Position numbers and translations under genes: made by a program
Notes under the pieces: model-generated
Database searches by the model: none
What the model was told of the DNA's origin: nothing
The model's input: only the letters and a program-made list of their open reading frames with translations
NCBI RefSeq assembly: GCF_003334405.1
Contig: NZ_QOWM01000006.1
Origin: Escherichia coli
Lineage (GTDB): Bacteria; Pseudomonadota; Gammaproteobacteria; Enterobacterales; Enterobacteriaceae
Direction: 5' to 3' (one strand)
Length of the DNA stretch: 64,000 nt
Part shown: piece by piece, positions 1 through 64,000 of the stretch
How the letters are laid out: every line of letters begins with the position of its first letter
How positions within the stretch are numbered: position 1 is the stretch's first letter

Positions 1-64
1 AGGGGAACTCCTGTGCAAAAGACAGCAATTTTATTTTCCCTATATTAAGTCAATAATTCCTAAC

Positions 65-291
65 GATGAAGCAAGGGGGTGCCCCATGCGTCAGTTTTAT
101 CAGCACTATTTTACCGCGACAGCGAAGTTGTGCTGGTTGCGTTGGTTAAGCGTCCCACAACGATTAACCATGCTTGAAGGACTGATGCAGTGGGATGACC
201 GCAATTCTGAAAGTTGACTTGCCTGCATCATGTGTGACTGAGTATTGGTGTAAAATCACCCGCCAGCAGATTATACCTGCTGGTTTTTTTT
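65..291 (+). ncRNA. sgrS: SgrS small regulatory RNA (sugar-phosphate stress), dual-function, carries the sgrT ORF
   Basis: Sequence beginning GATGAAGCAAGGGGGTGCCCC and ending in a hairpin (ccagcagattatacctgctgg, 263-283) plus T-run 284-291 matches the SgrS sequence as I recall it; conserved 3' pairing region agtattggtgtaaaatcacc present; sits immediately upstream of setA as in E. coli. Confidence 0.88.
86..217 (+). CDS. sgrT: SgrT, 43-aa small protein encoded within SgrS
   Basis: ATG at 86, translation MRQFYQHYFTATAKLCWLRWLSVPQRLTMLEGLMQWDDRNSES, stop TGA 215-217; not in the supplied ORF track because it is below the length cutoff. Confidence 0.8.
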   Translation: MRQFYQHYFTATAKLCWLRWLSVPQRLTMLEGLMQWDDRNSES

Positions 292-318
292 ATTCTCGCC
301 GCGCTAAAAAGGGAACGT

Positions 319-1497
319 ATGATCTGGATAATGACGATGGCTCGCCGTATGAACGGTGTTTACGCGGCATTTATGCTGGTCGCTTTTATGATGGGGGTGG
401 CCGGGGCGCTACAGGCTCCTACATTGAGCTTATTTCTGAGTCGTGAGGTTGGCGCGCAACCTTTCTGGATCGGCCTCTTTTATACGGTGAATGCTATTGC
501 TGGGATCGGCGTAAGCCTCTGGTTGGCAAAACGTTCTGACAGTCAGGGCGATCGGCGAAAACTGATTATATTTTGCTGTTTGATGGCTATCGGCAATGCG
601 CTATTGTTTGCATTTAATCGTCATTATCTGACGCTTATCACCTGTGGTGTGCTTCTGGCATCTCTGGCCAATACGGCAATGCCACAGTTATTTGCTCTGG
701 CGCGGGAATATGCGGATAACTCGGCGCGAGAAGTGGTGATGTTTAGCTCGGTGATGCGTGCGCAGCTTTCTCTGGCATGGGTTATCGGTCCACCGTTGGC
801 CTTTATGCTGGCGTTGAATTACGGCTTTACGGTGATGTTTTCGATTGCCGCCGGGATATTCACACTCAGTCTGGTATTGATTGCATTTATGCTTCCGTCT
901 GTGGCGCGGGTAGAACTGCCGTCGGAAAATGCTTTATCAATGCAAGGTGGCTGGCAGGATAGTAACGTACGGATGTTATTTGTCGCCTCGACGTTAATGT
1001 GGACCTGCAACACCATGTACATTATTGATATGCCGTTGTGGATCAGTAGCGAGTTAGGATTGCCAGACAAACTGGCGGGTTTCCTGATGGGGACGGCAGC
1101 TGGACTGGAAATACCAGCAATGATTCTGGCTGGCTACTATGTCAAACGTTATGGTAAGCGGCGAATGATGGTCATAGCAGTGGCGGCAGGAGTACTGTTT
1201 TACACCGGATTGATTTTCTTTAATAGCCGTATGGCGTTGATGACGCTGCAACTTTTTAACGCTGTATTTATCGGCATTGTTGCGGGTATTGGGATGCTAT
1301 GGTTTCAGGATTTAATGCCTGGAAGAGCGGGGGCAGCTACCACCTTATTTACTAACAGTATTTCTACCGGGGTAATTCTGGCTGGCGTTATTCAGGGAGC
1401 AATTGCACAAAGTTGGGGGCACTTTGCTGTCTACTGGGTAATTGCGGTTATTTCTGTTGTCGCATTATTTTTAACCGCAAAGGTTAAAGACGTTTGA
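319..1497 (+). CDS. setA: Sugar efflux transporter A (MFS family), 392 aa
   Basis: 392-aa hydrophobic multi-TM ORF directly downstream of sgrS; sequence and context consistent with SetA. Confidence 0.93.
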   Translation: MIWIMTMARRMNGVYAAFMLVAFMMGVAGALQAPTLSLFLSREVGAQPFWIGLFYTVNAIAGIGVSLWLAKRSDSQGDRRKLIIFCCLMAIGNALLFAFNRHYLTLITCGVLLASLANTAMPQLFALAREYADNSAREVVMFSSVMRAQLSLAWVIGPPLAFMLALNYGFTVMFSIAAGIFTLSLVLIAFMLPSVARVELPSENALSMQGGWQDSNVRMLFVASTLMWTCNTMYIIDMPLWISSELGLPDKLAGFLMGTAAGLEIPAMILAGYYVKRYGKRRMMVIAVAAGVLFYTGLIFFNSRMALMTLQLFNAVFIGIVAGIGMLWFQDLMPGRAGAATTLFTNSISTGVILAGVIQGAIAQSWGHFAVYWVIAVISVVALFLTAKVKDV

Positions 1498-1519
1498 TGA
1501 CGTGGACGATAGCGGAAAG

Positions 1520-1537
1520 CCCGGTCATTTGACCGGG
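1520..1537. terminator. Hairpin between convergent setA and leuD, candidate bidirectional terminator
   Basis: Inverted repeat cccggtcatttgaccggg in the 48-bp gap between the setA stop (1497) and leuD stop (1546); no strong U-run, so intrinsic-terminator status is uncertain. Confidence 0.4.
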
Positions 1538-1545
1538 CAAGGGGA

Positions 1546-3562
<2,017 letters not shown>

Positions 3563-3564
3563 GA

Positions 3565-6227
<2,663 letters not shown>

Positions 6228-6270
6228 GGTTTGGGTCCTTGTCTCTTTTAGAGCGCCTCGCTTCGGGCAT

Positions 6271-6301
6271 AAAAAAACCCGCGCAATGGCGCGGGTTTTT
6301 T
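6271..6301 (-). terminator. leu operon attenuator (rho-independent terminator between leuL and leuA)
   Basis: On the minus-strand transcript: GC-rich hairpin cccgcgccattgcgcggg followed by a U-run; lies between the leader peptide stop (6320) and the leuA start (6227). Confidence 0.85.
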
Positions 6302-6319
6302 GTTTGACTGCGTGCTGGC

Positions 6320-6406
6320 TTAATGCTGGATGCCGCTCACTCGTCTACCGCGCAAAGAAGATGCGTTTAGTAGTAGTAGACCGATAAAGCGAACGATGTG
6401 AGTCAT
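6320..6406 (-). CDS. leuL: leu operon leader peptide, 28 aa
   Basis: [28 protein letters not shown]; four consecutive Leu codons (CUA CUA CUA CUC); embedded in the longer 63-aa track ORF 6320..6511. Confidence 0.9.
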
Positions 6407-6649
6407 TAAATCAGCTCCAGATGAATGCGATATGCTTTTAGAGTTACTGGATACAAAAACGGATGTCAACCCTGACGCAATAAAAACGTCCCGCCAGCGT
6501 GAGTTCTGCATCCGTAAAATTAGCTAATTGTGCTGCGGTGGTTAAAGTAAGCGATATTAATTTCTGCTTAACTACCGACGCTTTTCATCGGTTGACATAT
6601 TTCAGCATAAATTTTTGCATCTAATCAACGAGGAAAAAGGGGACAAAAT

Positions 6650-6890
6650 GCACGCGTTGCAAAACCTATCCTGATGATTTGTATTGAATTATATGTTTTG
6701 CGATTTTTTTTGATATTGATTTGGTGAATATTATTGATCAATTAATGTTAAGAATTAATGCATTAAATATATAAATTAATTATTAAATAAGCACATTTAA
6801 TCCATTTTGTAGATGATTGAGTATTCGCGGTAGTTATGATTAGATTGTTTTCGCAACAAAAACATTATGGATTATTATGCTGTGGTAAAT
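6650..6890. promoter_or_regulatory. Highly AT-rich divergent regulatory region between the leu operon and leuO
   Basis: Roughly 240 bp of A/T-rich sequence (ttgatattgatttggtgaatattattgatcaattaatgttaagaattaatg...). In E. coli this interval is a known H-NS-bound region, which I cite from established knowledge rather than from anything visible here. Confidence 0.5.
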
Positions 6891-7065
6891 GACTCATTCC
6901 ACGGCAATGGATTCTGTTTTTATCAGAACCCGTATCTTTATGTTTTCCGAATTTTACTCATTTTGCTTTTTCTTATTTTATATGCATGATAAATCATATT
7001 CTTCAGGATTATTTCTCTGCATTCCAATAAGGGAAAGGGAGTTAAGTGTGACAGTGGAGTTAAGT

Positions 7066-8010
7066 ATGCCAGAGGTACAAACAGATCATCCAGAGACGGC
7101 GGAGTTAAGCAAACCACAGCTACGCATGGTCGATCTCAACTTATTAACCGTTTTCGATGCCGTGATGCAGGAGCAAAACATTACTCGTGCCGCTCATGTT
7201 CTGGGAATGTCGCAACCTGCGGTCAGTAACGCTGTTGCACGCCTGAAGGTGATGTTTAATGACGAGCTTTTTGTTCGTTATGGCCGTGGTATTCAACCGA
7301 CTGCTCGCGCATTTCAACTTTTTGGTTCAGTTCGTCAGGCATTGCAACTAGTACAAAATGAATTGCCTGGTTCAGGTTTTGAACCCGCGAGCAGTGAACG
7401 TGTATTTCATCTTTGTGTTTGCAGCCCGTTAGACAGCATTCTGACCTCGCAGATTTATAATCACATTGAGCAGATTGCGCCAAATATACATGTTATGTTC
7501 AAGTCTTCATTAAATCAGAACACTGAACATCAGCTGCGTTATCAGGAAACGGAGTTTGTGATTAGTTATGAAGACTTCCATCGTCCTGAATTTACCAGCG
7601 TACCATTATTTAAAGATGAAATGGTGCTGGTAGCCAGCAAAAATCATCCAACAATTAAGGGCCCGTTACTGAAACATGATGTTTATAACGAACAACATGC
7701 GGCGGTTTCGCTCGATCGTTTCGCGTCATTTAGTCAACCTTGGTATGACACGGTAGATAAGCAAGCCAGTATCGCGTATCAGGGCATGGCAATGATGAGC
7801 GTACTTAGCGTGGTGTCGCAAACGCATTTGGTCGCTATTGCGCCGCGTTGGCTGGCTGAAGAGTTCGCTGAATCCTTAGAATTACAGGTATTACCGCTGC
7901 CGTTAAAACAAAACAGCAGAACCTGTTATCTCTCCTGGCATGAAGCTGCCGGGCGCGATAAAGGCCATCAGTGGATGGAAGAGCAATTAGTCTCAATTTG
8001 CAAACGCTAA
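7066..8010 (+). CDS. leuO: LysR-family transcriptional regulator LeuO, 314 aa
   Basis: [36 protein letters not shown]... with N-terminal HTH ([23 protein letters not shown]); the track frame extends 59 codons upstream through AT-rich sequence with no RBS, so it was trimmed. Confidence 0.93.
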
Positions 8011-8016
8011 CTGATT

Positions 8017-8061
8017 GCAGAATAGGTCAGACATGAATGTCTGGTTTATTCTGCATTTTTT
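8017..8061 (+). terminator. Candidate rho-independent terminator downstream of leuO
   Basis: Long inverted repeat gcagaataggtcagacatgaatgtctggtttattctgc followed by atttttt, starting 7 nt after the leuO stop. Confidence 0.7.
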
Positions 8062-8327
8062 ATTGAATGTAGAATTTTATTCTGAATGTGTGGGCTCTCT
8101 ATTTTAGGATTAATTAAAAAAATAGAGAAATTGCTGTAAGTTGTGGGATTCAGCCGATTTATTATCAATTTAATCCTCTGTAATGGAGGATTTTATCGTT
8201 TCTTTTCACCTTTCCTCCTGTTTATTCTTATTACCCCGTGTTTATGTCTCTGGCTGCCAATTGCTTAAGCAAGATCGGACGGTTAATGTGTTTTACACAT
8301 TTTTTCCGTCAAACAGTGAGGCAGGCC

Positions 8328-10052
8328 ATGGAGATGTTGTCTGGAGCCGAGATGGTCGTCCGATCGCTTATCGATCAGGGCGTTAAACAAGTATTCGGTT
8401 ATCCCGGAGGCGCAGTCCTTGATATTTATGATGCATTGCATACCGTGGGTGGTATTGATCATGTATTAGTTCGTCATGAGCAGGCGGCGGTGCATATGGC
8501 CGATGGCCTGGCGCGCGCGACCGGGGAAGTCGGCGTCGTGCTGGTAACGTCGGGTCCAGGGGCGACCAATGCGATTACTGGCATCGCCACCGCTTATATG
8601 GATTCCATTCCATTAGTTGTCCTTTCCGGGCAGGTAGCGACCTCGTTGATAGGTTACGATGCCTTTCAGGAGTGCGACATGGTGGGGATTTCGCGACCGG
8701 TGGTTAAACACAGTTTTCTGGTTAAGCAAACGGAAGACATTCCGCAGGTGCTGAAAAAGGCTTTCTGGCTGGCGGCAAGTGGTCGCCCAGGACCAGTAGT
8801 CGTTGATTTACCGAAAGATATTCTTAATCCGGCGAACAAATTACCCTATGTCTGGCCGGAGTCGGTCAGTATGCGTTCTTACAATCCCACTACTACCGGA
8901 CATAAAGGGCAAATTAAGCGTGCTCTGCAAACGCTGGTAGCGGCAAAAAAACCGGTTGTCTACGTAGGCGGTGGGGCAATCACGGCGGGCTGCCATCAGC
9001 AGTTGAAAGAAACGGTGGAGGCGTTGAATCTGCCCGTTGTTTGCTCATTGATGGGGCTGGGGGCGTTTCCGGCAACGCATCGTCAGGCACTGGGCATGCT
9101 GGGAATGCACGGTACCTACGAAGCCAATATGACGATGCATAACGCGGATGTGATTTTCGCCGTCGGGGTACGATTTGATGACCGAACGACGAACAATCTG
9201 GCAAAGTACTGCCCAAATGCCACTGTTCTGCATATCGATATTGATCCTACTTCCATTTCTAAAACCGTGACTGCGGATATCCCGATTGTGGGGGATGCTC
9301 GCCAGGTCCTCGAACAAATGCTTGAACTCTTGTCGCAAGAATCCGCCCATCAACCACTGGATGAGATCCGCGACTGGTGGCAGCAAATTGAACAGTGGCG
9401 CGCTCGTCAGTGCCTGAAATATGACACTCACAGTGAAAAGATTAAACCGCAGGCGGTGATCGAGACTCTTTGGCGGTTGACGAAGGGAGACGCTTACGTG
9501 ACGTCCGATGTCGGGCAGCACCAGATGTTTGCTGCACTTTATTATCCATTCGACAAACCGCGTCGCTGGATCAATTCCGGTGGCCTCGGCACGATGGGTT
9601 TTGGTTTACCTGCGGCACTGGGCGTCAAAATGGCGTTGCCAGAAGAAACCGTGGTTTGCGTCACTGGCGACGGCAGTATTCAGATGAACATCCAGGAACT
9701 GTCTACCGCGTTGCAATACGAGTTGCCCGTACTGGTGGTGAATCTCAATAACCGCTATCTGGGGATGGTGAAGCAGTGGCAGGACATGATCTATTCCGGC
9801 CGTCATTCACAATCTTATATGCAATCGCTACCCGATTTCGTCCGTCTGGCGGAAGCCTATGGGCATGTCGGGATCCAGATTTCTCATCCGCATGAGCTGG
9901 AAAGCAAACTTAGCGAGGCGCTGGAACAGGTGCGCAATAATCGCCTGGTGTTTGTTGATGTTACCGTCGATGGCAGCGAGCACGTCTACCCGATGCAGAT
10001 TCGCGGGGGCGGAATGGATGAAATGTGGTTAAGCAAAACGGAGAGAACCTGA
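8328..10052 (+). CDS. ilvI: Acetolactate synthase III (AHAS III) large subunit, 574 aa
   Basis: [31 protein letters not shown]... with thiamine-diphosphate motif (GDGS...N); RBS gtgaggcagg upstream of the ATG at 8328; track frame is 30 codons longer. Confidence 0.96.
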
Positions 10053-10054
10053 TT

Positions 10055-10546
10055 ATGCGCCGGATATTATCAGTCTTACTCGAAAATGAATCAGGCGCGT
10101 TATCCCGCGTGATTGGCCTTTTTTCCCAGCGTGGCTACAACATTGAAAGCCTGACCGTTGCGCCAACCGACGATCCGACATTATCGCGTATGACCATCCA
10201 GACCGTGGGCGATGAAAAAGTACTTGAGCAGATCGAAAAGCAATTACACAAACTGGTCGATGTCTTGCGCGTGAGTGAGTTGGGGCAGGGCGCGCATGTT
10301 GAGCGGGAAATCATGCTGGTGAAAATTCAGGCCAGCGGTTACGGGCGTGACGAAGTGAAACGTAATACGGAAATATTCCGTGGGCAAATTATCGATGTCA
10401 CACCCTCGCTTTATACCGTTCAATTAGCAGGCACCAGCGGTAAGCTTGATGCATTTTTAGCATCGATTCGCGATGTGGCGAAAATTGTGGAGGTTGCTCG
10501 CTCTGGTGTGGTCGGACTTTCGCGCGGCGATAAAATAATGCGTTGA
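10055..10546 (+). CDS. ilvH: Acetolactate synthase III small regulatory subunit, 163 aa
   Basis: [36 protein letters not shown]... (ACT-domain type), begins 2 nt after the ilvI stop. Confidence 0.96.
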
Positions 10547-10570
10547 GAATGATCTCAATGCGCAATTTAC

Positions 10571-10600
10571 AGCCCAACATGTCACGTTGGGCTTTTTTTG
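10571..10600 (+). terminator. Rho-independent terminator after ilvH
   Basis: Hairpin cagcccaacatgtcacgttgggct followed by ttttttt. Confidence 0.8.
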
Positions 10601-10725
10601 CGAAATCAGTGGGAACCTGGAATAAAAGCAGTTGCCGCAGTTAATTTTCTGCGCTTAGATGTTAATGAATTTAACCCATACCAGTACAATGGCTATGGTT
10701 TTTACATTTTACGCAAGGGGCAATT

Positions 10726-11730
10726 GTGAAACTGGATGAAATCGCTCGGCTGGCGGGAGTGTCGCGGACCACTGCAAGCTATGTTATTAACGGCAAAGCG
10801 AAGCAATACCGTGTGAGCGACAAAACCGTTGAAAAAGTCATGGCTGTGGTGCGTGAGCACAATTACCACCCGAACGCCGTGGCAGCTGGGCTTCGTGCTG
10901 GACGCACACGTTCTATTGGTCTTGTGATCCCCGATCTGGAGAACACCAGCTATACCCGCATCGCTAACTATCTTGAACGCCAGGCGCGGCAACGGGGTTA
11001 TCAACTGCTGATTGCCTGCTCAGAAGATCAGCCAGACAACGAAATGCGGTGCATTGAGCACCTTTTACAGCGTCAGGTTGATGCCATTATTGTTTCGACG
11101 TCGTTGCCTCCTGAGCATCCTTTTTATCAACGCTGGGCTAACGACCCGTTCCCGATTGTCGCGCTGGACCGCGCCCTCGATCGTGAACACTTCACCAGCG
11201 TGGTTGGTGCCGATCAGGATGATGCCGAAATGCTGGCGGAAGAGTTACGTAAGTTTCCCGCCGAGACGGTGCTTTATCTTGGTGCGCTACCGGAGCTTTC
11301 TGTCAGCTTCCTGCGTGAACAAGGTTTCCGTACTGCCTGGAAAGATGATCCGCGCGAAGTGCATTTCCTGTATGCCAACAGCTATGAGCGGGAGGCGGCT
11401 GCCCAGTTATTCGAAAAATGGCTGGAAACGCATCCGATGCCGCAGGCGCTGTTCACAACGTCGTTTGCGTTGTTGCAAGGAGTGATGGATGTCACGCTGC
11501 GTCGCGACGGCAAACTGCCTTCTGACCTGGCAATTGCCACCTTTGGCGATAACGAACTGCTCGACTTCTTACAGTGTCCGGTGCTGGCAGTGGCTCAACG
11601 TCACCGCGATGTCGCAGAGCGTGTGCTGGAGATTGTCCTGGCAAGCCTGGACGAACCGCGTAAGCCAAAACCTGGTTTAACGCGCATTAAACGTAATCTC
11701 TATCGCCGCGGCGTGCTCAGCCGTAGCTAA
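10726..11730 (+). CDS. cra: Catabolite repressor/activator Cra (FruR), LacI family, 334 aa
   Basis: GTG start at 10726; N-terminal [25 protein letters not shown]; 334 aa. Confidence 0.96.
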
Positions 11731-12250
11731 GCCGCGAACAAAAATACGCGCCAGGTGAATTTCCCTCTGGCGCGTAGAGTACGGGACTGGACATCAATAT
11801 GCTTAAAGTAAATAAGACTATTCCTGACTATTATTGATAAATGCTTTTAAACCCGCCCGTTAATTAACTCACCAGCTGAAATTCACAATAATTAAGTGAT
11901 ATCGACAGCGCGTTTTTGCATTATTTTGTTACATGCGGCGATGAATTGCCGATTTAACAAACACTTTTCTTTGCTTTTGCGCAAACCCGCTGGCATCAAG
12001 CGCCACACAGACGTAACAAGGACTGTTAACCGGGGAAGATATGTCCTAAAATGCCGCTCGCGTCGCAAACTGACACTTTATATTTGCTGTGGAAAATAGT
12101 GAGTCATTTTAAAACGGTGATGACGATGAGGGATTTTTTCTTACAGCTATTCATAACGTTAATTTGCTTCGCACGTTGGACGTAAAATAAACAACGCTGA
12201 TATTAGCCGTAAACATCGGGTTTTTTACCTCGGTATGCCTTGTGACTGGC

Positions 12251-12280
12251 TTGACAAGCTTTTCCTCAGCTCCGTAAACT
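12251..12280 (+). promoter_or_regulatory. Candidate sigma-70 promoter of the dcw cluster (Pmra)
   Basis: -35 TTGACA at 12251-12256 and -10-like TAAACT at 12275-12280 (18-bp spacer), about 50 bp upstream of the mraZ ATG. Confidence 0.6.
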
Positions 12281-12287
12281 CCTTTCA

Positions 12288-12313
12288 GTGGGAAATTGTG
12301 GGGCAAAGTGGGA
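12288..12313 (+). promoter_or_regulatory. Three direct GTGGG repeats, candidate MraZ operator
   Basis: GTGGGaaattGTGGGgcaaaGTGGGa: three GTGGG units with 10-bp periodicity between the promoter and the mraZ start, matching the MraZ autoregulatory repeat architecture as I recall it. Confidence 0.6.
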
Positions 12314-12331
12314 ATAAGGGGTGAGGCTGGC

Positions 12332-12790
12332 ATGTTCCGGGGAGCAACGTTAGTCAATCTCGACAGCAAAGGGCGCTTATCAGTGCCTACCCGTTATCGG
12401 GAACAGCTGCTTGAGAACGCTGCCGGTCAAATGGTTTGCACCATTGACATTTATCACCCGTGCCTGCTGCTTTACCCCCTGCCTGAATGGGAAATTATCG
12501 AGCAAAAATTATCGCGTCTGTCGAGCATGAACCCGGTTGAGCGCCGTGTGCAGCGCCTACTGTTAGGTCATGCCAGCGAATGTCAGATGGATGGCGCAGG
12601 TCGATTGTTAATCGCGCCAGTACTGCGGCAACATGCCGGGCTGACAAAAGAAGTGATGCTGGTTGGACAGTTCAACAAGTTTGAGCTGTGGGATGAAACA
12701 ACCTGGCATCAACAGGTCAAGGAAGATATCGACGCAGAGCAGTTGGCTACCGGAGACTTATCGGAGCGACTGCAGGACTTGTCTCTATAA
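12332..12790 (+). CDS. mraZ: Transcriptional regulator MraZ, 152 aa
   Basis: [38 protein letters not shown]...; first gene of the dcw cluster. Confidence 0.96.
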
Positions 12791-12791
12791 A

Positions 12792-13733
12792 ATGATGGAA
12801 AACTATAAACATACTACGGTGCTGCTGGATGAAGCCGTTAATGGCCTCAATATCCGTCCTGATGGCATCTACATTGATGGGACTTTTGGTCGCGGTGGTC
12901 ACTCACGTCTGATCCTCTCGCAGCTTGGCGAAGAGGGGCGTTTGCTGGCGATCGATCGCGACCCGCAGGCTATCGCCGTTGCGAAGACTATTGATGATCC
13001 GCGCTTCTCCATCATCCACGGACCTTTCTCCGCGCTGGGCGAATACGTTGCCGAGCGCGATCTTATCGGCAAGATCGACGGCATTCTCCTCGATCTTGGC
13101 GTCTCTTCACCGCAACTTGATGATGCTGAACGTGGCTTTTCCTTTATGCGCGATGGTCCGCTGGACATGCGTATGGACCCAACCCGTGGGCAGTCAGCCG
13201 CTGAATGGCTACAAACCGCAGAAGAAGCCGATATCGCCTGGGTATTGAAAACCTATGGTGAAGAGCGTTTTGCCAAACGCATTGCCCGCGCCATTGTCGA
13301 GCGTAACCGCGAACAGCCGATGACCCGCACCAAAGAACTGGCGGAAGTCGTGGCTGCTGCAACGCCGGTGAAAGATAAGTTTAAACATCCCGCGACCCGT
13401 ACCTTCCAGGCGGTGCGCATTTGGGTAAACAGTGAACTGGAGGAGATAGAGCAGGCGCTAAAAAGCTCGCTCAACGTGCTGGCCCCGGGTGGGCGGCTTT
13501 CGATCATCAGCTTCCACTCGCTGGAAGACCGTATTGTGAAACGTTTTATGCGTGAAAACAGCCGCGGTCCGCAAGTTCCGGCAGGGTTACCGATGACTGA
13601 AGAGCAGCTCAAAAAACTGGGTGGCCGTCAGCTGCGAGCACTAGGCAAGTTAATGCCGGGCGAAGAAGAGGTGGCTGAGAACCCTCGTGCCCGTAGTTCA
13701 GTTCTGCGTATTGCAGAGAGGACGAATGCATGA
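12792..13733 (+). CDS. rsmH: 16S rRNA m4C1402 methyltransferase RsmH (MraW), 313 aa
   Basis: [41 protein letters not shown]... with SAM-binding motif; ATG 1 nt after the mraZ stop; the longer track frame overlaps the mraZ coding region. Confidence 0.96.
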
Positions 13734-14095
13734 TCAGCAGAGTGACAGAAGCTCTAAGCAAAGTTAAAGGATCGATGGGAAGCCACGAGCGCCATGCATT
13801 GCCTGGTGTTATCGGTGACGATCTTTTGCGATTTGGGAAGCTGCCACTCTGCCTGTTCATTTGCATTATTTTGACGGCGGTGACTGTGGTAACCACGGCG
13901 CACCATACCCGTTTACTGACCGCTCAGCGCGAACAACTGGTGCTGGAGCGAGATGCTTTAGACATTGAATGGCGCAACCTGATCCTTGAAGAGAATGCGC
14001 TCGGCGACCATAGCCGGGTGGAAAGGATCGCCACGGAAAAGCTGCAAATGCAGCATGTTGATCCGTCACAAGAAAATATCGTAGTGCAAAAATAA
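13730..14095 (+). CDS. ftsL: Cell division protein FtsL, 121 aa
   Basis: 121-aa bitopic protein with a single TM segment ([22 protein letters not shown]) and leucine-zipper-like periplasmic region; overlaps the rsmH stop by 4 nt. Confidence 0.95.
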
Positions 14096-14110
14096 GGATA
14101 AACGCGACGC

Positions 14111-15877
14111 ATGAAAGCAGCGGCGAAAACGCAGAAACCAAAACGTCAGGAAGAACATGCCAACTTTATCAGTTGGCGTTTTGCGTTGTTATGCGGCTGT
14201 ATTCTCCTGGCGCTGGCTTTTCTGCTCGGACGCGTAGCGTGGTTACAAGTTATCTCCCCGGATATGCTGGTGAAAGAGGGCGACATGCGTTCTCTTCGCG
14301 TTCAGCAAGTTTCCACCTCCCGCGGCATGATTACTGACCGTTCTGGTCGCCCGTTAGCGGTGAGCGTGCCGGTAAAAGCGATTTGGGCTGACCCGAAAGA
14401 AGTGCATGACGCTGGCGGTATCAGCGTCGGTGACCGCTGGAAGGCGCTGGCTAACGCGCTCAATATTCCGCTGGATCAGCTTTCAGCCCGCATTAACGCC
14501 AACCCGAAAGGGCGCTTTATTTATCTGGCGCGTCAGGTGAACCCTGACATGGCGGACTACATCAAAAAACTGAAACTGCCGGGGATTCATCTGCGTGAAG
14601 AGTCTCGCCGTTACTATCCGTCCGGCGAAGTGACTGCTCACCTCATCGGCTTTACTAACGTCGATAGTCAAGGGATTGAGGGCGTTGAGAAGAGTTTCGA
14701 TAAATGGCTTACCGGGCAGCCGGGTGAGCGCATTGTGCGTAAAGACCGCTATGGTCGCGTAATTGAAGATATTTCTTCTACTGACAGCCAGGCAGCGCAC
14801 AACCTGGCGCTGAGTATTGATGAACGCCTGCAGGCGCTGGTTTATCGCGAACTGAACAACGCGGTGGCCTTTAACAAGGCTGAATCTGGTAGCGCCGTGC
14901 TGGTGGATGTCAACACCGGTGAAGTGCTGGCGATGGCTAACAGCCCGTCATACAACCCTAACAATCTGAGCGGCACGCCGAAAGAGGCGATGCGTAACCG
15001 TACCATCACCGACGTGTTTGAACCGGGCTCAACGGTTAAACCGATGGTGGTAATGACCGCGTTGCAACGTGGCGTGGTGCGGGAAAACTCGGTACTCAAT
15101 ACCATTCCTTATCGAATTAACGGCCACGAAATCAAAGACGTGGCACGCTACAGCGAATTAACCCTGACCGGGGTATTACAGAAGTCGAGTAACGTCGGTG
15201 TTTCCAAGCTGGCGTTAGCGATGCCGTCCTCAGCGTTAGTAGATACTTACTCACGTTTTGGACTGGGAAAAGCGACCAATTTGGGGTTGGTCGGAGAACG
15301 CAGTGGCTTATATCCTCAAAAACAACGGTGGTCTGACATAGAGAGGGCCACCTTCTCTTTCGGCTACGGGCTAATGGTAACACCATTACAGTTAGCGCGA
15401 GTCTACGCAACTATCGGCAGCTACGGCATTTATCGCCCACTGTCGATTACCAAAGTTGACCCCCCGGTTCCCGGTGAACGTGTCTTCCCGGAATCCATTG
15501 TCCGCACTGTGGTGCATATGATGGAAAGCGTGGCGCTACCAGGCGGCGGCGGCGTGAAGGCGGCGATTAAAGGCTATCGTATCGCCATTAAAACCGGTAC
15601 CGCGAAAAAGGTCGGGCCGGACGGTCGCTACATCAATAAATATATTGCTTATACCGCAGGCGTTGCGCCTGCGAGTCAGCCGCGCTTCGCGCTGGTTGTT
15701 GTTATCAACGATCCGCAGGCGGGTAAATACTACGGCGGCGCCGTTTCCGCGCCGGTCTTTGGTGCCATCATGGGCGGCGTATTGCGTACCATGAACATCG
15801 AGCCGGATGCGCTGACAACGGGCGATAAAAATGAATTTGTGATTAATCAAGGCGAGGGGACAGGTGGCAGATCGTAA
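14111..15877 (+). CDS. ftsI: Peptidoglycan D,D-transpeptidase FtsI (PBP3), 588 aa
   Basis: 588-aa ORF with penicillin-binding motifs STVK, SSN and KTG. Confidence 0.97.
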
Positions 15878-17351
15878 TTTGCGCGACCTTCTTGCTCCGT
15901 GGGTGCCAGACGCACCTTCGCGAGCACTGCGAGAGATGACACTCGACAGCCGTGTGGCTGCGGCGGGCGATCTCTTTGTAGCTGTAGTAGGTCATCAGGC
16001 GGACGGGCGTCGATATATCCCGCAGGCGATAGCGCAAGGTGTGGCTGCCATTATTGCAGAGGCGAAAGATGAGGCGACCGATGGTGAAATCCGTGAAATG
16101 CACGGCGTACCGGTCATCTATCTCAGCCAGCTCAACGAGCGTTTATCTGCACTGGCGGGCCGCTTTTACCATGAACCCTCTGACAATTTACGTCTCGTGG
16201 GCGTAACGGGCACCAACGGCAAAACCACGACTACCCAGCTGTTGGCGCAGTGGAGCCAACTGCTTGGCGAAACCAGCGCGGTAATGGGCACCGTTGGTAA
16301 CGGCCTGCTGGGGAAAGTGATCCCGACAGAAAATACAACCGGTTCGGCAGTCGATGTTCAGCATGAGCTGGCGGGGCTGGTGGATCAGGGCGCGACGTTT
16401 TGCGCAATGGAAGTTTCCTCCCACGGGCTGGTACAGCACCGTGTGGCGGCATTGAAATTTGCGGCGTCGGTCTTTACCAACTTAAGCCGCGATCACCTTG
16501 ATTATCATGGTGATATGGAACACTACGAAGCCGCGAAATGGCTGCTTTATTCTGAGCATCATTGCGGTCAGGCGATTATTAACGCCGACGATGAAGTGGG
16601 CCGCCGCTGGCTGGCAAAACTGCCGGACGCGGTTGCGGTATCAATGGAAGATCATATTAATCCGAACTGTCACGGACGCTGGTTGAAAGCGACCGAAGTG
16701 AACTATCACGACAGCGGTGCGACGATTCGCTTTAGCTCAAGTTGGGGCGATGGCGAAATTGAAAGCCATCTGATGGGCGCTTTTAACGTCAGCAACCTGC
16801 TGCTCGCGCTGGCGACACTGTTGGCACTCGGCTATCCACTGGCTGATCTGCTGAAAACCGCCGCGCGTCTGCAACCGGTTTGCGGACGTATGGAAGTGTT
16901 CACTGCGCCAGGCAAACCGACGGTGGTGGTGGATTACGCGCATACGCCGGATGCACTGGAAAAAGCCTTACAGGCGGCGCGTCTGCACTGTGCGGGCAAG
17001 CTGTGGTGTGTCTTTGGCTGTGGTGGCGATCGCGATAAAGGTAAGCGTCCACTGATGGGCGCAATTGCCGAAGAGTTTGCTGACGTGGCGGTGGTGACGG
17101 ACGATAACCCGCGTACCGAAGAACCGCGTGCCATCATCAACGATATTCTGGCGGGAATGTTAGATGCCGGACATGCCAAAGTGATGGAAGGCCGTGCTGA
17201 AGCGGTGACTTGCGCCGTTATGCAGGCTAAAGAGAATGATGTGGTACTGGTCGCGGGCAAAGGCCATGAAGATTACCAGATTGTTGGCAATCAGCGTCTG
17301 GACTACTCCGATCGCGTCACGGTGGCGCGTCTGCTGGGGGTGATTGCATGA
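15864..17351 (+). CDS. murE: UDP-MurNAc-tripeptide synthetase (meso-DAP adding), 495 aa
   Basis: [21 protein letters not shown]... with Mur ligase ATP motif [11 protein letters not shown]; overlaps ftsI by 14 nt. Confidence 0.97.
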
Positions 17352-18706
17352 TTAGCGTAACCCTTAGCCAACTTACCGACATTCTCAACGGTGAACTGCA
17401 AGGTGCAGATATCACCCTTGATGCTGTAACCACTGATACCCGAAAACTGACGCCGGGCTGCCTGTTTGTTGCCCTGAAAGGCGAACGTTTTGATGCCCAC
17501 GATTTTGCCGACCAGGCGAAAGCTGGCGGCGCAGGCGCACTACTGGTTAGCCGTCCGCTGGACATCGACCTGCCGCAGTTAATCGTCAAGGATACGCGTC
17601 TGGCGTTTGGTGAACTGGCTGCATGGGTTCGCCAGCAAGTTCCGGCGCGCGTGGTTGCTCTGACGGGGTCCTCCGGCAAAACCTCCGTTAAAGAGATGAC
17701 GGCGGCGATTTTAAGCCAGTGCGGCAACACGCTTTATACGGCAGGCAATCTCAACAACGACATCGGTGTACCGATGACGCTGTTGCGCTTAACGCCGGAA
17801 TACGATTACGCAGTTATTGAACTTGGCGCGAACCATCAGGGCGAAATAGCCTGGACTGTGAGTCTGACTCGCCCGGAAGCTGCGCTGGTCAACAACCTGG
17901 CAGCGGCGCATCTGGAAGGTTTTGGCTCGCTTGCGGGTGTCGCGAAAGCGAAAGGTGAAATCTTTAGCGGCCTGCCGGAAAACGGTATCGCCATTATGAA
18001 CGCCGACAACAACGACTGGCTGAACTGGCAGAGCGTAATTGGCTCACGCAAAGTGTGGCGTTTCTCACCCAATGCCGCCAACAGCGATTTCACCGCCACC
18101 AATATCCATGTGACCTCGCACGGTACGGAATTTACCCTACAAACCCCAACCGGTAGCGTCGATGTTCTGCTGCCGTTGCCGGGGCGTCACAATATTGCGA
18201 ATGCGCTGGCAGCCGCTGCGCTCTCCATGTCCGTGGGCGCAACGCTTGATGCTATCAAAGCGGGGCTGGCAAATCTGAAAGCTGTTCCAGGCCGTCTGTT
18301 CCCCATCCAACTGGCAGAAAACCAGTTGCTGCTCGACGACTCCTACAACGCCAATGTCGGTTCAATGACTGCAGCAGTCCAGGTACTGGCTGAAATGCCG
18401 GGCTACCGCGTGCTGGTGGTGGGCGATATGGCGGAACTGGGCGCTGAAAGCGAAGCCTGCCATGTACAGGTGGGCGAGGCGGCAAAAGCTGCTGGTATTG
18501 ACCGCGTGTTAAGCGTGGGTAAACAAAGCCATGCTATCAGCACCGCCAGCGGCGTTGGCGAACATTTTGCTGATAAAACTGCGTTAATTACGCGTCTTAA
18601 ATTACTGATTGCTGAGCAACAGGTAATTACGATTTTAGTTAAGGGTTCACGTAGTGCCGCCATGGAAGAGGTAGTACGCGCTTTACAGGAGAATGGGACA
18701 TGTTAG
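17348..18706 (+). CDS. murF: UDP-MurNAc-pentapeptide synthetase (D-Ala-D-Ala adding), 452 aa
   Basis: 452-aa Mur ligase with motif GSSGKTS; ATGA overlap with murE. Confidence 0.97.
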
Positions 18707-19782
18707 TTTGGCTGGCCGAACATTTGGTCAAATATTATTCCGGCTTTAACGTCTTTTCCTATCTGACGTTTCGCGCCATCGTCAGCCTGCTGACCGCGCT
18801 GTTCATCTCATTGTGGATGGGCCCGCGTATGATTGCTCATTTGCAAAAACTTTCCTTTGGTCAGGTGGTGCGTAACGACGGTCCTGAATCACACTTCAGC
18901 AAGCGCGGTACGCCGACCATGGGCGGGATTATGATCCTGACGGCGATTGTGATCTCCGTACTGCTGTGGGCTTACCCGTCCAATCCGTACGTCTGGTGCG
19001 TGTTGGTGGTGCTGGTAGGTTACGGTGTTATTGGCTTTGTTGATGATTATCGCAAAGTGGTGCGTAAAGACACCAAAGGGTTGATCGCTCGTTGGAAGTA
19101 TTTCTGGATGTCGGTCATTGCGCTGGGTGTCGCCTTCGCCCTGTACCTTGCCGGCAAAGACACGCCCGCAACGCAGCTGGTGGTCCCATTCTTTAAAGAT
19201 GTGATGCCGCAGCTGGGGCTGTTCTACATTCTGCTGGCTTACTTCGTCATTGTGGGTACTGGCAACGCGGTAAACCTGACCGATGGTCTCGACGGCCTGG
19301 CAATTATGCCGACCGTATTTGTCGCCGGTGGTTTTGCGCTGGTGGCGTGGGCGACCGGCAATATGAACTTTGCCAGCTACTTGCATATACCGTATCTGCG
19401 ACACGCCGGGGAACTGGTTATTGTCTGTACCGCGATAGTCGGGGCAGGACTGGGCTTCCTGTGGTTTAACACCTATCCGGCGCAGGTCTTTATGGGCGAT
19501 GTAGGTTCGCTGGCGTTAGGTGGTGCGTTAGGCATTATCGCCGTACTGCTACGTCAGGAATTCCTGCTGGTGATTATGGGGGGCGTGTTCGTGGTAGAAA
19601 CGCTTTCTGTCATCCTGCAGGTCGGCTCCTTTAAACTGCGCGGACAACGTATTTTCCGCATGGCACCGATTCATCACCACTATGAACTGAAAGGCTGGCC
19701 GGAACCGCGCGTCATTGTGCGTTTCTGGATTATTTCGCTGATGCTGGTTCTGATTGGTCTGGCAACGCTGAAGGTACGTTAA
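18700..19782 (+). CDS. mraY: Phospho-MurNAc-pentapeptide translocase MraY, 360 aa
   Basis: 360-aa polytopic membrane protein, [24 protein letters not shown]... Confidence 0.97.
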
Positions 19783-19784
19783 TC

Positions 19785-21101
19785 ATGGCTGATTATCAGG
19801 GTAAAAATGTCGTCATTATCGGCCTGGGCCTCACCGGGCTTTCCTGCGTGGACTTTTTCCTCGCTCGCGGTGTGACGCCGCGCGTTATGGATACGCGTAT
19901 GACACCGCCTGGCCTGGATAAATTACCCGAAGCCGTAGAACGCCACACGGGCAGTCTGAATGATGAATGGCTGATGGCGGCAGATCTGATTGTCGCCAGT
20001 CCCGGTATTGCACTGGCGCATCCATCCTTAAGCGCTGCCGCTGATGCCGGAATCGAAATCGTTGGCGATATCGAGCTGTTCTGTCGCGAAGCACAAGCAC
20101 CGATTGTGGCGATTACCGGTTCTAACGGCAAAAGCACGGTCACCACGCTAGTGGGTGAAATGGCGAAAGCGGCGGGGGTTAACGTTGGTGTGGGTGGCAA
20201 TATTGGCCTGCCTGCGTTGATGCTACTGGATGATGAGTGTGAACTGTACGTGCTGGAACTGTCGAGCTTCCAGCTGGAAACCACCTCCAGCTTACAGGCG
20301 GTAGCAGCGACCATTCTGAACGTGACTGAAGATCATATGGATCGCTATCCGTTTGGTTTACAACAGTATCGTGCAGCAAAACTGCGCATTTACGAAAACG
20401 CGAAAGTTTGCGTGGTTAATGCTGATGATGCCTTAACAATGCCGATTCGCGGTGCGGATGAACGCTGCGTCAGCTTTGGCGTCAACATGGGTGACTATCA
20501 CCTGAATCATCAGCAGGGCGAAACCTGGCTGCGGGTTAAAGGCGAGAAAGTGCTGAATGTGAAAGAGATGAAACTTTCCGGGCAGCATAACTACACCAAT
20601 GCGCTGGCGGCGCTGGCGCTGGCAGATGCTGCAGGGTTACCGCGTGCCAGCAGCCTGAAAGCGTTAACCACATTCACTGGTCTGCCGCATCGCTTTGAAG
20701 TTGTGCTGGAGCATAACGGCGTACGTTGGATTAACGATTCGAAAGCGACCAACGTCGGCAGTACGGAAGCGGCGCTGAATGGCCTGCACGTAGACGGCAC
20801 ACTGCATTTGTTGCTGGGTGGCGATGGTAAATCGGCGGACTTTAGCCCACTGGCGCGTTACCTGAATGGCGATAACGTACGTCTGTATTGTTTCGGTCGT
20901 GACGGCGCGCAGCTGGCGGCGCTACGCCCGGAAGTGGCAGAACAAACCGAAACTATGGAACAGGCGATGCGCTTGCTGGCTCCGCGTGTTCAGCCGGGCG
21001 ATATGGTTCTGCTCTCCCCAGCCTGTGCCAGCCTTGATCAGTTCAAGAACTTTGAACAACGAGGCAATGAGTTTGCCCGTCTGGCGAAGGAGTTAGGTTG
21101 A
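19785..21101 (+). CDS. murD: UDP-MurNAc-L-Ala:D-Glu ligase, 438 aa
   Basis: 438-aa Mur ligase (GSNGKST). Confidence 0.97.
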
Positions 21102-22345
21102 TGCGTTTATCTCTCCCTCGCCTGAAAATGCCGCGCCTGCCAGGATTCAGTATCCTGGTCTGGATCTCCACGGCGCTAAAGGGCTGGGTGATGGGCTCGC
21201 GGGAAAAAGATACCGACAGCCTGATCATGTACGATCGCACCTTACTGTGGCTGACCTTCGGCCTCGCGGCGATTGGCTTTATCATGGTGACCTCGGCGTC
21301 AATGCCCATAGGGCAACGCTTAACCAACGATCCGTTCTTCTTCGCGAAGCGTGATGGTGTCTATCTGATTTTGGCGTTTATTCTGGCGATCATTACGCTG
21401 CGTCTGCCGATGGAGTTCTGGCAACGCTACAGTGCCACGATGCTGCTCGGATCTATCATCCTGCTGATGATCGTCCTGGTAGTGGGTAGCTCGGTTAAAG
21501 GGGCATCGCGTTGGATCGATCTCGGTTTGCTGCGTATCCAGCCTGCGGAGCTGACAAAACTGTCGCTGTTTTGCTATATCGCCAACTATCTGGTGCGTAA
21601 AGGCGACGAAGTACGTAATAACCTGCGCGGCTTCCTGAAACCGATGGGCGTGATTCTGGTGTTGGCAGTGTTACTGCTGGCACAGCCAGACCTTGGTACG
21701 GTGGTGGTGTTGTTTGTGACTACGCTGGCGATGTTGTTCCTGGCGGGAGCGAAATTGTGGCAGTTCATTGCCATTATCGGTATGGGCATTTCAGCGGTTG
21801 TGTTGCTGATACTCGCCGAACCGTACCGTATCCGCCGTGTTACCGCATTCTGGAACCCGTGGGAAGATCCCTTTGGCAGCGGCTATCAGTTAACGCAATC
21901 GCTGATGGCGTTTGGTCGCGGCGAACTTTGGGGGCAAGGTTTAGGTAACTCGGTACAAAAACTGGAGTATCTGCCGGAAGCGCACACTGACTTTATTTTC
22001 GCCATTATCGGCGAAGAACTGGGGTATGTCGGTGTGGTGCTGGCACTTTTAATGGTATTCTTCGTCGCTTTTCGCGCGATGTCGATTGGCCGTAAAGCAT
22101 TAGAAATTGACCACCGTTTTTCCGGTTTTCTCGCCTGTTCTATTGGCATCTGGTTTAGCTTCCAGGCGCTGGTTAACGTAGGCGCGGCGGCGGGGATGTT
22201 ACCGACCAAAGGTCTGACATTGCCGCTGATCAGTTACGGTGGTTCGAGCTTACTGATTATGTCGACAGCCATCATGATGCTGTTGCGTATTGATTATGAA
22301 ACGCGTCTGGAGAAAGCGCAGGCGTTTGTACGAGGTTCACGATGA
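21101..22345 (+). CDS. ftsW: Cell division protein FtsW (SEDS family), 414 aa
   Basis: Polytopic SEDS-family [24 protein letters not shown]...; ATG at 21101 overlaps the murD TGA by 1 nt (the track begins at an upstream TTG). Confidence 0.95.
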
Positions 22346-23409
22346 GTGGTCAAGGAAAGCGATTAATGGTGATGGCAGGCGGAACCGGTGGACATGTATT
22401 CCCGGGACTGGCGGTTGCGCACCATCTAATGGCTCAGGGTTGGCAAGTTCGCTGGCTGGGGACTGCCGACCGTATGGAAGCGGACTTAGTGCCAAAACAT
22501 GGCATCGAAATTGATTTCATTCGTATCTCTGGTCTGCGTGGAAAAGGTATAAAAGCACTGATAGCTGCCCCGCTGCGTATCTTCAACGCCTGGCGTCAGG
22601 CGCGGGCGATTATGAAAGCGTACAAACCTGACGTGGTGCTCGGTATGGGAGGCTACGTGTCAGGTCCAGGTGGTCTGGCCGCGTGGTCGTTAGGCATTCC
22701 GGTTGTACTTCATGAACAAAACGGTATTGCGGGCTTAACCAATAAATGGCTGGCGAAGATTGCCACCAAAGTGATGCAGGCGTTTCCAGGTGCTTTCCCT
22801 AATGCGGAAGTAGTGGGTAACCCGGTGCGTACCGATGTGTTGGCGCTGCCGTTGCCGCAGCAACGTTTGGCTGGACGTGAAGGTCCGGTTCGTGTGCTGG
22901 TAGTGGGTGGTTCTCAGGGCGCACGCATTCTTAACCAGACAATGCCGCAGGTTGCTGCGAAACTGGGTGATTCAGTCACTATCTGGCATCAGAGCGGCAA
23001 AGGTTCGCAACAATCCGTTGAACAGGCGTATGCCGAAGCGGGGCAACCGCAGCATAAAGTGACGGAATTTATTGATGATATGGCGGCGGCGTATGCGTGG
23101 GCGGATGTCGTCGTTTGCCGCTCCGGTGCGTTAACGGTGAGTGAAATCGCCGCGGCAGGACTACCGGCGTTGTTTGTGCCGTTTCAACATAAAGACCGCC
23201 AGCAATACTGGAATGCGCTACCGCTGGAAAAAGCGGGCGCAGCCAAAATTATCGAGCAGCCACAGCTTAGCGTGGATGCTGTCGCCAACACCCTGGCCGG
23301 GTGGTCGCGAGAAACCTTATTAACCATGGCAGAACGCGCCCGCGCTGCATCCATTCCGGATGCCACCGAGCGAGTGGCAAATGAAGTGAGCCGGGTTGCC
23401 CGGGCGTAA
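22342..23409 (+). CDS. murG: UDP-GlcNAc:lipid I GlcNAc transferase MurG, 355 aa
   Basis: 355-aa glycosyltransferase, [22 protein letters not shown]...; ATGA overlap with ftsW. Confidence 0.97.
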
Positions 23410-23462
23410 TTGTAGCGATGCCTTTTGCATCGTATGAATTTAAGAAGTTAATGGCGTAAAGA

Positions 23463-25851
<2,389 letters not shown>

Positions 25852-25852
25852 T

Positions 25853-26683
25853 ATGTCGCAGGCTGCTCTGAACACGCGAAACAGCGAAGAAGAGGTTTCT
25901 TCTCGCCGCAATAATGGAACGCGTCTGGCGGGGATCCTTTTCCTGCTGACCGTTTTAACGACAGTGTTGGTGAGCGGCTGGGTCGTGTTGGGCTGGATGG
26001 AAGATGCGCAACGCCTGCCGCTCTCAAAGCTGGTGTTGACCGGTGAACGCCATTACACACGTAATGACGATATCCGGCAGTCGATCCTGGCATTGGGTGA
26101 GCCGGGTACCTTTATGACCCAGGATGTCAACATCATCCAGACGCAAATAGAACAACGCCTGCCGTGGATTAAGCAGGTGAGCGTCAGAAAGCAGTGGCCT
26201 GATGAATTGAAGATTCATCTGGTTGAATATGTGCCGATTGCGCGGTGGAATGATCAACATATGGTAGACGCGGAAGGAAATACCTTCAGCGTGCCGCCAG
26301 AACGCACCAGCAAGCAGGTGCTTCCAATGCTGTATGGCCCGGAAGGCAGCGCCAATGAAGTGTTGCAGGGCTATCGCGAAATGGGGCAGATGCTGGCAAA
26401 GGACAGATTTACTCTGAAGGAAGCGGCGATGACCGCGCGGCGTTCCTGGCAGTTGACGCTGAATAACGATATTAAGCTCAATCTTGGCCGGGGCGATACG
26501 ATGAAACGTTTGGCTCGCTTTGTAGAACTTTATCCGGTTTTACAGCAGCAGGCGCAAACCGATGGCAAACGGATTAGCTACGTTGATTTGCGTTATGACT
26601 CTGGAGCGGCAGTAGGCTGGGCGCCCTTGCCGCCAGAGGAATCTACTCAGCAACAAAATCAGGCACAGGCAGAACAACAATGA
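25853..26683 (+). CDS. ftsQ: Cell division protein FtsQ, 276 aa
   Basis: 276-aa bitopic protein with one TM segment ([24 protein letters not shown]). Confidence 0.96.
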
Positions 26684-27942
26684 TCAAGGCGACGGACAGA
26701 AAACTGGTAGTAGGACTGGAGATTGGTACCGCGAAGGTTGCCGCTTTAGTAGGGGAAGTTCTGCCCGACGGTATGGTCAATATCATTGGCGTGGGCAGCT
26801 GCCCGTCGCGTGGTATGGATAAAGGCGGGGTGAACGACCTCGAATCCGTGGTCAAGTGCGTACAACGCGCCATTGACCAGGCAGAATTGATGGCAGATTG
26901 TCAGATCTCTTCGGTATATCTGGCGCTTTCTGGTAAGCACATCAGCTGCCAGAATGAAATTGGTATGGTGCCTATTTCTGAAGAAGAAGTGACGCAAGAA
27001 GATGTGGAAAACGTCGTCCATACCGCGAAATCGGTGCGTGTGCGCGATGAGCATCGTGTGCTGCATGTGATCCCGCAAGAGTATGCGATTGACTATCAGG
27101 AAGGGATCAAGAATCCGGTAGGACTTTCGGGCGTGCGGATGCAGGCAAAAGTGCACCTGATCACATGTCACAACGATATGGCGAAAAACATCGTCAAAGC
27201 GGTTGAACGTTGTGGGCTGAAAGTTGACCAACTGATATTTGCCGGACTGGCATCAAGTTATTCGGTATTGACGGAAGATGAACGTGAACTGGGTGTCTGC
27301 GTCGTCGATATCGGTGGTGGTACAATGGATATCGCCGTTTATACCGGTGGGGCATTGCGCCACACTAAGGTAATTCCTTATGCTGGCAATGTCGTGACCA
27401 GTGATATCGCTTACGCCTTTGGCACGCCGCCAAGCGACGCCGAAGCGATTAAAGTTCGCCACGGTTGTGCGCTGGGTTCCATCGTTGGAAAAGATGAGAG
27501 CGTGGAAGTGCCGAGCGTAGGTGGTCGTCCGCCACGGAGTCTGCAACGTCAGACACTGGCAGAGGTGATCGAGCCGCGCTATACCGAGCTGCTCAACCTG
27601 GTCAACGAAGAGATATTGCAGTTGCAGGAAAAGCTTCGCCAACAAGGGGTTAAACATCACCTGGCGGCAGGCATTGTATTAACCGGTGGCGCAGCGCAGA
27701 TCGAAGGTCTTGCAGCCTGTGCTCAGCGCGTGTTTCATACGCAAGTGCGTATCGGCGCGCCGCTGAACATTACCGGTTTAACGGATTATGCTCAGGAGCC
27801 GTATTATTCGACGGCGGTGGGATTGCTTCACTATGGGAAAGAGTCACATCTTAACGGTGAAGCTGAAGTAGAAAAACGTGTTACAGCATCAGTTGGCTCG
27901 TGGATCAAGCGACTCAATAGTTGGCTGCGAAAAGAGTTTTAA
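26680..27942 (+). CDS. ftsA: Cell division protein FtsA (actin-like ATPase), 420 aa
   Basis: 420-aa ORF with actin/Hsp70-fold motifs (DIGGGTMD); ATGA overlap with ftsQ. Confidence 0.97.
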
Positions 27943-28002
27943 TTTTTATGAGGCCGACGATGATTACGGCCTCAGGCGACAGGCACAAATCGGAGAGAAA
28001 CT

Positions 28003-29154
28003 ATGTTTGAACCAATGGAACTTACCAATGACGCGGTGATTAAAGTCATCGGCGTCGGCGGCGGCGGCGGTAATGCTGTTGAACACATGGTGCGCGAGCG
28101 CATTGAAGGTGTTGAATTCTTCGCGGTAAATACCGATGCACAAGCGCTGCGTAAAACAGCGGTTGGACAGACGATTCAAATCGGTAGCGGTATCACCAAA
28201 GGACTGGGCGCTGGCGCTAATCCAGAAGTTGGCCGCAATGCGGCTGATGAGGATCGCGATGCATTGCGTGCGGCGCTGGAAGGTGCAGACATGGTCTTTA
28301 TTGCTGCGGGTATGGGTGGTGGTACCGGTACAGGTGCAGCACCAGTCGTCGCTGAAGTGGCAAAAGATTTGGGTATCCTGACCGTTGCTGTCGTCACTAA
28401 GCCTTTCAACTTTGAAGGCAAGAAGCGTATGGCATTCGCGGAGCAGGGGATCACTGAACTGTCCAAGCATGTGGACTCTCTGATCACTATCCCGAACGAC
28501 AAACTGCTGAAAGTTCTGGGCCGCGGTATCTCCCTGCTGGATGCGTTTGGCGCAGCGAACGATGTACTGAAAGGCGCTGTGCAAGGTATCGCTGAACTGA
28601 TTACTCGTCCGGGTTTGATGAACGTGGACTTTGCAGACGTACGCACCGTAATGTCTGAGATGGGCTACGCAATGATGGGTTCTGGCGTGGCGAGCGGTGA
28701 AGACCGTGCGGAAGAAGCTGCTGAAATGGCTATCTCTTCTCCGCTGCTGGAAGATATCGACCTGTCTGGCGCGCGCGGCGTGCTGGTTAACATCACGGCG
28801 GGCTTCGACCTGCGTCTGGATGAGTTCGAAACGGTAGGTAACACCATCCGTGCATTTGCTTCCGACAACGCGACTGTGGTTATCGGTACTTCTCTTGACC
28901 CGGATATGAATGACGAGCTGCGCGTAACCGTTGTTGCGACAGGTATCGGCATGGACAAACGTCCTGAAATCACTCTGGTGACCAATAAGCAGGTTCAGCA
29001 GCCAGTGATGGATCGCTACCAGCAGCATGGGATGGCTCCGCTGACCCAGGAGCAGAAGCCGGTTGCTAAAGTCGTGAATGACAATGCGCCGCAAACTGCG
29101 AAAGAGCCGGATTATCTGGATATCCCAGCATTCCTGCGTAAGCAAGCTGATTAA
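28003..29154 (+). CDS. ftsZ: Cell division GTPase FtsZ, 383 aa
   Basis: 383-aa ORF with tubulin signature GGGTGTG and N-terminal [14 protein letters not shown]. Confidence 0.98.
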
Positions 29155-29233
29155 GAATTGACTGGAATTTGGGTTTCGAGGCTCTTTGTGCTAAACTGGC
29201 CCGCCGAATGTATAGTACACTTCGGTTGGATAG

Positions 29234-30172
<939 letters not shown>

Positions 30173-30198
30173 CGACATTTATACTGTCGTATAAAATT

Positions 30199-30915
<717 letters not shown>

Positions 30916-30976
30916 CAACAATAAACCTTTACTTCATTTTATTAACTCCGCAACGCGGGGCGTTTGAGATTTTATT

Positions 30977-33682
30977 ATGCTAATCAAATTGTTAACTAAA
31001 GTTTTCGGTAGTCGTAACGATCGCACCCTGCGCCGGATGCGCAAAGTGGTCAACATCATCAATGCCATGGAACCGGAGATGGAAAAACTCTCCGACGAAG
31101 AACTGAAAGGGAAAACCGCAGAGTTTCGTGCACGTCTGGAAAAAGGCGAAGTGCTGGAAAATCTGATCCCGGAAGCTTTCGCCGTGGTACGTGAGGCAAG
31201 TAAGCGCGTCTTTGGTATGCGTCACTTCGACGTTCAGTTACTCGGCGGTATGGTTCTTAACGAACGCTGCATCGCCGAAATGCGTACCGGTGAAGGAAAA
31301 ACCCTGACCGCAACGCTGCCTGCTTACCTGAACGCACTAACCGGTAAAGGCGTGCACGTAGTTACCGTCAACGACTACCTGGCGCAACGTGACGCCGAAA
31401 ACAACCGTCCGCTGTTTGAATTCCTTGGCCTGACTGTCGGTATCAACCTGCCGGGCATGCCAGCACCGGCAAAGCGCGAAGCTTACGCAGCTGACATCAC
31501 TTACGGTACGAACAACGAATACGGCTTTGACTACCTGCGCGACAACATGGCGTTCAGCCCTGAAGAACGTGTACAGCGTAAACTGCACTATGCGCTGGTG
31601 GACGAAGTGGACTCCATCCTGATCGATGAAGCGCGTACACCGCTGATCATTTCCGGCCCGGCAGAAGACAGCTCGGAAATGTATAAACGCGTGAATAAAA
31701 TTATTCCGCACCTGATCCGTCAGGAAAAAGAAGACTCCGAAACCTTCCAGGGCGAAGGCCACTTCTCGGTGGACGAAAAATCTCGCCAGGTGAACCTGAC
31801 CGAACGTGGTCTGGTGCTGATTGAAGAACTGCTGGTGAAAGAGGGCATCATGGATGAAGGGGAGTCTCTGTACTCTCCGGCCAACATCATGCTGATGCAC
31901 CACGTAACGGCGGCGCTGCGCGCTCATGCGCTGTTTACCCGTGACGTCGACTACATCGTTAAAGATGGTGAAGTTATCATCGTTGACGAACACACCGGTC
32001 GTACCATGCAGGGCCGTCGCTGGTCCGATGGTCTGCACCAGGCTGTGGAAGCGAAAGAAGGTGTGCAGATCCAGAACGAAAACCAAACGCTGGCTTCGAT
32101 CACCTTCCAGAACTACTTCCGTCTGTATGAAAAACTGGCGGGGATGACCGGTACTGCTGATACCGAAGCTTTCGAATTTAGCTCAATCTACAAGCTGGAT
32201 ACCGTCGTTGTTCCGACCAACCGTCCAATGATTCGTAAAGATCTGCCGGACCTGGTCTACATGACTGAAGCGGAAAAAATTCAGGCGATCATTGAAGATA
32301 TCAAAGAACGTACTGCGAAAGGCCAGCCGGTGCTGGTGGGTACTATCTCCATCGAAAAATCGGAGCTGGTGTCAAACGAACTGACCAAAGCCGGTATTAA
32401 GCACAACGTCCTGAACGCCAAATTCCACGCCAACGAAGCGGCGATTGTTGCTCAGGCAGGTTATCCGGCTGCGGTGACTATCGCGACCAATATGGCGGGT
32501 CGTGGTACAGATATTGTGCTCGGTGGTAGCTGGCAGGCAGAAGTTGCCGCGCTGGAAAATCCGACCGCAGAGCAAATTGAAAAAATTAAAGCCGACTGGC
32601 AGGTACGTCACGATGCGGTACTGGAAGCAGGTGGCCTGCATATCATCGGTACCGAGCGTCACGAATCCCGTCGTATCGATAACCAGTTGCGCGGTCGTTC
32701 TGGTCGTCAGGGGGATGCTGGTTCTTCCCGTTTCTACCTGTCGATGGAAGATGCGCTGATGCGTATTTTTGCTTCCGACCGAGTATCCGGCATGATGCGT
32801 AAACTGGGTATGAAGCCAGGCGAAGCCATTGAACACCCGTGGGTGACTAAAGCGATTGCCAACGCCCAGCGTAAAGTTGAAAGCCGTAACTTCGACATTC
32901 GTAAGCAACTGCTGGAATATGATGACGTGGCTAACGATCAGCGTCGCGCCATTTACTCCCAGCGTAACGAACTGTTGGATGTCAGCGATGTGAGCGAAAC
33001 CATTAACAGCATTCGTGAAGATGTGTTCAAAGCGACCATTGATGCCTACATTCCACCACAGTCGCTGGAAGAAATGTGGGATATTCCGGGGCTGCAGGAA
33101 CGTCTGAAGAACGATTTCGACCTCGATTTGCCAATTGCCGAGTGGCTGGATAAAGAACCAGAACTGCATGAAGAGACGCTGCGTGAGCGCATTCTGGCGC
33201 AGTCCATCGAAGTGTATCAGCGTAAAGAAGAAGTGGTTGGTGCTGAGATGATGCGTCACTTCGAGAAAGGCGTCATGCTGCAAACGCTTGACTCCCTGTG
33301 GAAAGAGCACCTGGCAGCGATGGACTATCTGCGTCAGGGTATCCACCTGCGTGGCTACGCACAGAAAGATCCGAAGCAGGAATACAAACGTGAATCGTTC
33401 TCCATGTTTGCAGCGATGCTGGAGTCGTTGAAATATGAAGTTATCAGTACGCTGAGCAAAGTTCAGGTACGTATGCCTGAAGAGGTTGAGGAGCTGGAAC
33501 AACAGCGTCGTATGGAAGCCGAGCGTTTAGCGCAAATGCAGCAGCTTAGCCATCAGGATGACGACTCTGCAGCCGCAGCTGCACTGGCGGCGCAAACCGG
33601 AGAGCGCAAAGTAGGACGTAACGATCCTTGCCCGTGCGGTTCTGGTAAAAAATACAAGCAGTGCCATGGCCGCCTGCAATAA
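30977..33682 (+). CDS. secA: Preprotein translocase ATPase SecA, 901 aa
   Basis: 901-aa ORF with Walker A (MRTGEGKTL), DEAD-like motifs and a C-terminal zinc-binding tail ([14 protein letters not shown]). Confidence 0.98.
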
Positions 33683-33699
33683 AAGCTAACTGTTGAAGT

Positions 33700-33727
33700 A
33701 AAAGGCGCAGGATTCTGCGCCTTTTTT
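33700..33727 (+). terminator. Rho-independent terminator after secA
   Basis: aaaaggcgcaggattctgcgcctttttt: GC hairpin plus T-run. Confidence 0.8.
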
Positions 33728-33741
33728 ATAGGTTTAAGACA

Positions 33742-34131
33742 ATGAAAAAGCTGCAAATTGCGGTAGGTATTATTCGCAACGAGAACAATGAAATCTTTAT
33801 AACGCGTCGCGCAGCAGATGCGCACATGGCGAATAAACTGGAGTTTCCCGGCGGTAAAATTGAAATGGGTGAAACGCCGGAACAGGCGGTGGTGCGTGAA
33901 CTTCAGGAAGAAGTCGGGATTACCCCCCAACATTTTTCGCTATTTGAAAAACTGGAATATGAATTCCCGGACAGGCATATAACACTGTGGTTTTGGCTGG
34001 TCGAACGCTGGGAAGGGGAGCCGTGGGGTAAAGAAGGGCAACCCGGTGAGTGGATGTCGCTGGTCGGTCTTAATGCCGATGATTTTCCGCCAGCCAATGA
34101 ACCGGTAATTGCGAAGCTTAAACGTCTGTAG
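33742..34131 (+). CDS. mutT: 8-oxo-dGTP diphosphatase MutT (Nudix), 129 aa
   Basis: 129-aa ORF with Nudix box GGKIEMGETPEQAVVRELQEEVGI. Confidence 0.96.
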   Translation: MKKLQIAVGIIRNENNEIFITRRAADAHMANKLEFPGGKIEMGETPEQAVVRELQEEVGITPQHFSLFEKLEYEFPDRHITLWFWLVERWEGEPWGKEGQPGEWMSLVGLNADDFPPANEPVIAKLKRL

Positions 34132-34212
34132 GTCAGATAAGGCGTTTTCGCCGCATCCGACATTCGCACACGATGCCTGATGCGACGCTGGCGCGTCTTA
34201 TCAGGCCTAAAG
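34129..34212. repeat. REP/BIME element, copy 1
   Basis: gtaggtcagataaggcgttttcgccgcatccgacattcgcacacgatgcctgatgcgacgctggcgcgtcttatcaggcc: canonical REP palindromic units (GCCGCATCCG / CTTATCAGGCC). Confidence 0.85.
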
Positions 34213-34243
34213 GGATTTCTAACTCATTGATAAATTTGTTTTT

Positions 34244-34330
<87 letters not shown>

Positions 34331-34346
34331 CGGCATCAGACAAATG

Positions 34347-34544
34347 TCACTGCTTTGGTTCTTCGCTCCAGTCATCGCTTTCGGAAAGATCGCCACTGCT
34401 GGGGATTCGTTTTTCTTCAGCAGCCCATTCTCCGAGGTCGATCAGCTGACAACGTTTGGAGCAAAATGGCCGAAACGGGCTGATTTCACCCCACACCACC
34501 GTTTTCCCGCAGGTTGGGCAATTCACCGTAATAGTTTCTGACAT
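34347..34544 (-). CDS. yacG: DNA gyrase inhibitor YacG (zinc-finger), 65 aa
   Basis: 65-aa ORF with CPTCG...C...C zinc-ribbon pattern. Confidence 0.93.
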
Positions 34545-34553
34545 TTTTACTCC

Positions 34554-35297
34554 TTAGCAACAGGCCAGTTCGAAATCCAGACGTTCCGGTACCTGTCCGT
34601 TTTCAGTGTCCAGCGGCATAAAACGAATGGCAAAACGGCTCTTATGTCCGGAAATTTGCGGATAAAGCTGTGAATCGAGCGACAGATTCAGGCGCAGCAA
34701 GTCGGCATCGCCACCGTTATCCTGATAAAAACCATTCAGGCTGGTTTGTTTACGGAAGGGGGCCGACTGGCGAATTAAATCCAGCACCATGGTAAGTGCC
34801 TGGGTGAGCGGGTTCAGGCTGGCAATCCAGGTTTCTACCTGGCTGTCGCGCTGCGCCTGGGGTAGATGCAGCCAAATGTGCAATGTAGGTAAATCAAAGC
34901 TGCAACAGCCGCCTGGGATGCTCAGTCGCTGACGCACCAGAGCAATCAAACGATCTTCACGCAGAAATTGCCCGATACGCGGCGCGGAAATTAATACGCT
35001 CCCCGCCGCTTTTAACTGCTGAATTAATGCTTCAATACGGCTCTGGTCCACGCCAGGCACGCCAATCCAGGTCTGGAGTTTACGTTGCTGCCGGTCAAGT
35101 TCTTTCAACAGCTCAGTGCGGACTTCGCCGCGCTCGAAAACATCCAGTAATTCACTGACATTACGGAAGAAATGCAGCGCGCCAGCGTGGTCAACGATGG
35201 GTAAATTAACGGTGAGTTGCTGAATCAAAAACTCAATGCGCAGCCATGTACGCATTTTTTCATTTAGTGGATGTTCAAAAAGGACCTGGGTCTGCAT
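34554..35297 (-). CDS. zapD: Cell division factor ZapD (YacF), 247 aa
   Basis: 247-aa [31 protein letters not shown]...; start overlaps the coaE stop by 1 nt. Confidence 0.94.
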
Positions 35298-35917
35298 TAC
35301 GGTTTTTCCTGTGAGACAAACTGCGACGCAAGCTGCAAATAGTGTGCGTGCAGGCGGGCAACATCCGATGCGATAGCATCCGGTGCGCCGTTATTATCAA
35401 TGACGTCATCTGCCACGGCAAGGCGGGCTTCGCGCGTTGCCTGAGCAGCAAGGATTTGTTCGACATGCTCGCGAGTTACATCATCGCGCTGCATGGTGCG
35501 CTTAAGTTGCGTTTCTGGGCTGACATCCACCACAAGCACTCGATTCGCTTTTTTATACAGTGAGTTTTCTACCAGCAATGGCACAACCCACAGTACATAG
35601 GGGGAAGTAGCTTGCTGGATCTGGTGTTGCGTCTCTTGCTGAATCAGCGGATGCAGCAGGGCGTTAAGCCAGTTTTTCTCTTCCGGGTTGGCGAAGATCC
35701 GCTCGCGCAAGGCCCGGCGCTGCAATGTTCCATCAGCAGCAATCATGTTAGCGCCAAAGTGATCAGCAATGGCATGTAGCGCAGGTGCACCTGGTTCAAC
35801 CACCTGACGCGCAATAATATCGGCATCAATGACGTTAATTCCGAGATCAGCAAACGCATTGGCAACGGTACTCTTGCCACTGCCAATGCCTCCCGTTAAG
35901 GCAACTATATACCTCAT
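35297..35917 (-). CDS. coaE: Dephospho-CoA kinase, 206 aa
   Basis: 206-aa ORF with Walker [10 protein letters not shown]. Confidence 0.96.
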
Positions 35918-36141
35918 AATTTATATTCCCGGGAATTCATCATGATTATCAAAACGTTAAAAATGAGTGCACGAAAGCGAAATTGATGAAACGTTCGCTC
36001 ACTATTTACCAGGTAAATTTATGGGATTGTAGCGTAAAAAAAGACAATTTCGCAGTCTTGCGCCGCATTGATTAGTGCGTATGATAGCGTCACTGGAGTT
36101 GCGCTCTTACCCTTATAGCCATTAACCCCAGGAATCCGCAC

Positions 36142-37185
36142 ATGCGTATTGAAGAAGATCTGAAGTTAGGTTTTAAAGACGTTCTCATCCGCCCTAAACG
36201 CTCCACTCTTAAAAGCCGTTCCGATGTTGAACTGGAACGTCAATTCACCTTCAAACATTCAGGTCAGAGCTGGTCCGGCGTGCCGATTATCGCCGCAAAT
36301 ATGGACACCGTAGGCACATTTTCTATGGCCTCTGCGCTGGCTTCTTTTGATATTTTGACTGCTGTGCATAAACACTATTCTGTCGAAGAGTGGCAAGCGT
36401 TTATCAACAATTCTTCCGCTGATGTGCTGAAACATGTGATGGTTTCTACCGGTACGTCTGATGCGGATTTCGAAAAAACTAAACAGATTCTCGACCTGAA
36501 CCCGGCATTAAACTTCGTTTGTATTGACGTGGCGAATGGTTATTCCGAACACTTCGTGCAGTTCGTTGCGAAAGCGCGTGAAGCGTGGCCGACCAAAACC
36601 ATTTGTGCTGGTAACGTAGTGACTGGTGAAATGTGTGAGGAGCTTATCCTCTCAGGTGCCGATATCGTTAAAGTTGGCATTGGCCCAGGTTCTGTTTGTA
36701 CAACTCGCGTCAAAACAGGCGTCGGTTATCCGCAACTTTCTGCGGTAATCGAATGTGCCGATGCTGCGCACGGTCTGGGCGGAATGATCGTCAGCGATGG
36801 TGGCTGCACCACGCCGGGCGATGTGGCGAAAGCCTTTGGCGGCGGTGCCGATTTCGTCATGCTTGGCGGCATGCTGGCGGGCCACGAAGAGAGCGGCGGT
36901 CGCATCGTTGAGGAGAACGGCGAGAAATTTATGCTGTTCTACGGCATGAGCTCCGAGTCTGCGATGAAACGTCACGTTGGCGGCGTTGCGGAATATCGCG
37001 CAGCAGAAGGTAAAACCGTTAAGCTGCCGCTGCGAGGCCCGGTTGAAAATACCGCGCGAGATATTTTGGGCGGCCTGCGTTCAGCTTGTACATACGTTGG
37101 GGCTTCACGCCTGAAAGAGCTGACCAAGCGCACCACGTTTATTCGTGTGCAGGAACAAGAAAACCGCATCTTCAACAACCTGTAA
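36142..37185 (+). CDS. guaC: GMP reductase, 347 aa
   Basis: 347-aa IMPDH/GMPR-family [35 protein letters not shown]... Confidence 0.97.
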
Positions 37186-37190
37186 TCTCC

Positions 37191-37220
37191 CAACGCTGGC
37201 GTGGAGCAACACGCCAGCGT
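37191..37220. terminator. Hairpin between convergent guaC and hofC, candidate bidirectional terminator
   Basis: aacgctggcgtggagcaacacgccagcgtt, a perfect 12-bp-arm inverted repeat immediately after the guaC stop. Confidence 0.6.
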
Positions 37221-38422
37221 TATCCCATCCCACTCATCGCATCGCCTAAATGGAAAATTGGCAGATACATTGCCACCACCAGCGTACCAATAATTCCTCC
37301 CGTTATGATCAGCAACGCCGGTTCCAGTAAGGCTGCGAGGTTATCCGCCAGCGCCATTGTGTTTTCCCGATGATGATGGGCGAGGTTGTCTAACATGAGA
37401 TCCAGAGAGCCGGATGCCTCTCCTGTTCTCACTAATTGCAAACAGAGCGGGCTAAACTCACCGGTATTTTTTAGCGCCAGCCAGATGGGTTGACCGTTAC
37501 TGATATCGTGCTGGATTTGTGTCAGAAGTTGCACCCAGTACGGGCAGCGCATTGTTTCTCTGACGCTCTCTACGCCCTGTAAAAAAGTAATGCCTGCACT
37601 TTGTGTCAGCGCCAGAATCGTAAAGATCTGCGTGAGTTTTTGTCCCCGCATCAGTGAACCCATAATCGGGATGCGTAACAGCAATTTCTGCCGCACTATA
37701 AGCCAGGTCGGTCGGCGCATCAGCAACTTATTGGCTATCGCCAGCAGAAAGCCGAACAACACCAGCAGCCAGCTCCATTCGCCACTAAAGTCTGCCAGCG
37801 TCATGATCCCCTGCGTTAGTGCCGGTAGTGGGGTGTTGAAGGTCTTATAGATAGCGGCAAACTCCGGCAGAACAAAATGCAGCATTGCCACAACCACCAT
37901 GATTGCCATCGCTAAAATGATGATGGGATAACGTAACGCTGATTTCACTTTGTCGGTCAACTGACGCTGGGCTTTTTGCTGACGCGCCAGTTCAAAGCAG
38001 CATTCATCCAGCTTACCGGTCAGTTCACCCGTGCGGATCATCGCCTGATAGAGCGGCGGAAATACCTCTGACCAGGGTAATAAGGCATTGGAAAAAGCAA
38101 TGCCCTGTTCGAGATCGTGCGCCAGCGATTGCAGCAACGCTTGCCATTGCTTACTGGGATGCTGTTCCGCCAGCAGAGCCAGCCCTTCAGAAAGCGTTAA
38201 CCCTGCTTTGAGTAGCGTCGCCAGTTGATGAATGACTTCCGCGCTTTTATCTCCTCGCCACTGCGCAGAATTGATGGCGATTCGCTTCAGGCTTAGTGGG
38301 GTAACCATCTGTTGCTGTAGTGCCATAAGCAGTAAAGTACGGCTCTCTGCCCATAGCATCCCATCTTGCGCATTGCCGTCGCCGGTTATGCCATGCCAGC
38401 GCCAGAGTTGCTTACTCGCCAT
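37220..38422 (-). CDS. hofC: Type IV pilus/T2SS inner-membrane platform protein (GspF/PilC family), 400 aa
   Basis: 400-aa polytopic ORF; operon with hofB and ppdD. Confidence 0.93.
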   Translation of the reverse strand: MASKQLWRWHGITGDGNAQDGMLWAESRTLLLMALQQQMVTPLSLKRIAINSAQWRGDKSAEVIHQLATLLKAGLTLSEGLALLAEQHPSKQWQALLQSLAHDLEQGIAFSNALLPWSEVFPPLYQAMIRTGELTGKLDECCFELARQQKAQRQLTDKVKSALRYPIIILAMAIMVVVAMLHFVLPEFAAIYKTFNTPLPALTQGIMTLADFSGEWSWLLVLFGFLLAIANKLLMRRPTWLIVRQKLLLRIPIMGSLMRGQKLTQIFTILALTQSAGITFLQGVESVRETMRCPYWVQLLTQIQHDISNGQPIWLALKNTGEFSPLCLQLVRTGEASGSLDLMLDNLAHHHRENTMALADNLAALLEPALLIITGGIIGTLVVAMYLPIFHLGDAMSGMG

Positions 38423-39797
38423 GCGGCATCCCCAGTACGCGGATTAACTCTTCAAAGGTGGTTAAGCCTTGCTCTACGGCCAGGCAGCCGTTTTCAAAAA
38501 GCGTACGCATACCCGCCTGTCGTGCGTGCGTTTCCAGCGATTCAACGTCGGTATTAGCGGAAATAAGCTGACGAATGACCGGCGTTATGGGCAGAACTTC
38601 AAATAAGGCCGTACGACCATAAAAACCGTGGTAGCAATGTACACAACCGGGTGCCTGCCAGTGGGGCAGCGGCGATGGCCATACATTGTCTGGAATGTGG
38701 ATGGGCTCCCCTTGCTGCCGGCGACAATGTGGGCAAAGTTTGCGTACCAGACGCTGGGCTATTACCAGCGTAAGCGCCGATGATAGCATCCAGCGGGCGA
38801 CCCCCATTTGCTGTAAACGTACCAGCGTTTCGCAGGTGGAATTAGTGTGTAGGGTAGACAACACCAGGTGACCAGTTTGCGCCGCGTTAATAGCGATCTC
38901 TGCTGTTTCGCCATCGCGGATCTCTCCGATCATGATGACGTCAGGATCCTGGCGCAATAACGCACGCAAAACGCCCTGAAAGGTGAGTCCGGCACGCGGA
39001 TGGATTTGCGTCTGGTTTAGTCCGGCTATGGGGATCTCAACTGGATCTTCGACGCTACAAATATTAATGTCAGCGGTATTCAGCTTTTGCAGGGCACTAT
39101 AAAGCGTGACCGTTTTGCCGCTGCCGGTAGGGCCAGTTACCAGCACCAGTCCCTGTGGTTGTTGCAAGGCATGAGCAAAGTCCGCCAGTTGTAACGGCTG
39201 CATTCCAAGCGTGTTGACATCCAGTGCCTGACCCACCTGCTGTAACAACCTTAATACCACCTTTTCACCACCCCGACATGGTAAGGTCGCAATACGAAAT
39301 GAGACGGCGTTTCCTGCCAGTTCGACAGTGAATTGCCCGTCCTGCGGCAGGCGATGTTCCGCAATATCCAGGTTTCCCAGCACTTTTAATCTGGCGGTTA
39401 ATGCGACTCCGGCATCCGGTGAAACATCCGGTAAAGGATGCAATACGCCGTCGATACGCAAGCGGATGCGGTAGGCATTGTCCGCTGGTTCGATATGAAT
39501 ATCAGACGCGCGTTGTTCCAGCGCAGATTGTAACGTTCGAGTTAGCAACTCTGCTTTGGGCTGATGCTTCTCCTGAACAGCTACGGGCAATGTCTGTTGT
39601 GTGCGACTGGCGTGACCTTCCATTTGTTGGCGCGTCCAGCAGGTGATCTCAATACGTTTGGTGGTAGCGAAATGCAATGCGTCCAGTAGCTCATGCGAAG
39701 GTGCATCGACTACCGCAACATGAACCACCTCTTCGCTGGCATCCAGCAAGACTCCATGATAACGCAGACACAGGGCAGTGAGCTGTGGAATATTCAT
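38412..39797 (-). CDS. hofB: Type IV pilus assembly ATPase (GspE/PilB family), 461 aa
   Basis: 461-aa ORF with Walker A GPTGSGKT and a C-terminal tetracysteine motif (CPHC...C..C). Confidence 0.94.
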   Translation of the reverse strand: MNIPQLTALCLRYHGVLLDASEEVVHVAVVDAPSHELLDALHFATTKRIEITCWTRQQMEGHASRTQQTLPVAVQEKHQPKAELLTRTLQSALEQRASDIHIEPADNAYRIRLRIDGVLHPLPDVSPDAGVALTARLKVLGNLDIAEHRLPQDGQFTVELAGNAVSFRIATLPCRGGEKVVLRLLQQVGQALDVNTLGMQPLQLADFAHALQQPQGLVLVTGPTGSGKTVTLYSALQKLNTADINICSVEDPVEIPIAGLNQTQIHPRAGLTFQGVLRALLRQDPDVIMIGEIRDGETAEIAINAAQTGHLVLSTLHTNSTCETLVRLQQMGVARWMLSSALTLVIAQRLVRKLCPHCRRQQGEPIHIPDNVWPSPLPHWQAPGCVHCYHGFYGRTALFEVLPITPVIRQLISANTDVESLETHARQAGMRTLFENGCLAVEQGLTTFEELIRVLGMPHGE

Positions 39798-39806
39798 TGC
39801 CGCTCC

Positions 39807-40247
39807 TTAGTTGGCGTCATCAAAGCGGAAGACATCTTCGCAGGCTTGCTGCAATGCGCTGTCACTTTGAATATTGCAGTTGCGCGTCCAGCCGGTGACG
39901 CCGTTTGCGTTATCCCAACCCGGTGTCATGACGACGCTTAGCCCATTGAGACTTTCTTGCCCGGTCAGCGACACCACGCCCTTTGCCACACTCATGGCTG
40001 AAACATAGCGGGTGGTGGTAGGCGAGGGAATGCCATTGCTGCCACCGTCGCAGGTATCTAATCCACCATGTTCCAGCGCGCACAACTCTACGGCGGTACG
40101 GTAAGGCACAAAGGTTTGTAGCATGTCGGTGAGTGCGGCTTTGCGCAGGTAGTTTTGATAAGCGGGAATACCAATGGCGCTTAAAATGGCAATGATGCCA
40201 ATAACCACCATCAGTTCGATAAGTGTAAAACCGCGTTGCTTGTCCAT
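39807..40247 (-). CDS. ppdD: Prepilin-peptidase-dependent type IV major pilin, 146 aa
   Basis: N-terminus MDKQRGFTLIELMVVIGIIAILSAIGIPAYQNY is a class III (type IV pilin) signal: G/F cleavage site with Glu at +5. Confidence 0.94.
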   Translation of the reverse strand: MDKQRGFTLIELMVVIGIIAILSAIGIPAYQNYLRKAALTDMLQTFVPYRTAVELCALEHGGLDTCDGGSNGIPSPTTTRYVSAMSVAKGVVSLTGQESLNGLSVVMTPGWDNANGVTGWTRNCNIQSDSALQQACEDVFRFDDAN

Positions 40248-40449
40248 CTGTTTCGCTCCTTGATTTGGTTGGCGCTACTTTGGCAAATGCCATCAGCACA
40301 GGCGAGGGGCAAAAAACGAAACGGGAAAGCAGATTCCGAGGTTTTTTATTTCGTTGCAGCGAAAGACAAGAAATTTGCGAGGCGTTACGAAGAAAGTTGG
40401 GGAAGGGGAGATTATCCGCCCGCGATGGAGCGGATAAATCTGTCAACTA

Positions 40450-41403
<954 letters not shown>

Positions 41404-41430
41404 TTAGCACCACATATAAGGAGATCCTGC

Positions 41431-41982
41431 ATGTTGTTAGAACAGGGGTGGCTGGTTGGCGCGCGCCGCGTTCCCTCACCACATTACGATTGCCGCCCGG
41501 ATGACGAAACACCCACCCTGCTGGTGGTGCACAATATTAGCCTGCCGCCAGGCGAGTTTGGCGGTCCGTGGATCGACGCATTATTCACTGGAACTATTGA
41601 TCCGCAGGCACATCCTTTCTTTGCTGAGATCGCCCATTTGCGCGTCTCCGCTCACTGTTTGATTCGCCGTGATGGTGAAATAGTCCAGTATGTTCCTTTC
41701 GATAAACGTGCATGGCATGCGGGAGTCTCTCAGTATCAGGGGCGCGAACGCTGCAATGATTTTTCTATTGGGATTGAGCTTGAAGGCACCGATACGCTGG
41801 CGTATACCGATGCGCAGTATCAACAGCTTGCGGCGGTTACGCGGGCACTGATTGATTGCTATCCGGATATCGCTAAAAACATGACGGGCCATTGTGATAT
41901 TGCGCCGGATCGGAAAACCGATCCCGGTCCTGCATTTGATTGGGCACGGTTTCGTGTGCTGGTCAGCAAGGAGACAACATGA
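41431..41982 (+). CDS. ampD: 1,6-anhydro-MurNAc-L-Ala amidase AmpD, 183 aa
   Basis: 183-aa amidase_2/PGRP-fold ORF. Confidence 0.96.
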
Positions 41983-42833
41983 CGCTATTTACAACCTTAC
42001 TGGTGTTAATTTTCGAGCGCCTGTTTAAGTTGGGCGAGCACTGGCAGCTTGATCATCGTCTTGAAGCGTTCTTTCGGCGGGTGAAACATTTTTCTCTCGG
42101 GCGCACGTTAGGCATGACCATTATTGCGATGGGCGTGACTTTTTTACTGTTACGCGCATTGCAGGGAGTATTGTTCAACGTTCCCACGCTACTGGTGTGG
42201 CTGCTGATTGGTTTGCTGTGTATTGGCGCAGGTAAAGTTCGTCTTCATTATCATGCTTATCTGACAGCTGCTTCACGTAATGATAGCCATGCCCGTGCCA
42301 CGATGGCTGGCGAACTCACCATGATTCACGGCGTCCCGGCAGGCTGCGACGAACGTGAGTATTTGCGTGAGCTGCAAAATGCATTGCTGTGGATTAACTT
42401 TCGTTTTTATCTTGCACCGCTGTTCTGGCTGATTGTGGGGGGAACCTGGGGACCCGTTACGCTGATGGGGTATGCGTTTTTGCGTGCATGGCAATACTGG
42501 CTGGCGCGATATCAGACGCCGCATCATCGTTTACAGTCCGGCATTGATGCCGTGCTTCATGTACTGGATTGGGTGCCGGTTCGTCTTGCGGGTGTGGTAT
42601 ATGCCTTGATCGGTCATGGTGAGAAAGCGTTACCGGCCTGGTTTGCTTCGCTGGGTGATTTCCATACTTCGCAGTATCAGGTGTTAACGCGTCTGGCGCA
42701 GTTCTCTCTGGCGCGTGAACCGCATGTCGATAAGGTGGAGACGCCGAAGGCAGCGGTTTCAATGGCGAAGAAAACCTCGTTCGTAGTCGTGGTGGTGATT
42801 GCACTACTGACGATTTACGGGGCGTTGGTGTAA
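41979..42833 (+). CDS. ampE: Inner-membrane protein AmpE, 284 aa
   Basis: [35 protein letters not shown]...; ATGA overlap with the ampD stop; the track frame is 13 codons longer. Confidence 0.94.
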
Positions 42834-42841
42834 AGATTATT

Positions 42842-42866
42842 GCCCTCACCCTGTACGGGTGAGGGC
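42842..42866. terminator. Hairpin between convergent ampE and aroP
   Basis: gccctcaccctgtacgggtgagggc, a 10-bp-arm GC-rich inverted repeat. Confidence 0.6.
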
Positions 42867-42875
42867 GTAGAGAGA

Positions 42876-53958: not shown

Positions 53959-54312
53959 AATTCGGATCTCAAGGAAATCGCAATGGTCGGCGAACTGCCA
54001 CCCGCAGGTGCTGTGAATCCGAGTATAAAGAGGCGGTAGTTTAAATTTTGACTAATCTTGGGATTCGTTGAGAAAGGTGATTATCACCATGCGAATTAAC
54101 GAAGTTTTTACGGAGGGAAACAATCTCTAGACCATCCTTAACGATTCAGCCACTTTTTTATGTTGCTTTTTTGTAAACAGATTAACACCTCGTCAAAATC
54201 CTGCTATTCTGCCCGTTGCGGTACTGGGCATTTACCCTACAAACTGCTGTCTCACAGGAGCGTGAAGAGAATCGCCTGCCGCACTATGACAATGAGAGCG
54301 AGGAGAACCGTC

Positions 54313-56910
54313 GTGCTAGAAGAATACCGTAAGCACGTAGCTGAGCGTGCCGCTGAGGGGATTGCGCCCAAACCCCTGGATGCAAACCAAATGGCCGCAC
54401 TTGTAGAGCTGCTGAAAAACCCGCCCGCGGGCGAAGAAGAATTCCTGTTAGATCTGTTAACCAACCGTGTTCCCCCAGGCGTCGATGAAGCCGCCTATGT
54501 CAAAGCAGGCTTCCTGGCTGCTATCGCGAAAGGCGAAGCCAAATCCCCTCTGCTGACTCCGGAAAAAGCCATCGAACTGCTGGGCACCATGCAGGGTGGT
54601 TACAACATTCATCCGCTGATCGACGCGCTGGATGATGCCAAACTGGCACCTATTGCTGCCAAAGCACTTTCTCACACGCTGCTGATGTTCGATAACTTCT
54701 ATGACGTAGAAGAGAAAGCGAAAGCAGGCAACGAATATGCGAAGCAGGTTATGCAGTCCTGGGCGGATGCCGAATGGTTCCTGAATCGCCCGGCGCTGGC
54801 TGAAAAACTGACCGTTACTGTCTTCAAAGTCACTGGCGAAACTAACACCGATGACCTTTCTCCGGCACCGGATGCGTGGTCACGCCCGGATATCCCACTG
54901 CACGCGCTGGCGATGCTGAAAAACGCCCGTGAAGGTATTGAGCCAGACCAGCCTGGTGTTGTTGGTCCGATCAAGCAAATCGAAGCTCTGCAACAGAAAG
55001 GTTTCCCGCTGGCGTACGTCGGTGACGTTGTGGGTACGGGTTCTTCGCGTAAATCCGCCACTAACTCCGTTCTGTGGTTTATGGGCGATGATATTCCACA
55101 TGTGCCGAACAAACGCGGCGGTGGTTTGTGCCTCGGCGGTAAAATTGCACCCATCTTCTTTAACACGATGGAAGACGCGGGTGCACTGCCAATCGAAGTC
55201 GACGTCTCTAACCTGAACATGGGCGACGTGATTGACGTTTACCCGTACAAAGGTGAAGTGCGTAACCACGAAACCGGCGAACTGCTGGCGACCTTCGAAC
55301 TGAAAACCGACGTGCTGATTGATGAAGTGCGTGCTGGTGGCCGTATTCCGCTGATTATCGGGCGTGGCCTGACCACCAAAGCGCGTGAAGCACTTGGTCT
55401 GCCGCACAGTGATGTGTTCCGTCAGGCGAAAGATGTCGCTGAGAGCGATCGCGGCTTCTCGCTGGCGCAAAAAATGGTAGGCCGTGCCTGTGGCGTGAAA
55501 GGCATTCGTCCGGGCGCGTACTGTGAACCGAAAATGACTTCTGTAGGTTCCCAGGACACCACCGGCCCGATGACCCGTGATGAACTGAAAGACCTGGCGT
55601 GCCTGGGCTTCTCGGCTGACCTGGTGATGCAGTCTTTCTGCCACACCGCGGCGTATCCGAAGCCAGTTGACGTGAACACGCACCACACGCTGCCGGACTT
55701 CATTATGAACCGTGGCGGTGTGTCGCTGCGTCCGGGTGACGGCGTCATTCACTCCTGGCTGAACCGTATGCTGCTGCCGGATACCGTCGGTACCGGTGGT
55801 GACTCCCATACCCGTTTCCCGATCGGTATCTCTTTCCCGGCGGGTTCTGGTCTGGTGGCGTTTGCTGCCGCAACTGGCGTAATGCCGCTTGATATGCCGG
55901 AATCCGTTCTGGTGCGCTTCAAAGGCAAAATGCAGCCGGGCATCACCCTGCGCGATCTGGTACACGCTATTCCGCTGTATGCGATCAAACAAGGTCTGCT
56001 GACCGTTGAGAAGAAAGGCAAGAAAAACATCTTCTCTGGCCGCATCCTGGAAATTGAAGGTCTGCCGGATCTGAAAGTTGAGCAGGCCTTTGAGCTAACC
56101 GATGCGTCCGCCGAGCGTTCTGCCGCTGGTTGTACCATCAAGCTGAACAAAGAACCGATCATCGAATACCTGAACTCTAACATCGTCCTGCTGAAGTGGA
56201 TGATCGCGGAAGGTTACGGCGATCGTCGTACCCTGGAACGTCGTATTCAGGGCATGGAAAAATGGCTGGCGAATCCTGAGCTGCTGGAAGCCGATGCAGA
56301 TGCGGAATACGCGGCAGTGATCGACATCGATCTGGCGGATATTAAAGAGCCAATCCTGTGTGCTCCGAACGACCCGGATGACGCGCGTCCGCTGTCTGCG
56401 GTACAGGGTGAGAAGATCGACGAAGTGTTTATCGGTTCCTGCATGACCAACATCGGTCACTTCCGTGCTGCGGGTAAACTGCTGGATGCGCATAAAGGTC
56501 AGTTGCCGACCCGCCTGTGGGTGGCACCGCCAACCCGTATGGACGCCGCACAGTTGACCGAAGAAGGCTACTACAGCGTCTTCGGTAAGAGTGGTGCGCG
56601 TATCGAGATCCCTGGCTGTTCCCTGTGTATGGGTAACCAGGCGCGTGTGGCGGACGGTGCAACGGTGGTTTCCACCTCTACCCGTAACTTCCCGAACCGT
56701 CTGGGTACTGGCGCGAATGTCTTCCTGGCTTCTGCGGAACTGGCGGCTGTTGCGGCGCTGATTGGCAAACTGCCGACGCCGGAAGAGTACCAGACCTACG
56801 TGGCGCAGGTAGATAAAACAGCCGTTGATACTTACCGTTATCTGAACTTCAACCAGCTTTCTCAGTACACCGAGAAAGCCGATGGGGTGATTTTCCAGAC
56901 TGCGGTTTAA
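54313..56910 (+). CDS. acnB: Aconitate hydratase B / 2-methylisocitrate dehydratase, 865 aa
   Basis: GTG start at 54313 preceded by RBS aggagaacc; protein [26 protein letters not shown]...; the track frame extends 51 codons upstream with no RBS. Confidence 0.96.
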
Positions 56911-56944
56911 AAAGTCAGCGCACGCGCTGCGCATAAACGACACA

Positions 56945-56978
56945 ATGCCCGGTGAATGAGATTCCCGGGCATTTTTTA
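56945..56978 (+). terminator. Rho-independent terminator after acnB
   Basis: gcccggtgaatgagattcccgggc followed by attttttatt. Confidence 0.8.
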
Positions 56979-57084
56979 TTTCTAAACCATCGCCGTTCCG
57001 CTGTTTTTCTCCGGTAAGGCTGCGATAATTACATCAATGGCGCAATGCGATTTCGGTGCATTGCCGGGAGCAGAGGAACACACT

Positions 57085-57447
57085 ATGGATTACGAATTTC
57101 TGCGCGATATTACCGGAGTGGTAAAGGTGCGTATGTCCATGGGGCATGAAGTGGTCGGGCACTGGTTTAATGAAGAGGTGAAAGAAAACCTGGCCTTGCT
57201 TGATGAAGTGGAACAAGCAGCGCACGCACTGAAAGGTAGCGAACGGTCCTGGCAACGGGCAGGGCATGAATACACCCTGTGGATGGACGGTGAAGAGGTG
57301 ATGGTTCGCGCCAATCAACTGGAATTCGCTGGCGATGAAATGGAAGAGGGGATGAACTACTACGACGAAGAAAGCCTGTCGCTATGCGGCGTTGAGGATT
57401 TTCTGCAGGTCGTGGCGGCTTACCGCAATTTCGTGCAGCAGAAGTAA
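57085..57447 (+). CDS. yacL: UPF0231-family protein YacL, 120 aa
   Basis: Acidic 120-aa [39 protein letters not shown]...; the track frame is 16 codons longer. Confidence 0.9.
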
Positions 57448-57453
57448 ATAAAT

Positions 57454-57479
57454 CTGGCGGAGCCTGGGAGCTCCGCCAG
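57454..57479. terminator. Hairpin between convergent yacL and speD
   Basis: ctggcggagcctgggagctccgccag, a perfect 11-bp-arm inverted repeat. Confidence 0.6.
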
Positions 57480-57484
57480 AGCCG

Positions 57485-58279
57485 TTAAACAGCTGGCATA
57501 TTGCGCCCGTAATAAATCTCGCGCATTTCTTTCCACAGCGCAGCGGTAATTTCCTGGCGCTCGCTGTCGGTTAAGTCTTCCGGTTTGGTGTGGAACATGT
57601 AGTGCTTAAGGTCGAACTCTTTAAGCAACATCTTGGTATGGAAGATATTTTCCTGATAGACGTTCACATCCACCATGTCATACAGCGCCTTCATATCGTC
57701 AGACATAAAGTTCTGAATCGAATTAATCTCATGGTCGATAAAGTGCTTCATACCGTTAATGTCGCGGGTAAAACCGCGCACGCGATAATCAATGGTTACG
57801 ATATCGGACTCAAGCTGGTGGATCAGGTAATTCAGCGCCTTCAGCGGAGAAATCACGCCGCAGGTAGAGACTTCAATATCGGCGCGGAAGGTACATAAAC
57901 CGCCTTCAGGATGACTTTCCGGGTAGGTATGTACGCAAATATGACTTTTATCAAGATGGGCAACGACCGTTTCTGGCAGTGGGCCGGGGTGTTCTGTTTT
58001 GTCGATGAGTTTCGGGTCAACCGGTTCTTCACTCACCAGAATAGTGACGCTGGCACCCTGTGGTTCGTAATCCTGGCGGGCGATGTTAAGAATATTAGCC
58101 CCGATAATGGAACAGGTTTCTGACAGGATTTCGGTCAGACGGTTGGCATTATAGAGTTCATCGATATAAGCAATATAACCGTCGCGCTCTTCGGCAGTTT
58201 TGGCGTAGCAGATATCGTAAATACAAAAACTCAGACTTTTGGTCAGATTATTAAAGCCATGCAGTTTCAGTTTTTTCAA
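57485..58279 (-). CDS. speD: S-adenosylmethionine decarboxylase proenzyme, 264 aa
   Basis: 264-aa [38 protein letters not shown]... Confidence 0.96.
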
Positions 58280-58294
58280 TTTCTTATCTTCTCC

Positions 58295-59161
58295 TTAGGA
58301 CGGCTGTGAAGCCAGTGCGTCTTGCAGATACTGAGGTAAGGCAAAAGCTGCCGTATGGATTGCCGGATTGTAATAACGGCATTTCAGGCCAGAGGCGAGA
58401 AAACGCGCCTGAATAATTTCGGTTGAGAGATGGCGTAAGGCGTCGTTATCTGTCGCCCATGCAAAAGTCATGATACCGCCGTAATAGGTCGGGATCGCCG
58501 CCTGATAAAAGCCAACGTCGCTGAAGTAATGGCTGAGTTTGCGATGGCTGTCGATGGCTTCTTCCTGCTGTAAAAAGCAGACGCCGTTTTGTGCGACGAA
58601 GATACCGCCAGGATTCAGGCAACGTTTGCAGCCTTCATAAAATGCCGAAGTGAAAAGGCTTTCGCCGGGACCGATAGGATCGGTGCAGTCGGAGATAATG
58701 ACATCAAAGGTCTGGCTGGTTTGATTAACGAAATTGACGCCATCGTCGATCACCAGCTTAAAGCGCGGATCGTCGTAGCTACCGGCGTTATGGTTGGGTA
58801 GATACTGACGGCAGAACGATACGACACCCGCATCGATTTCCACCATCGTGATTGACTCAACGTTTTTATGTCGGGTTACTTCACGCAGCATGGCACCGTC
58901 GCCGCCGCCGATAATCAGCACATGTTTCGCGTGACCATGGGCCAGTAGCGGAACATGGGTCATCATCTCATGATAGATAAACTCGTCGCGCTCGGTGGTT
59001 TGTACTACGCCATCCAGCGCCATTACGCGACCAAATGCAGCGTTCTCAAAAATGATCAGATCCTGGTGATCGGTCTTTTCATGATACAGAACGTTATCTA
59101 CCGCAAAGTACTGCCCAAACTGGTCGTGTAGCGTTTCATGCCACTGTTTTTTTTCGGCCAT
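58295..59161 (-). CDS. speE: Spermidine synthase, 288 aa
   Basis: 288-aa ORF with aminopropyltransferase motifs (IIGGGDG); upstream of speD in the same operon. Confidence 0.96.
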
Positions 59162-59266
59162 GGGTTGATACCTCCTTTGTTAACACCCGTAAAAAAAGGG
59201 CGCAACATAATAGCTAACATTGACCGCGGATGCACGGTCAATATTTCTACAAAAAGGTATCAGGGA

Positions 59267-59614
59267 TTATTTGACGTAGGCAAGCAGGCTTAAGGAATCG
59301 CGGGCCAGGGCTTTGCATTTTTTAGCGACGGGAATGCCAATGCCGCTGAGATCGCGGTAGCTGTCTTCACCGAGGGCTTTCATGTCGAAGGTGTCGTAAT
59401 TACTGAGGTCCCACTGGTTTTGCTGAGCGAAAAAGACCAGTGCGCGACGAATTTGCCCGTTAGGTAAGTTCTGGTAACCACAATCGTTCTTCAGAAAGAC
59501 AAAAACTGCCGTTAAATCGGCCATATCTTCGGCTTCAGACTCGCTGAGCGCGTAACTGTTTGCGCAGACGGCCATCAGGCTGCCGAATAACACTGTTCTG
59601 AAAAACGTCTTCAT
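59267..59614 (-). CDS. yacC: Uncharacterized periplasmic protein YacC, 115 aa
   Basis: ORF MKTFFRTVLFGSLMAVCANSYALSESEAEDMADL... with signal peptide; the track frame is 57 codons longer. Confidence 0.88.
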   Translation of the reverse strand: MKTFFRTVLFGSLMAVCANSYALSESEAEDMADLTAVFVFLKNDCGYQNLPNGQIRRALVFFAQQNQWDLSNYDTFDMKALGEDSYRDLSGIGIPVAKKCKALARDSLSLLAYVK

Positions 59615-59707
59615 TGCTTCTACCAGGGGCTTAAAGAAGATAAACGTTAGCACACTGCGAGCGAGGCGACGACCATTATTGTCGATTAAATTGTGTCTGC
59701 GGCTTGA

Positions 59708-59726
59708 CCTTCCCGTAAGGGGAAGG
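59708..59726 (+). promoter_or_regulatory. CueR (MerR-family) operator dyad within the cueO promoter
   Basis: CCTTCCCgtaaGGGGAAGG dyad between a -35 TTGACC (59704-59709) and a -10-like TATGCT (59729-59734) with 19-bp spacing typical of MerR-type promoters. Confidence 0.8.
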
Positions 59727-59779
59727 ACTATGCTCAACGTTTGATTTTGTTTCGCCTGCTTAAGAATAAGGAAATAACT

Positions 59780-61330
59780 ATGCAACGTCGTGATTTCTTA
59801 AAATATTCCGTCGCGCTGGGTGTGGCTTCGGCTTTGCCGCTGTGGAGCCGCGCAGTATTTGCGGCAGAACGCCCAACGTTACCGATCCCTGATTTGCTCA
59901 CGACCGATGCCCGTAATCGCATTCAGTTAACTATTGGCGCAGGCCAGTCCACCTTTGGCGGGAAAACTGCAACTACCTGGGGCTATAACGGCAATCTGCT
60001 GGGGCCGGCGGTGAAATTACAGCGCGGCAAAGCGGTAACGGTTGATATCTACAACCAACTGACGGAAGAGACAACGTTGCACTGGCACGGGCTGGAAGTA
60101 CCGGGTGAAGTCGACGGCGGCCCGCAGGGAATTATTCCGCCAGGTGGCAAGCGCTCGGTGACGTTGAACGTTGATCAACCTGCCGCTACCTGCTGGTTCC
60201 ATCCGCATCAGCACGGCAAAACCGGGCGACAGGTGGCGATGGGGCTGGCTGGGCTGGTGGTGATTGAAGATGACGAGATCCTGAAATTAATGCTGCCAAA
60301 ACAGTGGGGTATCGATGATGTTCCGGTGATCGTTCAGGATAAGAAATTTAGCGCCGACGGGCAGATTGATTATCAACTGGATGTGATGACCGCCGCCGTG
60401 GGCTGGTTTGGCGATACGTTGCTGACCAACGGTGCAATCTACCCGCAACACGCTGCCCCGCGTGGTTGGCTGCGCCTGCGTTTGCTCAATGGCTGTAATG
60501 CCCGTTCGCTCAATTTCGCCACCAGCGACAATCGCCCGCTGTATGTGATTGCCAGCGACGGTGGTCTGCTACCTGAACCAGTGAAGGTGAGCGAACTGCC
60601 GGTGCTGATGGGCGAGCGTTTTGAAGTGCTGGTGGAGGTTAACGATAACAAACCCTTTGACCTGGTGACGCTGCCGGTCAGCCAGATGGGGATGGCGATT
60701 GCGCCGTTTGATAAGCCTCATCCGGTAATGCGGATTCAGCCGATTGCTATTAGTGCCTCCGGTGCTTTGCCAGACACATTAAGTAGCCTGCCTGCGTTAC
60801 CTTCGCTGGAAGGGCTGACGGTACGCAAGCTGCAACTCTCTATGGACCCGATGCTCGATATGATGGGGATGCAGATGCTAATGGAGAAATATGGCGATCA
60901 GGCGATGGCCGGGATGGATCACAGCCAGATGATGGGCCATATGGGGCACGGCAATATGAATCATATGAACCACGGCGGGAAGTTCGATTTCCACCATGCC
61001 AACAAAATCAACGGTCAGGCGTTTGATATGAACAAGCCGATGTTTGCGGCGGCGAAAGGGCAATACGAACGTTGGGTTATCTCTGGCGTGGGCGACATGA
61101 TGCTGCATCCGTTCCATATCCACGGCACGCAGTTCCGTATCTTGTCAGAAAATGGCAAACCGCCAGCGGCTCATCGCGCGGGCTGGAAAGATACCGTTAA
61201 GGTAGAAGGTAATGTCAGCGAAGTGCTGGTGAAGTTTAATCACGATGCACCGAAAGAACATGCTTATATGGCGCACTGCCATCTGCTGGAGCATGAAGAT
61301 ACGGGGATGATGTTAGGGTTTACGGTATAA
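59780..61330 (+). CDS. cueO: Multicopper oxidase CueO (Tat-exported), 516 aa
   Basis: [31 protein letters not shown]... (twin-arginine signal), copper-site motifs [13 protein letters not shown] and a Met-rich insert encoded at about 60842-60978; the track frame is 13 codons longer. Confidence 0.96.
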
Positions 61331-61395
61331 AAAGACCGTATTCGGAAATATGCCCGGATCTCTCCGGGCATTAAACTGATGACAAACGCAAATCT

Positions 61396-61425
61396 GCCTG
61401 ATGCGCTACGCTTATCAGGCCTACG
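61396..61425. repeat. REP element
   Basis: gcctgatgcgctacgcttatcaggcctacg. Confidence 0.8.
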
Positions 61426-61459
61426 CTAGCTGTGCAATCCATTGATTTTGCACAATTTT

Positions 61460-61500
61460 GTAGGCTGGATAAGGCGTTCACGCCGCATCCGGCATGAACA
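61460..61500. repeat. REP element
   Basis: gtaggctggataaggcgttcacgccgcatccggcatgaaca. Confidence 0.8.
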
Positions 61501-61531
61501 ACGCGCACGTTGTCAGCAATCTGAGCAAGTC

Positions 61532-63922
61532 TTACTTCACATCATCCGGCAGCGCATAAGCCACAATATAGTCGCCCATCTTCGTACCAAATGAACCGTG
61601 ACCGCCTGCGGAGATCACCACATACTGCTTACCATTCACTTCATAGGTCATTGGCGTAGCCTGACCACCCGCTGGTAAACGACCCTGCCACAGTTTTTCA
61701 CCGTTGCTCATGTTGTAAGCGCGCAGGTAGTTATCTGCCGTAGCGGCGATAAACAGCACGTTACCCGCCGTGGAGATTGGCCCGCCCAGCATCGGCATAC
61801 CCATATTGAACGGCACCGGAACCGGCATCGGGAACGGCATACTGTCCTGCGGCGTACCAATACGTTTCTTCCACACCACTTCATTAGTTTTCAGATCCAG
61901 CGCCGAGATATAACCCCATGCTGGCTGTTTACATGGCAGACCAAATGGTGAGAGGAACGGGTTGAGCGTGACACCATACGGTACACCGTACTGTGGCTGA
62001 ATGCCGGATTCCGTACCCGTGCCTTTGGCATCTTTCGGCTGCTCCATCGGGTTGCCAGGACCACGCGGGATCAGTTTCGAAACAAACGGCAGTGCCATTG
62101 GGTTGGCAATCGCCACTTCACGATTTGGATCAACGGAAATCCCGCCCCATTCGAACATCCCCAGGTTACCCGGGAAGACCAGCGTACCCTGTTCAGATGG
62201 CGGGGTGAAAATGCCTTCATAGCGCATCTGGTGGAACATCACGCGGCACACCAGTTGGTCAAACATGGTGGCTCCCCACATATCCGCACCGCTCAAATCT
62301 TTCGTCGGACGGAAGCTCAGTTCAGAAAACGGTTGAGTTGGGGTTACGTAATCGCCTTTCGCTGCACCTTGGGGAACCGGTTTTTCCGGTGCCGGAACCA
62401 CCAGTTCGCCATTACGACGATCGAGCACAAAAATGTTGCCGGTTTTCGCCGGAGCGTAAATAACTGGCACTTTCTGACCATTAACGGTGATGTCCGCCAG
62501 CGTCGGCTGTGCCGGAAGATCCATGTCCCACAGGTCGTGGTGAACGGTCTGGTAGCTCCACGCCAGTTTCCCGGTAGTGGCATTCAGCGCCAGAATCGAG
62601 CTGGCATAACGTTCCTGTTCCGGTGTGCGGTTACCGCCCCAGATATCCGGCGTGGTCACGCCCATCGGCAGATAGACCAGATCCAGCTTCGCGTCATAGG
62701 CCGCTGGTGCCCAGGAGTTTGGCGAGTTAAAGGTAAAGGTGTGTTCGTCAGACGGGATTGCGTTCGGATCTTTCGCGCCGGGATCAAAAGCCCACAGCAG
62801 CTCCCCGGTGTTGACATCAAAACCACGGATCACGCCAGACGTTTCGCGGGTTGAGAAGTTATCGGTAACTGAACCGGCCATCACGATGGTTTTATCGGTG
62901 ATAATCGGTGGCGAAGTCGGTTCATACAGACCCGGTTTGGTGTCTGGCATATTGCTTTGCAGATTGAGCACGCCTTTATTGGCGAAGGTTTCGCACAGTT
63001 TGCCGTTTTCAGCGTTAATCGCAATCAGTCGACCATCATTGACCGGAAGAATGATACGACGCGGGCAATCCGCCATCACTTCCGGCGAAGCGGTTTCTGC
63101 TTTGGCTTCATGATAAGAGACACCACGGCAGGTTACGTGCTGGAAAGACTCGTTGGTTTTCAGCTCAGGATCGTAATGCCATTTCTCTTTGCCGCTGGCG
63201 GCATCAAGCGCAAACAGGCGCTGGTGAGCGGTACACAGGTAAAGGGTGTCGCCCACTTTAATCGGCGTCACTTCATTGGTGATTTCACCCGGATCGTTCG
63301 GCTGCTTCACATCGCCAGTACGGAACACCCAGGCTTCTTTCAGATTATGGACGTTATCGGCGTTAATTTGTTTCAGCGGCGAAAAGCGTTGACCTTCCTG
63401 ATTACGACCATAGGCAGGCCAGTCCTGATCGGCTACGGGGGAGATAGCTTCAGCAGGTGTGGCATCGGCGCTTAAGGTGCCGTTGATCTCCTGCGGATCG
63501 TTAAATCCGGCCCAGGTCAGGATACCACCGCTAATCAGCAGTGCGACCACCAGTGCGGCAACTGCGCCGCTGGCAGGAATGACCAGGCGACGCCAGACAA
63601 ACGGCAGGATCAGCCAGATGCCGAAGAAGACCAGAATGTCGCTGCGCGGAGTCAGCGCCCAGAAGTCGAAACCAACTTCCCAGACGCCCCAAATCATGGT
63701 GCCGAGCAGCAGGGCTGCGTATAGCCAAAGCGCGGCGCGTTTACTGCGCCACAGCATCCAGGCGACGCCGAGCATCACAAGGCCAGCGATAGGGTAGTAC
63801 CAGGAGCCGCCAATCGCGACCAGCCAGCCTCCGCCAATGAGTAGATACAGCCCGCAAAGCGCTGCAAAAAGGGCTGTTAGCGTGACGAGTAATCGTCGCG
63901 AGCCTGTATTGTTAATTGCCAT
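61532..63922 (-). CDS. gcd: PQQ-dependent membrane glucose dehydrogenase, 796 aa
   Basis: ORF MAINNTGSRRLLVTLTALFAALCGLYLLIGGG... with N-terminal TM segments and PQQ beta-propeller domain; an alternative in-frame ATG lies 6 codons upstream at 63940. Confidence 0.93.
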   Translation of the reverse strand: MAINNTGSRRLLVTLTALFAALCGLYLLIGGGWLVAIGGSWYYPIAGLVMLGVAWMLWRSKRAALWLYAALLLGTMIWGVWEVGFDFWALTPRSDILVFFGIWLILPFVWRRLVIPASGAVAALVVALLISGGILTWAGFNDPQEINGTLSADATPAEAISPVADQDWPAYGRNQEGQRFSPLKQINADNVHNLKEAWVFRTGDVKQPNDPGEITNEVTPIKVGDTLYLCTAHQRLFALDAASGKEKWHYDPELKTNESFQHVTCRGVSYHEAKAETASPEVMADCPRRIILPVNDGRLIAINAENGKLCETFANKGVLNLQSNMPDTKPGLYEPTSPPIITDKTIVMAGSVTDNFSTRETSGVIRGFDVNTGELLWAFDPGAKDPNAIPSDEHTFTFNSPNSWAPAAYDAKLDLVYLPMGVTTPDIWGGNRTPEQERYASSILALNATTGKLAWSYQTVHHDLWDMDLPAQPTLADITVNGQKVPVIYAPAKTGNIFVLDRRNGELVVPAPEKPVPQGAAKGDYVTPTQPFSELSFRPTKDLSGADMWGATMFDQLVCRVMFHQMRYEGIFTPPSEQGTLVFPGNLGMFEWGGISVDPNREVAIANPMALPFVSKLIPRGPGNPMEQPKDAKGTGTESGIQPQYGVPYGVTLNPFLSPFGLPCKQPAWGYISALDLKTNEVVWKKRIGTPQDSMPFPMPVPVPFNMGMPMLGGPISTAGNVLFIAATADNYLRAYNMSNGEKLWQGRLPAGGQATPMTYEVNGKQYVVISAGGHGSFGTKMGDYIVAYALPDDVK

Positions 63923-64000
63923 AAAGAGACACCATTTCAATTCATTAATATTTTAGTAGCAATTAATTATAGGTTTTAACATGTGTGATCGTCATCACAA

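Follow-up and report, generated by a model that had tools for sequence, protein, structure and literature searches.

Dual-function small RNAs combine a base-pairing regulator and the mRNA of a small protein in one transcript, as in RNAIII/hld of S. aureus or SR1/SR1P of B. subtilis. The closest described system for the locus considered here is SgrS of E. coli K-12, whose mechanism has been worked out in published studies (PMC4021124, PMC2760817, PMC2760806). According to these studies, the buildup of sugar phosphates (glucose-phosphate stress) would lead the SgrR protein to activate the sgrS promoter, which in our DNA would lie within positions 1-64 of the window, that is, of the whole stretch of 64,000 nucleotides that was analyzed. 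The single-stranded 3' core of the RNA (nucleotides 167-188) would then pair, together with Hfq, with the ribosome-binding site of ptsG and with manXYZ, and this pairing would block translation and bring about decay by RNase E. Pairing of SgrS with the pldB-yigL mRNA would instead stabilize the message and thereby allow more synthesis of the phosphatase. The 5' part of the RNA would be translated into SgrT, a protein of 43 amino acids that would inhibit the existing PtsG transporter (EIICB-Glc). The terminator hairpin, its poly-U tail and a small hairpin just upstream would make up an Hfq-binding module, and setA, directly downstream, would form part of the same SgrR-controlled stress response.

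A preliminary description of this DNA had placed a complete SgrS-like RNA of about 227 nt at positions 65-291, with a 43-codon sgrT reading frame embedded in it, an intrinsic terminator at its end and setA following it. All of these features are present. With a probability that we put at about 97%, positions 65-291 are the E. coli sgrS gene in its K-12 allele, encoding a dual-function, Hfq-dependent small RNA. The features on which this reading draws are as follows.

1-64, plus strand: sgrR-sgrS intergenic control region, with the sgrS promoter and the presumed SgrR operator; 64 of its 67 nt lie within the window
65-291, plus strand: SgrS small RNA, 227 nt, complete; Rfam RF00534; identical to K-12
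75-85, plus strand: inverted repeat GGGGGTGCCCC, rich in GC, which shares bases with the sgrT Shine-Dalgarno sequence; identical to the repeat given in PMC2760806
86-217, plus strand: sgrT coding sequence, 43 codons and a stop codon, SgrS nt 22-153; "glucose uptake inhibitor SgrT" in RefSeq
231-252, plus strand: seed region for base pairing (SgrS nt 167-188), whose sequence complements the ribosome-binding site of ptsG
247-260, plus strand: small hairpin GGUG-UAAAAU-CACC, from a fold of nt 157-227, with a U-rich UAUU on its 5' side
262-291, plus strand: Rho-independent terminator with stem GCCAGCAG/CUGCUGG(U) and a poly-U tail; the Rfam consensus structure agrees
319-1497, plus strand: setA, sugar efflux transporter (MFS), 392 aa; TIGR00899; annotated in RefSeq

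When the whole window was compared with Rfam 15, the SgrS family RF00534 matched at exactly 65-291 on the plus strand, covering positions 1-232 of a 232-position model, which is a full-length, untruncated match. The score of 228.8 bits (E=2.7e-64) lies far above the gathering score, which is 37. This is the covariance-model search that had been proposed as a check in the preliminary description, and the alignment to E. coli sgrS that was proposed alongside it found the 227 nt to be 100% identical, base for base, to the K-12 allele. The gene begins with GATGAAGCAAGGGGGTGCCCCATG and ends with CTGCTGGTTTTTTTT, and complete E. coli genomes carry one copy of sgrS each. The minimum free energy of the RNA is -79.2 kcal/mol (z=-3.4 relative to shuffled sequences). 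The stem of the terminator, at 262-284, has eight pairs and a loop of 7 nt, and the T run then extends to position 291. Judged by sequence and predicted fold, the small hairpin at 247-260 and the terminator at 262-291 correspond to the published Hfq-binding module, of which the hairpin would be the upstream half; the module is described in literature cited by PMC4021124. The findings that the preliminary description had named as grounds for giving up the identification (no Rfam match, a broken sgrT frame or a broken terminator) were all looked for and none of them holds, nor was any sequence evidence seen that contradicts the identity of SgrS. The Rfam match, sgrT, the terminator and setA, at the positions listed above, are far beyond chance. 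The published mechanism applies to this RNA because its sequence is identical to that of the experimentally characterized allele; for K-12, whose sequence is the same, induction by SgrR under glucose-phosphate stress and Hfq binding have both been described (PMC4021124). For the window, we infer induction, Hfq dependence and the translation and activity of SgrT from this literature; the sequence features, the complementarity to ptsG and the conservation were computed here.

Pairing with ptsG was analyzed by testing every 24-nt segment of SgrS for duplex formation with the K-12 ptsG leader (-103 to +30). The best duplex joins SgrS nt 167-188 to ptsG positions -29 to -8 with an energy of -27.8 kcal/mol (z=-3.1), and it lies over the ptsG ribosome-binding site, at the published site of pairing. 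Shuffled ptsG leaders gave a mean of -21.3 (sd 2.1) and 1 of 120 reached -27.8, so that the energy alone is moderately significant. An unrestricted RNAduplex run with full-length SgrS and the ptsG leader was discarded; it produced a meaningless all-through pairing, and 378 of 500 shuffles did as well. The 19-nt core of the seed region, GTGTGACTGAGTATTGGTG, occurs exactly once per genome in 110 species-representative Enterobacteriaceae genomes, and nearly all of these exact-core loci have sgrR upstream and setA downstream. The same core is invariant between the E. coli alleles described below. The search for exact cores in species-representative genomes did not return E. fergusonii.

The record for MG1655 gives the gene order thiB, TPP riboswitch, sgrR (minus strand), sgrT (plus), setA (plus), leuD (minus) and leuC (minus), which supports the reading of the locus as sgrR / sgrS(sgrT) - setA - leuD. 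In that record, the divergent sgrR gene starts on the other strand, 4 nt ahead of window position 1, and 3 nt separate its start codon from that position. The activator gene had been described as lying outside the window, and the sgrR gene is indeed absent from it; the statement needs the qualification that the window does contain 64 of the 67 intergenic nucleotides, the conserved promoter block among them. In 107 Enterobacteriaceae loci a block at 23-58 shows strong conservation, and within it CCCTATATTAAG (38-49) does not vary at all. The presence of such a conserved block upstream of position 65 fits an activator-dependent promoter with its operator. The best-placed candidate for a -10 element is ATAATT at 53-58, which would lie 7 nt before the start at 65, as judged from its spacing to the published start. 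A generic promoter scan also returned a sigma-70 pair, AAGACA/TATATT, at 19-46. This pair was rejected because 18 nt separate it from the transcription start and such sites are no more numerous than expected by chance, and an antisense promoter-like site at 254-227 was dismissed as being at chance level as well.

Downstream, a gap of 27 nt separates the SgrS terminator from setA. The product of 319-1497 scores 602.6 bits with TIGR00899 (cutoff 522.3) and 446.7 with the SetB equivalog model, below its cutoff of 693, and the gene is therefore SetA and not SetB. Activation of setA by SgrR is reported in PMC4021124.

Over its first 1,600 positions the window agrees at every base (100% identity) with E. 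coli K-12 MG1655, and likewise with many other E. coli. Compared with the MG1655 record NZ_CP032667.1, the full 64 kb shows 8 substitutions and 1 single-base indel, at the following positions.

1939, 16273, 38886, 40288, 42785, 48890, 48949, 50383 and ~56978: positions that differ from NZ_CP032667.1

The 1-nt indel sits in the yacL-acnB spacer, and the best matches over 25 kb (ML35, FORC_081 and others) span 25,001 bases for a 25,000-base query. The spacer indel may reflect either a K-12-like source strain or a single-base sequence error at that point. On sequence grounds the source is a strain closely related to K-12 and not demonstrably MG1655 itself, with a sgrS-setA region identical to that of K-12.

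Several other features were encountered elsewhere in the window, and those found with Rfam include ordinary features of K-12.

6271-6420, minus strand: leu operon leader (leuL)
33658-33727, plus strand: STnc40, in the 3' end of secA and the secA-mutT spacer
34131-34207 and 34247-34324, plus strand: naRNA4/REP, in two copies that lie between yacG and mutT
45599-45712, minus strand: tp2 antisense RNA in the pdhR-aceE spacer

Rfam also reports PssrA ("Plasmid-encoded Shigella sRNA A") at 27922-28011 on the plus strand, with 105.5 bits. When these coordinates were mapped to the MG1655 annotation, the match began 21 nt before the end of ftsA, ran across the ftsA-ftsZ spacer and ended 9 nt into ftsZ, and the family name is misleading here because the site is chromosomal ftsA-ftsZ. 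Coordinate mapping likewise placed internal direct repeats of ~80% identity in aceF (48408-49291) and in yacH (52215-52558); the repeat in aceF probably represents the repeated lipoyl domains of its product.

The sgrS locus is thus real and was correctly located and interpreted, and it is a textbook locus, experimentally characterized and already known. Having been identified to the exact base from its sequence alone, it serves as a positive control for the genome scan. The window itself yields nothing biologically new, and the small added value of the analysis lies in population data. These data were drawn from 5,400 complete, sgrS-bearing E. coli genomes, in which an allele at least 95% identical to that of K-12 was counted as K-12-type. 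The K-12-type sgrS is found in 3,241 of the 5,400 genomes and setA in 3,239, and the other 2,159 (~40%) carry an alternative ("alt") sgrS allele that is ~88% identical to K-12. In all four of the ~88%-allele genomes that were opened, setA is absent and the SgrS terminator adjoins leuD. The identity of the alt allele to K-12 is 97-98.5% over window positions 1-195 and falls to 70% over positions 196-291, the last 96 nt of the gene. On the other side, the two haplotypes share 82-92% identity over the last 100 nt of leuD, and 98-100% again about 400 nt further in. The divergence of the haplotypes (window 196-1545) falls off in both directions from the indel.

The haplotype without setA is also found in E. 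albertii, E. whittamii and Escherichia sp. E1V33. In all of the ~100 non-Escherichia loci that reach far enough downstream, setA follows sgrS, arguing that the adjacency of sgrS and setA is the ancestral gene order. The 3' module of the alt allele is 83-92% identical to that of Citrobacter, compared with 74-81% for the K-12 module. Two histories can be proposed, namely a deletion of setA followed by fast evolution, or an import of the haplotype now seen in K-12. As to a donor of the K-12 haplotype, the 3' modules pointed in different directions when compared, and no sampled genus has a SetA that is notably closer to that of K-12 than its LeuD or SgrR is. A search of the literature, confined to open-access text, found no paper combining setA, sgrS and phylogroup, a result that does not by itself establish novelty. 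The difference between the alleles as such is not new: Horler and Vanderpool (2009) had already published the 88% identity between the SgrS sequences of K-12 and CFT073/O157 as well as a mutated start codon of sgrT in O157.

A second difference within the population concerns the 5' end of the RNA. For sgrT, the Shine-Dalgarno sequence is AAGGGGG, at 73-79, and the G at SgrS nt 13 (window position 77) in K-12 completes a GGGG/CCCC hairpin over it. The sequence of K-12 is matched exactly over window positions 57-97 in 1,426 of the 5,400 genomes (26%). All eight of the non-identical E. coli genomes that were inspected carry the change G13A at the hairpin, which converts AAGGGGG to AAGGAGG and weakens the predicted hairpin from -6.0 to -0.4 kcal/mol, and an A is present at position 77 in every other Escherichia species examined. 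Low SgrT output in K-12 may accordingly be a minority trait, and most E. coli may make much more SgrT. Taken together, the minority, derived G13 hairpin and the ~60/40 split in setA suggest that the K-12 sgrS locus may be unrepresentative of E. coli, a proposal to which we would give slightly less than even odds. Conclusions based on K-12, both on low SgrT production and on the role of SetA in stress, may not extend to the ~40% of E. coli without setA, which include the ST131-like and O157-type strains examined, or to the ~74% of genomes without the exact hairpin sequence of K-12.

The sgrT reading frame deserves separate consideration, for two of the alternatives to the dual-function reading turn on it. 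The frame at 86-217 is intact and its translation is MRQFYQHYFTATAKLCWLRWLSVPQRLTMLEGLMQWDDRNSES. It falls below the default 60-aa cut-off of the ORF tool, as the preliminary description had said; the further expectation that length-based gene calling would miss it was not borne out by PGAP, which calls sgrT regardless. (In five of the five RefSeq records examined, L001-L005, PGAP annotates the sgrT coding sequence and the nearby TPP riboswitch and has no ncRNA feature for sgrS.) A short frame of this kind could in principle be a chance reading frame in a purely non-coding RNA, particularly as it overlaps with further small ORFs, both in other frames and on the opposite strand, and as a scan of SgrT with NCBIfam matched 0 families. 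The latter result reflects the coverage of that library and is not evidence against SgrT, which matches Pfam PF15894 over residues 3-37 (E=3.5e-13, 49.5 bits). Of 108 species loci, 94 retain a homologous SgrT-like frame, which begins 19-35 nt from the predicted transcription start. A test of substitutions by codon position on 90 ungapped, distant sgrT sequences was saturated and was repeated on 26 close relatives, in which the changes relative to K-12 at codon positions 1, 2 and 3 number 100, 170 and 257; this enrichment at the third position is consistent with coding constraint. With the function of SgrT also published, a chance frame is very improbable. The remaining 14 of the 108 species loci have only 30-132 nt between the promoter block and the seed core and no SgrT-like ORF (L017, L032, L034, L035, L060, L066, L067, L088, L089, L091, L095, L102, L106 and L112). 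These short, sgrT-less SgrS genes, found among others in Atlantibacter, Pseudescherichia, Yokenella and Phytobacter massiliensis, are like those published for Yersinia. In the E. coli strain HS-02 (L004, 2522-2652), sgrT is annotated as frameshifted, from a 1-nt deletion.

A more serious alternative accepts sgrT as a gene and holds that the allele in the window is essentially a riboregulator only, with an intact sgrT that is near-silent under the K-12-specific Shine-Dalgarno hairpin and a dual function that is merely nominal. The genetic work of Wadler and Vanderpool (PMC2760806) showed that this very K-12 inverted repeat inhibits sgrT translation, that the native K-12 allele has a very low SgrT output, and that more SgrT is made once the repeat is mutated. 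The window carries the repeat at 75-85, and the computed stability of the GGGGGTGCCCC hairpin noted above, so much greater than in the common A13 allele, points the same way. The coding arm of the RNA may thus contribute little in the strain from which the window comes. However, low output is not the same as none, the reading frame is perfectly preserved, SgrT made ectopically is reported to be active, most of the species loci retain the frame, and the pattern of substitutions shows coding constraint. We consider this alternative unlikely. A third possibility, that this copy of sgrS has decayed or lost its function, perhaps as a relic beside an imported setA, might be suggested by the two sharply different E. 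coli haplotypes, with and without setA; because they differ so sharply, at least one recombination or deletion event must have taken place at this spot. Nevertheless, the gene is 100% identical to the experimentally characterized gene of K-12, every functional module is intact, and there is one sgrS copy per genome; a relic, refuted by this identity, is the least probable of the readings considered. The preferred reading therefore remains that of a functional sgrS gene in its K-12 allele, encoding a dual-function RNA.

In comparison with known systems, the locus is the same as the SgrS/SgrT system of K-12 (RF00534; PF15894) in all 227 nt and in its neighbors, with sgrR divergent and with setA and then leuD downstream. 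The alt SgrS of CFT073 and O157:H7 resembles the K-12-type RNA in its 5' 131 nt (97-98.5% identical) and shares with it the seed core and the terminator stem; its sgrT also has 43 codons. It differs in that its SgrT ends in ...EELMQWEGSHSDY and that of K-12 in ...EGLMQWDDRNSES, in having a U-tail of 6 rather than 8 U residues, and in the sequence of the small hairpin and the terminator loop. The alt locus furthermore has no setA downstream, and with A13 in place of G13 its RNA has no hairpin over the Shine-Dalgarno sequence. In the O157-type strain ERL06-2503 (L002, 2522-2524), the sgrT start codon is ATT, and PGAP still names the ORF as the SgrT coding sequence. Salmonella SgrS has sgrT, the seed core and the terminator in the same order, between sgrR and setA. 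Unlike the K-12 RNA, it has no 5' hairpin covering the ribosome-binding site of sgrT, with more SgrT being made according to published work, and its spacer between core and terminator is longer. The likeness to RNAIII/hld and SR1/SR1P extends to the general plan of one transcript with two functions; these RNAs are unrelated to SgrS in sequence, targets and regulators, and no homology is implied.

Follow-up and report, generated by a model that had tools for sequence, protein, structure and literature searches.

The stretch of DNA analysed here, referred to as the window, comprises 64,000 nucleotides and corresponds to a segment of the Escherichia coli chromosome that runs from sgrS through leuABCD, leuO and ilvI to the dcw cluster. 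The element under study occupies positions 6406..6271 of the minus strand. Three ORFs located downstream of it on the same strand gave equivalog NCBIfam matches to LeuA, LeuB and LeuC, and the divergent ORF located upstream, on the plus strand, gave an equivalog match to LeuO. A short leader ORF, equipped with a Shine-Dalgarno sequence and an ATG, carries several consecutive codons for leucine, the product of the downstream operon, and an intrinsic terminator stands between this ORF and leuA, the first structural gene. The leader ORF starts with its ATG at 6406 and ends with TAA at 6322..6320 on the minus strand, and the ATG of leuA, at 6227, is found 44 nt past the end of the U-tract, with 43 nt in between. 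The coordinates of these and of the other features are collected in Table 1.

Family models agree on the nature of the element. The Rfam family Leu_leader (RF00512) matched 6420..6271 (-) over the full length of the model (1-148/148) at E = 4.5e-32 and 145.8 bits; the gathering score of this family is 50. All residues of the leader peptide (1-28/28) are covered by the NCBIfam equivalog NF007397, "leu operon leader peptide", with 80.9 bits and a cut-off of 59, while the sister model NF011328 gave 50.3 bits on the same peptide, under its cut-off of 63. Of 5426 complete E. coli genomes searched with megablast, 5400 have the 321-bp region, once per genome; many of them are 100% identical there and have leuL and leuA annotated. 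It is from these family models, from the identical annotated E. coli loci and from the presence of leuA, leuB and leuC directly downstream on the same strand that the identity of leuL is drawn. The first-pass annotation of this DNA had described a leuL leader with a ribosome-mediated attenuator of leuABCD, and that description is supported by the family models, the identical annotated loci and the gene order, as well as by the folding and the published reporter data discussed below. We therefore consider the element to be the classical E. coli leuL leader peptide and transcription attenuator that precedes leuABCD, with a probability of about 0.97. The leuL attenuator is already known as a textbook regulatory element in essentially every E. 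coli genome, and for that reason it matters little as a discovery. Its value is that of a positive control, since the first-pass annotation had placed a real attenuator at exact coordinates and the follow-up analysis recovered all of its parts.

Table 1. Features of the window, with position, strand and the basis of each assignment
Feature	Position	Strand	Basis
leuA, first regulated structural gene	4656..6227	-	ORF list; NCBIfam NF002084 2-isopropylmalate synthase, 1047 bits; identical-genome annotation
Intrinsic terminator: 13-bp stem, loop CAUU, U7 tract	6271..6301	-	Folding; Rfam through model position 148
CCGCGC (nt 140-145), predicted antiterminator partner of GCGCGG and part of terminator 5' arm	6289..6294	-	Nascent folds
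leuL leader peptide ORF, 28 codons and TAA	6320..6406	-	Translation; NF007397; annotated in identical E. coli genomes
Protector (pause-type) hairpin	6343..6381	-	Part of free-leader MFE structure; local fold -10.8 kcal/mol
Switch segment GCGCGG (nt 81-86)	6348..6353	-	Pairs inside protector or with terminator 5' arm
Leu control codons, four CUA in succession (codons 10-13)	6368..6379	-	Translation of leuL ORF
Shine-Dalgarno GGAG, 8 nt before leuL ATG	6415..6418	-	Read from sequence; inside Rfam Leu_leader match
Presumed weak -10 hexamer TAACTC, 17 nt after -35	6441..6446	-	Spacing read from sequence
Presumed -35 hexamer TTGACA of the leu promoter	6464..6469	-	Read from sequence; promoter function inferred
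14-aa hypothetical protein	about 8165-8209	-	From L001:1312-1356
SgrS	65-291	+	Rfam, 228.8 bits
STnc40	33658-33727	+	Rfam at gathering threshold; near secA-mutT junction by colinearity with reference genome
naRNA4, two copies (REP-type elements)	34131-34324	+	Rfam; between mutT and yacG by colinearity
tp2	45599-45712	-	Rfam at gathering threshold

Leader peptide and control codons

Translation of the leader ORF matches exactly the peptide given by the first-pass annotation. The Leu run had been read there as CUA CUA CUA CUC, and only part of this stood: there are indeed four consecutive Leu codons, but the fourth is CTA as well, so that all of them are CUA. Of the 5400 complete E. coli genomes, 5151 agree with the window at every one of the first 66 nt of leuL, and this 66-mer with the fourth Leu codon changed to CTC had no exact match among the 5394 E. 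coli genomes searched. The pattern with CUC is that published for S. typhimurium, whose leader is described with three CUA control codons (Carter, Bartkus & Calvo 1986, as cited in PMC1183508), against four here, and the CUC detail therefore probably stems from the literature on that organism and not from the sequence itself.

CTA is the rarest Leu codon locally, accounting for 67 of the 1851 Leu codons (3.6%) in the 43 long ORFs of the window. From this frequency, the probability of four CTA in a row, given Leu at the four positions, is about 1.7e-6. The 12-mer CTACTACTACTA occurs once in the 64 kb, both strands considered, and this occurrence is at leuL.

Two longer ORFs overlap the leader. 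The 63-aa ORF at 6511..6320 (-) came from a mechanical ORF list and is an in-frame extension of leuL to an upstream ATG at 6511; it was rejected as the gene because the part it adds precedes the presumed promoter as well as the Rfam and NCBIfam matches. This added part is upstream of the presumed -35 hexamer and is not included in the annotated leuL. The 113-aa ORF at 6046..6387 (+) was treated as an antisense ORF arising by chance.

Promoter, transcript start and terminator

The hexamers presumed to form the leu promoter have counterparts in related species. GTTGAC was invariant in an alignment of 30 Enterobacteriaceae leaders with four CTA codons, and the -10 position is kept as TACCAC or TAACTC in relatives. 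Transcription of the operon presumably starts at about 6433, an assumption that we base on the leader of about 160 nt in the older literature. A start at this position agrees with a 163-nt leader and with the placement of TTGACA and TAACTC, and the numbering of transcript nucleotides used here is counted from it.

The terminator reads AAAAAACCCGCGC-CAUU-GCGCGGGUUUUUU plus a final U or, written through the U-tract, AAAAAACCCGCGC-CAUU-GCGCGGGUUUUUUU (6301..6271). Its stem is made of nt 133-145 paired with nt 150-162, and it folds at -19.7 kcal/mol (z = -4.85), a stability reached by 0 of 200 shuffled sequences. The strong GC hairpin followed by a U-run that had been claimed at 6271-6301 is thus borne out by folding. 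An A6 run borders the hairpin on one side and a T7 run on the opposite side, so that it reads as a terminator on either strand.

A consensus terminator scan listed the attenuator hairpin on neither strand, and a simple promoter/terminator scan of 6100..6950 passed over both the leu promoter and the attenuator terminator. The promoter was missed because the -10 hexamer TAACTC does not have the final T that the scan requires. In the case of the terminator, the extension of the stem by A-U pairs probably uses up the U-tract and leaves too few T. These misses are a limit of the scan and do not count as evidence against the leuL element.

A hairpin of this kind could also be a constitutive terminator or insulator, for example one that ends an upstream transcript, in which case the Leu-rich ORF would be there by chance and nothing would be sensed. 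The hairpin is strong by itself, its A6 and U7 flanks give it the symmetry of many bidirectional terminators, and at equilibrium it always forms. However, leuO is upstream and divergent, on the plus strand, so no upstream gene of the minus strand ends there, and the low probability calculated above for four CUA in a row argues against a chance ORF. The comparison with other species, described below, bears on the same question.

Competing folds of the leader RNA

The whole 163-nt leader folds at -55.7 kcal/mol, compared with -36.4 ± 3.5 kcal/mol for its shuffles (z = -5.58). The minimum free energy (MFE) structure of the free leader consists of a long imperfect stem, with the protector at its core, and of the terminator. 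In the protector, the first Leu codons are part of nt 53-59 (GUCUACU), which pair with nt 85-91 (GGUAGAC) and enclose a small hairpin CGCA/UGCG (nt 69-72 with nt 80-83). GCGCGG and CCGCGC each have two mutually exclusive partners, which is the classical 1:2 / 2:3 / 3:4 layout.

For nascent transcripts, the folds ended at the terminator loop (1..146 or 1..149), and an assumed ribosome footprint was masked. Under these conditions, G81-G86 paired with C140-C145 when the A site was placed on codon 10, 11 or 12, and also on codon 14, and this GCGCGG:CCGCGC pairing was absent from the nascent folds of the window that had either no ribosome or one at the stop codon. In folds restricted to the RNA 3' of a stalled ribosome, the antiterminator was the MFE structure at all four Leu positions (-19.9 kcal/mol), about as stable as the terminator. 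The footprint is an assumption: once the RNA already passed by the ribosome may pair across it, the probability of the antiterminator in the window is only 0.07 for an A site placed on the fourth CUA. The full-length leader at equilibrium kept the terminator under every ribosome mask; the switch is therefore visible only under a kinetic, nascent-transcript assumption, and retention of the terminator in full-length folds is what would be expected from a kinetic switch. A search for mutually exclusive folds of the leader had been proposed as the check on the first reading. When it was run, the predicted protector, antiterminator and terminator pairings competed and switched with ribosome position. 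In silico, then, a ribosome on the control codons would release an antiterminator that shares bases with the terminator.

Leucine might instead be sensed in some other way than by a translating ribosome: by a T-box, by a leucine riboswitch, by a protein such as Lrp or LeuO bound to the leader, or by Rho termination gated by leuL translation. T-box leaders do control leu genes in Firmicutes (table in PMC2836559), and the gene of a LysR-type regulator, leuO, adjoins leuL. However, Leu_leader was the only Rfam match in the leader at gathering thresholds, with no T-box or riboswitch among the matches, and the ORF and the three competing helices fill most of the 163 nt of the leader. Rho would not be needed at a terminator that is a canonical intrinsic one, and the control codons are located in the 5' strand of the protector, as sensing by the ribosome requires. 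Taken together, these points make a non-ribosomal sensor highly improbable, and ribosome-mediated attenuation is the reading followed here.

Conservation of the leader in Enterobacterales

Loci from species-representative genomes were fetched by a DNA pattern for the conserved N-terminus of LeuA, which left the leader itself unconstrained. Nearly all of the 120 loci obtained in this way belong to Enterobacterales. Upstream regions from 113 loci, the window included, were screened for an ORF with a run of at least three Leu codons, and such an ORF was picked in 112 of them. Most are clear leuL homologues and a few are spurious (for instance L064, L072, L091, L096 and L099). Across the 112 leader ORFs, these few included, CTA accounts for 300 of the 381 codons in the runs, followed by CTC (40), CTT (26) and CTG (6). 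The recurrence of the ORF, of the Leu run and of the CUA bias in most of the leader ORFs detected speaks against a constitutive terminator placed behind a chance ORF. So do the conserved alternative pairing that overlaps the terminator arm, described below, and the leucine-specific repression published for the E. coli LeuL leader (PMC2836559), and we regard that explanation as very unlikely.

No recognisable leader ORF with a Leu run was seen upstream of leuA in the endosymbiont Candidatus Steffania adelgidicola (L057), and the candidate ORF upstream of leuA in Glaciecola sp. (L064) is unconvincing. The attenuator may have been lost or may take a different form at these two loci.

An alignment of 102 distinct Enterobacterales leaders (A1) showed where the element is constrained. 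No variation occurs at G81, C82, G83, G85, G86, C139-G144 and C151-G156, and almost none at C84. The segments GCGCGG, CCCGCGC and GCGCGGG (6348-6353, 6289-6295 and 6278-6284, respectively, on the minus strand) are near-invariant in A1, while the terminator loop and the remaining peptide vary. The terminator stem CCCGCGC...GCGCGGG is nearly unchanged from Photorhabdus and Yersinia to Pantoea and Edwardsiella, with a variable loop. This freezing of the GC segments is consistent with a single segment that would have to match two partners.

The peptide itself deserves consideration, since LeuL has a curated family model and residues such as the "RG" that follows the Leu run are conserved. LeuL could accordingly function in its own right as a small protein, or the terminated leader RNA as a trans-acting sRNA, and attenuation in cis would then be secondary. 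But the "RG" codons, CGC GGU, are the switch segment GCGCGG itself, and G81, C84 and U87, all invariant or nearly so, are synonymous third positions of leader codons. Invariance at synonymous positions indicates that the conserved "RG" reflects a constraint on the RNA and not a function of the peptide, whose N- and C-terminal parts vary freely between genera. We find it hard to give this explanation any real weight compared with attenuation in cis. A second role in trans, for example as an sRNA or sponge, for the terminated leuL RNA of about 160 nt, which would be made continuously when leucine is plentiful, or for the LeuL peptide, is a slightly less remote idea, but still improbable.

Conservation of the pairings was assessed in the same alignment. 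The MFE structure of the window is 75.9% paired in A1, whereas shifting the partners by 1-3 columns lowers this to 37-51%. Over the 102 leaders, the protector helix is 95.4% paired, the small hairpin 96.1% and the terminator 95.3%, with 7 of the 13 terminator pairs invariant. The protector contains one compensatory pair, U54-A90, which is UA in 49 leaders and CG in 36. In the antiterminator core, six pairs form in 99.8% of cells and never vary. Since this core and most of the terminator pairs are invariant, covariation neither supports nor rejects them. The inner hairpins of the antiterminator fold of the window are poorly conserved, with 44% and 73% of pairs formed, and probably lie outside the conserved mechanism. 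RNAalifold recovered the terminator independently, together with a small CGC/GCG hairpin in a shifted register, and nothing else.

As a check on function that is independent of covariation, the switch predicted for the window was also followed across the alignment with the partition function of nascent transcripts. The mean probability of the GCGCGG:CCGCG pairing in the 102 leaders was 0.14 without a ribosome and rose to 0.67, 0.80 and 0.73 for A-site positions at the last three Leu codons. A ribosome at the stop codon still gave 0.39, which is not near zero, and we attribute this imperfect separation to the crude model of the ribosome footprint. In these models, the direction of the change in pairing agrees with attenuation.

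Codon choice and the protector are connected in most of these leaders, in which the CUAC of the Leu codons pairs with a GUAG just 3' of GCGC (6343-6381 in the window, minus strand). Species with a run of CUC codons (Rosenbergiella, Budvicia and Hafnia) have another partner instead (CUGGCU, UUGUUC or UGAGCC) and fewer predicted pairs; the loci used for this comparison were L011, L014, L017, L036, L050 and L101. Structure, and not rarity alone, may thus constrain the choice of Leu codon. The classical model accommodates both the CUAC/GUAG pairing and the frozen GC segments, and neither is a new kind of observation. The comparison of species arrives again at a known design, in which the control codons form a strand of the protector and one GC-rich segment with two partners is frozen across the order.

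Some variation was observed in the spacing of the elements. Four Photorhabdus leaders (L002, L033, L055 and L056) have about 16 extra bases between the leader stop codon and the terminator. In A1 these extra bases look like a tandem duplication of AAACAGAGTTG, and two other Photorhabdus leaders, L007 and L084, are without them.

Proposed mechanism and comparison with known attenuators

According to the model favoured by these results, transcription from the leu promoter, assumed to start near 6433, would produce a leader RNA of about 163 nt that is translated while RNA polymerase is still on it. When leucine is plentiful, charged tRNA-Leu reading CUA would be abundant and the ribosome would cross the four CUA codons and reach the stop codon. 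GCGCGG would then stay in the protector, or return to it, with pairing to CGCA and to the CUAC of the Leu codons, and the 5' arm of the terminator would be left free, so that the 13-bp hairpin and its U-tract could form and transcription would stop 44 nt before leuA. When leucine is scarce, the ribosome would stall on the CUA run and cover the 5' strand of the protector, and GCGCGG would be released. It could pair with CCGCGC as soon as the latter is transcribed, which would sequester the terminator 5' arm and allow read-through into leuABCD. If the leader is not translated at all, the protector would form and termination would be expected.

The analysis itself shows the ORF, its codons, the three competing pairings with their dependence on the modelled position of the ribosome, the conservation in Enterobacterales and the family membership, and none of the results contradicts the model. 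The leucine response in vivo and the pausing that would synchronise ribosome and polymerase are parts of this model that we infer or take from the literature. A fusion of E. coli LeuL to GFP was repressed by leucine and not by glycine (PMC2836559). Beside the protector hairpin, RNA polymerase is reported to pause in leuL with a half-life of about 28 s, which NusA lengthens 1.7-fold (PMC9291695), and the predicted fold of the leuL leader analysed here contains the 1:2 hairpin, the protector, for such a pause. A model of translation placed leuL among the sequences most sensitive to leucine starvation (PMC3783181). In Salmonella, changes from CUA to CUG lower the sensitivity, according to the citation of Carter 1986 in PMC1183508.

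The attenuator of E. coli K-12 leuL (RF00512; Wessler & Calvo 1981, as cited in PMC2836559) is identical with the present one: its 28-aa peptide, four adjacent CUA codons, terminator and place before leuA all match, with no detectable difference between the two. The leu leader of S. typhimurium has the same architecture and mechanism as far as the citing papers describe it, and the effect of rare codons and the pause were first studied there (Carter, Bartkus & Calvo 1986 and Bartkus et al. 1991, through papers that cite them). The leader of S. enterica subsp. arizonae (L077) has four CTA codons like the window, but its peptide differs at several residues.

The same logic operates in trpL, hisL, pheL, thrL and ilvL, all of which have a short ORF rich in cognate codons, coupling of translation to transcription, and the same 1:2 protector or pause hairpin, 2:3 antiterminator and 3:4 terminator. 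They differ from leuL in the amino acid sensed and in the number of control codons. The sensitivity of leuL comes from the codon of a rare isoacceptor, CUA, more than from a long codon run. LeuL of Vibrio cholerae (candidate C1 in PMC2836559) is also leucine-repressed and has an ORF in which half of the clustered Leu codons are CUA, with an intrinsic terminator behind it, but its peptide has 20 residues and two clusters of three Leu codons (PMC2836559).

Other features of the window

Rfam matches and annotations elsewhere in the window, other than the PssrA match described below, are included in Table 1. The window is no longer colinear with the reference genome by 45.6 kb, where the tp2 match is found. 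Between leuO and ilvI, an identical reference genome has an annotated "hypothetical protein" of 14 aa on the strand opposite to ilvI. The Rfam family PssrA ("Plasmid-encoded Shigella sRNA A") gave 105.5 bits, against a gathering score of 69, at 27922-28011 (+). This match covers the 3' end of the chromosomal ftsA, the ftsA-ftsZ spacer and the start of ftsZ, whose ATG at 28003 was confirmed by translation, an odd location for a family that is plasmid-encoded by name.

Follow-up and report, generated by a model that had tools for sequence, protein, structure and literature searches.

The leuL-leuO locus

The window, i.e. the whole stretch of 64,000 nucleotides that was analyzed, contains the gene order leuA, leuL, leuO, yabR, ilvI according to RefSeq, and in a genome comparison the region matched E. 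coli K-12 derivatives at 100% identity and was present nearly in full in 5,371 of the 5,426 complete genomes of E. coli. Window coordinates are converted to MG1655 coordinates by adding 77,302. The leader peptide gene leuL (b0075) occupies 6320-6406 on the minus strand (MG1655 83622-83708) and leuO (b0076, WP_001115472.1), which encodes a LysR-type regulator of 314 amino acids, occupies 7066-8010 on the plus strand (MG1655 84368-85312). The two RefSeq genes leave a spacer of 659 bp (6407-7065; MG1655 83709-84367), exactly the interval that a first-pass annotation of this DNA had delimited, and this spacer is the well-studied, already known leuO control region.

Both flanks of the spacer could be identified. 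The leu operon leader/attenuator RNA (6271-6420, minus strand), which includes the leuL coding sequence, matched the covariance model Rfam RF00512 (Leu_leader) over its full length with 145.8 bits (gathering score 50), and the leucine-rich leader peptide contains four Leu in a row. On the other side, the LeuO equivalog model (NCBIfam NF007063) gave a score of 572 bits (cutoff 262), while the Pfam domains HTH_1 (PF00126) and LysR_substrate (PF03466) were found at residues 83-140 and 189-368, respectively, in the numbering of a longer, 373-residue open reading frame (ORF) that is discussed below.

Base composition and ancestry of the spacer

The spacer had been described as markedly AT-rich, and the composition bears this out: its GC content is 32.9%, compared to 52.3% for the whole window, and falls to 16% in the core between 6701 and 6800. 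The spacer constitutes the lowest-GC 659-bp stretch within the 64 kb, and the 0.06% of 659-bp windows with an equally low GC content all overlap the leuL-leuO locus. The longest pure A/T run of the window (29 nt, 6762-6790) also lies here, and the run that was quoted in the first-pass annotation, taaatatataaattaattattaaataag, is located at 6764-6791, mostly within it. A/T tracts of at least 4 nt occur at 30.3 per kb in the spacer versus 8.3 per kb in the window (3.6-fold) and the TpA density is 0.090 versus 0.042. Such an abundance of A/T tracts and TpA steps is the composition expected of H-NS/StpA-silenced DNA.

A GC content about 20 points below that of the flanks could also be taken as a sign that the spacer was acquired horizontally and is silenced by H-NS as a xenogeneic element, and in one published table leuO is indeed listed as overlapping a GIST genomic-island call (PMC5797941). 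The comparative data contradict this reading. A scan with one genome per species yielded 80 Enterobacteriaceae loci, of which 76 were seen to carry leuL and leuO in divergent orientation, at a distance between leuL and the LeuO match of 570-792 bp (mostly 605-680 bp) and with a spacer GC content of 31-39% versus 46-55% for the loci. The divergent layout, the length and the low GC content are thus shared by many genera, between core-gene flanks, and blocks within the spacer are conserved in sequence. In view of this conserved synteny, horizontal acquisition was rejected as the source of the AT-richness and we consider it highly improbable; on the comparative evidence the spacer is to be regarded as ancestral and not foreign.

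Promoters and conserved blocks

An alignment of 25 sequences (the window and 24 other species) showed discrete conserved blocks amid a fast-evolving AT-rich background, namely the leu promoter region (6414-6454, together with approximately 6462-6472), 6517-6537, 6934-6956, 6966-7004 and 7034-7073. The first of these corresponds to the leuLABCD promoter (6433-6469, minus strand), which has a -35 element TTGACA (6469-6464), a 17-nt spacer and a -10 element TAACTC (6446-6441), and which is kept across the 24 other species. Its transcription start site (TSS) was mapped at 83735(-), i.e. position 6433 of the window, with 3,642 reads (Kim 2012 supplement, PMC3415461). In the same dataset the leuO TSS at 84300(+), i.e. 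position 6998, was represented by only 4 reads. The 51-mer that was printed upstream of this TSS ends exactly at A6998, which gives a 5'UTR of 68 nt and a distance between the divergent starts of about 565 bp. Position 6998 falls at the 3' margin of the block with the highest conservation (6966-7004), and the proximal leuO promoter P2 (6963-6998, plus strand) would by our own reading consist of the putative hexamers TTGCTT (6963-6968) and CATGAT (6985-6990), separated by 16 nt and followed by 7 nt before the TSS.

A consensus scan recovered a second sigma-70-like promoter on the plus strand, TTCGCA-17-TATTAT (6850-6878), with a predicted TSS around 6885. The same elements have been assigned to leuO beneath an RNAP-RpoD (sigma70) SELEX peak in the spacer (PMC3946193). 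This candidate is poorly conserved and its -10 element is lost in Salmonella. It is possibly the distal promoter P1, which was reported to reach its full activity only in hns stpA mutants (PMC3950696). The presence of an RNA element in the leuO 5'UTR was considered as well and rejected: the predicted fold of 7000-7110 was no better than that of shuffled sequences (z = +1.0), so without significant predicted structure, and the only Rfam match was the Leu leader.

The published regulators of leuO include, besides H-NS/StpA, BglJ-RcsB, LeuO itself, LrhA and SlyA, and for several of these a candidate site could be placed on the window, although which conserved block binds which factor is a matter of inference. 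The published BglJ-RcsB site has the motif core wwTTCykA and its centre 57 bp before the P2 TSS (PMC3950696). Counting 57 bases back from 6998 leads to 6941, within the conserved block 6934-6956 (ATCTTTATGTTTTCCGAATTTTA, plus strand), and the sequence TTTTCCGA at 6943-6950 fits the published core. The core motif by itself is non-specific, with 30 matches in the window versus 26 expected and 3 matches in the spacer, and locating the site by the motif alone was therefore rejected. Considering the agreement between motif, published distance and conservation, we assign the candidate BglJ-RcsB activator site (RcsB box) to this block.

Two candidate SlyA sites have been reported at 305 and 297 bp upstream of leuO, as well as an EMSA shift of a leuO fragment by SlyA (PMC5797941). 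The sites, TTAATGCATTAA and TTAAATATATAA, map to 6755-6766 and 6763-6774, inside the AT-rich core, and the fragment maps to 6722-7065. For LeuO, a site I at PleuO has been described as a palindrome almost identical to the core site at cas (Fragel 2019). The stretch 6713-6731 (ATATTGATTTGGTGAATAT) is identical at 15 of 19 positions to the best 19-nt palindrome of the cas3-casA spacer, ATATTCATACTGTGAATAT, as are twelve other sequences, and this candidate autoregulatory site may thus be taken as a low-confidence lead. Finally, the block at 6517-6537 (15-nt mean identity of at least 0.8) contains a perfect 12-bp palindrome, AATTAGCTAATT (6521-6532), and is positioned about 84-104 bp upstream of the leuL TSS; the sequence TTAGCTAA was found upstream of leuO in 40 of the 80 loci.

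Silencing by H-NS and StpA

The first-pass annotation characterized the spacer as a divergent control region bound by nucleoid proteins, and the literature, together with the divergent TSSs, supports this view. H-NS and StpA repress leuO (PMC3950696, PMC5025477), and both papers report, citing Stratmann 2012, that leuO is derepressed in hns and hns stpA mutants. H-NS binding at leuO is present in three genome-wide E. coli datasets (Grainger, Kahramanoglou and Oshima; PMC5797941), while the leuL-leuO spacer carries no 'HNS' flag in the table of PMC3946193. The leuO locus of Salmonella was detected by H-NS ChIP-seq too, is strongly repressed by H-NS, and is counter-silenced by transcription from upstream (PMC10981669).

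The AT-rich runs had also been described as consistent with curved DNA, and this part of the description was not confirmed. Phasing of AA/TT at 10.75-11 bp is modest (z 3.5-4.4) and the power peaks at 8.5 and 11.75 bp, although the maximum AA/TT power over periods of 8-14 bp was matched by only 1.2-1.6% of the shuffled sequences; the phasing is therefore weak and ambiguous. Likewise, the high-affinity H-NS consensus TCGATAAATT is not enriched in the spacer, which contains two matches with 2 mismatches (6734 and 6768), a density close to that of the window. Based on its composition and on the literature about a 72-bp AT-rich silencer in Salmonella, the 16%-GC core at 6701-6800 would be the likely zone of H-NS nucleation and silencing.

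The reading frame upstream of leuO

A mechanical ORF call extends leuO into the spacer, from ATG 6889 to 8010, yielding a protein of 373 residues, i.e. LeuO plus exactly 59 codons. The first-pass annotation had noted this extension and dismissed it as an artefact of the ORF track, a Phe/Ile/Tyr-rich translation without a ribosome binding site, and on each of these points the analysis agrees. The translated extension contains 9 Phe and 9 Ser, and 21 of its 59 residues are Phe, Ile, Tyr or Leu. The pairing between the anti-Shine-Dalgarno (anti-SD) sequence and the region upstream of ATG 6889 amounts to -3.1 kcal/mol at 16 nt from the start, which is near the background mean of -2.6 kcal/mol and therefore implies that there is no ribosome binding site. 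For ATG 7066 the pairing is -5.9 kcal/mol with a 5-nt gap, comparable to that of leuL (-5.6) and leuA (-5.1).

The pattern of conservation leads to the same conclusion. Within 6889-7047 the identity to the 24 other species lacks codon periodicity (0.60/0.59/0.58 for the three positions), whereas the real coding sequence at 7066-7125 displays values of 0.59/0.73/0.37, the decay at the third codon position starting at 7066. ATG 6889 is only 30-40% conserved across genera, and the stretch that stays open ahead of the conserved start ranges between 6 and 81 codons among the 80 species. The frame is not open throughout Escherichia either: eight other loci, among them that of O157:H7, have a TAA at codon -39 or a closer stop. 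Where K-12 has GAA (6949-6951), the TAA is found in O157:H7, in three further strains of E. coli and in two more species of Escherichia, leaving 38 open codons upstream of the ATG, and in one more locus labelled E. coli a closer stop leaves 24. Given the closure elsewhere within the genus, the long frame can be considered an accident of the K-12 lineage.

The extension further coincides with regulatory DNA: the conserved blocks 6934-6956 and 6966-7004, the P2 core promoter and the TSS at 6998 are all inside it, and ATG 6889 is absent from the mapped transcript. A TSS determined in Salmonella by 5'RACE projects onto the window at either ~6917 or ~6957, the homology arms being 72 bp apart in subsp. 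arizonae versus the 112-bp deletion stated in the paper, but as both projections lie downstream of 6889 this ambiguity does not affect the conclusion. At the protein level, the LeuO equivalog model covers residues 69-373 of the long ORF and the helix-turn-helix starts at residue 83, a long way into the protein for a LysR-type regulator; the extension itself falls outside every LeuO or LysR family model.

What could be said for a genuine extended LeuO in K-12 is that the frame is open there, that the predicted promoter under the SELEX peak would place a TSS about 4 nt before ATG 6889, so that translation would start near-leaderless on a distal transcript, which may be made in hns stpA mutants, and that the form has been deposited in GenBank. 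The exact 373-residue sequence is present on 28 contigs, including GenBank entries of Shigella flexneri and some of E. coli, compared to at least 1,000 contigs for the form of 314 residues, which is the one in every E. coli genome inspected in RefSeq. Against it stand the lack of an SD sequence and of codon periodicity, the poor conservation of the ATG and the TAA in O157:H7 and other Escherichia, the presence within the extension of conserved promoter and operator sequences and of the mapped TSS, and the position of the helix-turn-helix. Moreover, a Tn10 hot spot is located 26 bp upstream of the leuO ATG, with five independent insertions of a Tn10 derivative at a site reported by Klauck 1997, and insertion there results in a gain-of-function phenotype that was interpreted as over-expression of LeuO, not loss (PMC5078493). 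The reading is thereby close to refuted and we attach next to no probability to it. The 59-codon extension (6889-7065, plus strand) is a non-coding annotation artefact that consists of regulatory DNA and 5'UTR, and the 373-residue call is exactly the kind of product known as longest-ORF over-extension, where RefSeq keeps 314 residues.

Tandem initiation units at the start of leuO

The designation of ATG 7066 as the start of leuO matches RefSeq and is well supported, but an in-frame GTG at 7048 with a stronger SD sequence had been overlooked. We found that the region 7034-7068 (plus strand) contains two in-frame initiation units, 18 nt apart, which result from an 18-bp tandem duplication upstream of ATG 7066 (GGGAG-TTAAGT-GTG-ACA-GT followed by GGAG-TTAAGT-ATG). 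In the upstream unit GGGAG (7037-7041) is followed after 6 nt by GTG 7048, six codons upstream of and in frame with ATG 7066, and in the downstream unit GGAG (7056-7059) is followed after 6 nt by ATG 7066. The SD energies are -7.9 and -5.9 kcal/mol, respectively, both with a 5-nt gap, and both starts are present on the P2 mRNA, downstream of TSS 6998. The locus thus has two in-frame starts, each with its own SD sequence, on one transcript. The block that encompasses them (7034-7073) hardly varies between genera and exceeds LeuO codons 2-16 in conservation.

To classify the units we used the 80 Enterobacteriaceae species loci, of which 75 could be aligned to the block. Both units are present in 65 of the 80 loci, always 18 nt apart. 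The upstream unit only is found in seven (five Kluyvera species, Pseudocitrobacter and one further Enterobacteriaceae genome); here the upstream codon is ATG and the downstream position reads AGC, AGT, TCT, AAC or TGT, i.e. a non-start codon, so in these organisms the position that corresponds to GTG 7048 has to be the LeuO start. The downstream unit only is found in three aligned loci (Silvania, Klebsiella indica and Raoultella terrigena). The five loci without a block match were inspected individually: those of Atlantibacter (2) and Siccibacter (2) have a downstream-type unit only, and that of Kosakonia oryzendophytica has a single, upstream-like unit. The upstream unit is accordingly kept in 72 of the 75 aligned species. 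Its codon is GTG in 56 loci, ATG in 14, TTG in one, GTA in two and CTG in one, the first base being almost exclusively a start-competent G, A or T and the TG nearly fixed.

The variation around the two starts bears on which of them may be used in E. coli. The 6 nt between GGAG and ATG are free in sequence and never changed in length, which is the signature of an SD spacer and not of codons, and the decay at the third codon position sets in at 7066. These two features favour ATG 7066 as a real start. That E. coli LeuO would be made wholly or partly from GTG 7048, as a protein of 320 residues with ATG 7066 as an internal Met or second start, is in our estimation possible but clearly less probable. 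It would fit the stronger SD pairing at the same 6-nt spacing, the wide retention of the upstream unit, the restriction of the first base to G, A or T with three exceptions (the two GTA and the CTG), the use of the upstream unit as sole start in Kluyvera, Pseudocitrobacter and the further genome, and the location of both starts within the P2 mRNA; in addition, a LeuO of 320 residues is annotated on 101 contigs (e.g. BAJ41930.1). It agrees less well with the 314 residues given by RefSeq for every E. coli genome inspected, with the spacer signature, with the identities by codon position in 7048-7065 (0.86/0.78/0.88, not coding-like, for a stretch of 18 nt only) and with Atlantibacter, Siccibacter, Silvania, Klebsiella indica and Raoultella, which have no usable upstream start. 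GTG is also a weaker start codon than ATG. The predicted accessibility in mRNA ensembles shifted with the chosen transcript ends and favoured neither start, and was set aside as a discriminator for this reason. A full-text literature search that included 'start codon' returned no experimental study of the LeuO N-terminus or of LeuO isoforms.

Natural insertions bear on the same question. The 9-mer GAGTTAAGT, which occurs at 7039 and again at 7057 as part of the duplicated units, is a Tn10/IS10 target, and both IS2 and IS10 were found as natural insertions in the leuO regulatory region, where they, like the laboratory Tn10 hot spot, uncouple the gene from the silencer. The IS10 of strain SEV1, with a target duplication of 7057-7065, parts GTG 7048 from leuO, which speaks against the 320-residue form. 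As the outside end of this element faces leuO, read-out from the IS10 promoter pOUT, a step that is drawn from general knowledge of IS10, likely activates the gene, rather than disruption of the silencer alone.

Two further interpretations of the tandem arrangement were weighed. Both units may be used, giving LeuO of 320 and of 314 residues in E. coli, or the upstream unit may serve as a standby or booster site for ribosome loading that sets the level of translation; we regard this as a tentative proposal, with the odds against it. Several genes are known to have two in-frame translation starts, such as infB (IF2 alpha/beta), clpB and cheA, and leuO resembles these in having two in-frame starts, each with an SD sequence, on one mRNA. 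It differs in that the starts are merely 6 codons apart, within a variable and probably unstructured N-terminal tail, and a functional difference between the proteins of 320 and 314 residues is unlikely. Alternatively, 7034-7065 could be mainly a cis-regulatory element, i.e. an operator on the DNA or a site on the mRNA that is bound by an sRNA or a protein, in which the NTG codons are incidental. The high conservation of the block relative to LeuO codons 2-16, with the third codon positions most conserved, and the several GGA motifs within it are compatible with such a role. Nevertheless, the 5'UTR has no significant predicted structure, no Rfam family matches the block, and the observed variation fits start signals, one start being lost only where the other is ATG, all of which makes a mainly cis-regulatory role improbable.

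A model for leuO control

Taken together, the data very probably describe an ancestral divergent spacer that is silenced by H-NS/StpA, in which the frame from 6889 is accidental and untranslated and LeuO starts within 7034-7068. In this model transcription of leuL runs leftward, with its TSS at 6433, and that of leuO rightward, with the proximal TSS at 6998. Because of its extreme AT-richness the spacer would be a substrate for H-NS/StpA filaments, keeping leuO silent under laboratory conditions, and we infer that these filaments nucleate at 6701-6800 and spread over 6934-7004, where they would occlude the activator site and P2. The conserved blocks would serve as core promoter and as binding sites for BglJ-RcsB, LrhA, SlyA and LeuO, which switch leuO on, with BglJ-RcsB activating P2 from about -57, and transcription from upstream and supercoiling are reported to relieve the silencing. 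Translation would then start within 7034-7068, at ATG 7066 and possibly at GTG 7048 too. Of this scheme, the present analysis itself shows the base composition, the layout shared between species, the SD signals and that the extension is non-coding; repression and occupancy by H-NS/StpA, the TSSs and the binding of regulators are drawn from the literature.

The locus is the same as the leuO promoter region that has been published for E. coli and Salmonella (P1, P2 and the AT-rich silencer of the 'promoter relay') and does not differ from it. It is also similar to the silencer of the bgl operon, which is likewise AT-rich, silenced by H-NS and relieved by IS/Tn insertion, except that the hot-spot target at leuO is a duplicated 9-mer within the translation-initiation region. 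The conserved tandem start arrangement is the only, and mildly, new element.

LeuO is a master H-NS antagonist, with CRISPR-Cas, efflux pumps, the response to acid stress and virulence genes under its control, and the silencing and switching-on of leuO are therefore important. Several of the published regulatory elements have now been placed on the window coordinates, and the long ORF call, which is wrong, persists in some Shigella and E. coli GenBank entries. The exact N-terminus of LeuO, whether from GTG 7048 or from ATG 7066, matters for N-terminal tags and translational fusions. If both units do contribute to initiation, some lineages would have upgraded the upstream GTG to ATG and then lost the downstream start, and a standby or booster unit would set the very low translation of this master H-NS antagonist.

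Translation start region of leuO

Two ribosome-binding/start units, each a Shine-Dalgarno sequence followed by a start codon (GTG 7048 and ATG 7066), precede leuO in the same frame (7034-7068, plus strand) and were created by an 18-bp tandem duplication. We found that this tandem arrangement is kept in 65 of the 80 Enterobacteriaceae species compared. In the same set, Kluyvera and Pseudocitrobacter have only the upstream unit as the leuO start, and Atlantibacter and Siccibacter only the downstream one. Copies of the repeat GGAGTTAAG lie within 7036-7047, 7054-7065 and 7099-7110. The third occurrence of GGAGTTAAG falls within leuO (7101-7109), so that the frame reads R-ELS, V-ELS, A-ELS, and this copy was restricted to Escherichia among the sequences inspected.

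Natural insertion sequences are also present in the leuL-leuO spacer. In E. coli SEV1 (NZ_CP151548.1) an IS10-family element, ISVsa5, is located immediately 5' of ATG 7066, with its outside end towards leuO and with a target duplication, GAGTTAAGT, that corresponds to window positions 7057-7065. The element thereby separates GTG 7048 and the entire silencer from leuO. A further copy of the 9-mer GAGTTAAGT, at 7039-7047, corresponds to the -26 hot spot described for Tn10 (PMC5078493). In strain 10035776-3 an IS2 is found further upstream, around 235 bp before the leuO ATG (window about 6830-6835).

The long leuO reading frame of K-12 (6889-8010) is opened by a single base within 6949-6951, where K-12 has GAA, whereas O157:H7 and other Escherichia have TAA. 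In the BglJ-RcsB core TTTTCC[G/T]A this base occupies the degenerate position 'k', and consequently the K-12 and the O157:H7 alleles both match the published motif.

The leuO-ilvI spacer and other AT-rich DNA

A similar over-extension of the ORF track was observed for ilvI, as the mechanical ORF begins at GTG 8238, 30 codons 5' of the RefSeq start at 8328, and the published transcription start (85599, window 8297) lies downstream of this GTG, which makes 8238-8327 a second such case. The spacer between leuO and ilvI (8011-8327) ranks third in the window for AT-richness (29.5% GC over 8034-8233). Directly 3' of leuO it carries a strong terminator-like hairpin (8016-8055) with a T-run, followed by the RefSeq gene yabR of 14 codons on the minus strand (8165-8209), at whose position a pseudogene labelled 'too short' is annotated in O157:H7 and two other strains. 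Second in AT-richness is the stretch 44200-44858 (37.5% GC), with a 200-bp GC minimum of 26% at 44482-44681.

Palindromes and initiation in the leuL-leuO spacer

The block at 6517-6537, roughly 84-104 bp 5' of the leuL transcription start, is conserved and includes a perfect palindrome of 12 bp, AATTAGCTAATT. It is similar to a shortened SlyA consensus (TTAGCAAGCTAA); TTAGCTAA was found in 40 of the 80 loci. In the cas3-casA spacer the best palindrome is ATATTCATACTGTGAATAT, and ATATTGATTTGGTGAATAT (6713-6731) agrees with it at 15 of 19 positions, a level of similarity that is not unique. ATATTGATTTGGTGAATAT may be the core of LeuO site I mentioned by Fragel 2019. Finally, the TSS table of Kim 2012 (PMC3415461) lists a weak plus-strand start at 83745 (3 reads; window 6443), which was assigned to leuO with a 623-nt UTR. 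This start is placed back-to-back with the strong leuL promoter, which suggests bidirectional initiation there.

Follow-up and report, generated by a model that had tools for sequence, protein, structure and literature searches.

The 601-bp interval between cra and mraZ in Escherichia coli is probably an extended upstream control region of the dcw operon (mraZ-rsmH-ftsL-ftsI-mur...) rather than spacer DNA. Its best-supported part is a distal promoter, here called P2, which initiates transcription in vivo. A tandem distal promoter with candidate operators is a known kind of element, and this one is so far visible in high-throughput data only. Few bacterial operons have been studied as much as the dcw cluster, whose first promoter has been described as Pmra with a 38-nt leader; a family-conserved P2 with operator-like sites would add a possible route tying the expression of cell wall and division genes to growth rate or envelope stress. 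Even if P2 contributes little, the "unexplained" 500 bp upstream of Pmra now consist of mapped elements that can be mutated individually.

The cra-mraZ interval and its layout

In the window, i.e., the whole stretch of 64,000 nucleotides of E. coli DNA that was analyzed, cra ends at position 11730 and the mraZ ATG lies at 12332, which leaves a gap at 11731-12331 that is 100% identical to K-12 MG1655 89033-89633 (window position = K-12 position − 77302). A first-pass annotation had described this gap as gene free, as one of the longest noncoding intervals, and as AT rich in places, and our analysis agrees on each point. K-12 RefSeq has no annotated feature inside the gap, and no feature annotation underlies the match in the 20 listed of 5,424 E. 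coli genomes carrying it. Among the feature-free gaps in the first 50 kb of the window it ranks second in length, after leuL-leuO (659 bp), and its GC content falls to 0.31-0.47, compared with 0.5-0.6 in the flanking genes. The annotation had also placed Pmra and three GTGGG repeats at the 3' end of the gap, where the promoter scan and the sequence again locate them. It had found no assignable feature in the upstream 500 bp, which it considered worth reexamining. The reexamination was justified, but the stretch is not featureless: a σ70-type promoter is readable at 12023-12058 and is present in two published high-throughput data sets. The annotation would have given up the interval if Pmra were its sole transcription start site and if conservation ended within the promoter-proximal 100 bp. 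Cappable-seq, however, places three plus-strand start sites in the gap besides Pmra, and islands of conservation extend about 520 bp upstream of mraZ. Because of these additional start sites and this conservation, something is present in the gap. A literature search found no paper naming it.

From 5' to 3', the layout that we propose would comprise the cra terminator hairpin, a module of about 520 bp that opens with an RcsB-like box, a weak promoter at island A (start 11935), P2, island D, and Pmra with its GTGGG repeats. The features are as follows.

11745-11776, plus strand: cra terminator hairpin, a 10-bp perfect stem with a 12-nt loop (repeat search and folding)
11813-11827, no strand: pseudo-palindromic operator-like box, TAAGACTATTCCTGA, resembling an RcsB box
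11829-11841, plus strand: weak start site at 11841 (K-12 89143) with TATTAT (11829-11834) as its likely -10 element
11918-11935, plus strand: island A, GCATTATTTTGTTACAT; a candidate third promoter, "P3," whose weak start lies at 11935 (K-12 89237)
11946-11965, no strand: island A', TTGCCGATTTAACAAACAC, operator-like, covering about +12 to +31 relative to the start at 11935
12015-12055, plus strand: P2 core, with -35-like CTGTTA at 12023-12028 (island B), an 18-bp variable spacer, and -10 TAAAAT at 12047-12052
12041-12087, plus strand: island C, ATGTCCTAAAATGCCGCTCGCGTCGCAAACTGACACTTTATATTTGC, comprising the P2 -10 element, the GC-rich discriminator, and the first 30 transcribed bases
12058 (K-12 89360), plus strand: P2 transcription start site (Cappable-seq)
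12135-12173, no strand: island D, TTTTTTCTTACAGCTATTCATAACGTTAATTTGCTTCGC, spanning +78 to +116 relative to P2 and -153 to -115 relative to Pmra
12241-12256, no strand: CRP-like site, TGTGActggctTGACA, read from the sequence and overlapping the Pmra -35 element
12251-12312, plus strand: classical Pmra (mraZ1p), with -35 TTGACA at 12251-12256, -10 TAAACT at 12275-12280 (promoter scan), and start at 12288 (Cappable-seq); the GTGGG repeats occupy 12288-12312

Conservation was assessed in about 75 Enterobacteriaceae species, whose loci were taken from the 80 closest Cra relatives (Yersiniaceae, Erwiniaceae, and Morganellaceae lie outside this set). The gap measures 556 to 662 bp in 73 of the 75 loci in which both genes were found; the exceptions are one locus of 733 bp (L063) and one with an IS5 insertion (L002). 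Mean identity to the window is 0.85 to 0.92 in islands A to D, compared with 0.32 to 0.55 between islands and 0.53 at cra third-codon positions. The islands stand at near-fixed distances, while the spacers between them are free to vary in sequence. The module of about 520 bp is near-constant in length, the cra terminator hairpin being the only part that varies freely in length, and the cores of P2 and island D persist in deeper lineages. Of 5,424 E. coli genomes, 4,314 carry the 71-bp P2 segment at ≥99% identity and 1,362 carry the whole gap at that level.

The palindrome that follows cra is the cra terminator hairpin. It had been noticed as a palindrome with 7-bp arms; the structure is real (plus strand, -20.1 kcal/mol, z = -2.95; minus strand, -23.3 kcal/mol, z = -3.49), but its arms (11745-11754 and 11767-11776) are both perfect over 10 bp. 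A strong stem-loop stands just past the cra stop codon in every species examined, its sequence is not conserved (mean identity, 0.34), and many genera carry a canonical GGCAGC...GCTGCCTTTTTT terminator after cra. The E. coli stem-loop is GC rich and has an A-run 5' of the stem, so that the T-run is on the minus strand; on the plus strand the stem is followed by AGAGTACG and not by the 3' U-run of an intrinsic terminator. No Term-seq 3' end is listed at this hairpin. A second hairpin plus T-run had been proposed at 12207-12228, and this one does not hold: its fold of -8.3 kcal/mol is no better than those of shuffled sequences (z = -0.92; 38 of 200 fold as well), the proposed 3-bp stem is missing from the minimum-energy fold, and the terminator scan does not call it, so we rejected it as a terminator. 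The scan found no site anywhere in the interval. In published termination data, a check that the first-pass annotation had recommended for Term-seq, no 3' end is listed between K-12 83641 and 89783, and the Rho (bicyclomycin) tables contain no plus-strand termination region between 79798 and 107527.

P2 initiates transcription in vivo

P2 is made up of islands B and C together. Its start at K-12 89360 has a Cappable-seq relative read score of 9.4, compared with 27.2 for the Pmra start at 89590 (PMC4782308 supplement), and lies about 230 bp upstream of the latter. In an independent reporter-assay tiling, two separate promoters emerged, their minimal regions being 89317-89357 and 89547-89587 (bioRxiv 10.1101/2020.01.04.894907). 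The first, listed as 89317_89357_+ in supplementary table 1 of that study, corresponds to window 12015-12055; the second, 89547_89587_+, is Pmra and corresponds to window 12245-12285. The 41-bp P2-containing fragment is therefore sufficient for promoter activity in a reporter, as expected of a σ70 promoter in isolation.

The -10 hexamer TAAAAT ends 6 nt before the mapped start and is invariant in all 75 aligned sequences; it has the A2 and T6 of a σ70 element located 5 to 8 nt upstream of a mapped primary 5' end. The -35-like hexamer CTGTTA matches TTGACA at three of six positions and, with its 18-bp spacer, is not called by a simple consensus scan; it is conserved at a fixed distance, island B lying 25 bp from the -10 element in 63 of the 70 sequences in which both motifs were located (the remaining 7 distances look like spurious motif matches). 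Identity is 0.90 in island B and 0.32 in the P2 spacer. Downstream of the hexamer, the discriminator GCCGC (12053-12057) is followed by CGCG, and GC comes right after the hexamer in all species, which gives P2 the GC-rich discriminator of the stringent promoter class. The mapped start base is T, an unusual one. Island C has a mean identity of 0.92, with 83% of its columns at ≥90% and sharp edges, and its deepest-conserved core, TAAAATGCnGnnnGCGTCGCAAA, is retained in three divergent lineages (L084, L085, and L088). Across the aligned family, then, the P2 -10 element, the discriminator, and the first transcribed bases are near-invariant. Island C is single copy in 5,424 of 5,426 E. coli genomes, and we discarded the idea that it is a repeated element.

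We propose that transcription from P2 would continue past Pmra, giving mraZ and dcw transcripts with a 274-nt leader, and that P2 would serve as a second input to dcw expression beside Pmra. Consistent with such read-through, neither an intrinsic nor a Rho-dependent 3' end was detected on the way from P2 to mraZ. Like Pmra, P2 is of the σ70 type, has the same orientation, and faces the same downstream genes; it differs from Pmra in its weak -35 element, 18-bp spacer, and GC-rich discriminator and in lying 230 bp further upstream, and its conservation is tighter in the initial transcribed region than in the -35 element. Serial promoters feeding one long operon are a known pattern at the 3' end of dcw, where the ftsQ2p/1p, ftsA, and ftsZ promoters lie (PMC3265435). 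The first dcw promoter has been described with a 38-nt 5' untranslated region, without mention of P2 (PMC5089854, PMC3265435), the σ70 RNA polymerase genomic-SELEX paper names neither cra nor mraZ as flanking a constitutive promoter, and the SMRT-Cappable-seq supplements hold nothing for this locus. No targeted study of P2 was found in our literature search. Older constructs that replaced or insulated "Pmra" would presumably also have cut off P2, which would bear on how they are interpreted. In the natural strain 4/4, IS5 lies between the P2 -35 and -10 elements; thus, an intact P2 is not essential.

The stringent promoter rrnB P1 has the arrangement TTGTCA, 16 bp, TATAAT, GCGCCACC, +1. P2 resembles it in having a near-consensus -10 element followed directly by GC and a GC-rich discriminator, a suboptimal -35 element, and a spacer that is not 17 bp. 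It differs in that the spacer is 18 bp instead of 16 and the start base is T/C/G rather than A/G, and no UP element or Fis sites were recognized. Because such a discriminator (TAAAAT-GCCGC in P2 versus TATAAT-GCGCC) would make for short-lived open complexes, the sequence suggests that P2 may be sensitive to growth rate or to ppGpp/DksA.

Putative operator sites around P2 and Pmra

Operator-like sequence is seen in the RcsB-like box and in islands A, A', and D. The box at 11813-11827 marks the 5' edge of the length-constrained module: its distance from the cra stop codon varies from 33 to 131 bp, whereas its core lies 107 to 112 bp upstream of island A in 68 sequences and 99 to 100 bp upstream in three. 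The family consensus is T[A/C][A/G]GA-N4-TC[C/T]nTA, and the core T-N-R-G-A-N4-T-C-Y is present in 71 of 75 sequences. Columns T1, G4, A5, T10, and C11 are invariant in all 75, only A or G occurs at position 3, and position 12 holds C or T in 74 of 75 sequences, the remaining one having an alignment gap there; the N positions vary. The published RcsB box is TN(G/A)GAN4TC(T/C)NA (PMC7913699), and the box at 11813 fits seven of its eight defined positions (1, 3, 4, 5, 10, 11, and 12) but not all eight, since position 14 is never A (T in 57 sequences, G in 10, including E. coli, and C in 8). Because its conserved and variable columns match the published consensus at positions 1 to 13, the box is a putative site for RcsB or another NarL/FixJ-family regulator. 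Like the RcsB boxes of rprA, osmC, flhDC, and ftsA1p, it is a 14-bp pseudo-palindrome whose variable columns are the N, R, and Y positions; unlike them, it has its conserved A one base further out than position 14, and its distances to the start sites (-21 from 11841, -115 from 11935, and -238 from 12058) are atypical of RcsB. A match at seven of eight positions is not rare by chance, as even the exact consensus should turn up about twice in 64 kb; in the window, the exact pattern occurs only at 10544-10557. RcsB has been linked to ftsA and ftsZ expression (PMC7913699). Our literature search identified no paper linking it to the region upstream of mraZ, two candidate papers being outside the reach of that search.

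Two weak start sites lie between the box and P2. The first, at 11841, has a Cappable-seq score of 6.2 (PMC4782308 supplement), and the TATTAT read from the sequence at 11829-11834 is not conserved outside Escherichia. The second, at 11935, scores 2.1 (PMC4782308 supplement) and ends island A, whose mean identity is 0.90, compared with 0.53 at cra third-codon positions, and whose -10-like hexamer is TATTTT in E. coli and TATTAT in most genera. Island A', just downstream, has a mean identity of 0.70 and in other genera reads GCTGAATTAACAGC, a pseudo-palindrome.

Island D is a candidate operator or leader element. It has a mean identity of 0.85 and starts 61 to 63 bp past the end of island C, and the distance from its 3' part to the Pmra -35 block is 89 bp in 41 of 44 sequences. 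The core, TATTCATnnCGTTAATTT, is retained in four divergent lineages (L084, L085, L086, and L088). We also observed an inverted similarity between CGTCGCAAAC in island C and the reverse complement of TTTGC(C/T)TCG in island D, about 103 bp apart, an arrangement suggestive of looping; conservation of the island D arm is only moderate, and the arm shows no covariation.

The invariant segment at +2 to +13 of P2 (CGCGTCGCAAAC), island D, and islands A and A' are putative protein-binding sites. In a by-eye comparison with known motifs, σ54 (GG/GC spacing off by 2), σE, σ28, LexA, PhoB, ArcA direct repeats, PurR and Cra half-sites, NrdR, Fur, IHF, Fis, TyrR, CpxR, EvgA, and DnaA were dropped, because none matched the sequence and the conservation pattern together.

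At the 3' end of the gap, the GTGGG repeats (MraZ type, TGGGN) begin at 12288, 12298, and 12308, with a period of 10 bp, and we take them to be MraZ-binding sites; binding of MraZ to such repeats was reportedly described by Eraso et al. in 2014. In the CRP-like site, conservation of the TGTGA half is limited to Escherichia, Salmonella, and Citrobacter. The mraZ gene is among the new targets found by CRP genomic SELEX (PMC3105977), and a PdhR probe covering 12230-12273, which contains the CRP-like site, gave a weak shift (PMC3265435).

Alternative readings of the interval

Start site and conservation might instead belong to an RNA. P2 could produce a separate small RNA, or one derived from the leader as UpsM is in Rhodobacter sphaeroides, with islands C and D as functional parts of the RNA (e.g., for base pairing or protein binding) rather than DNA sites. 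The start at 12058 is indeed followed by 30 near-invariant transcribed bases and by a second invariant block about 80 to 115 nt downstream, and a semiconserved T-run lies at 12221-12226. UpsM likewise stems from a promoter far upstream of mraZ, within a dcw leader of 268 nt, close to the 274 nt predicted in E. coli (PMC5089854). The E. coli leader, however, has no sequence or Rfam similarity to it, no Rho-independent terminator, and no detected 3' end, and E. coli has a separate mraZ-adjacent promoter, whereas R. sphaeroides has no start site exclusive to mraZ (PMC5089854). An Rfam scan of 11500-12600 with E values up to 10 returned a single chance-level match, sR084, on the other strand (E = 7.1). 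The first-pass annotation had suggested a covariation check, for which we used RNAalifold: 73 leaders (12058 to mraZ) gave no consensus outside the Pmra/ribosome-binding-site end, the consensus being empty over islands C and D (about the first 200 nt), and 72 island A/A' segments gave no consensus hairpin. We therefore rejected a structured RNA in the gap, which has neither an Rfam family nor a conserved fold. Together with the nonsignificant hairpin ahead of the T-run and the lack of plus-strand Term-seq ends or Rho termination regions in the gap, this makes an RNA product unlikely. A transcript on the minus strand, starting in the gap and ending at the cra-proximal hairpin, is very unlikely. 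That hairpin is followed by ATTTTTGTT on the minus strand, where its fold is the more stable one (z = -3.49), and in E. coli the minus strand is the only one on which it is intrinsic-terminator-like; in most genera, however, the U-run is on the plus strand, as expected of a cra terminator. The promoter scan found no minus-strand site, and the sole Rfam match is noise; the published start site data used here are those of the plus strand.

Extremely unlikely, in our estimate, is an unannotated small protein, either a 44-amino-acid open reading frame (ORF) at 12051-12185 or its C-terminal part of 19 to 21 amino acids, MTMRDFFLQLFITLICFARWT, overlapping island D. The ORF exists, its frame stays open across islands C and D in E. 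coli, Klebsiella, and Raoultella, and island D encodes a hydrophobic FFLQ(L/I)FITLI in many species. Against this, the start codon is absent or in-frame stops occur in many species, and the frame is broken because the C-to-D distance varies among 100, 101, and 102 nt. Island D is conserved at all three codon positions, without a wobble pattern, and its frame, translated wherever the TATTCATAA anchor matched (24 of 75 sequences), gave no conserved ORF. Starts and stops kept along with wobble-biased substitutions, the signature of a small-protein gene, were not seen, starts being missing and frames broken. In addition, transcription from P2 starts downstream of the ATG at 12051, and no gene is annotated here in K-12 RefSeq or in the 20 listed E. 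coli records. The short ORFs at 11896-12099 (plus) and 12151-12369 (minus) are present in the sequence, and the earlier opinion that they are spurious stands, as no ORF is conserved through the islands.

There remains the reading in which the islands are sites for nucleoid or architectural proteins (H-NS, Fis, or IHF) that organize or silence an AT-rich spacer, the additional start sites being spurious and contributing nothing to dcw. The composition of the gap would suit it, as would fixed spacing with free sequence, which fits phased protein binding. The genome-wide density of start sites in Cappable-seq is about one per 570 nt on each strand (PMC4782308), and the weak sites at 89143 and 89237 are therefore unremarkable alone. 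Architectural proteins do not, however, need a 47-bp near-invariant, GC-containing sequence with sharp edges, and the P2 start, with a score about one-third that of Pmra, coincides with a conserved -10 element and an independently mapped 41-bp minimal promoter. We regard this reading as quite unlikely.

We favor an extended dcw control region centered on P2, and the fixed spacing of its islands would point to phasing on the DNA rather than to RNA structure. A more specific version is possible, and we offer it tentatively: the P2 start region (TAAAATGCnGnnnGCGTCGCAAAC...), island D, and the box/island A pair, held at fixed distances, may form an undescribed, family-wide dcw control layer that acts via P2 and not via Pmra. 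It might take the form either of a phased or looped nucleoprotein complex with a regulator or of mRNAs with the 274-nt leader that behave unlike Pmra mRNAs. If so, either form would couple the dosage of division and cell wall genes to growth rate or envelope stress. One pairing predicted by RNAalifold, between the segment separating the Pmra -35 and -10 elements and the ribosome-binding region of mraZ, would be possible in the long isoform only.

The cra-mraZ gap and its conserved islands

Gene coordinates, which coincide with those of K-12 RefSeq (cra, 10726-11730; mraZ start, 12332), bear out the 601-bp gap between cra and mraZ (11731-12331) reported in the first-pass annotation. Within the first 50 kb of the window it is the second longest, exceeded only by leuL-leuO (659 bp). 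Window 11701-12400 is the same at every base as MG1655 89003-89702, i.e., the region is that of E. coli K-12, and window positions were obtained by subtracting 77302 from K-12 positions. The gap was found in 5,424 of 5,426 complete E. coli genomes, and its GC content falls to 0.31-0.47. No feature is annotated in it in K-12 RefSeq, nor under the gap match in the 20 E. coli records listed. The hexamers of Pmra (the classical mraZ promoter of the dcw operon), three GTGGG repeats, and both short open reading frames (ORFs) lie where the first-pass annotation had placed them. In a record labelled as a K-12 derivative, “E. coli strain MC4100_0.1s” (NZ_CM168054.1), the gap is 98.2% identical to the window (MG1655, 100%); possible reasons are mislabelling of the record and a strain other than MC4100.

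For comparison, cra loci from 80 species, nearly all Enterobacteriaceae, were taken from GTDB contigs (one genome per species). mraZ is next after cra in all 75 loci reaching far enough, and the gap measures 556 to 662 bp in 73 of them; the other two are one locus of 733 bp (L063) and E. coli strain 4/4 (L002), which carries an IS5 insertion. In a MAFFT alignment of the 75 sequences, sharp-edged islands stand in a background conserved no better than silent sites, and the islands keep a nearly constant spacing, although the sequence in between is free. P2 below denotes a second promoter about 230 bp upstream of Pmra, and the box is an operator-like site (11813-11827).

Mean identity to the window
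cra third-codon positions: 0.53
Island A, 11918-11934: 0.90
Island B, 12023-12030: 0.90
Island C, 12041-12087: 0.92
Island D, 12135-12173: 0.85
Pmra/UTR block: 0.86
Inter-island segments: 0.32-0.55

Distances between conserved elements
cra stop to box: 33-131 bp, variable
Box to island A: 107-112 bp in 68/71
Island B to P2 -10: 25 bp in 63/70 sequences with both motifs located
Island C end to island D: 61-63 bp
Island D 3' part to Pmra -35 block: 89 bp in 41/44
P2 -10 to Pmra block: 199-204 bp

Because these distances are nearly fixed and that from the cra stop to the box is variable, conservation applies to a module of about 520 bp that starts at the box and extends to mraZ; freedom of length is limited to the cra terminator region. 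Both GCTGTT-N18-TAAAATGCnGnnnGCGTCGCAAA and the island D core, ATTCAnnnCGTTAATTT, are kept in the more divergent Apirhabdus/“Erwinia sp. HR93”, bacterium 4M9, and Tenebrionibacter.

We regard the gap as probably an extended dcw control region with a conserved distal promoter. Other readings were rejected. A known RNA family is rejected, as Rfam matches were noise only, and RNAalifold gave no consensus fold over islands C-D or A-A'. A protein gene is rejected by the ORF across islands C and D, which loses its start or frame in most species, and by conservation of the islands equally at the three codon positions; a repeated element is rejected by single copy number.

The P2 promoter and possible transcription toward mraZ

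With CTGTTA (12023-12028), a variable 18-bp spacer, and TAAAAT (12047-12052) read as a promoter, transcription should start near 12058-12060, and two independent published high-throughput data sets are consistent with this prediction. Cappable-seq (Ettwiller et al. 2016, PMC4782308 supplement) places four starts in the gap.

Cappable-seq start sites
11841 (K-12 89143), + strand, score 6.2
11935 (K-12 89237), + strand, score 2.1
12058 (K-12 89360), + strand, score 9.4, P2
12288 (K-12 89590), + strand, score 27.2, Pmra

Reporter assays gave minimal promoters at K-12 89317-89357 and 89547-89587 (supplementary table, bioRxiv 10.1101/2020.01.04.894907), which map to 12015-12055 and 12245-12285; the former holds exactly the conserved -35-like block and the -10. 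The suspicion in the first-pass annotation that the gap contains something is thus supported in the terms it had set: starts other than Pmra, and conservation beyond the promoter-proximal 100 bp. P2 is a tandem upstream promoter, an unexceptional type of element that public data already show, and we hold that it is a real promoter more firmly than the overall reading of the gap.

The remainder of island C is the GC-rich discriminator of P2 (GCCGC) and the first 30 transcribed bases. The rrnB P1 promoter reads TATAAT-GCGCC, which the TAAAAT-GC and following GC-rich stretch of P2 resemble. Because of this resemblance, we tentatively suggest that P2 forms unstable open complexes and is controlled by growth rate or ppGpp.

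The first dcw promoter has been described as giving a 38-nt leader (PMC5089854, PMC3265435). A literature search, thin in subscription journals, found no targeted study of P2 or its conservation pattern, an absence of little weight. The closest functional analogue, the Rhodobacter UpsM leader (PMC5089854), resembles it only in the general idea of a long leader on dcw.

In E. coli strain 4/4 (NZ_CP023826.1), IS5 lies at CTAA, equivalent to window 12045-12049, just before or overlapping the P2 -10. Its end replaces the P2 -35 and TAAAATGCCGC... is kept; therefore, a natural strain lives with a rebuilt P2. mraZ is mentioned in a publication on IS5 “hot seats”.

The terminator scan called no terminator anywhere in the gap, Term-seq has no 3' end between K-12 83641 and 89783, and bicyclomycin data have no + strand Rho-dependent region between K-12 79798 and 107527. 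The SMRT-Cappable-seq supplements hold no entry for the cra-mraZ locus. Support for P2 transcripts reaching mraZ is indirect, and we consider it less certain than P2 itself. At K-12 89783 (12481, inside mraZ), a Term-seq 3' end and a Cappable-seq start share coordinate and strand; this could be a processing site, a pause site, or an artefact common to both methods.

Between its -35 and -10, Pmra has a spacer (12257-12274, AGCTTTTCCTCnGCTCCG) that hardly changes across the family, an unusual trait in a promoter spacer. In the RNAalifold prediction, the spacer base-pairs with the Shine-Dalgarno region of mraZ (12318-12331), and such pairing could occur only in transcripts starting upstream of Pmra.

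Hairpins and operator-like sites

The palindrome after cra (11745-11776) exists, but its description in the first-pass annotation was too weak: the arms are 10 bp and perfect (−20.1 kcal/mol, z = −2.95). This hairpin is the cra terminator. A strong stem-loop occupies this position in every species, with unrelated sequences; many genera have a textbook GGCAGC...GCTGCCTTTTTT terminator here, and in Escherichia the 3' U-run is lost and an A-run sits on the 5' side. The second proposed hairpin with a T-run (12207-12228) folds like shuffled sequence (z = −0.92), is uncalled by the terminator scan, and is rejected as a terminator. Within it, TTTTTTAC at 12221-12228, 62 to 67 bp before the Pmra start, shows partial conservation that extends to divergent lineages, its surroundings do not, and folding finds no significant hairpin before it; the sequence may serve Pmra as an upstream A/T tract.

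The box reads TAAGACTATTCCTGA in the window, with the family consensus T[A/C][A/G]GA-N4-TC[C/T]nTA; its core pattern occurs in 71 of 75 aligned sequences, and five positions are invariant in 75/75. Its conserved and variable columns reproduce positions 1 to 13 of the RcsB box, TN(G/A)GAN4TC(T/C)NA (PMC7913699), but no sequence has A at position 14, so the site is not a strict RcsB box. Regulation by RcsB, suggested by this likeness in sequence, seems less probable to us than P2 read-through, as does ppGpp control. The sole exact RcsB consensus match in the 64-kb window is a perfect palindrome, TGAGAATGATCTCA (10544-10557). It overlaps the stop codon of ilvH and lies about 116 bp ahead of the start site of cra (K-12 87969); it may mean nothing, because about 2 per 64 kb are expected by chance.

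Island A appears to supply the weak 11935 promoter with its -10 and start region, and island A', which closely follows that start, is a pseudo-palindrome (many genera have GCTGAATTAACAGC). Island D spans +78 to +116 relative to P2 and -153 to -115 relative to Pmra. A CRP-like site, TGTGA-N6-TGACA, overlaps the Pmra -35 only in Escherichia, Salmonella, and Citrobacter; this prediction fits with the listing of mraZ among CRP SELEX targets (PMC3105977), and a published weak PdhR probe spans the same place (PMC3265435).

In the ilvH-cra gap (10543-10644), some RefSeq E. coli genomes (e.g., strain 4/4) carry an annotated 87-nt “fruR/shl operon leader peptide”. K-12 RefSeq is without it, its locus tags skipping b0079, and a matching ORF is present in the ORF list of the window.

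Follow-up and report, generated by a model that had tools for sequence, protein, structure and literature searches.

The ppdD-hofB-hofC operon of a K-12-like Escherichia coli, pilin, motor and platform module of a chromosomal type IVa pilus

The locus at 37220-40247 on the minus strand is almost certainly the ppdD-hofB-hofC (hcpABC) operon, which supplies pilin, motor and platform to the chromosomal E. coli type IVa pilus, and nothing that can be read in its sequence speaks against this identification. The window (the whole stretch of DNA analyzed, 64 kb) is 99.986% identical to E. coli K-12 MG1655 at 77,303-141,303 and colinear with MG1655 from sgrR to hpt, i.e. K-12-like, and at the locus itself the DNA has no more than 2 substitutions relative to the annotated K-12 genes b0106-b0108. 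The locus is already known and ordinary, and the finding adds little; it is annotated throughout E. coli, pilin structure, regulator and reconstitution are known, and the pilus has even been repurposed as protein nanowires.

Operon structure and gene identity

Exactly three minus-strand ORFs span 37220-40247, all co-oriented and with no internal stop in any (ORF list and translation). Transcription runs from ppdD through hofB to hofC:

39807..40247, minus strand: ppdD (hcpA), major type IVa prepilin, 146 aa; NCBIfam NF007862
38412..39797, minus strand: hofB, PilB/GspE-family assembly ATPase, 461 aa, cytoplasmic; NF007755
37220..38422, minus strand: hofC, PilC/GspF-family inner-membrane platform, 400 aa; NF007861

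The ppdD and hofB genes are separated by 9 nt, with the hofB Shine-Dalgarno sequence AAGGAG overlapping the ppdD stop codon, and hofC starts before hofB ends, its ATG lying within the final 11 nt of hofB. An operon was assigned because of this gap, this overlap and the strong Shine-Dalgarno sequences preceding ppdD and hofB. Antisense ORFs of 81-95 aa within the three genes were taken as chance ORFs.

Identity was judged by NCBI curated equivalog cut-offs (NCBIfam models), and PpdD, HofB and HofC each scored above their own. A sequence-only reading of the same DNA had described three co-oriented genes for a class III prepilin, an ATPase and a platform protein, bearing FTLIE, Walker A and tetracysteine motifs, and had named frameshifts or premature stops as grounds for rejection; equivalog scores and motifs agree with these assignments, all of the motifs were located in the translations, and the three ORFs are intact. 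Its title, hofC-hofB-ppdD, had the genes right and gave them in plus-strand map order, opposite to the direction of transcription.

Pilin, ATPase and platform proteins

PpdD begins with the 6-residue leader MDKQRG followed by FTLIELMVVIGIIAILSAIGI, the -1, +1 and +5 positions being Gly, Phe and Glu, so that the mature N-terminus reads FTLIE(LMVV); this is a class III signal peptide (TIGR02532 score 35.9, cut-off 16.3). A single N-terminal hydrophobic helix was predicted from hydropathy (segment 9-27), and four Cys residues are present, at 56, 66, 124 and 136. Residues 1-145 aligned to positions 1-144 of the 145 in NF007862 (269.3 bits, cut-off 138). The protein is identical to K-12 PpdD, and its mature part matches 139 of the 140 residues of the enterohemorrhagic E. 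coli (EHEC) pilus chain 6GV9_A, one residue being different. Equivalog score, Cys positions and this match fit a globular domain with a C-terminal disulfide loop. The PpdD filament structure has been solved (PDB 6GV9, 6GMS), and processed 15-kDa PpdD was seen in K-12 after sxy induction (PMC3330819).

HofB residues 2-460 aligned to positions 6-464 of the 465 in NF007755 (821.9 bits, cut-off 617). Pfam T2SSE (PF00437) spans 75-453 (E = 3e-146), preceded by a weak match to MshEN (8-69), and inside T2SSE lie all of the boxes and the tetracysteine Zn motif of a PilB/GspE-type assembly ATPase: Walker A GPTGSGKT (222), Asp box EDPVE (250), Walker B VIMIGEIRD (287), His box TGH (308), and CPHC (355) with CVHC (385). 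Residues 79-454 align with residues 195-577 of PilB 5ZFR. The N-terminal region is short, the protein having ~105-125 aa less than solved PilB chains (461 vs. 566-588 aa), and residue 75-79 of HofB aligns to residue 173-200 of those chains. Against the canonical type IV-A PilB model (TIGR02538) HofB scored 482.6, below the cut-off of 675.65, and covered only positions 160-561 of 564. These alignments place HofB among short-N-terminus relatives and outside the canonical PilB equivalogs.

HofC, identical to K-12 HofC, aligned over residues 1-399 to positions 1-401 of the 401 in NF007861 (660.8 bits, cut-off 401). Two Pfam T2SSF repeats (PF00482; 64-186 and 269-388) and three hydrophobic segments at about 167-185, 217-235 and 369-387 (hydropathy) were found, the two repeats and three transmembrane segments of a PilC/GspF platform.

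Promoter region and probable transcript ends

The features flanking the coding sequences are as follows:

40248..40449, minus strand: nadC-ppdD spacer, 202 nt, activator-dependent ppdD promoter and leader
40260-40255, minus strand: ppdD Shine-Dalgarno sequence AAGGAG, 8 nt before the ATG
40373..40394, minus strand: candidate CRP-S site TTCTTCGTAACGCCTCGCAAAT, 8/10 core bases of TGCGA-N6-TCGCA (core 40376-40391)
40409..40441, minus strand: hairpin 3' of the nadC stop codon, RNA fold -16.6 kcal/mol, z = -3.4, no clear U-tract
37191..37222, no strand assigned: perfect 13-bp hairpin between hofC and guaC, RNA fold -23.2 kcal/mol, z = -4.6, 0/200 shuffles folding as well

A sigma-70-like consensus scan of 37000-40600 found 0 matches (2.6 expected), which fits an activator-dependent promoter and gives no start site. 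The candidate CRP-S site has its center 136.5 nt upstream of the ATG of ppdD. Within the nadC-ppdD spacer it matches the core best and is the sole match with at most 2 mismatches, and it is invariant across 7 diverse strains. We infer its exact position, because core matches of this kind are no more frequent than chance predicts (34 in the 64-kb window vs. 44.8 expected). The site falls within the ppdD fragment that CRP shifts in an electrophoretic mobility shift assay, as placed by the primers (PMC1635313). In the same study Sxy induced ppdD 90-fold, and induction was abolished without crp or cyaA, so both CRP and cAMP are required; ppdD was assigned to the Sxy/CRP-S competence regulon, alongside homologues of DNA-uptake genes.

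The hairpin downstream of nadC is likely a terminator or insulator that would shield ppdD from nadC read-through. The hofC/guaC hairpin sits in a 34-nt gap between convergent genes, with a weak U-tract on both strands, and is likely a shared transcript-end structure. A simple terminator scan gave 6 matches against 4.3 expected, a chance level, and missed the hofC/guaC hairpin, which was folded separately. An Rfam search of the locus returned no RNA family.

Partner genes

As the sequence-only reading had noted for the vicinity of the locus, no secretin, prepilin peptidase, alignment-complex or other pilus or secretion gene is present; this holds for the full 64 kb, by the colinear MG1655 annotation. 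Its proposed dependence on unlinked genes was likewise borne out, and the complete absence of partners that it had raised as a counter-argument was not found in K-12 or across complete genomes. Partner genes were read in K-12 MG1655 and in the population of complete genomes. In MG1655, hofMNOPQ, ppdAB-ygdB-ppdC, pppA and gspO are annotated elsewhere in the chromosome, unlinked to ppdD-hofB-hofC. Each of hofMNOPQ and ppdAB-ygdB-ppdC was present in 5,426/5,426 complete E. coli genomes, and pppA or gspO was detectable by DNA search in 4,673 of the 5,426, some detected copies being mere remnants. The prepilin peptidase genes are thus accessory in E. coli, and all other pilus operons are core. This pairing (pppA/gspO DNA is undetectable in ~14% of genomes) might, as a long shot, point to an unrecognized peptidase or a peptidase-independent role of PpdD in those genomes.

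Comparison with known systems

E. coli K-12 b0108-b0107-b0106, known in EHEC as hcpABC (hemorrhagic coli pilus), is the same locus, with the same flanks: guaC on one side and nadC-ampD-ampE on the other. Two differences from K-12 were found. One base of the nadC-ppdD spacer, at 40288, is unlike K-12 and was not seen in six other strains compared. The single HofB substitution, K304N at position 38886, adjoins the His box; its 61-mer had 0 matches among the 5,426 complete E. coli genomes, and the substitution is also absent from the six other strains. That this private change, if it is no sequencing error, alters motor activity in this strain is a long shot.

The pilABCD competence-pilus operon of Haemophilus influenzae and Vibrio cholerae shares the pilin-ATPase-platform order, and both it and the E. 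coli operon need Sxy and CRP, the latter probably at the candidate CRP-S site; ppdD and hofB have been treated as the pilA and pilB counterparts (PMC1635313). In contrast to pilABCD, the E. coli operon ends at hofC and has no pilD, the peptidase coming from pppA or gspO, inside type II secretion islands. E. coli is without pilF2 and has not been observed to transform naturally (PMC1635313, PMC3330819). PilA, PilB and PilC of Pseudomonas aeruginosa and Myxococcus belong to the same protein families, with the same ATPase motifs, and P. aeruginosa can assemble PpdD (Sauvonnet 2000, as cited in PMC1635313). Compared with these type IVa systems, HofB has a shorter N-terminus and falls under the TIGR02538 cut-off, and PpdD has a second disulfide pair, which is typical of enterobacterial pilins (10.1101/2021.04.14.439816).

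Proposed mechanism and function

The ppdD promoter, which has no good sigma-70 consensus, is silent in ordinary culture, and its firing requires the joint action of cAMP-CRP and Sxy (TfoX) at the candidate CRP-S site of the nadC-ppdD spacer, as shown above or published. The following steps are drawn from family membership. The PpdD prepilin would enter the inner membrane and have its leader, which ends at Gly6, removed by GspO or PppA, prepilin peptidases encoded at unlinked loci; ATP hydrolysis by a HofB hexamer would drive the HofC platform, so that pilins are raised from the membrane into a helical filament. Priming of this filament would fall to the minor pilins PpdA, PpdB, YgdB and PpdC, HofMNOP would guide it through the HofQ secretin, and the output would be a retractile or adhesive fiber. 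Pili have been assembled in E. coli from ppdD together with hofBC, hofMNOPQ, ppdAB-ygdB-ppdC and gspO, and sheared from the reconstituted strains (10.1101/856302); reconstitution was also achieved by Luna Rico 2019, as cited in 10.1101/2021.04.14.439816.

The sequence-only reading called the system cryptic and poorly expressed by K-12 in the laboratory. The latter is stated in PMC1635313 and PMC2649431. The former is overstated in that regulation, processing, structure, reconstitution and roles in DNA uptake and in EHEC have been published, and the native function is partly understood.

For K-12-like strains, we lean slightly towards a role in DNA uptake or the use of DNA as a nutrient; adhesion or biofilm formation is plausible at a lower probability, and some other role is improbable. 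A broader proposal is that in every E. coli, commensal K-12-like strains among them, the pilus serves mainly as an adhesin or virulence pilus, the hemorrhagic coli pilus (HCP), and not for DNA uptake. HCP made of PpdD/HcpA mediates adherence, invasion, biofilm formation, twitching and the release of cytokines in EHEC EDL933 cultured in Minca medium (PMC2920817), and the EHEC pilin is the one that differs by a single residue from PpdD of the window. The placement of the ppdD promoter in the competence regulon argues against the proposal, as do the requirement for the HofQ secretin in DNA uptake under forced sxy expression (PMC3330819) and studies of uropathogenic E. coli in which pili were not detected (PMC2649431). 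DNA-uptake and adhesion roles can, moreover, coexist, and we regard a primarily adhesive pilus across the species as rather unlikely.

Relation to type II secretion

PGAP calls the hofB product 'type II secretion system protein GspE', which suggests another assignment: the locus would belong to a type II secretion system, in which GspE, GspF and a pseudopilus serve protein export and no pilus is built. Low E-value matches to GspE, GspF and GspG models were obtained, and the Klebsiella Pul secreton can assemble PpdD (as cited in PMC2649431). GspG, GspE and GspF indeed have pilin-like, ATPase and platform folds homologous to those of PpdD, HofB and HofC, whereas the product of ppdD-hofB-hofC is a surface pilus. 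All three matches fell below the equivalog cut-offs (GspE TIGR02533, 457.2 vs. 630.25; GspF TIGR02120, 263.7 vs. 424; GspG TIGR01710, 29.1 vs. 88.85), PpdD builds a true type IV pilus, whose structure has been solved (6GV9), the partners hofMNOPQ are PilMNOPQ-like, and a complete gspC-O cluster that includes gspE, gspF and gspG exists separately in K-12. We know of no protein whose secretion requires hofB and hofC independently of pilus formation. A type II secretion role is very improbable against the type IVa pilus module.

Conservation across E. coli

The ppdD-hofB-hofC locus was present in 5,425/5,426 complete E. coli genomes, and its coverage was 80% or more in 5,424. Among 7 diverse strains all ORFs were intact, and dN/dS was 0.10-0.11 per gene. 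Because a dN/dS of ~0.10 with intact ORFs indicates purifying selection, the locus is conserved and not decaying. That it is a silent, decaying relic, left by a pilus or competence system and now without function in E. coli, is hardly credible given this distribution and selection signature, the 90-fold induction by Sxy and the functional pili reconstituted with these genes, although a sigma-70-like promoter match is absent and occasional natural knock-outs occur. Near-universal presence, dN/dS of ~0.1 and accessory peptidase genes together make a compact case for use of the type IVa pilus system in nature. One example of a natural knock-out is strain 74-2, in which IS903B is inserted in ppdD.

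Locus and relation to K-12

The locus was the K-12 ppdD-hofB-hofC locus itself, and the operon described in the sequence-only reading was correct, already known and ordinary. The whole window was colinear with E. coli K-12 MG1655 77,303-141,303, with 8 substitutions (window positions 1939, 16273, 38886, 40288, 42785, 48890, 48949 and 50383) and one 1-nt deletion (after 56971). ORFs were listed over 34-44 kb of the window; the limits proposed for the three genes, 37220-40247, were reproduced exactly, all were on the minus strand, and they were intact as claimed, with no internal stop in the ppdD, hofB or hofC ORF.

37220-38422, minus strand, hofC ORF (400 aa)
38412-39797, minus strand, hofB ORF (461 aa)
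39807-40247, minus strand, ppdD ORF (146 aa)

In K-12 annotation these are b0106 (hofC), b0107 (hofB) and b0108 (ppdD), between guaC and nadC. Transcription runs ppdD, hofB, hofC, with a gap of 9 nt between ppdD and hofB, a hofB Shine-Dalgarno sequence (AAGGAG) overlapping the ppdD stop codon, and an 11-nt overlap of hofB and hofC. Locus GC (0.51-0.56) was the same as that of the surroundings, so there was no sign of recent import. The remaining ~60 kb held only housekeeping genes by K-12 annotation (leu, ilv and dcw clusters, secA, pdh, acnB, speDE, gcd), in agreement with the earlier claim that the neighbourhood is free of secretin, peptidase and alignment genes. Rfam naRNA4 (REP-derived nucleoid-associated RNA) was present in two copies between mutT and yacG, at 34131-34207 and 34247-34324. 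Over 27-51 kb, K-12 appears slightly more distant from the window than several natural phylogroup-A-like isolates (for the isolates, bit score ~23 below the estimated exact match, or roughly 4 mismatches vs. 6 for K-12).

PpdD and HofC had the same sequence as the K-12 proteins, and HofB carried one change, K304N (codon at 38886), four residues ahead of the His box. Position 304 was Lys in K-12 and five further diverse strains and Asn in the window, and none of the 5,426 complete E. coli genomes contained the exact 61-mer around the codon; K304N is a private allele unless it reflects a sequencing error.

Protein identity and domains

Identity was assigned with NCBIfam equivalog models, using curated cut-offs and full-length matches. 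HofC scored 660.8 with NF007861 (cut-off 401), HofB 821.9 with NF007755 (NCBI name GspE, cut-off 617), and PpdD 269.3 with NF007862 (cut-off 138). Genuine type II secretion GspE/GspF/GspG identity was rejected, all three proteins falling under those NCBIfam cut-offs, as was canonical PilB identity for HofB (TIGR02538, 482.6 against a cut-off of 675.65). PGAP labels hofB in RefSeq genomes ‘gspE: type II secretion system protein GspE’, so K-12-type genomes have two genes named gspE; this second name notwithstanding, HofB scored under the true GspE equivalog cut-off.

Every motif quoted in the earlier reading (prepilin FTLIE, Walker A, tetracysteine) was found in the translated ORFs. The PpdD N-terminus read MDKQRG/FTLIE, and mature PpdD matched the EHEC type IV pilus subunit of solved structure 6GV9 at 139/140 residues. 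HofB contained Walker A (GPTGSGKT), an Asp box, Walker B, a His box, and cysteine pairs CPHC at 355 and CVHC at 385, with Pfam matches to T2SSE (75-453) and, weakly, to MshEN (8-69); HofC contained two T2SSF repeats. Hydropathy gave 3 membrane segments for HofC, 1 for PpdD and 0 for HofB. Alignment of HofB to solved PilB and GspE ATPases started at HofB residue 75-79, and its N-terminus was ~105-125 residues shorter than in solved PilB chains. HofB has a shorter N-terminus than Pseudomonas PilB, and the E. coli locus is without the linked pilD of Haemophilus and Vibrio pilABCD; both features have been published or can be seen in reference annotation.

Partner genes and proposed assembly

In K-12, four partner sets were found, none linked to ppdD-hofB-hofC. 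Gene sets were counted among 5,426 complete E. coli genomes by DNA search.

K-12 positions of the gene sets and counts among complete E. coli genomes
ppdD-hofBC: 5,425/5,426
hofMNOPQ, adjoining mrcA: 5,426/5,426
ppdA-ppdB-ygdB-ppdC, adjoining recC: 5,426/5,426
pppA, within the remnant yghJ-yghD secretion island (L004, 5544-6353): 3,641/5,426
gspO, last in the gspC-O cluster (L005, 13544-14221): 3,159/5,426
pppA or gspO: 4,673/5,426 (sensitive DNA search; some matches are fragments)

The prepilin peptidase is the sole non-core part of the pilus machine in E. coli, the rest being present in at least 5,425 genomes. Neither pppA nor gspO was found by DNA search in ~14% of the genomes, where other peptidases may be present. 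In NZ_AP027818.1 (L014, 3248-4077) an IS1-associated deletion ran from gspC into gspO, most of which is lost, with a 75-nt remnant of it adjoining bfr; in NZ_CP117016.1 (L015, 5269-6079) a deletion left a 63-nt pppA fragment fused beside a truncated gspE.

By homology with studied type IVa pili, PpdD would insert into the inner membrane and then be cut after Gly6 by GspO or PppA. HofB on the HofC platform would polymerise PpdD into a filament, probably primed by the minor pilins PpdAB-YgdB-PpdC and led outward by HofMNOP and the HofQ secretin. After sxy induction of K-12, processed PpdD was present and hofQ was needed for sxy-dependent DNA uptake; chromosomal natural transformation was not achieved (PMC3330819). 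For surface pili in E. coli, hofB, hofC, hofMNOPQ, ppdAB-ygdB-ppdC, gspO and a pilin gene suffice (10.1101/856302), a sufficiency also credited to Luna Rico 2019, as cited in 10.1101/2021.04.14.439816. In K-12, expression of the EHEC hcpABC cluster gave surface pilin (PMC2649431), and EHEC in Minca medium produced hemorrhagic coli pili that were adhesive and pro-inflammatory (PMC2920817).

Regulation and flanking elements

A simple scan found no sigma-70 promoter-like sites in the locus (2.6 expected). The ppdD promoter fragment binds CRP weakly but specifically, and plasmid-expressed Sxy induces ppdD 90-fold, requiring crp and cAMP and with repression by glucose (Cameron and Redfield, PMC1635313). 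Within that fragment, only one match to TGCGA-N6-TCGCA with ≤2 mismatches was present.

40376-40391, minus strand, candidate CRP-S site TTCGTAACGCCTCGCA

It was centred 136.5 nt 5' of the ppdD start codon and did not vary among the 7 strains compared. Such core matches numbered 34 in the whole window vs. 44.8 expected, not above chance, so we infer the exact position of the ppdD site, putatively 40376-40391, from sequence. The nadC-ppdD spacer differed from K-12 at one base, 40288, which lies 41 nt 5' of the ppdD start codon and on the plus strand was T in the window and C in K-12 and five other compared strains. One hairpin lay directly 3' of the nadC stop codon and a perfect 13-bp hairpin filled the hofC/guaC gap, both without a good U-tract. 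A terminator-like hairpin and T-run at 40322-40348 (plus strand), antisense to the ppdD leader, may be a chance match.

Maintenance of the locus

The three ORFs were intact in 7/7 strains compared (96.9-100% identity), with mean pairwise dN/dS of 0.113 (hofC), 0.096 (hofB) and 0.100 (ppdD). These low ratios and the near-universal presence argue for purifying selection on ppdD-hofB-hofC and disfavour a relic. Strain 74-2 (NZ_CP050044.1; L011, 3113-4416) is a natural knock-out, with IS903B in ppdD at about codon 9, so that promoter and signal peptide are cut off from the remainder of the gene; PGAP nonetheless annotates a 134-aa ‘ppdD’ starting at an internal ATG.

Follow-up and report, generated by a model that had tools for sequence, protein, structure and literature searches.

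The acnB-cueO region of Escherichia coli: a probable RNA polymerase accessory protein, YacL, and a probably soluble pilotin-fold protein, YacC, encoded ahead of speED

MerR-type activators act on the sole promoter whose spacer contains their dyad, and in mer the divergent promoter is repressed by MerR because it overlaps the operator. Among the CueR promoters (copA, cueO), that of cueO has the classic layout, with the dyad inside a 19-bp spacer between the -35 and -10 elements, and cueO resembles merR/merT in having a divergent gene on its other side. This gene, yacC, encodes a relative of the PulS/OutS/GspS (EtpO) pilotins (PF09691; PDB 4A56, 3UTK, 4K0U, 3SOL, 6HCG), with which YacC shares a small four-helix fold, a Sec signal peptide, sequence similarity (Pfam PF09691, E 3e-9, residues 24-105) and a cysteine pair that aligns with that of OutS. 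However, the pilotins are outer-membrane lipoproteins, whereas YacC has no conserved lipobox cysteine and is probably soluble. It also differs from the pilotins of type II secretion systems (T2SS) in being encoded between cueO and speE and in scoring 38.5 bits against the GspS equivalog TIGR01004, under the cut-off of 75, and compared with a typical accessory secretion component it is far more conserved across genera. YacC is the type member of the YacC family pilotin-like proteins (NF037975), the “YacC group” of Dunstan et al. (2013), and RefSeq uses the family name. The second small gene considered here, yacL, encodes the type member of the UPF0231/YacL family, in which the motifs SMGHE, W27, G60 and C101-G102-x-x-D105 recur in 72 diverse members.

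Across the window, the 64,000-nt stretch of E. coli DNA to which all positions refer, the chromosomal order is acnB-yacL-speD-speE-yacC-cueO-gcd, with the following genes bounding or making up the region of interest:

acnB, ending at 56910
57085-57447, plus strand: yacL, 120 aa, acidic UPF0231 protein (open reading frame; “protein YacL” in RefSeq)
57485-58279, minus strand: speD, S-adenosylmethionine decarboxylase proenzyme (open reading frame and RefSeq)
58295-59161, minus strand: speE, spermidine synthase (open reading frame and RefSeq)
59267-59614, minus strand: yacC, 115 aa, signal peptide 1-22, then the mature domain of PulS/OutS fold, which contains Cys45 and Cys100
59780-61330, plus strand: cueO, multicopper oxidase with a Tat signal, divergent neighbour of yacC (open reading frame and RefSeq)

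A search of 5,426 complete E. coli genomes matched the 3.3-kb stretch in every one, and RefSeq annotates the same genes with identical boundaries. It is very probably an ordinary annotated piece of E. coli sequence, with an RNA polymerase-associated YacL, a soluble, pilotin-fold YacC heading a speED unit, and CueR acting for cueO only. Much of the original prediction stands: the yacL and yacC reading frames lie where it placed them and are real far beyond chance (NCBIfam scores of 261.6 bits for YacL and 196.8 bits for YacC; dN/dS of 0.01-0.04 for yacC), YacL is strongly acidic (pI 4.45; 25 D/E against 10 K/R), a rho-independent terminator separates it from acnB, YacC carries an N-terminal signal peptide, and exactly 165 bp (59615-59779) lie between the divergent start codons of yacC and cueO. 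By contrast, it placed yacC on the strand of speE and downstream of that gene, which was right as to the strand and wrong as to the order, since yacC sits upstream: along the minus strand yacC (59614 to 59267) is 5'-proximal and is followed by speE (59161 to 58295) and speD (58279 to 57485). Its label “uncharacterized” fits insofar as the biological roles of both proteins are still unsettled, but the binding of YacL to RNA polymerase and NusG and the membership of YacC in PulS/OutS are published. An Rfam scan of 56800-59900 returned merely two sub-threshold snoRNA chance matches.

A consensus promoter scanner found zero sites in the region, because the promoters predicted for yacL and yacC are of the extended -10 type and their -35 elements are poor. 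Read from the sequence, the spacer between yacC and cueO contains:

59644-59680, minus strand: predicted yacC (operon) promoter, with the extended -10 TGCTAACGT (59652-59644), TCGTCG at -35 (59672-59667) and the A/T block AATAAT (59680-59675); predicted start near 59637
59704-59734, plus strand: cueO promoter, with the -35 TTGACC (59704-59709), the -10 TATGCT (59729-59734) and a 19-bp spacer
59708-59726, centre 59717: CueR dyad CCTTCCCGTAAGGGGAAGG, inside the cueO promoter spacer

The blocks of the predicted yacC promoter are at least 90% conserved among 78 distinct upstream regions, and the promoter also occurs in the distant genome L088, there as TGCTACCGT, and in L064, a species in which cueO is not adjacent. 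S1 mapping by Xie, Tabor and Tabor in 1989 reportedly placed a start about 475 bp upstream of speE, with which the start predicted here presumably agrees. The yacC and cueO promoters would thus stand back to back, with about 21-31 bp between their -35 elements and start sites about 104 bp apart. In 79 of the 80 species the CueR dyad occurs together with the GGTCAAG next to it, allowing at most three mismatches across the 12 arm positions of the dyad, and a CueR site of the “yacC-yacK divergon” was noted before (Permina et al., 2006; PMC1526738). The dyad belongs to the spacer of the cueO promoter and stays clear of the predicted yacC promoter, the core of which (59644-59672) ends ~35 bp from it, so that the overlap between operator and divergent promoter that marks mer is not seen here.

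The short divergent region had raised the question whether yacC shares copper regulation with cueO. Dyad-bound CueR or heavy copper-induced transcription of cueO would then alter yacC promoter activity across the common 165 bp, through crowding of RNA polymerases, competition of alpha-CTD for the A/T block, or supercoiling. Such sharing is unlikely. It would fit with the adjacency of the divergent pair, which holds for 79 of the 80 Enterobacteriaceae species and extends to two more distant genomes, some of them lacking speED or acnB, with -35 elements so close that the polymerases would sit back to back, and with the periplasmic location of both YacC and CueO. However, MerR-type activation is limited to the dyad-bearing promoter, and the centre of the dyad lies at about -80 relative to the predicted yacC start in E. 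coli and at about -70 in most genera. The distance from the dyad to the yacC ATG moreover varies, falling into classes of 93/94, 100-105, 114, 138 and 149 bp; helical phasing of the CueR box relative to yacC was rejected, as these classes do not follow steps of 10.5 bp consistently. Exactly between the cueO -35 element and the yacC A/T block lie insertions that measure 10 to 55 bp and, in one species, 5.3 kb, so that the two promoters look like separable modules, and L064 retains the yacC promoter with neither an adjacent cueO nor a CueR box. Mature YacC contains zero His and only two Met and therefore has no obvious copper site. In proteomics, YacC was lowered by pipemidic acid and not by the metal chelator clioquinol, a response that gives no link to copper. 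Copper or CueR control of yacC is not reported in the literature of the searchable collection that names yacC together with cueO or copper, and a Reg-Seq data set (PMC12133099) that includes the yacC promoter and conditions of 0.5 and 2 mM CuSO4 gives no yacC result in its text. Positive support for the proposed sharing is thus absent, with the dyad inside the cueO promoter spacer, and the DNA gives no indication of copper control of yacC; co-regulation, which might still exist, is unsupported, and the CueR operator would belong to the cueO promoter only.

The protein itself points to the pilotin fold. YacC scores 196.8 bits against NF037975 (cut-off 80) over residues 1-115 of 115, and its sequence matches OutS chains (E 3e-5) and PulS (E 0.007). 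With a structural model of moderate quality (pLDDT 70, shallow alignment), the top four Foldseek matches were 3UTK, 4A56, 6HCG_P and 3SOL, at a probability of 1.00 and a TM(target) of 0.75-0.78; all matches at probability 1.00 were OutS, PulS or GspS, and the next one had an E of 1.8. The orthologues are intact in all 80 species, with Cys45 and Cys100 invariant (80/80) and aligned with both cysteines of OutS, a mature domain that is 96.7% identical across the 80 species, and an invariant SYA|LSE signal peptidase I site at the end of the signal peptide. A cysteine at position 17 is present in 44 of the 80 species, where the residue before it is Val or Met, and absent in 36, of which 31 have no cysteine in the signal peptide and five have one at position 12 or 18. 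Since a canonical lipobox, LLGC, occurs in L091, a distant homologue, the non-lipidation of YacC may be a derived state. YacC, which has been detected by mass spectrometry, would be exported by Sec, cleaved by signal peptidase I and left without lipid, and would fold as a four-helix, disulfide-bridged protein of the PulS/OutS type. We infer that it is a soluble periplasmic binder of a short helical peptide in some partner, as the pilotins bind the secretin S-domain, and not an outer-membrane pilot.

That YacC works as a secretin pilotin or T2SS accessory after all, with a secretin of the Klebsiella type, for example PulD, or the silent GspD-alpha of K-12 as its target, seems decidedly doubtful. 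It belongs to PulS/OutS by sequence and fold, and L091 has the lipobox; in the accessible part of a study of Klebsiella pneumoniae, the outer membrane of a yacC::Tn5 mutant was without PulA, which hints at a link to the T2SS, but complementation of the mutant was not found in that part of the text (Tomas et al., 2015; PMC4505419). However, deletion of yacC in EPEC left SslE secretion as well as the assembly and localisation of GspD unchanged, and in the same work co-expression of YacC failed to pilot GspD (Dunstan et al., 2013). The lipobox cysteine is not conserved, the TIGR01004 score stays below the equivalog cut-off, and yacC was never within a T2SS cluster: none surrounds it at the 80 loci, in L088 or in L091, where its neighbours are cueO and speE or yacL.

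Returning to the reading of YacC as a soluble peptide binder, its gene is most likely the first cistron of a unit that includes speED. Co-transcription is favoured by the common strand, the 105-bp gap between yacC and speE and the conserved predicted promoter upstream of yacC, whereas a hairpin and a promoter-like element between yacC and speE, and the absence or separation of speED in some species, speak against a simple operon. The spacer between the two genes contains:

59217-59244, minus strand: hairpin P2, which follows yacC and is a candidate for a partial terminator
59207-59235, minus strand: candidate speE-proximal promoter, a conserved GTGCAT-N17-TATTAT overlapping P2, of putative function
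59179-59206, minus strand: hairpin P3 of the speE leader, GUUGCGCCC...GGGUGUUAAC; 3 nt separate its end from the speE Shine-Dalgarno sequence (59171-59175)

P2, which may be the terminator t' reported by Xie et al. in 1989, was recovered by RNAalifold, with double-sided changes in four of six pairs, and has the terminator-like form AACCGC..GCGGUUUUGUGUU in the E. cloacae complex. CCGTGCA and GTTAGCTATGATGTTGCGCC stay conserved even where the P2 pairing is lost; the speE-proximal motif reads TATAAT in the distant L091 and is replaced by a terminator-like hairpin in the E. cloacae complex. Transcription of yacC-speE-speD would be driven by the conserved extended -10 promoter with its start near 59637 and yacC in the promoter-proximal position, P2 would probably stop part of the transcripts, and the second promoter-like element may add transcripts of speED only. 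P3 is present in most of 51 distinct sequences, with compensatory variants, among them CGCUC/GAGUG, CGCCU/AGGUG and CGCUCA/UGAGCG, and the whole E. coli spacer folds at -41.5 kcal/mol (z -6.4). In the minimum-energy fold, the speE Shine-Dalgarno sequence is paired with the first 25 nt past the yacC stop in 45 of 57 sequence variants. Long-range masking as a conserved feature was rejected, since the duplex energies do not improve on composition-matched shuffles (mean z -0.23) and are like those of control windows inside yacC (-13.0 against -11.8 and -13.4 kcal/mol); the outliers were Escherichia (z about -2.6) and one Kosakonia (z -2.4) only.

In evolution, yacC remains beside cueO. The divergent pair is adjacent even without speED or acnB nearby, and yacC is intact next to cueO in genomes from which speED is missing (about ten loci of the C. 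freundii complex, L073 and the distant L088); in K. pneumoniae an insertion of two genes parts yacC from speE. This insertion and the loss in the C. freundii complex mean that co-transcription of yacC with speED is not universal, and the overall pattern suggests that yacC follows cueO rather than speED, with a 5.3-kb separation of yacC and cueO in one species. A role of YacC in polyamine metabolism as head of the speED operon, for instance in the sensing or handling of periplasmic polyamines, is very unlikely. The predicted promoter upstream of yacC, and its position on the same strand at a short distance from speE in ~66 of 80 species and in L091, would be in line with it, but species that lost speED still have an intact yacC, which strong purifying selection maintains (dN/dS 0.011 in L017), the compartments are unlike (periplasm for YacC, cytoplasm for polyamine metabolism), and the two genes inserted in K. 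pneumoniae part it from speE. There is likewise only a very small chance that YacC is a dedicated periplasmic partner of CueO, for instance by binding a helical segment of Tat-exported apo-CueO while copper is loaded, or by shielding the methionine-rich helix of CueO; expression of both would then be coupled through the conserved back-to-back promoters, and the persistence of a strongly constrained yacC beside cueO, where speED and acnB have left, would be explained.

On the other side of speED, yacL is delimited by three elements:

56944-56981, plus strand: acnB intrinsic terminator, stem AATGCCCGG/CCGGGCATT and a T-run, RNA fold -25.2 kcal/mol (z -2.8)
57021-57029, plus strand: predicted yacL promoter, with the extended -10 TGcGATAAT; predicted start near 57036
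57453-57480, no single strand assigned: hairpin common to the convergent yacL and speD, with a 12-bp stem, found by the scanner

The acnB terminator, which consists of a 9-bp stem (56944-56973) and a U-run behind it, was missed by the consensus scanner because its loop is 11 nt long; other genera likewise have a GC-rich hairpin and a T-run ahead of the yacL promoter. Among 66 distinct acnB-yacL spacers, CTGCGATAAT and the T-rich tract before it are at least 90% conserved, and the yacL Shine-Dalgarno sequence is conserved as well, whereas an upstream in-frame ATG at 57037 shows no conservation. The hairpin between yacL and speD folds at -22.9 kcal/mol on the plus strand (z -4.5) and -23.9 kcal/mol on the minus strand (z -5.3), and only on the minus (speD) strand is it followed by a T-run. 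Several genomes without speED keep a similar hairpin. Judged from its nucleotide context, yacL would stand alone, served by a conserved extended -10 promoter of its own directly beyond the acnB terminator, and its variable neighbourhood outside the Enterobacteriaceae fits a monocistronic gene. Gene neighbourhood was rejected as a guide to YacL function, since each of the distant lineages sampled has a different context (oxaloacetate decarboxylase genes, P-II and others).

YacL passes NCBIfam NF003574 over its full length (261.6 bits against a cut-off of 197) and matches Pfam PF06062 over residues 1-117 (E 6e-40). Its AF2 model (pLDDT 87.8) is alpha/beta, with a disordered acidic stretch at residues 81-90; function was not derived from the fold, as the structural matches of this acidic protein are too weak as a basis. 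YacL was reported to cross-link to beta, beta' and NusG, with reciprocal pull-downs and a co-elution of r = 0.988 (Lenz et al., 2021; PMC8196013), and a SEC-MS study of 2026 again found it enriched with RpoA. On RNA polymerase its abundance is about that of NusG. This small alpha/beta member of the gamma-proteobacterial UPF0231 family, with its published binding to RNA polymerase (beta, beta') and NusG near the DNA exit, probably serves elongating RNA polymerase as an accessory factor, and its acidic disordered loop would touch a basic surface of the polymerase. That YacL works through the secondary channel, as Gre factors or DksA do, is exceedingly improbable: a 2012 review (PMC3616080) named it, together with GreA, GreB, DksA, TraR and Rnk, as a candidate “alternative module” of the active centre, but in the AF2 model, which is confident, the fold is alpha/beta and has no coiled-coil finger.

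The literature or RefSeq already contains both genes, their family assignments, the binding of YacL to RNA polymerase and the finding that YacC did not act as the secretin pilotin in EPEC. What is added is the corrected gene order, the view of YacC as a probably soluble, exceptionally constrained protein of the pilotin fold, and the predicted yacL and yacC promoters. For the field, little changes; the predicted promoters make the question of copper control of yacC easy to test.

The segment 56800-60100 of the window matches many E. coli chromosomes at 100% identity and was found in all of the complete genomes searched (5,426/5,426). The RefSeq annotation gives the order acnB, yacL, speD, speE, yacC, cueO and gcd:

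ends 56910, plus strand, acnB
57085-57447, plus strand, yacL (120 aa)
57485-58279, minus strand, speD
58295-59161, minus strand, speE
59267-59614, minus strand, yacC (115 aa)
starts 59780, plus strand, cueO

The original prediction put forward yacL and yacC as two small uncharacterized genes; they are real but ordinary, are already catalogued, and were described with one orientation error. yacC had been placed downstream of speE, but the minus-strand transcription order is yacC, speE, speD, and therefore yacC lies upstream of speE. The terminator proposed between acnB and yacL was borne out, with a 9-bp stem (56944-56973), a U-run and a fold of -25.2 kcal/mol (z -2.8); a simple terminator scanner did not call it because the loop is long. 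Another strong hairpin (57453-57480) separates the convergent yacL and speD, with a T-run following it on the speD strand only. The neighbouring yacH (52105-53958, minus strand) is a DUF3300 gene, the protein of which carries a His/Asp-rich run, DDDDHDHHHHDNDDYHHHDGGH, and four tandem repeats of a ~30-residue motif (SASPEQRQ...RE.MQ...); YacH is a possible metal-binding periplasmic protein, encoded two genes from the copper oxidase gene.

By sequence YacL belongs to UPF0231, of which it is the type member (Pfam E 6e-40; NCBIfam 261.6 bits, cut-off 197), and only 278 relatives turned up when 1.84 billion representative proteins were searched exhaustively. It is acidic, as had been claimed (pI 4.45; 25 D/E versus 10 K/R), and M1, F5, the SMGHE motif, W27, G60, C101-G102, D105 and F116 are conserved across 72 diverse family members that were aligned. 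AlphaFold gives a confident model (pLDDT 87.8), with an alpha/beta fold in which residues 81-90 form a disordered acidic loop. Upstream of yacL, 66 distinct spacers share, with conservation of 90% or more, a T-rich tract and the extended -10 element CTGCGATAAT (57021-57029). An in-frame ATG at 57037, 48 nt 5' of the annotated start, would extend the ORF to 136 aa in E. coli, but this ATG is not conserved and the segment 57037-57084 is deleted in many genera, which leaves 57085, the annotated start, as the conserved one. Each distant lineage has different genes beside yacL. YacL cross-links to the beta and beta' subunits of RNA polymerase and to NusG (Lenz et al., 2021, PMC8196013), and was found once more with RpoA by SEC-MS in a 2026 study. 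We conclude that yacL is monocistronic and that its product is a putative accessory factor of RNA polymerase during elongation.

YacC matches the NCBIfam "YacC family pilotin-like protein" with 196.8 bits (cut-off 80) and, more weakly, the PulS/OutS Pfam family (E 3e-9), while its score against the GspS pilotin equivalog is 38.5 bits, below the cut-off of 75. It aligns cysteine to cysteine with the OutS and PulS PDB chains, and its model (pLDDT 70) matches only OutS, PulS and GspS in structure (TM 0.75-0.78). When 100,044 species genomes were scanned, 167 yacC loci were recovered, of which the best 80 are all from Enterobacteriaceae. In every one of these 80 the ORF is intact, and Cys45, Cys100 and the cleavage site SYA|LSE are unchanged. 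Mean identity of the mature domain is 96.7%, compared with 95.8% for AcnB and 82.0% for CueO, and dN/dS is 0.01-0.04, at saturated dS. Cys17 of the signal peptide occurs in only 44 of the 80, where it follows Val or Met and so does not make up a lipobox, while SYA|LSE is invariant; YacC is therefore most likely soluble in the periplasm, in contrast to true pilotins. A canonical lipobox (LLGC) occurs in a distant homologue from an AT-rich genome (L091:6001-6348), which suggests that the ancestor may have been a lipoprotein, the anchor having been lost in Enterobacteriaceae. Published tests of function point in conflicting directions: EPEC lacking yacC shows normal SslE secretion and GspD assembly, and YacC is unable to pilot GspD (Dunstan et al., 2013), whereas PulA was missing from the outer membranes of a K. 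pneumoniae yacC::Tn5 mutant (Tomas et al., 2015, PMC4505419).

The yacC-speE spacer (59162-59266, minus strand) of E. coli encodes an RNA with an unusually stable fold (-41.5 kcal/mol, z -6.4) and contains three conserved elements:

59217-59244, minus strand, hairpin P2, with compensatory changes
59179-59206, minus strand, hairpin P3, with compensatory changes
59235-59207, minus strand, promoter-like element GTGCAT-N17-TATTAT

The promoter-like element is kept even in L091, there with TATAAT; in the E. cloacae complex a terminator-like hairpin takes its place. Rfam gave no match in the searched region 56800-59900, which includes the spacer. Masking of the speE ribosome-binding site by the bases that directly follow the yacC stop codon was rejected, as pairing did not exceed that of shuffled and control sequences (mean z -0.23).

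The start codons of yacC and cueO are exactly 165 bp apart, as originally noted, and the cueO promoter read from this gap has the standard layout of MerR-type promoters, with the CueR dyad inside the 19-bp spacer:

59704-59709, plus strand, cueO -35 element TTGACC
59708-59726, within the 19-bp cueO spacer, CueR dyad CCTTCCCGTAAGGGGAAGG
59729-59734, plus strand, cueO -10 element TATGCT
59652-59644, minus strand, predicted extended -10 promoter of yacC

The dyad and the cueO -35 element are conserved in 79/80 species. Alignment of 78 distinct yacC upstream regions brought out a further conserved module (in order, AATAATAAAG, TCGTCG and AGTrTGCTAACGTT), which is the predicted yacC promoter, with a predicted start near 59637. 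The centre of the dyad lies ~80 bp upstream of this start in E. coli; in most genera the distance is ~70 bp. The two promoters look like separable, back-to-back modules, because insertions of 10, 20, 44 and 55 bp and of 5.3 kb all fall between the cueO -35 element and the A/T-rich upstream block of the yacC module, and because this module is retained in Intestinirhabdus alba (L064) without a CueR box and in the distant locus L088. Xie, Tabor and Tabor reportedly mapped the main speED promoter in 1989 to ~475 bp upstream of speE, and are said to have found an ORF1 of 115 codons and, before speE, a partial terminator; the predicted yacC start presumably agrees with that promoter position. Shared copper regulation of yacC, which the divergent arrangement had raised, is conceivable but unsupported; the two papers in the searched library that name both yacC and cueO report no regulation, and the text of a Reg-Seq study (2025) that had the yacC promoter in its set, and copper among its conditions, is silent on this promoter.

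The divergent arrangement itself held across genomes, cueO being the divergent neighbour of yacC in 79/80 species; the exception is I. alba, with a 5.3-kb insertion (L064:4712-10000) holding the gene for a methyl-accepting chemotaxis protein and an ABC transporter of three genes, the latter ending just upstream of yacC. speE-speD follows yacC in ~66 of 80 species. Both genes are absent in about ten loci from Citrobacter freundii complex species and in L073, from another member of the Enterobacteriaceae (L004, L006, L010, L017-L022, L025 and L073; yacC at ~10001-10348), where yacC abuts yacL over a short spacer that retains a terminator-like hairpin in L017, L022 and L073; these species are presumably unable to form spermidine by the speE/speD route. 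In K. pneumoniae ATCC 13883 an insertion of 2.6 kb separates yacC from speE (L079:10346-13012); one ORF in it (136 aa) is lipoprotein-like, and a second (619 aa) combines long coiled-coil repeats (KALNADKQ...) with an FKBP-like C-terminus. In L088, where YacC is 58% identical, yacL, convergent yacC and divergent cueO occur without speED, and the order in L091 is cueO, yacC, speE, speD. The speE ORF of L091 is apparently truncated or frameshifted after ~residue 205. Given this synteny across the 80 species and the two distant loci, yacC tracks cueO more faithfully than it does speED, and this synteny is the sole indirect argument that yacC and cueO might be linked in function or regulation.

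Follow-up and report, generated by a model that had tools for sequence, protein, structure and literature searches.

The cueO locus in the 64,000-nucleotide stretch of Escherichia coli DNA analysed here (the window) almost certainly comprises a CueR-dependent, MerR-type sigma-70 promoter that precedes the gene for CueO, a multicopper oxidase with a methionine-rich insert. Both the promoter switch and the insert are real and already known, the locus being a standard example both of MerR-type activation through DNA distortion and of copper detoxification in the periplasm, and current knowledge is left unchanged; the value of the locus is as a positive control, in which a true regulatory architecture and a functional insert were recognised from the sequence by itself. 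No observation made here speaks against the CueR–cueO reading. The assignment to CueR is based on a match to the published consensus, on a register shared with the copA promoter and on conservation among orthologues. The architecture of the site, its uniqueness and its conservation are established here, whereas CueR binding and Cu(I) activation of cueO are adopted from the literature, in which copA and cueO are reported to be under CueR control from promoters with 19-bp spacers that become bent (PMC8169799, PMC1526738) and a PcueO-lacZ fusion serves as a CueR reporter (PMC9396075).

The DNA of the cueO region is that of E. coli K-12 MG1655, where cueO is annotated as b0123, and the gene order acnB-yacL-speD-speE-yacC-cueO-gcd is common to the window and MG1655. 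From yacL to gcd, past a difference in a T-run near 56972, the two sequences show 0 mismatches over 6904 nt, and within the cueO coordinates they do not differ. The T-run (about 56972–56978, in the acnB–yacL intergenic region; 6 T in the window vs 7 in MG1655, NC_000913.3) is the sole difference in the 7.3 kb compared and lies far outside cueO; it reflects either a K-12-like strain that departs from the MG1655 reference or a homopolymer sequencing difference. The published PcueO (yacK, b0123; a member of the CueR regulon) is the same locus, with the CueR box, spacer and hexamers described below (PMC1526738, PMC8169799), and the judgement of the original prediction that the region is well explained by known biology is borne out by this identity and by the agreement of the literature. 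A match to the region is present in 5426 of 5426 complete E. coli genomes, and at least 80% of the region is present in 5425 of them. The gene for the regulator, cueR (b0487), adjoins copA in MG1655, ∼375 kb from cueO, and would fall outside the window. The features of the promoter and its flanking genes are as follows.

59267–59614, minus strand: yacC, divergent from cueO with its start at 59614, encoding a pilotin-like lipoprotein
59704–59709, plus strand: −35 hexamer TTGACC, identical to TTGACA at 5 of 6 positions
59708–59726, no strand: predicted CueR operator CCTTCCC-gtaag-GGGAAGG, a perfect inverted repeat centred on 59717
59710–59728, plus strand: 19-bp spacer, counted from the sequence, 2 bp above the optimum
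59729–59734, plus strand: −10 hexamer TATGCT, read from the sequence
59769–59774, plus strand: putative Shine-Dalgarno-like element AAGGAA, 5 nt before the ATG
59780–61330, plus strand: cueO coding sequence, 516 aa plus stop with an ATG start, multicopper (cuprous) oxidase

The promoter block of cueO is the 31-nt TTGACCTTCCCGTAAGGGGAAGGACTATGCT at 59704–59734, from which transcription would start near 59741, ∼7 nt past the −10 hexamer. A repeat finder places the dyad arms at 59708–59714 and 59720–59726 (7 nt each, 100% complementary, 5 nt apart), so that the dyad shares 2 bp with the −35 hexamer. The original prediction had set a dyad between the two hexamers of a promoter with a 19-bp spacer; the hexamers and the spacer length hold as described, whereas the dyad does not lie wholly between the hexamers, and the inverted repeat, although real, is divided 7-5-7 in its symmetric form rather than the 7-4-8 that the capitals of that prediction implied. 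A standard sigma-70 scan of 59200–61600, covering spacers of 16–18 nt only, called no promoter; this result is expected because a 19-bp spacer falls outside the limits of the scan, and it does not constitute counter-evidence. Translation is assigned to the ATG at 59780 on the basis of the annotation, a twin-arginine (Tat) motif at residues 3–8, and the alignment of the whole protein with the NCBIfam model and with PDB chains; a longer open reading frame from a TTG at 59741, present in a mechanical ORF list, is an artefact.

The CueR core CCTTCC-N7-GGAAGG, given by Yamamoto and Ishihama in 2005 and quoted in PMC8169799, is contained exactly in the dyad and is the sole match in the 64 kb, where 0.06 matches are expected at up to one mismatch; a longer, 8-5-8 consensus, ACCTTCCC-(5)-TGGAAGGT, is given in PMC1526738. 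Shuffling the 64-kb window 100 times with its dinucleotide composition preserved never produced the exact dyad pattern, and the composite of promoter and dyad, at up to three mismatches, has a chance expectation of 0.01. A weight matrix was built from 43 distinct cueO promoters with Escherichia excluded, the published CueR consensus and the E. coli copA site serving as references independent of the matrix. With this matrix the window site attains 42.6 bits where the background is −72 ± 15, and the next best non-overlapping match in the window is at −3.8 bits, a gap of more than 45 bits; with a matrix confined to the dyad, the site scores 30.5 bits and the runner-up 12.6. The CueR motif scan suggested by the original prediction, for which a score no higher than background would have spoken against CueR, thus places both the unique core match and the top matrix score at the cueO site. 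The same cueO-derived matrix also finds the CueR site of copA, at 34.7 bits (34.7–35.0 in the promoter comparison) vs −13.9, as the only strong match in the 6.5-kb copA–cueR locus.

The copA promoter of MG1655, which reads TTGACCTTCCCCTTGCTGGAAGGTTTAACCT, resembles that of cueO in its TTGACC hexamer, its 19-bp spacer, its CCTTCC/GGAAGG arms at equal offsets and the reach of its dyad over the −35 hexamer. The two differ in that the copA dyad is 6-7-6 (with a C/T mismatch at the seventh pair) whereas that of cueO is a perfect 7-5-7, in the −10 hexamer (TAACCT in copA, TATGCT in cueO), and in the central 7 bp (CCTTGCT in copA, CGTAAGG in cueO). Promoters throughout the MerR family have a long spacer and a palindrome at its centre (PMC1526738; see also PMC8113463), and on this ground the dyad might be taken for the operator of another member, such as ZntR, SoxR or a GolS-like gold sensor. 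The half-sites make such a regulator unlikely, as they are specific to CueR: the arms correspond exactly to the CueR core, in the same register as in the copA operator. The operator-promoter of MerR in Tn21 (mer), the archetype of activation by spacer distortion, likewise has a 19-bp spacer whose hexamers flank a palindrome, and it is activated through DNA under-twisting (PMC1526738, PMC8169799), but its regulator and the metal sensed are other than those of cueO, and its half-sites, which conform to the proteobacterial MerR consensus TCCGTAC-N4-GTACGGA (7-4-7), are unrelated to the cueO arms (PMC1526738). With cueO moreover given to CueR in the literature (PMC8169799, PMC9396075), we consider another MerR-family regulator extremely improbable.

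The conservation of the promoter was assessed in one genome per species, giving 80 cueO orthologues at 74–98% protein identity. In 79 of the 80 Enterobacteriaceae species loci both hexamers, their 19-bp separation and the dyad are kept, which together with the copA register upholds the MerR-family-type arrangement that the original prediction had claimed. Among the 79 conserved loci the −35 hexamer is TTGACC in 77 and TTGACG in 2, the −10 hexamer conforms to TA[T/A]GCT apart from one TAGGCT and one TATCCT, and the block sits 33–45 nt upstream of the ATG. In the site-anchored comparison, the 31-bp block averages 1.5–2.0 bits per position vs 0.56–0.64 in the flanking 40–50 nt, with means of 1.97 bits per position for the −35 hexamer and 1.80 for the −10 hexamer. 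Many orthologues carry GGAGGG instead of GGAAGG in the right arm, a substitution for which the left arm does not compensate, and across genera the bases at the seventh arm position often do not pair, so that only the 6-7-6 core is clearly constrained. That neither this core nor the 19-bp spacing varies to any real extent among Enterobacteriaceae is a modest added detail. The one exception, Intestinirhabdus alba (locus L076, 2240–2500), shows neither a CueR-like box nor a 19-bp-spacer promoter within 260–300 nt upstream of cueO, where the DNA is GC-rich and unrelated, and its regulation may have been lost or moved.

These data also bear on an alternative in which the palindrome arose by chance or serves as a hairpin, for instance a terminator or an RNA structure in the transcript of the divergent yacC, and cueO is transcribed from an ordinary promoter. 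As single-stranded DNA the dyad region folds at −7.4 kcal/mol (z = −2.4), and yacC does diverge from the same 165-bp intergenic region. The stem, however, is not followed by a T-run on either strand, the terminator scan calls none there, no Rfam family was found in 57000–64000, and the promoter scan leaves the region without a promoter of 16–18-nt spacing; the terminator or RNA-structure reading was rejected on the absence of a call at the site, on the 0 Rfam matches and on a hairpin stability that is only moderate. Furthermore, the conserved block extends beyond the stem alone to span the hexamers at their fixed 19-bp spacing, and the uncompensated GGAGGG right arm fits a protein-binding site better than a base-paired stem. 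The probability that the palindrome is such a hairpin is in our estimation close to nil, and the dyad is read as the CueR operator.

Structures of CueR bound to DNA, by crystallography and cryo-EM, have been solved on PcopA only, and we infer from the identical architecture of the two promoters that the DNA-distortion mechanism extends to PcueO. By this mechanism, the 19 bp between the hexamers would leave them 2 bp too far apart and wrongly phased for RNA polymerase. A CueR dimer would bind CCTTCCC-N5-GGGAAGG, filling the spacer on the face of the DNA opposite the polymerase, and without Cu(I) would keep the promoter in an inactive shape. On binding Cu(I), Ag(I) or Au(I), CueR would kink and under-twist the spacer so that the hexamers realign and transcription starts, in accord with the reported bending and under-twisting of the spacer by Cu(I)-CueR, through which sigma-70 engages both hexamers (PMC8169799, PMC1526738).

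The product of the neighbouring yacC scores 196.8 bits with the NCBIfam model for YacC family pilotin-like proteins and has a weaker match to the model for GspS, the pilot lipoprotein of type II secretion; a 172-aa extension of yacC across the cueO promoter in the mechanical ORF list is an artefact. A moderately conserved TTAAAT block at 59686–59691, 13–18 bp upstream of the cueO −35 hexamer, retains about 1.1–1.5 bits per position when the loci are compared anchored and without gaps, and could be an A/T tract resembling an UP element or a part of the divergent yacC promoter. The locus was called the yacC–yacK divergon in an older comparative-genomics paper (PMC1526738), and the symmetric CueR operator and the TTAAAT block might place yacC under copper control as one half of a yacC–cueO CueR divergon, a proposal that we regard as highly unlikely. 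In HB101 (locus L083, 522–1289), an IS1 of 768 bp has inserted, and the 9 bp duplicated at its target cover the yacC start codon; the insertion point corresponds to 59612–59620 in the window, the cueO −35 hexamer lying 84 bp downstream, and the element could alter yacC expression and possibly also the upstream promoter context. Other strains carry insertions of the IS621 or ISVsa5 families within 59400–61500.

The product of the gene is identified as CueO by the NCBIfam equivalog model NF008205 (multicopper oxidase CueO), which matches residues 1–516 at 982.9 bits (cut-off 525). The Pfam domains found are TAT_signal, Cu-oxidase_3 (PF07732), Cu-oxidase (PF00394) and Cu-oxidase_2 (PF07731), and the PDB chains of E. 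coli CueO, including 1KV7, 3OD3 and 3NT0, align end to end with residues 1–516, the crystallised mature chain starting at residue 29 (1kv7). The E. coli paralogue FtsP (SufI) and the multicopper oxidase of Thermus thermophilus belong to the same three-cupredoxin-domain fold family but are without the ∼50-residue Met-rich insert, and the FtsP model scores CueO at 297 bits, below its cut-off of 581. The features of the protein are as follows, all in the coding sequence of the plus strand.

59780–59863, plus strand: Tat signal peptide, residues 1–28, with RRDFLK at 3–8 and Pfam TAT_signal at 1–20
60080–60091, plus strand: copper-ligand motif HWHG, residues 101–104
60200–60208, plus strand: copper-ligand motif HPH, residues 141–143
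60842–60910, plus strand: conserved helical half of the Met-rich segment, residues 355–377, with a mean top-residue frequency of 0.88
60848–60997, plus strand: insert relative to oxidases without it, residues about 357–406, from homologue alignments
60911–60979, plus strand: variable Met/His/Gly-rich tail, residues 378–400, where most orthologue gaps fall
61106–61126, plus strand: copper-ligand motif HPFHIHG, residues 443–449, with the Cu5 ligands D439 and M441 just upstream
61274–61312, plus strand: motif of the type-1 and trinuclear sites, residues 499–511, carrying the type-1 Cys

The cuprous oxidase activity of CueO and its role in copper tolerance are attributed to the window protein from literature on an identical protein. 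CueO would be exported in folded form through the Tat pathway and would oxidise Cu(I) in the periplasm to the less toxic Cu(II), with electrons passing from the Cu5 site (M355, D360, D439 and M441) by way of the type-1 copper to the trinuclear centre. The Met-rich insert (about 355–406) would lie over the type-1 site, its conserved helix providing Cu5 ligands and keeping out bulky phenolics, and the variable Met/His/Gly tail would capture Cu(I) transiently. The four Cu5 ligands are present in the window protein and do not vary in any of 81 sequences.

The Met-rich peptide spans residues 355–400 (60842–60979) and contains 14 Met in 46 residues, compared with 3.2% Met elsewhere in CueO (binomial P = 1e-10). 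The original prediction had given the peptide and its start exactly and had ended the segment 1 nt short, at 60978. Alignment to homologues, which that prediction had proposed for delimiting the insert, locates it where it had been put but a few residues longer, to about H406. The limits of about 357–406 follow from the positions at which the alignments break: the chain of the engineered deletion 2YXV aligns over 29–356 and then from 407, in agreement with the limits given here, and those of the Thermus enzyme, FtsP/SufI and bilirubin oxidases stop at 342–357 and resume at about 409–410. The alignment of 81 orthologues has 104 gapped columns, of which 100 are at residues 361–400, 83 of these at 381–400. 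The 355–406 segment ranges from 25 to 82 aa across species, whereas the remaining protein is steady at 463–465 aa; the segment reaches 82 aa in Enterobacteriaceae vs 52 aa in E. coli, and longer Met-rich tails are described for Hafnia alvei CueO (8R4F/8R4H) and many Enterobacteriaceae (PMC12041951). The length variation of CueO thus resides almost entirely in the Met/His/Gly tail, in keeping with current work that treats Met-rich domains as modules for the tunable recruitment of Cu(I). A tandem repeat at the DNA level under the Met-rich tail was looked for in E. coli and not found. At the short extreme, the 489-aa CueO of Trabulsiella odontotermitis (L082) has a Met-rich segment of only 25 aa, with most of the helix and tail absent, and constitutes a natural near-deletion of the insert.

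The insert is described as a helix and a disordered loop that blocks bulky phenolic substrates, the helix containing the Cu5 ligands M355 and D360 and the Cu6/Cu7 methionines (PMC11494321). In agreement with a mainly steric gate over the type-1 copper, as opposed to a copper-handling module, this site is covered by the conserved helix in solved structures, and phenol and ABTS oxidase activity rises roughly ten-fold or more once the insert is deleted (PMC11494321). The insert nevertheless supplies D360 to Cu5 and helps to recruit Cu(I) from strongly chelated forms, whereas its deletion abolishes neither cuprous oxidation nor resistance in vivo (PMC11494321). The invariance of M355 and D360 likewise argues against a lid alone, and the composition of the Met/His/Gly tail is kept while its length varies over 25–82 aa, which suggests selection for a metal-binding composition and not for a fixed lid shape. 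A predominantly steric role is in our view unlikely, and the term substrate-gating loop, used in the original prediction, is apt for the phenolic block and only partial as a description of an insert that also contributes a Cu5 ligand and recruits chelated Cu(I).

Downstream of cueO, a 7-bp GC-rich hairpin, GCCCGGA-tctc-TCCGGGC (61352–61369), begins 22 nt past the stop codon, with no T-run after it. Two REP-like palindromic units in opposite orientation (61396–61424 and 61460–61494) follow between cueO and gcd, and a 2.1-kb query returned a median of 28 matches per E. coli genome, consistent with a dispersed repeat.
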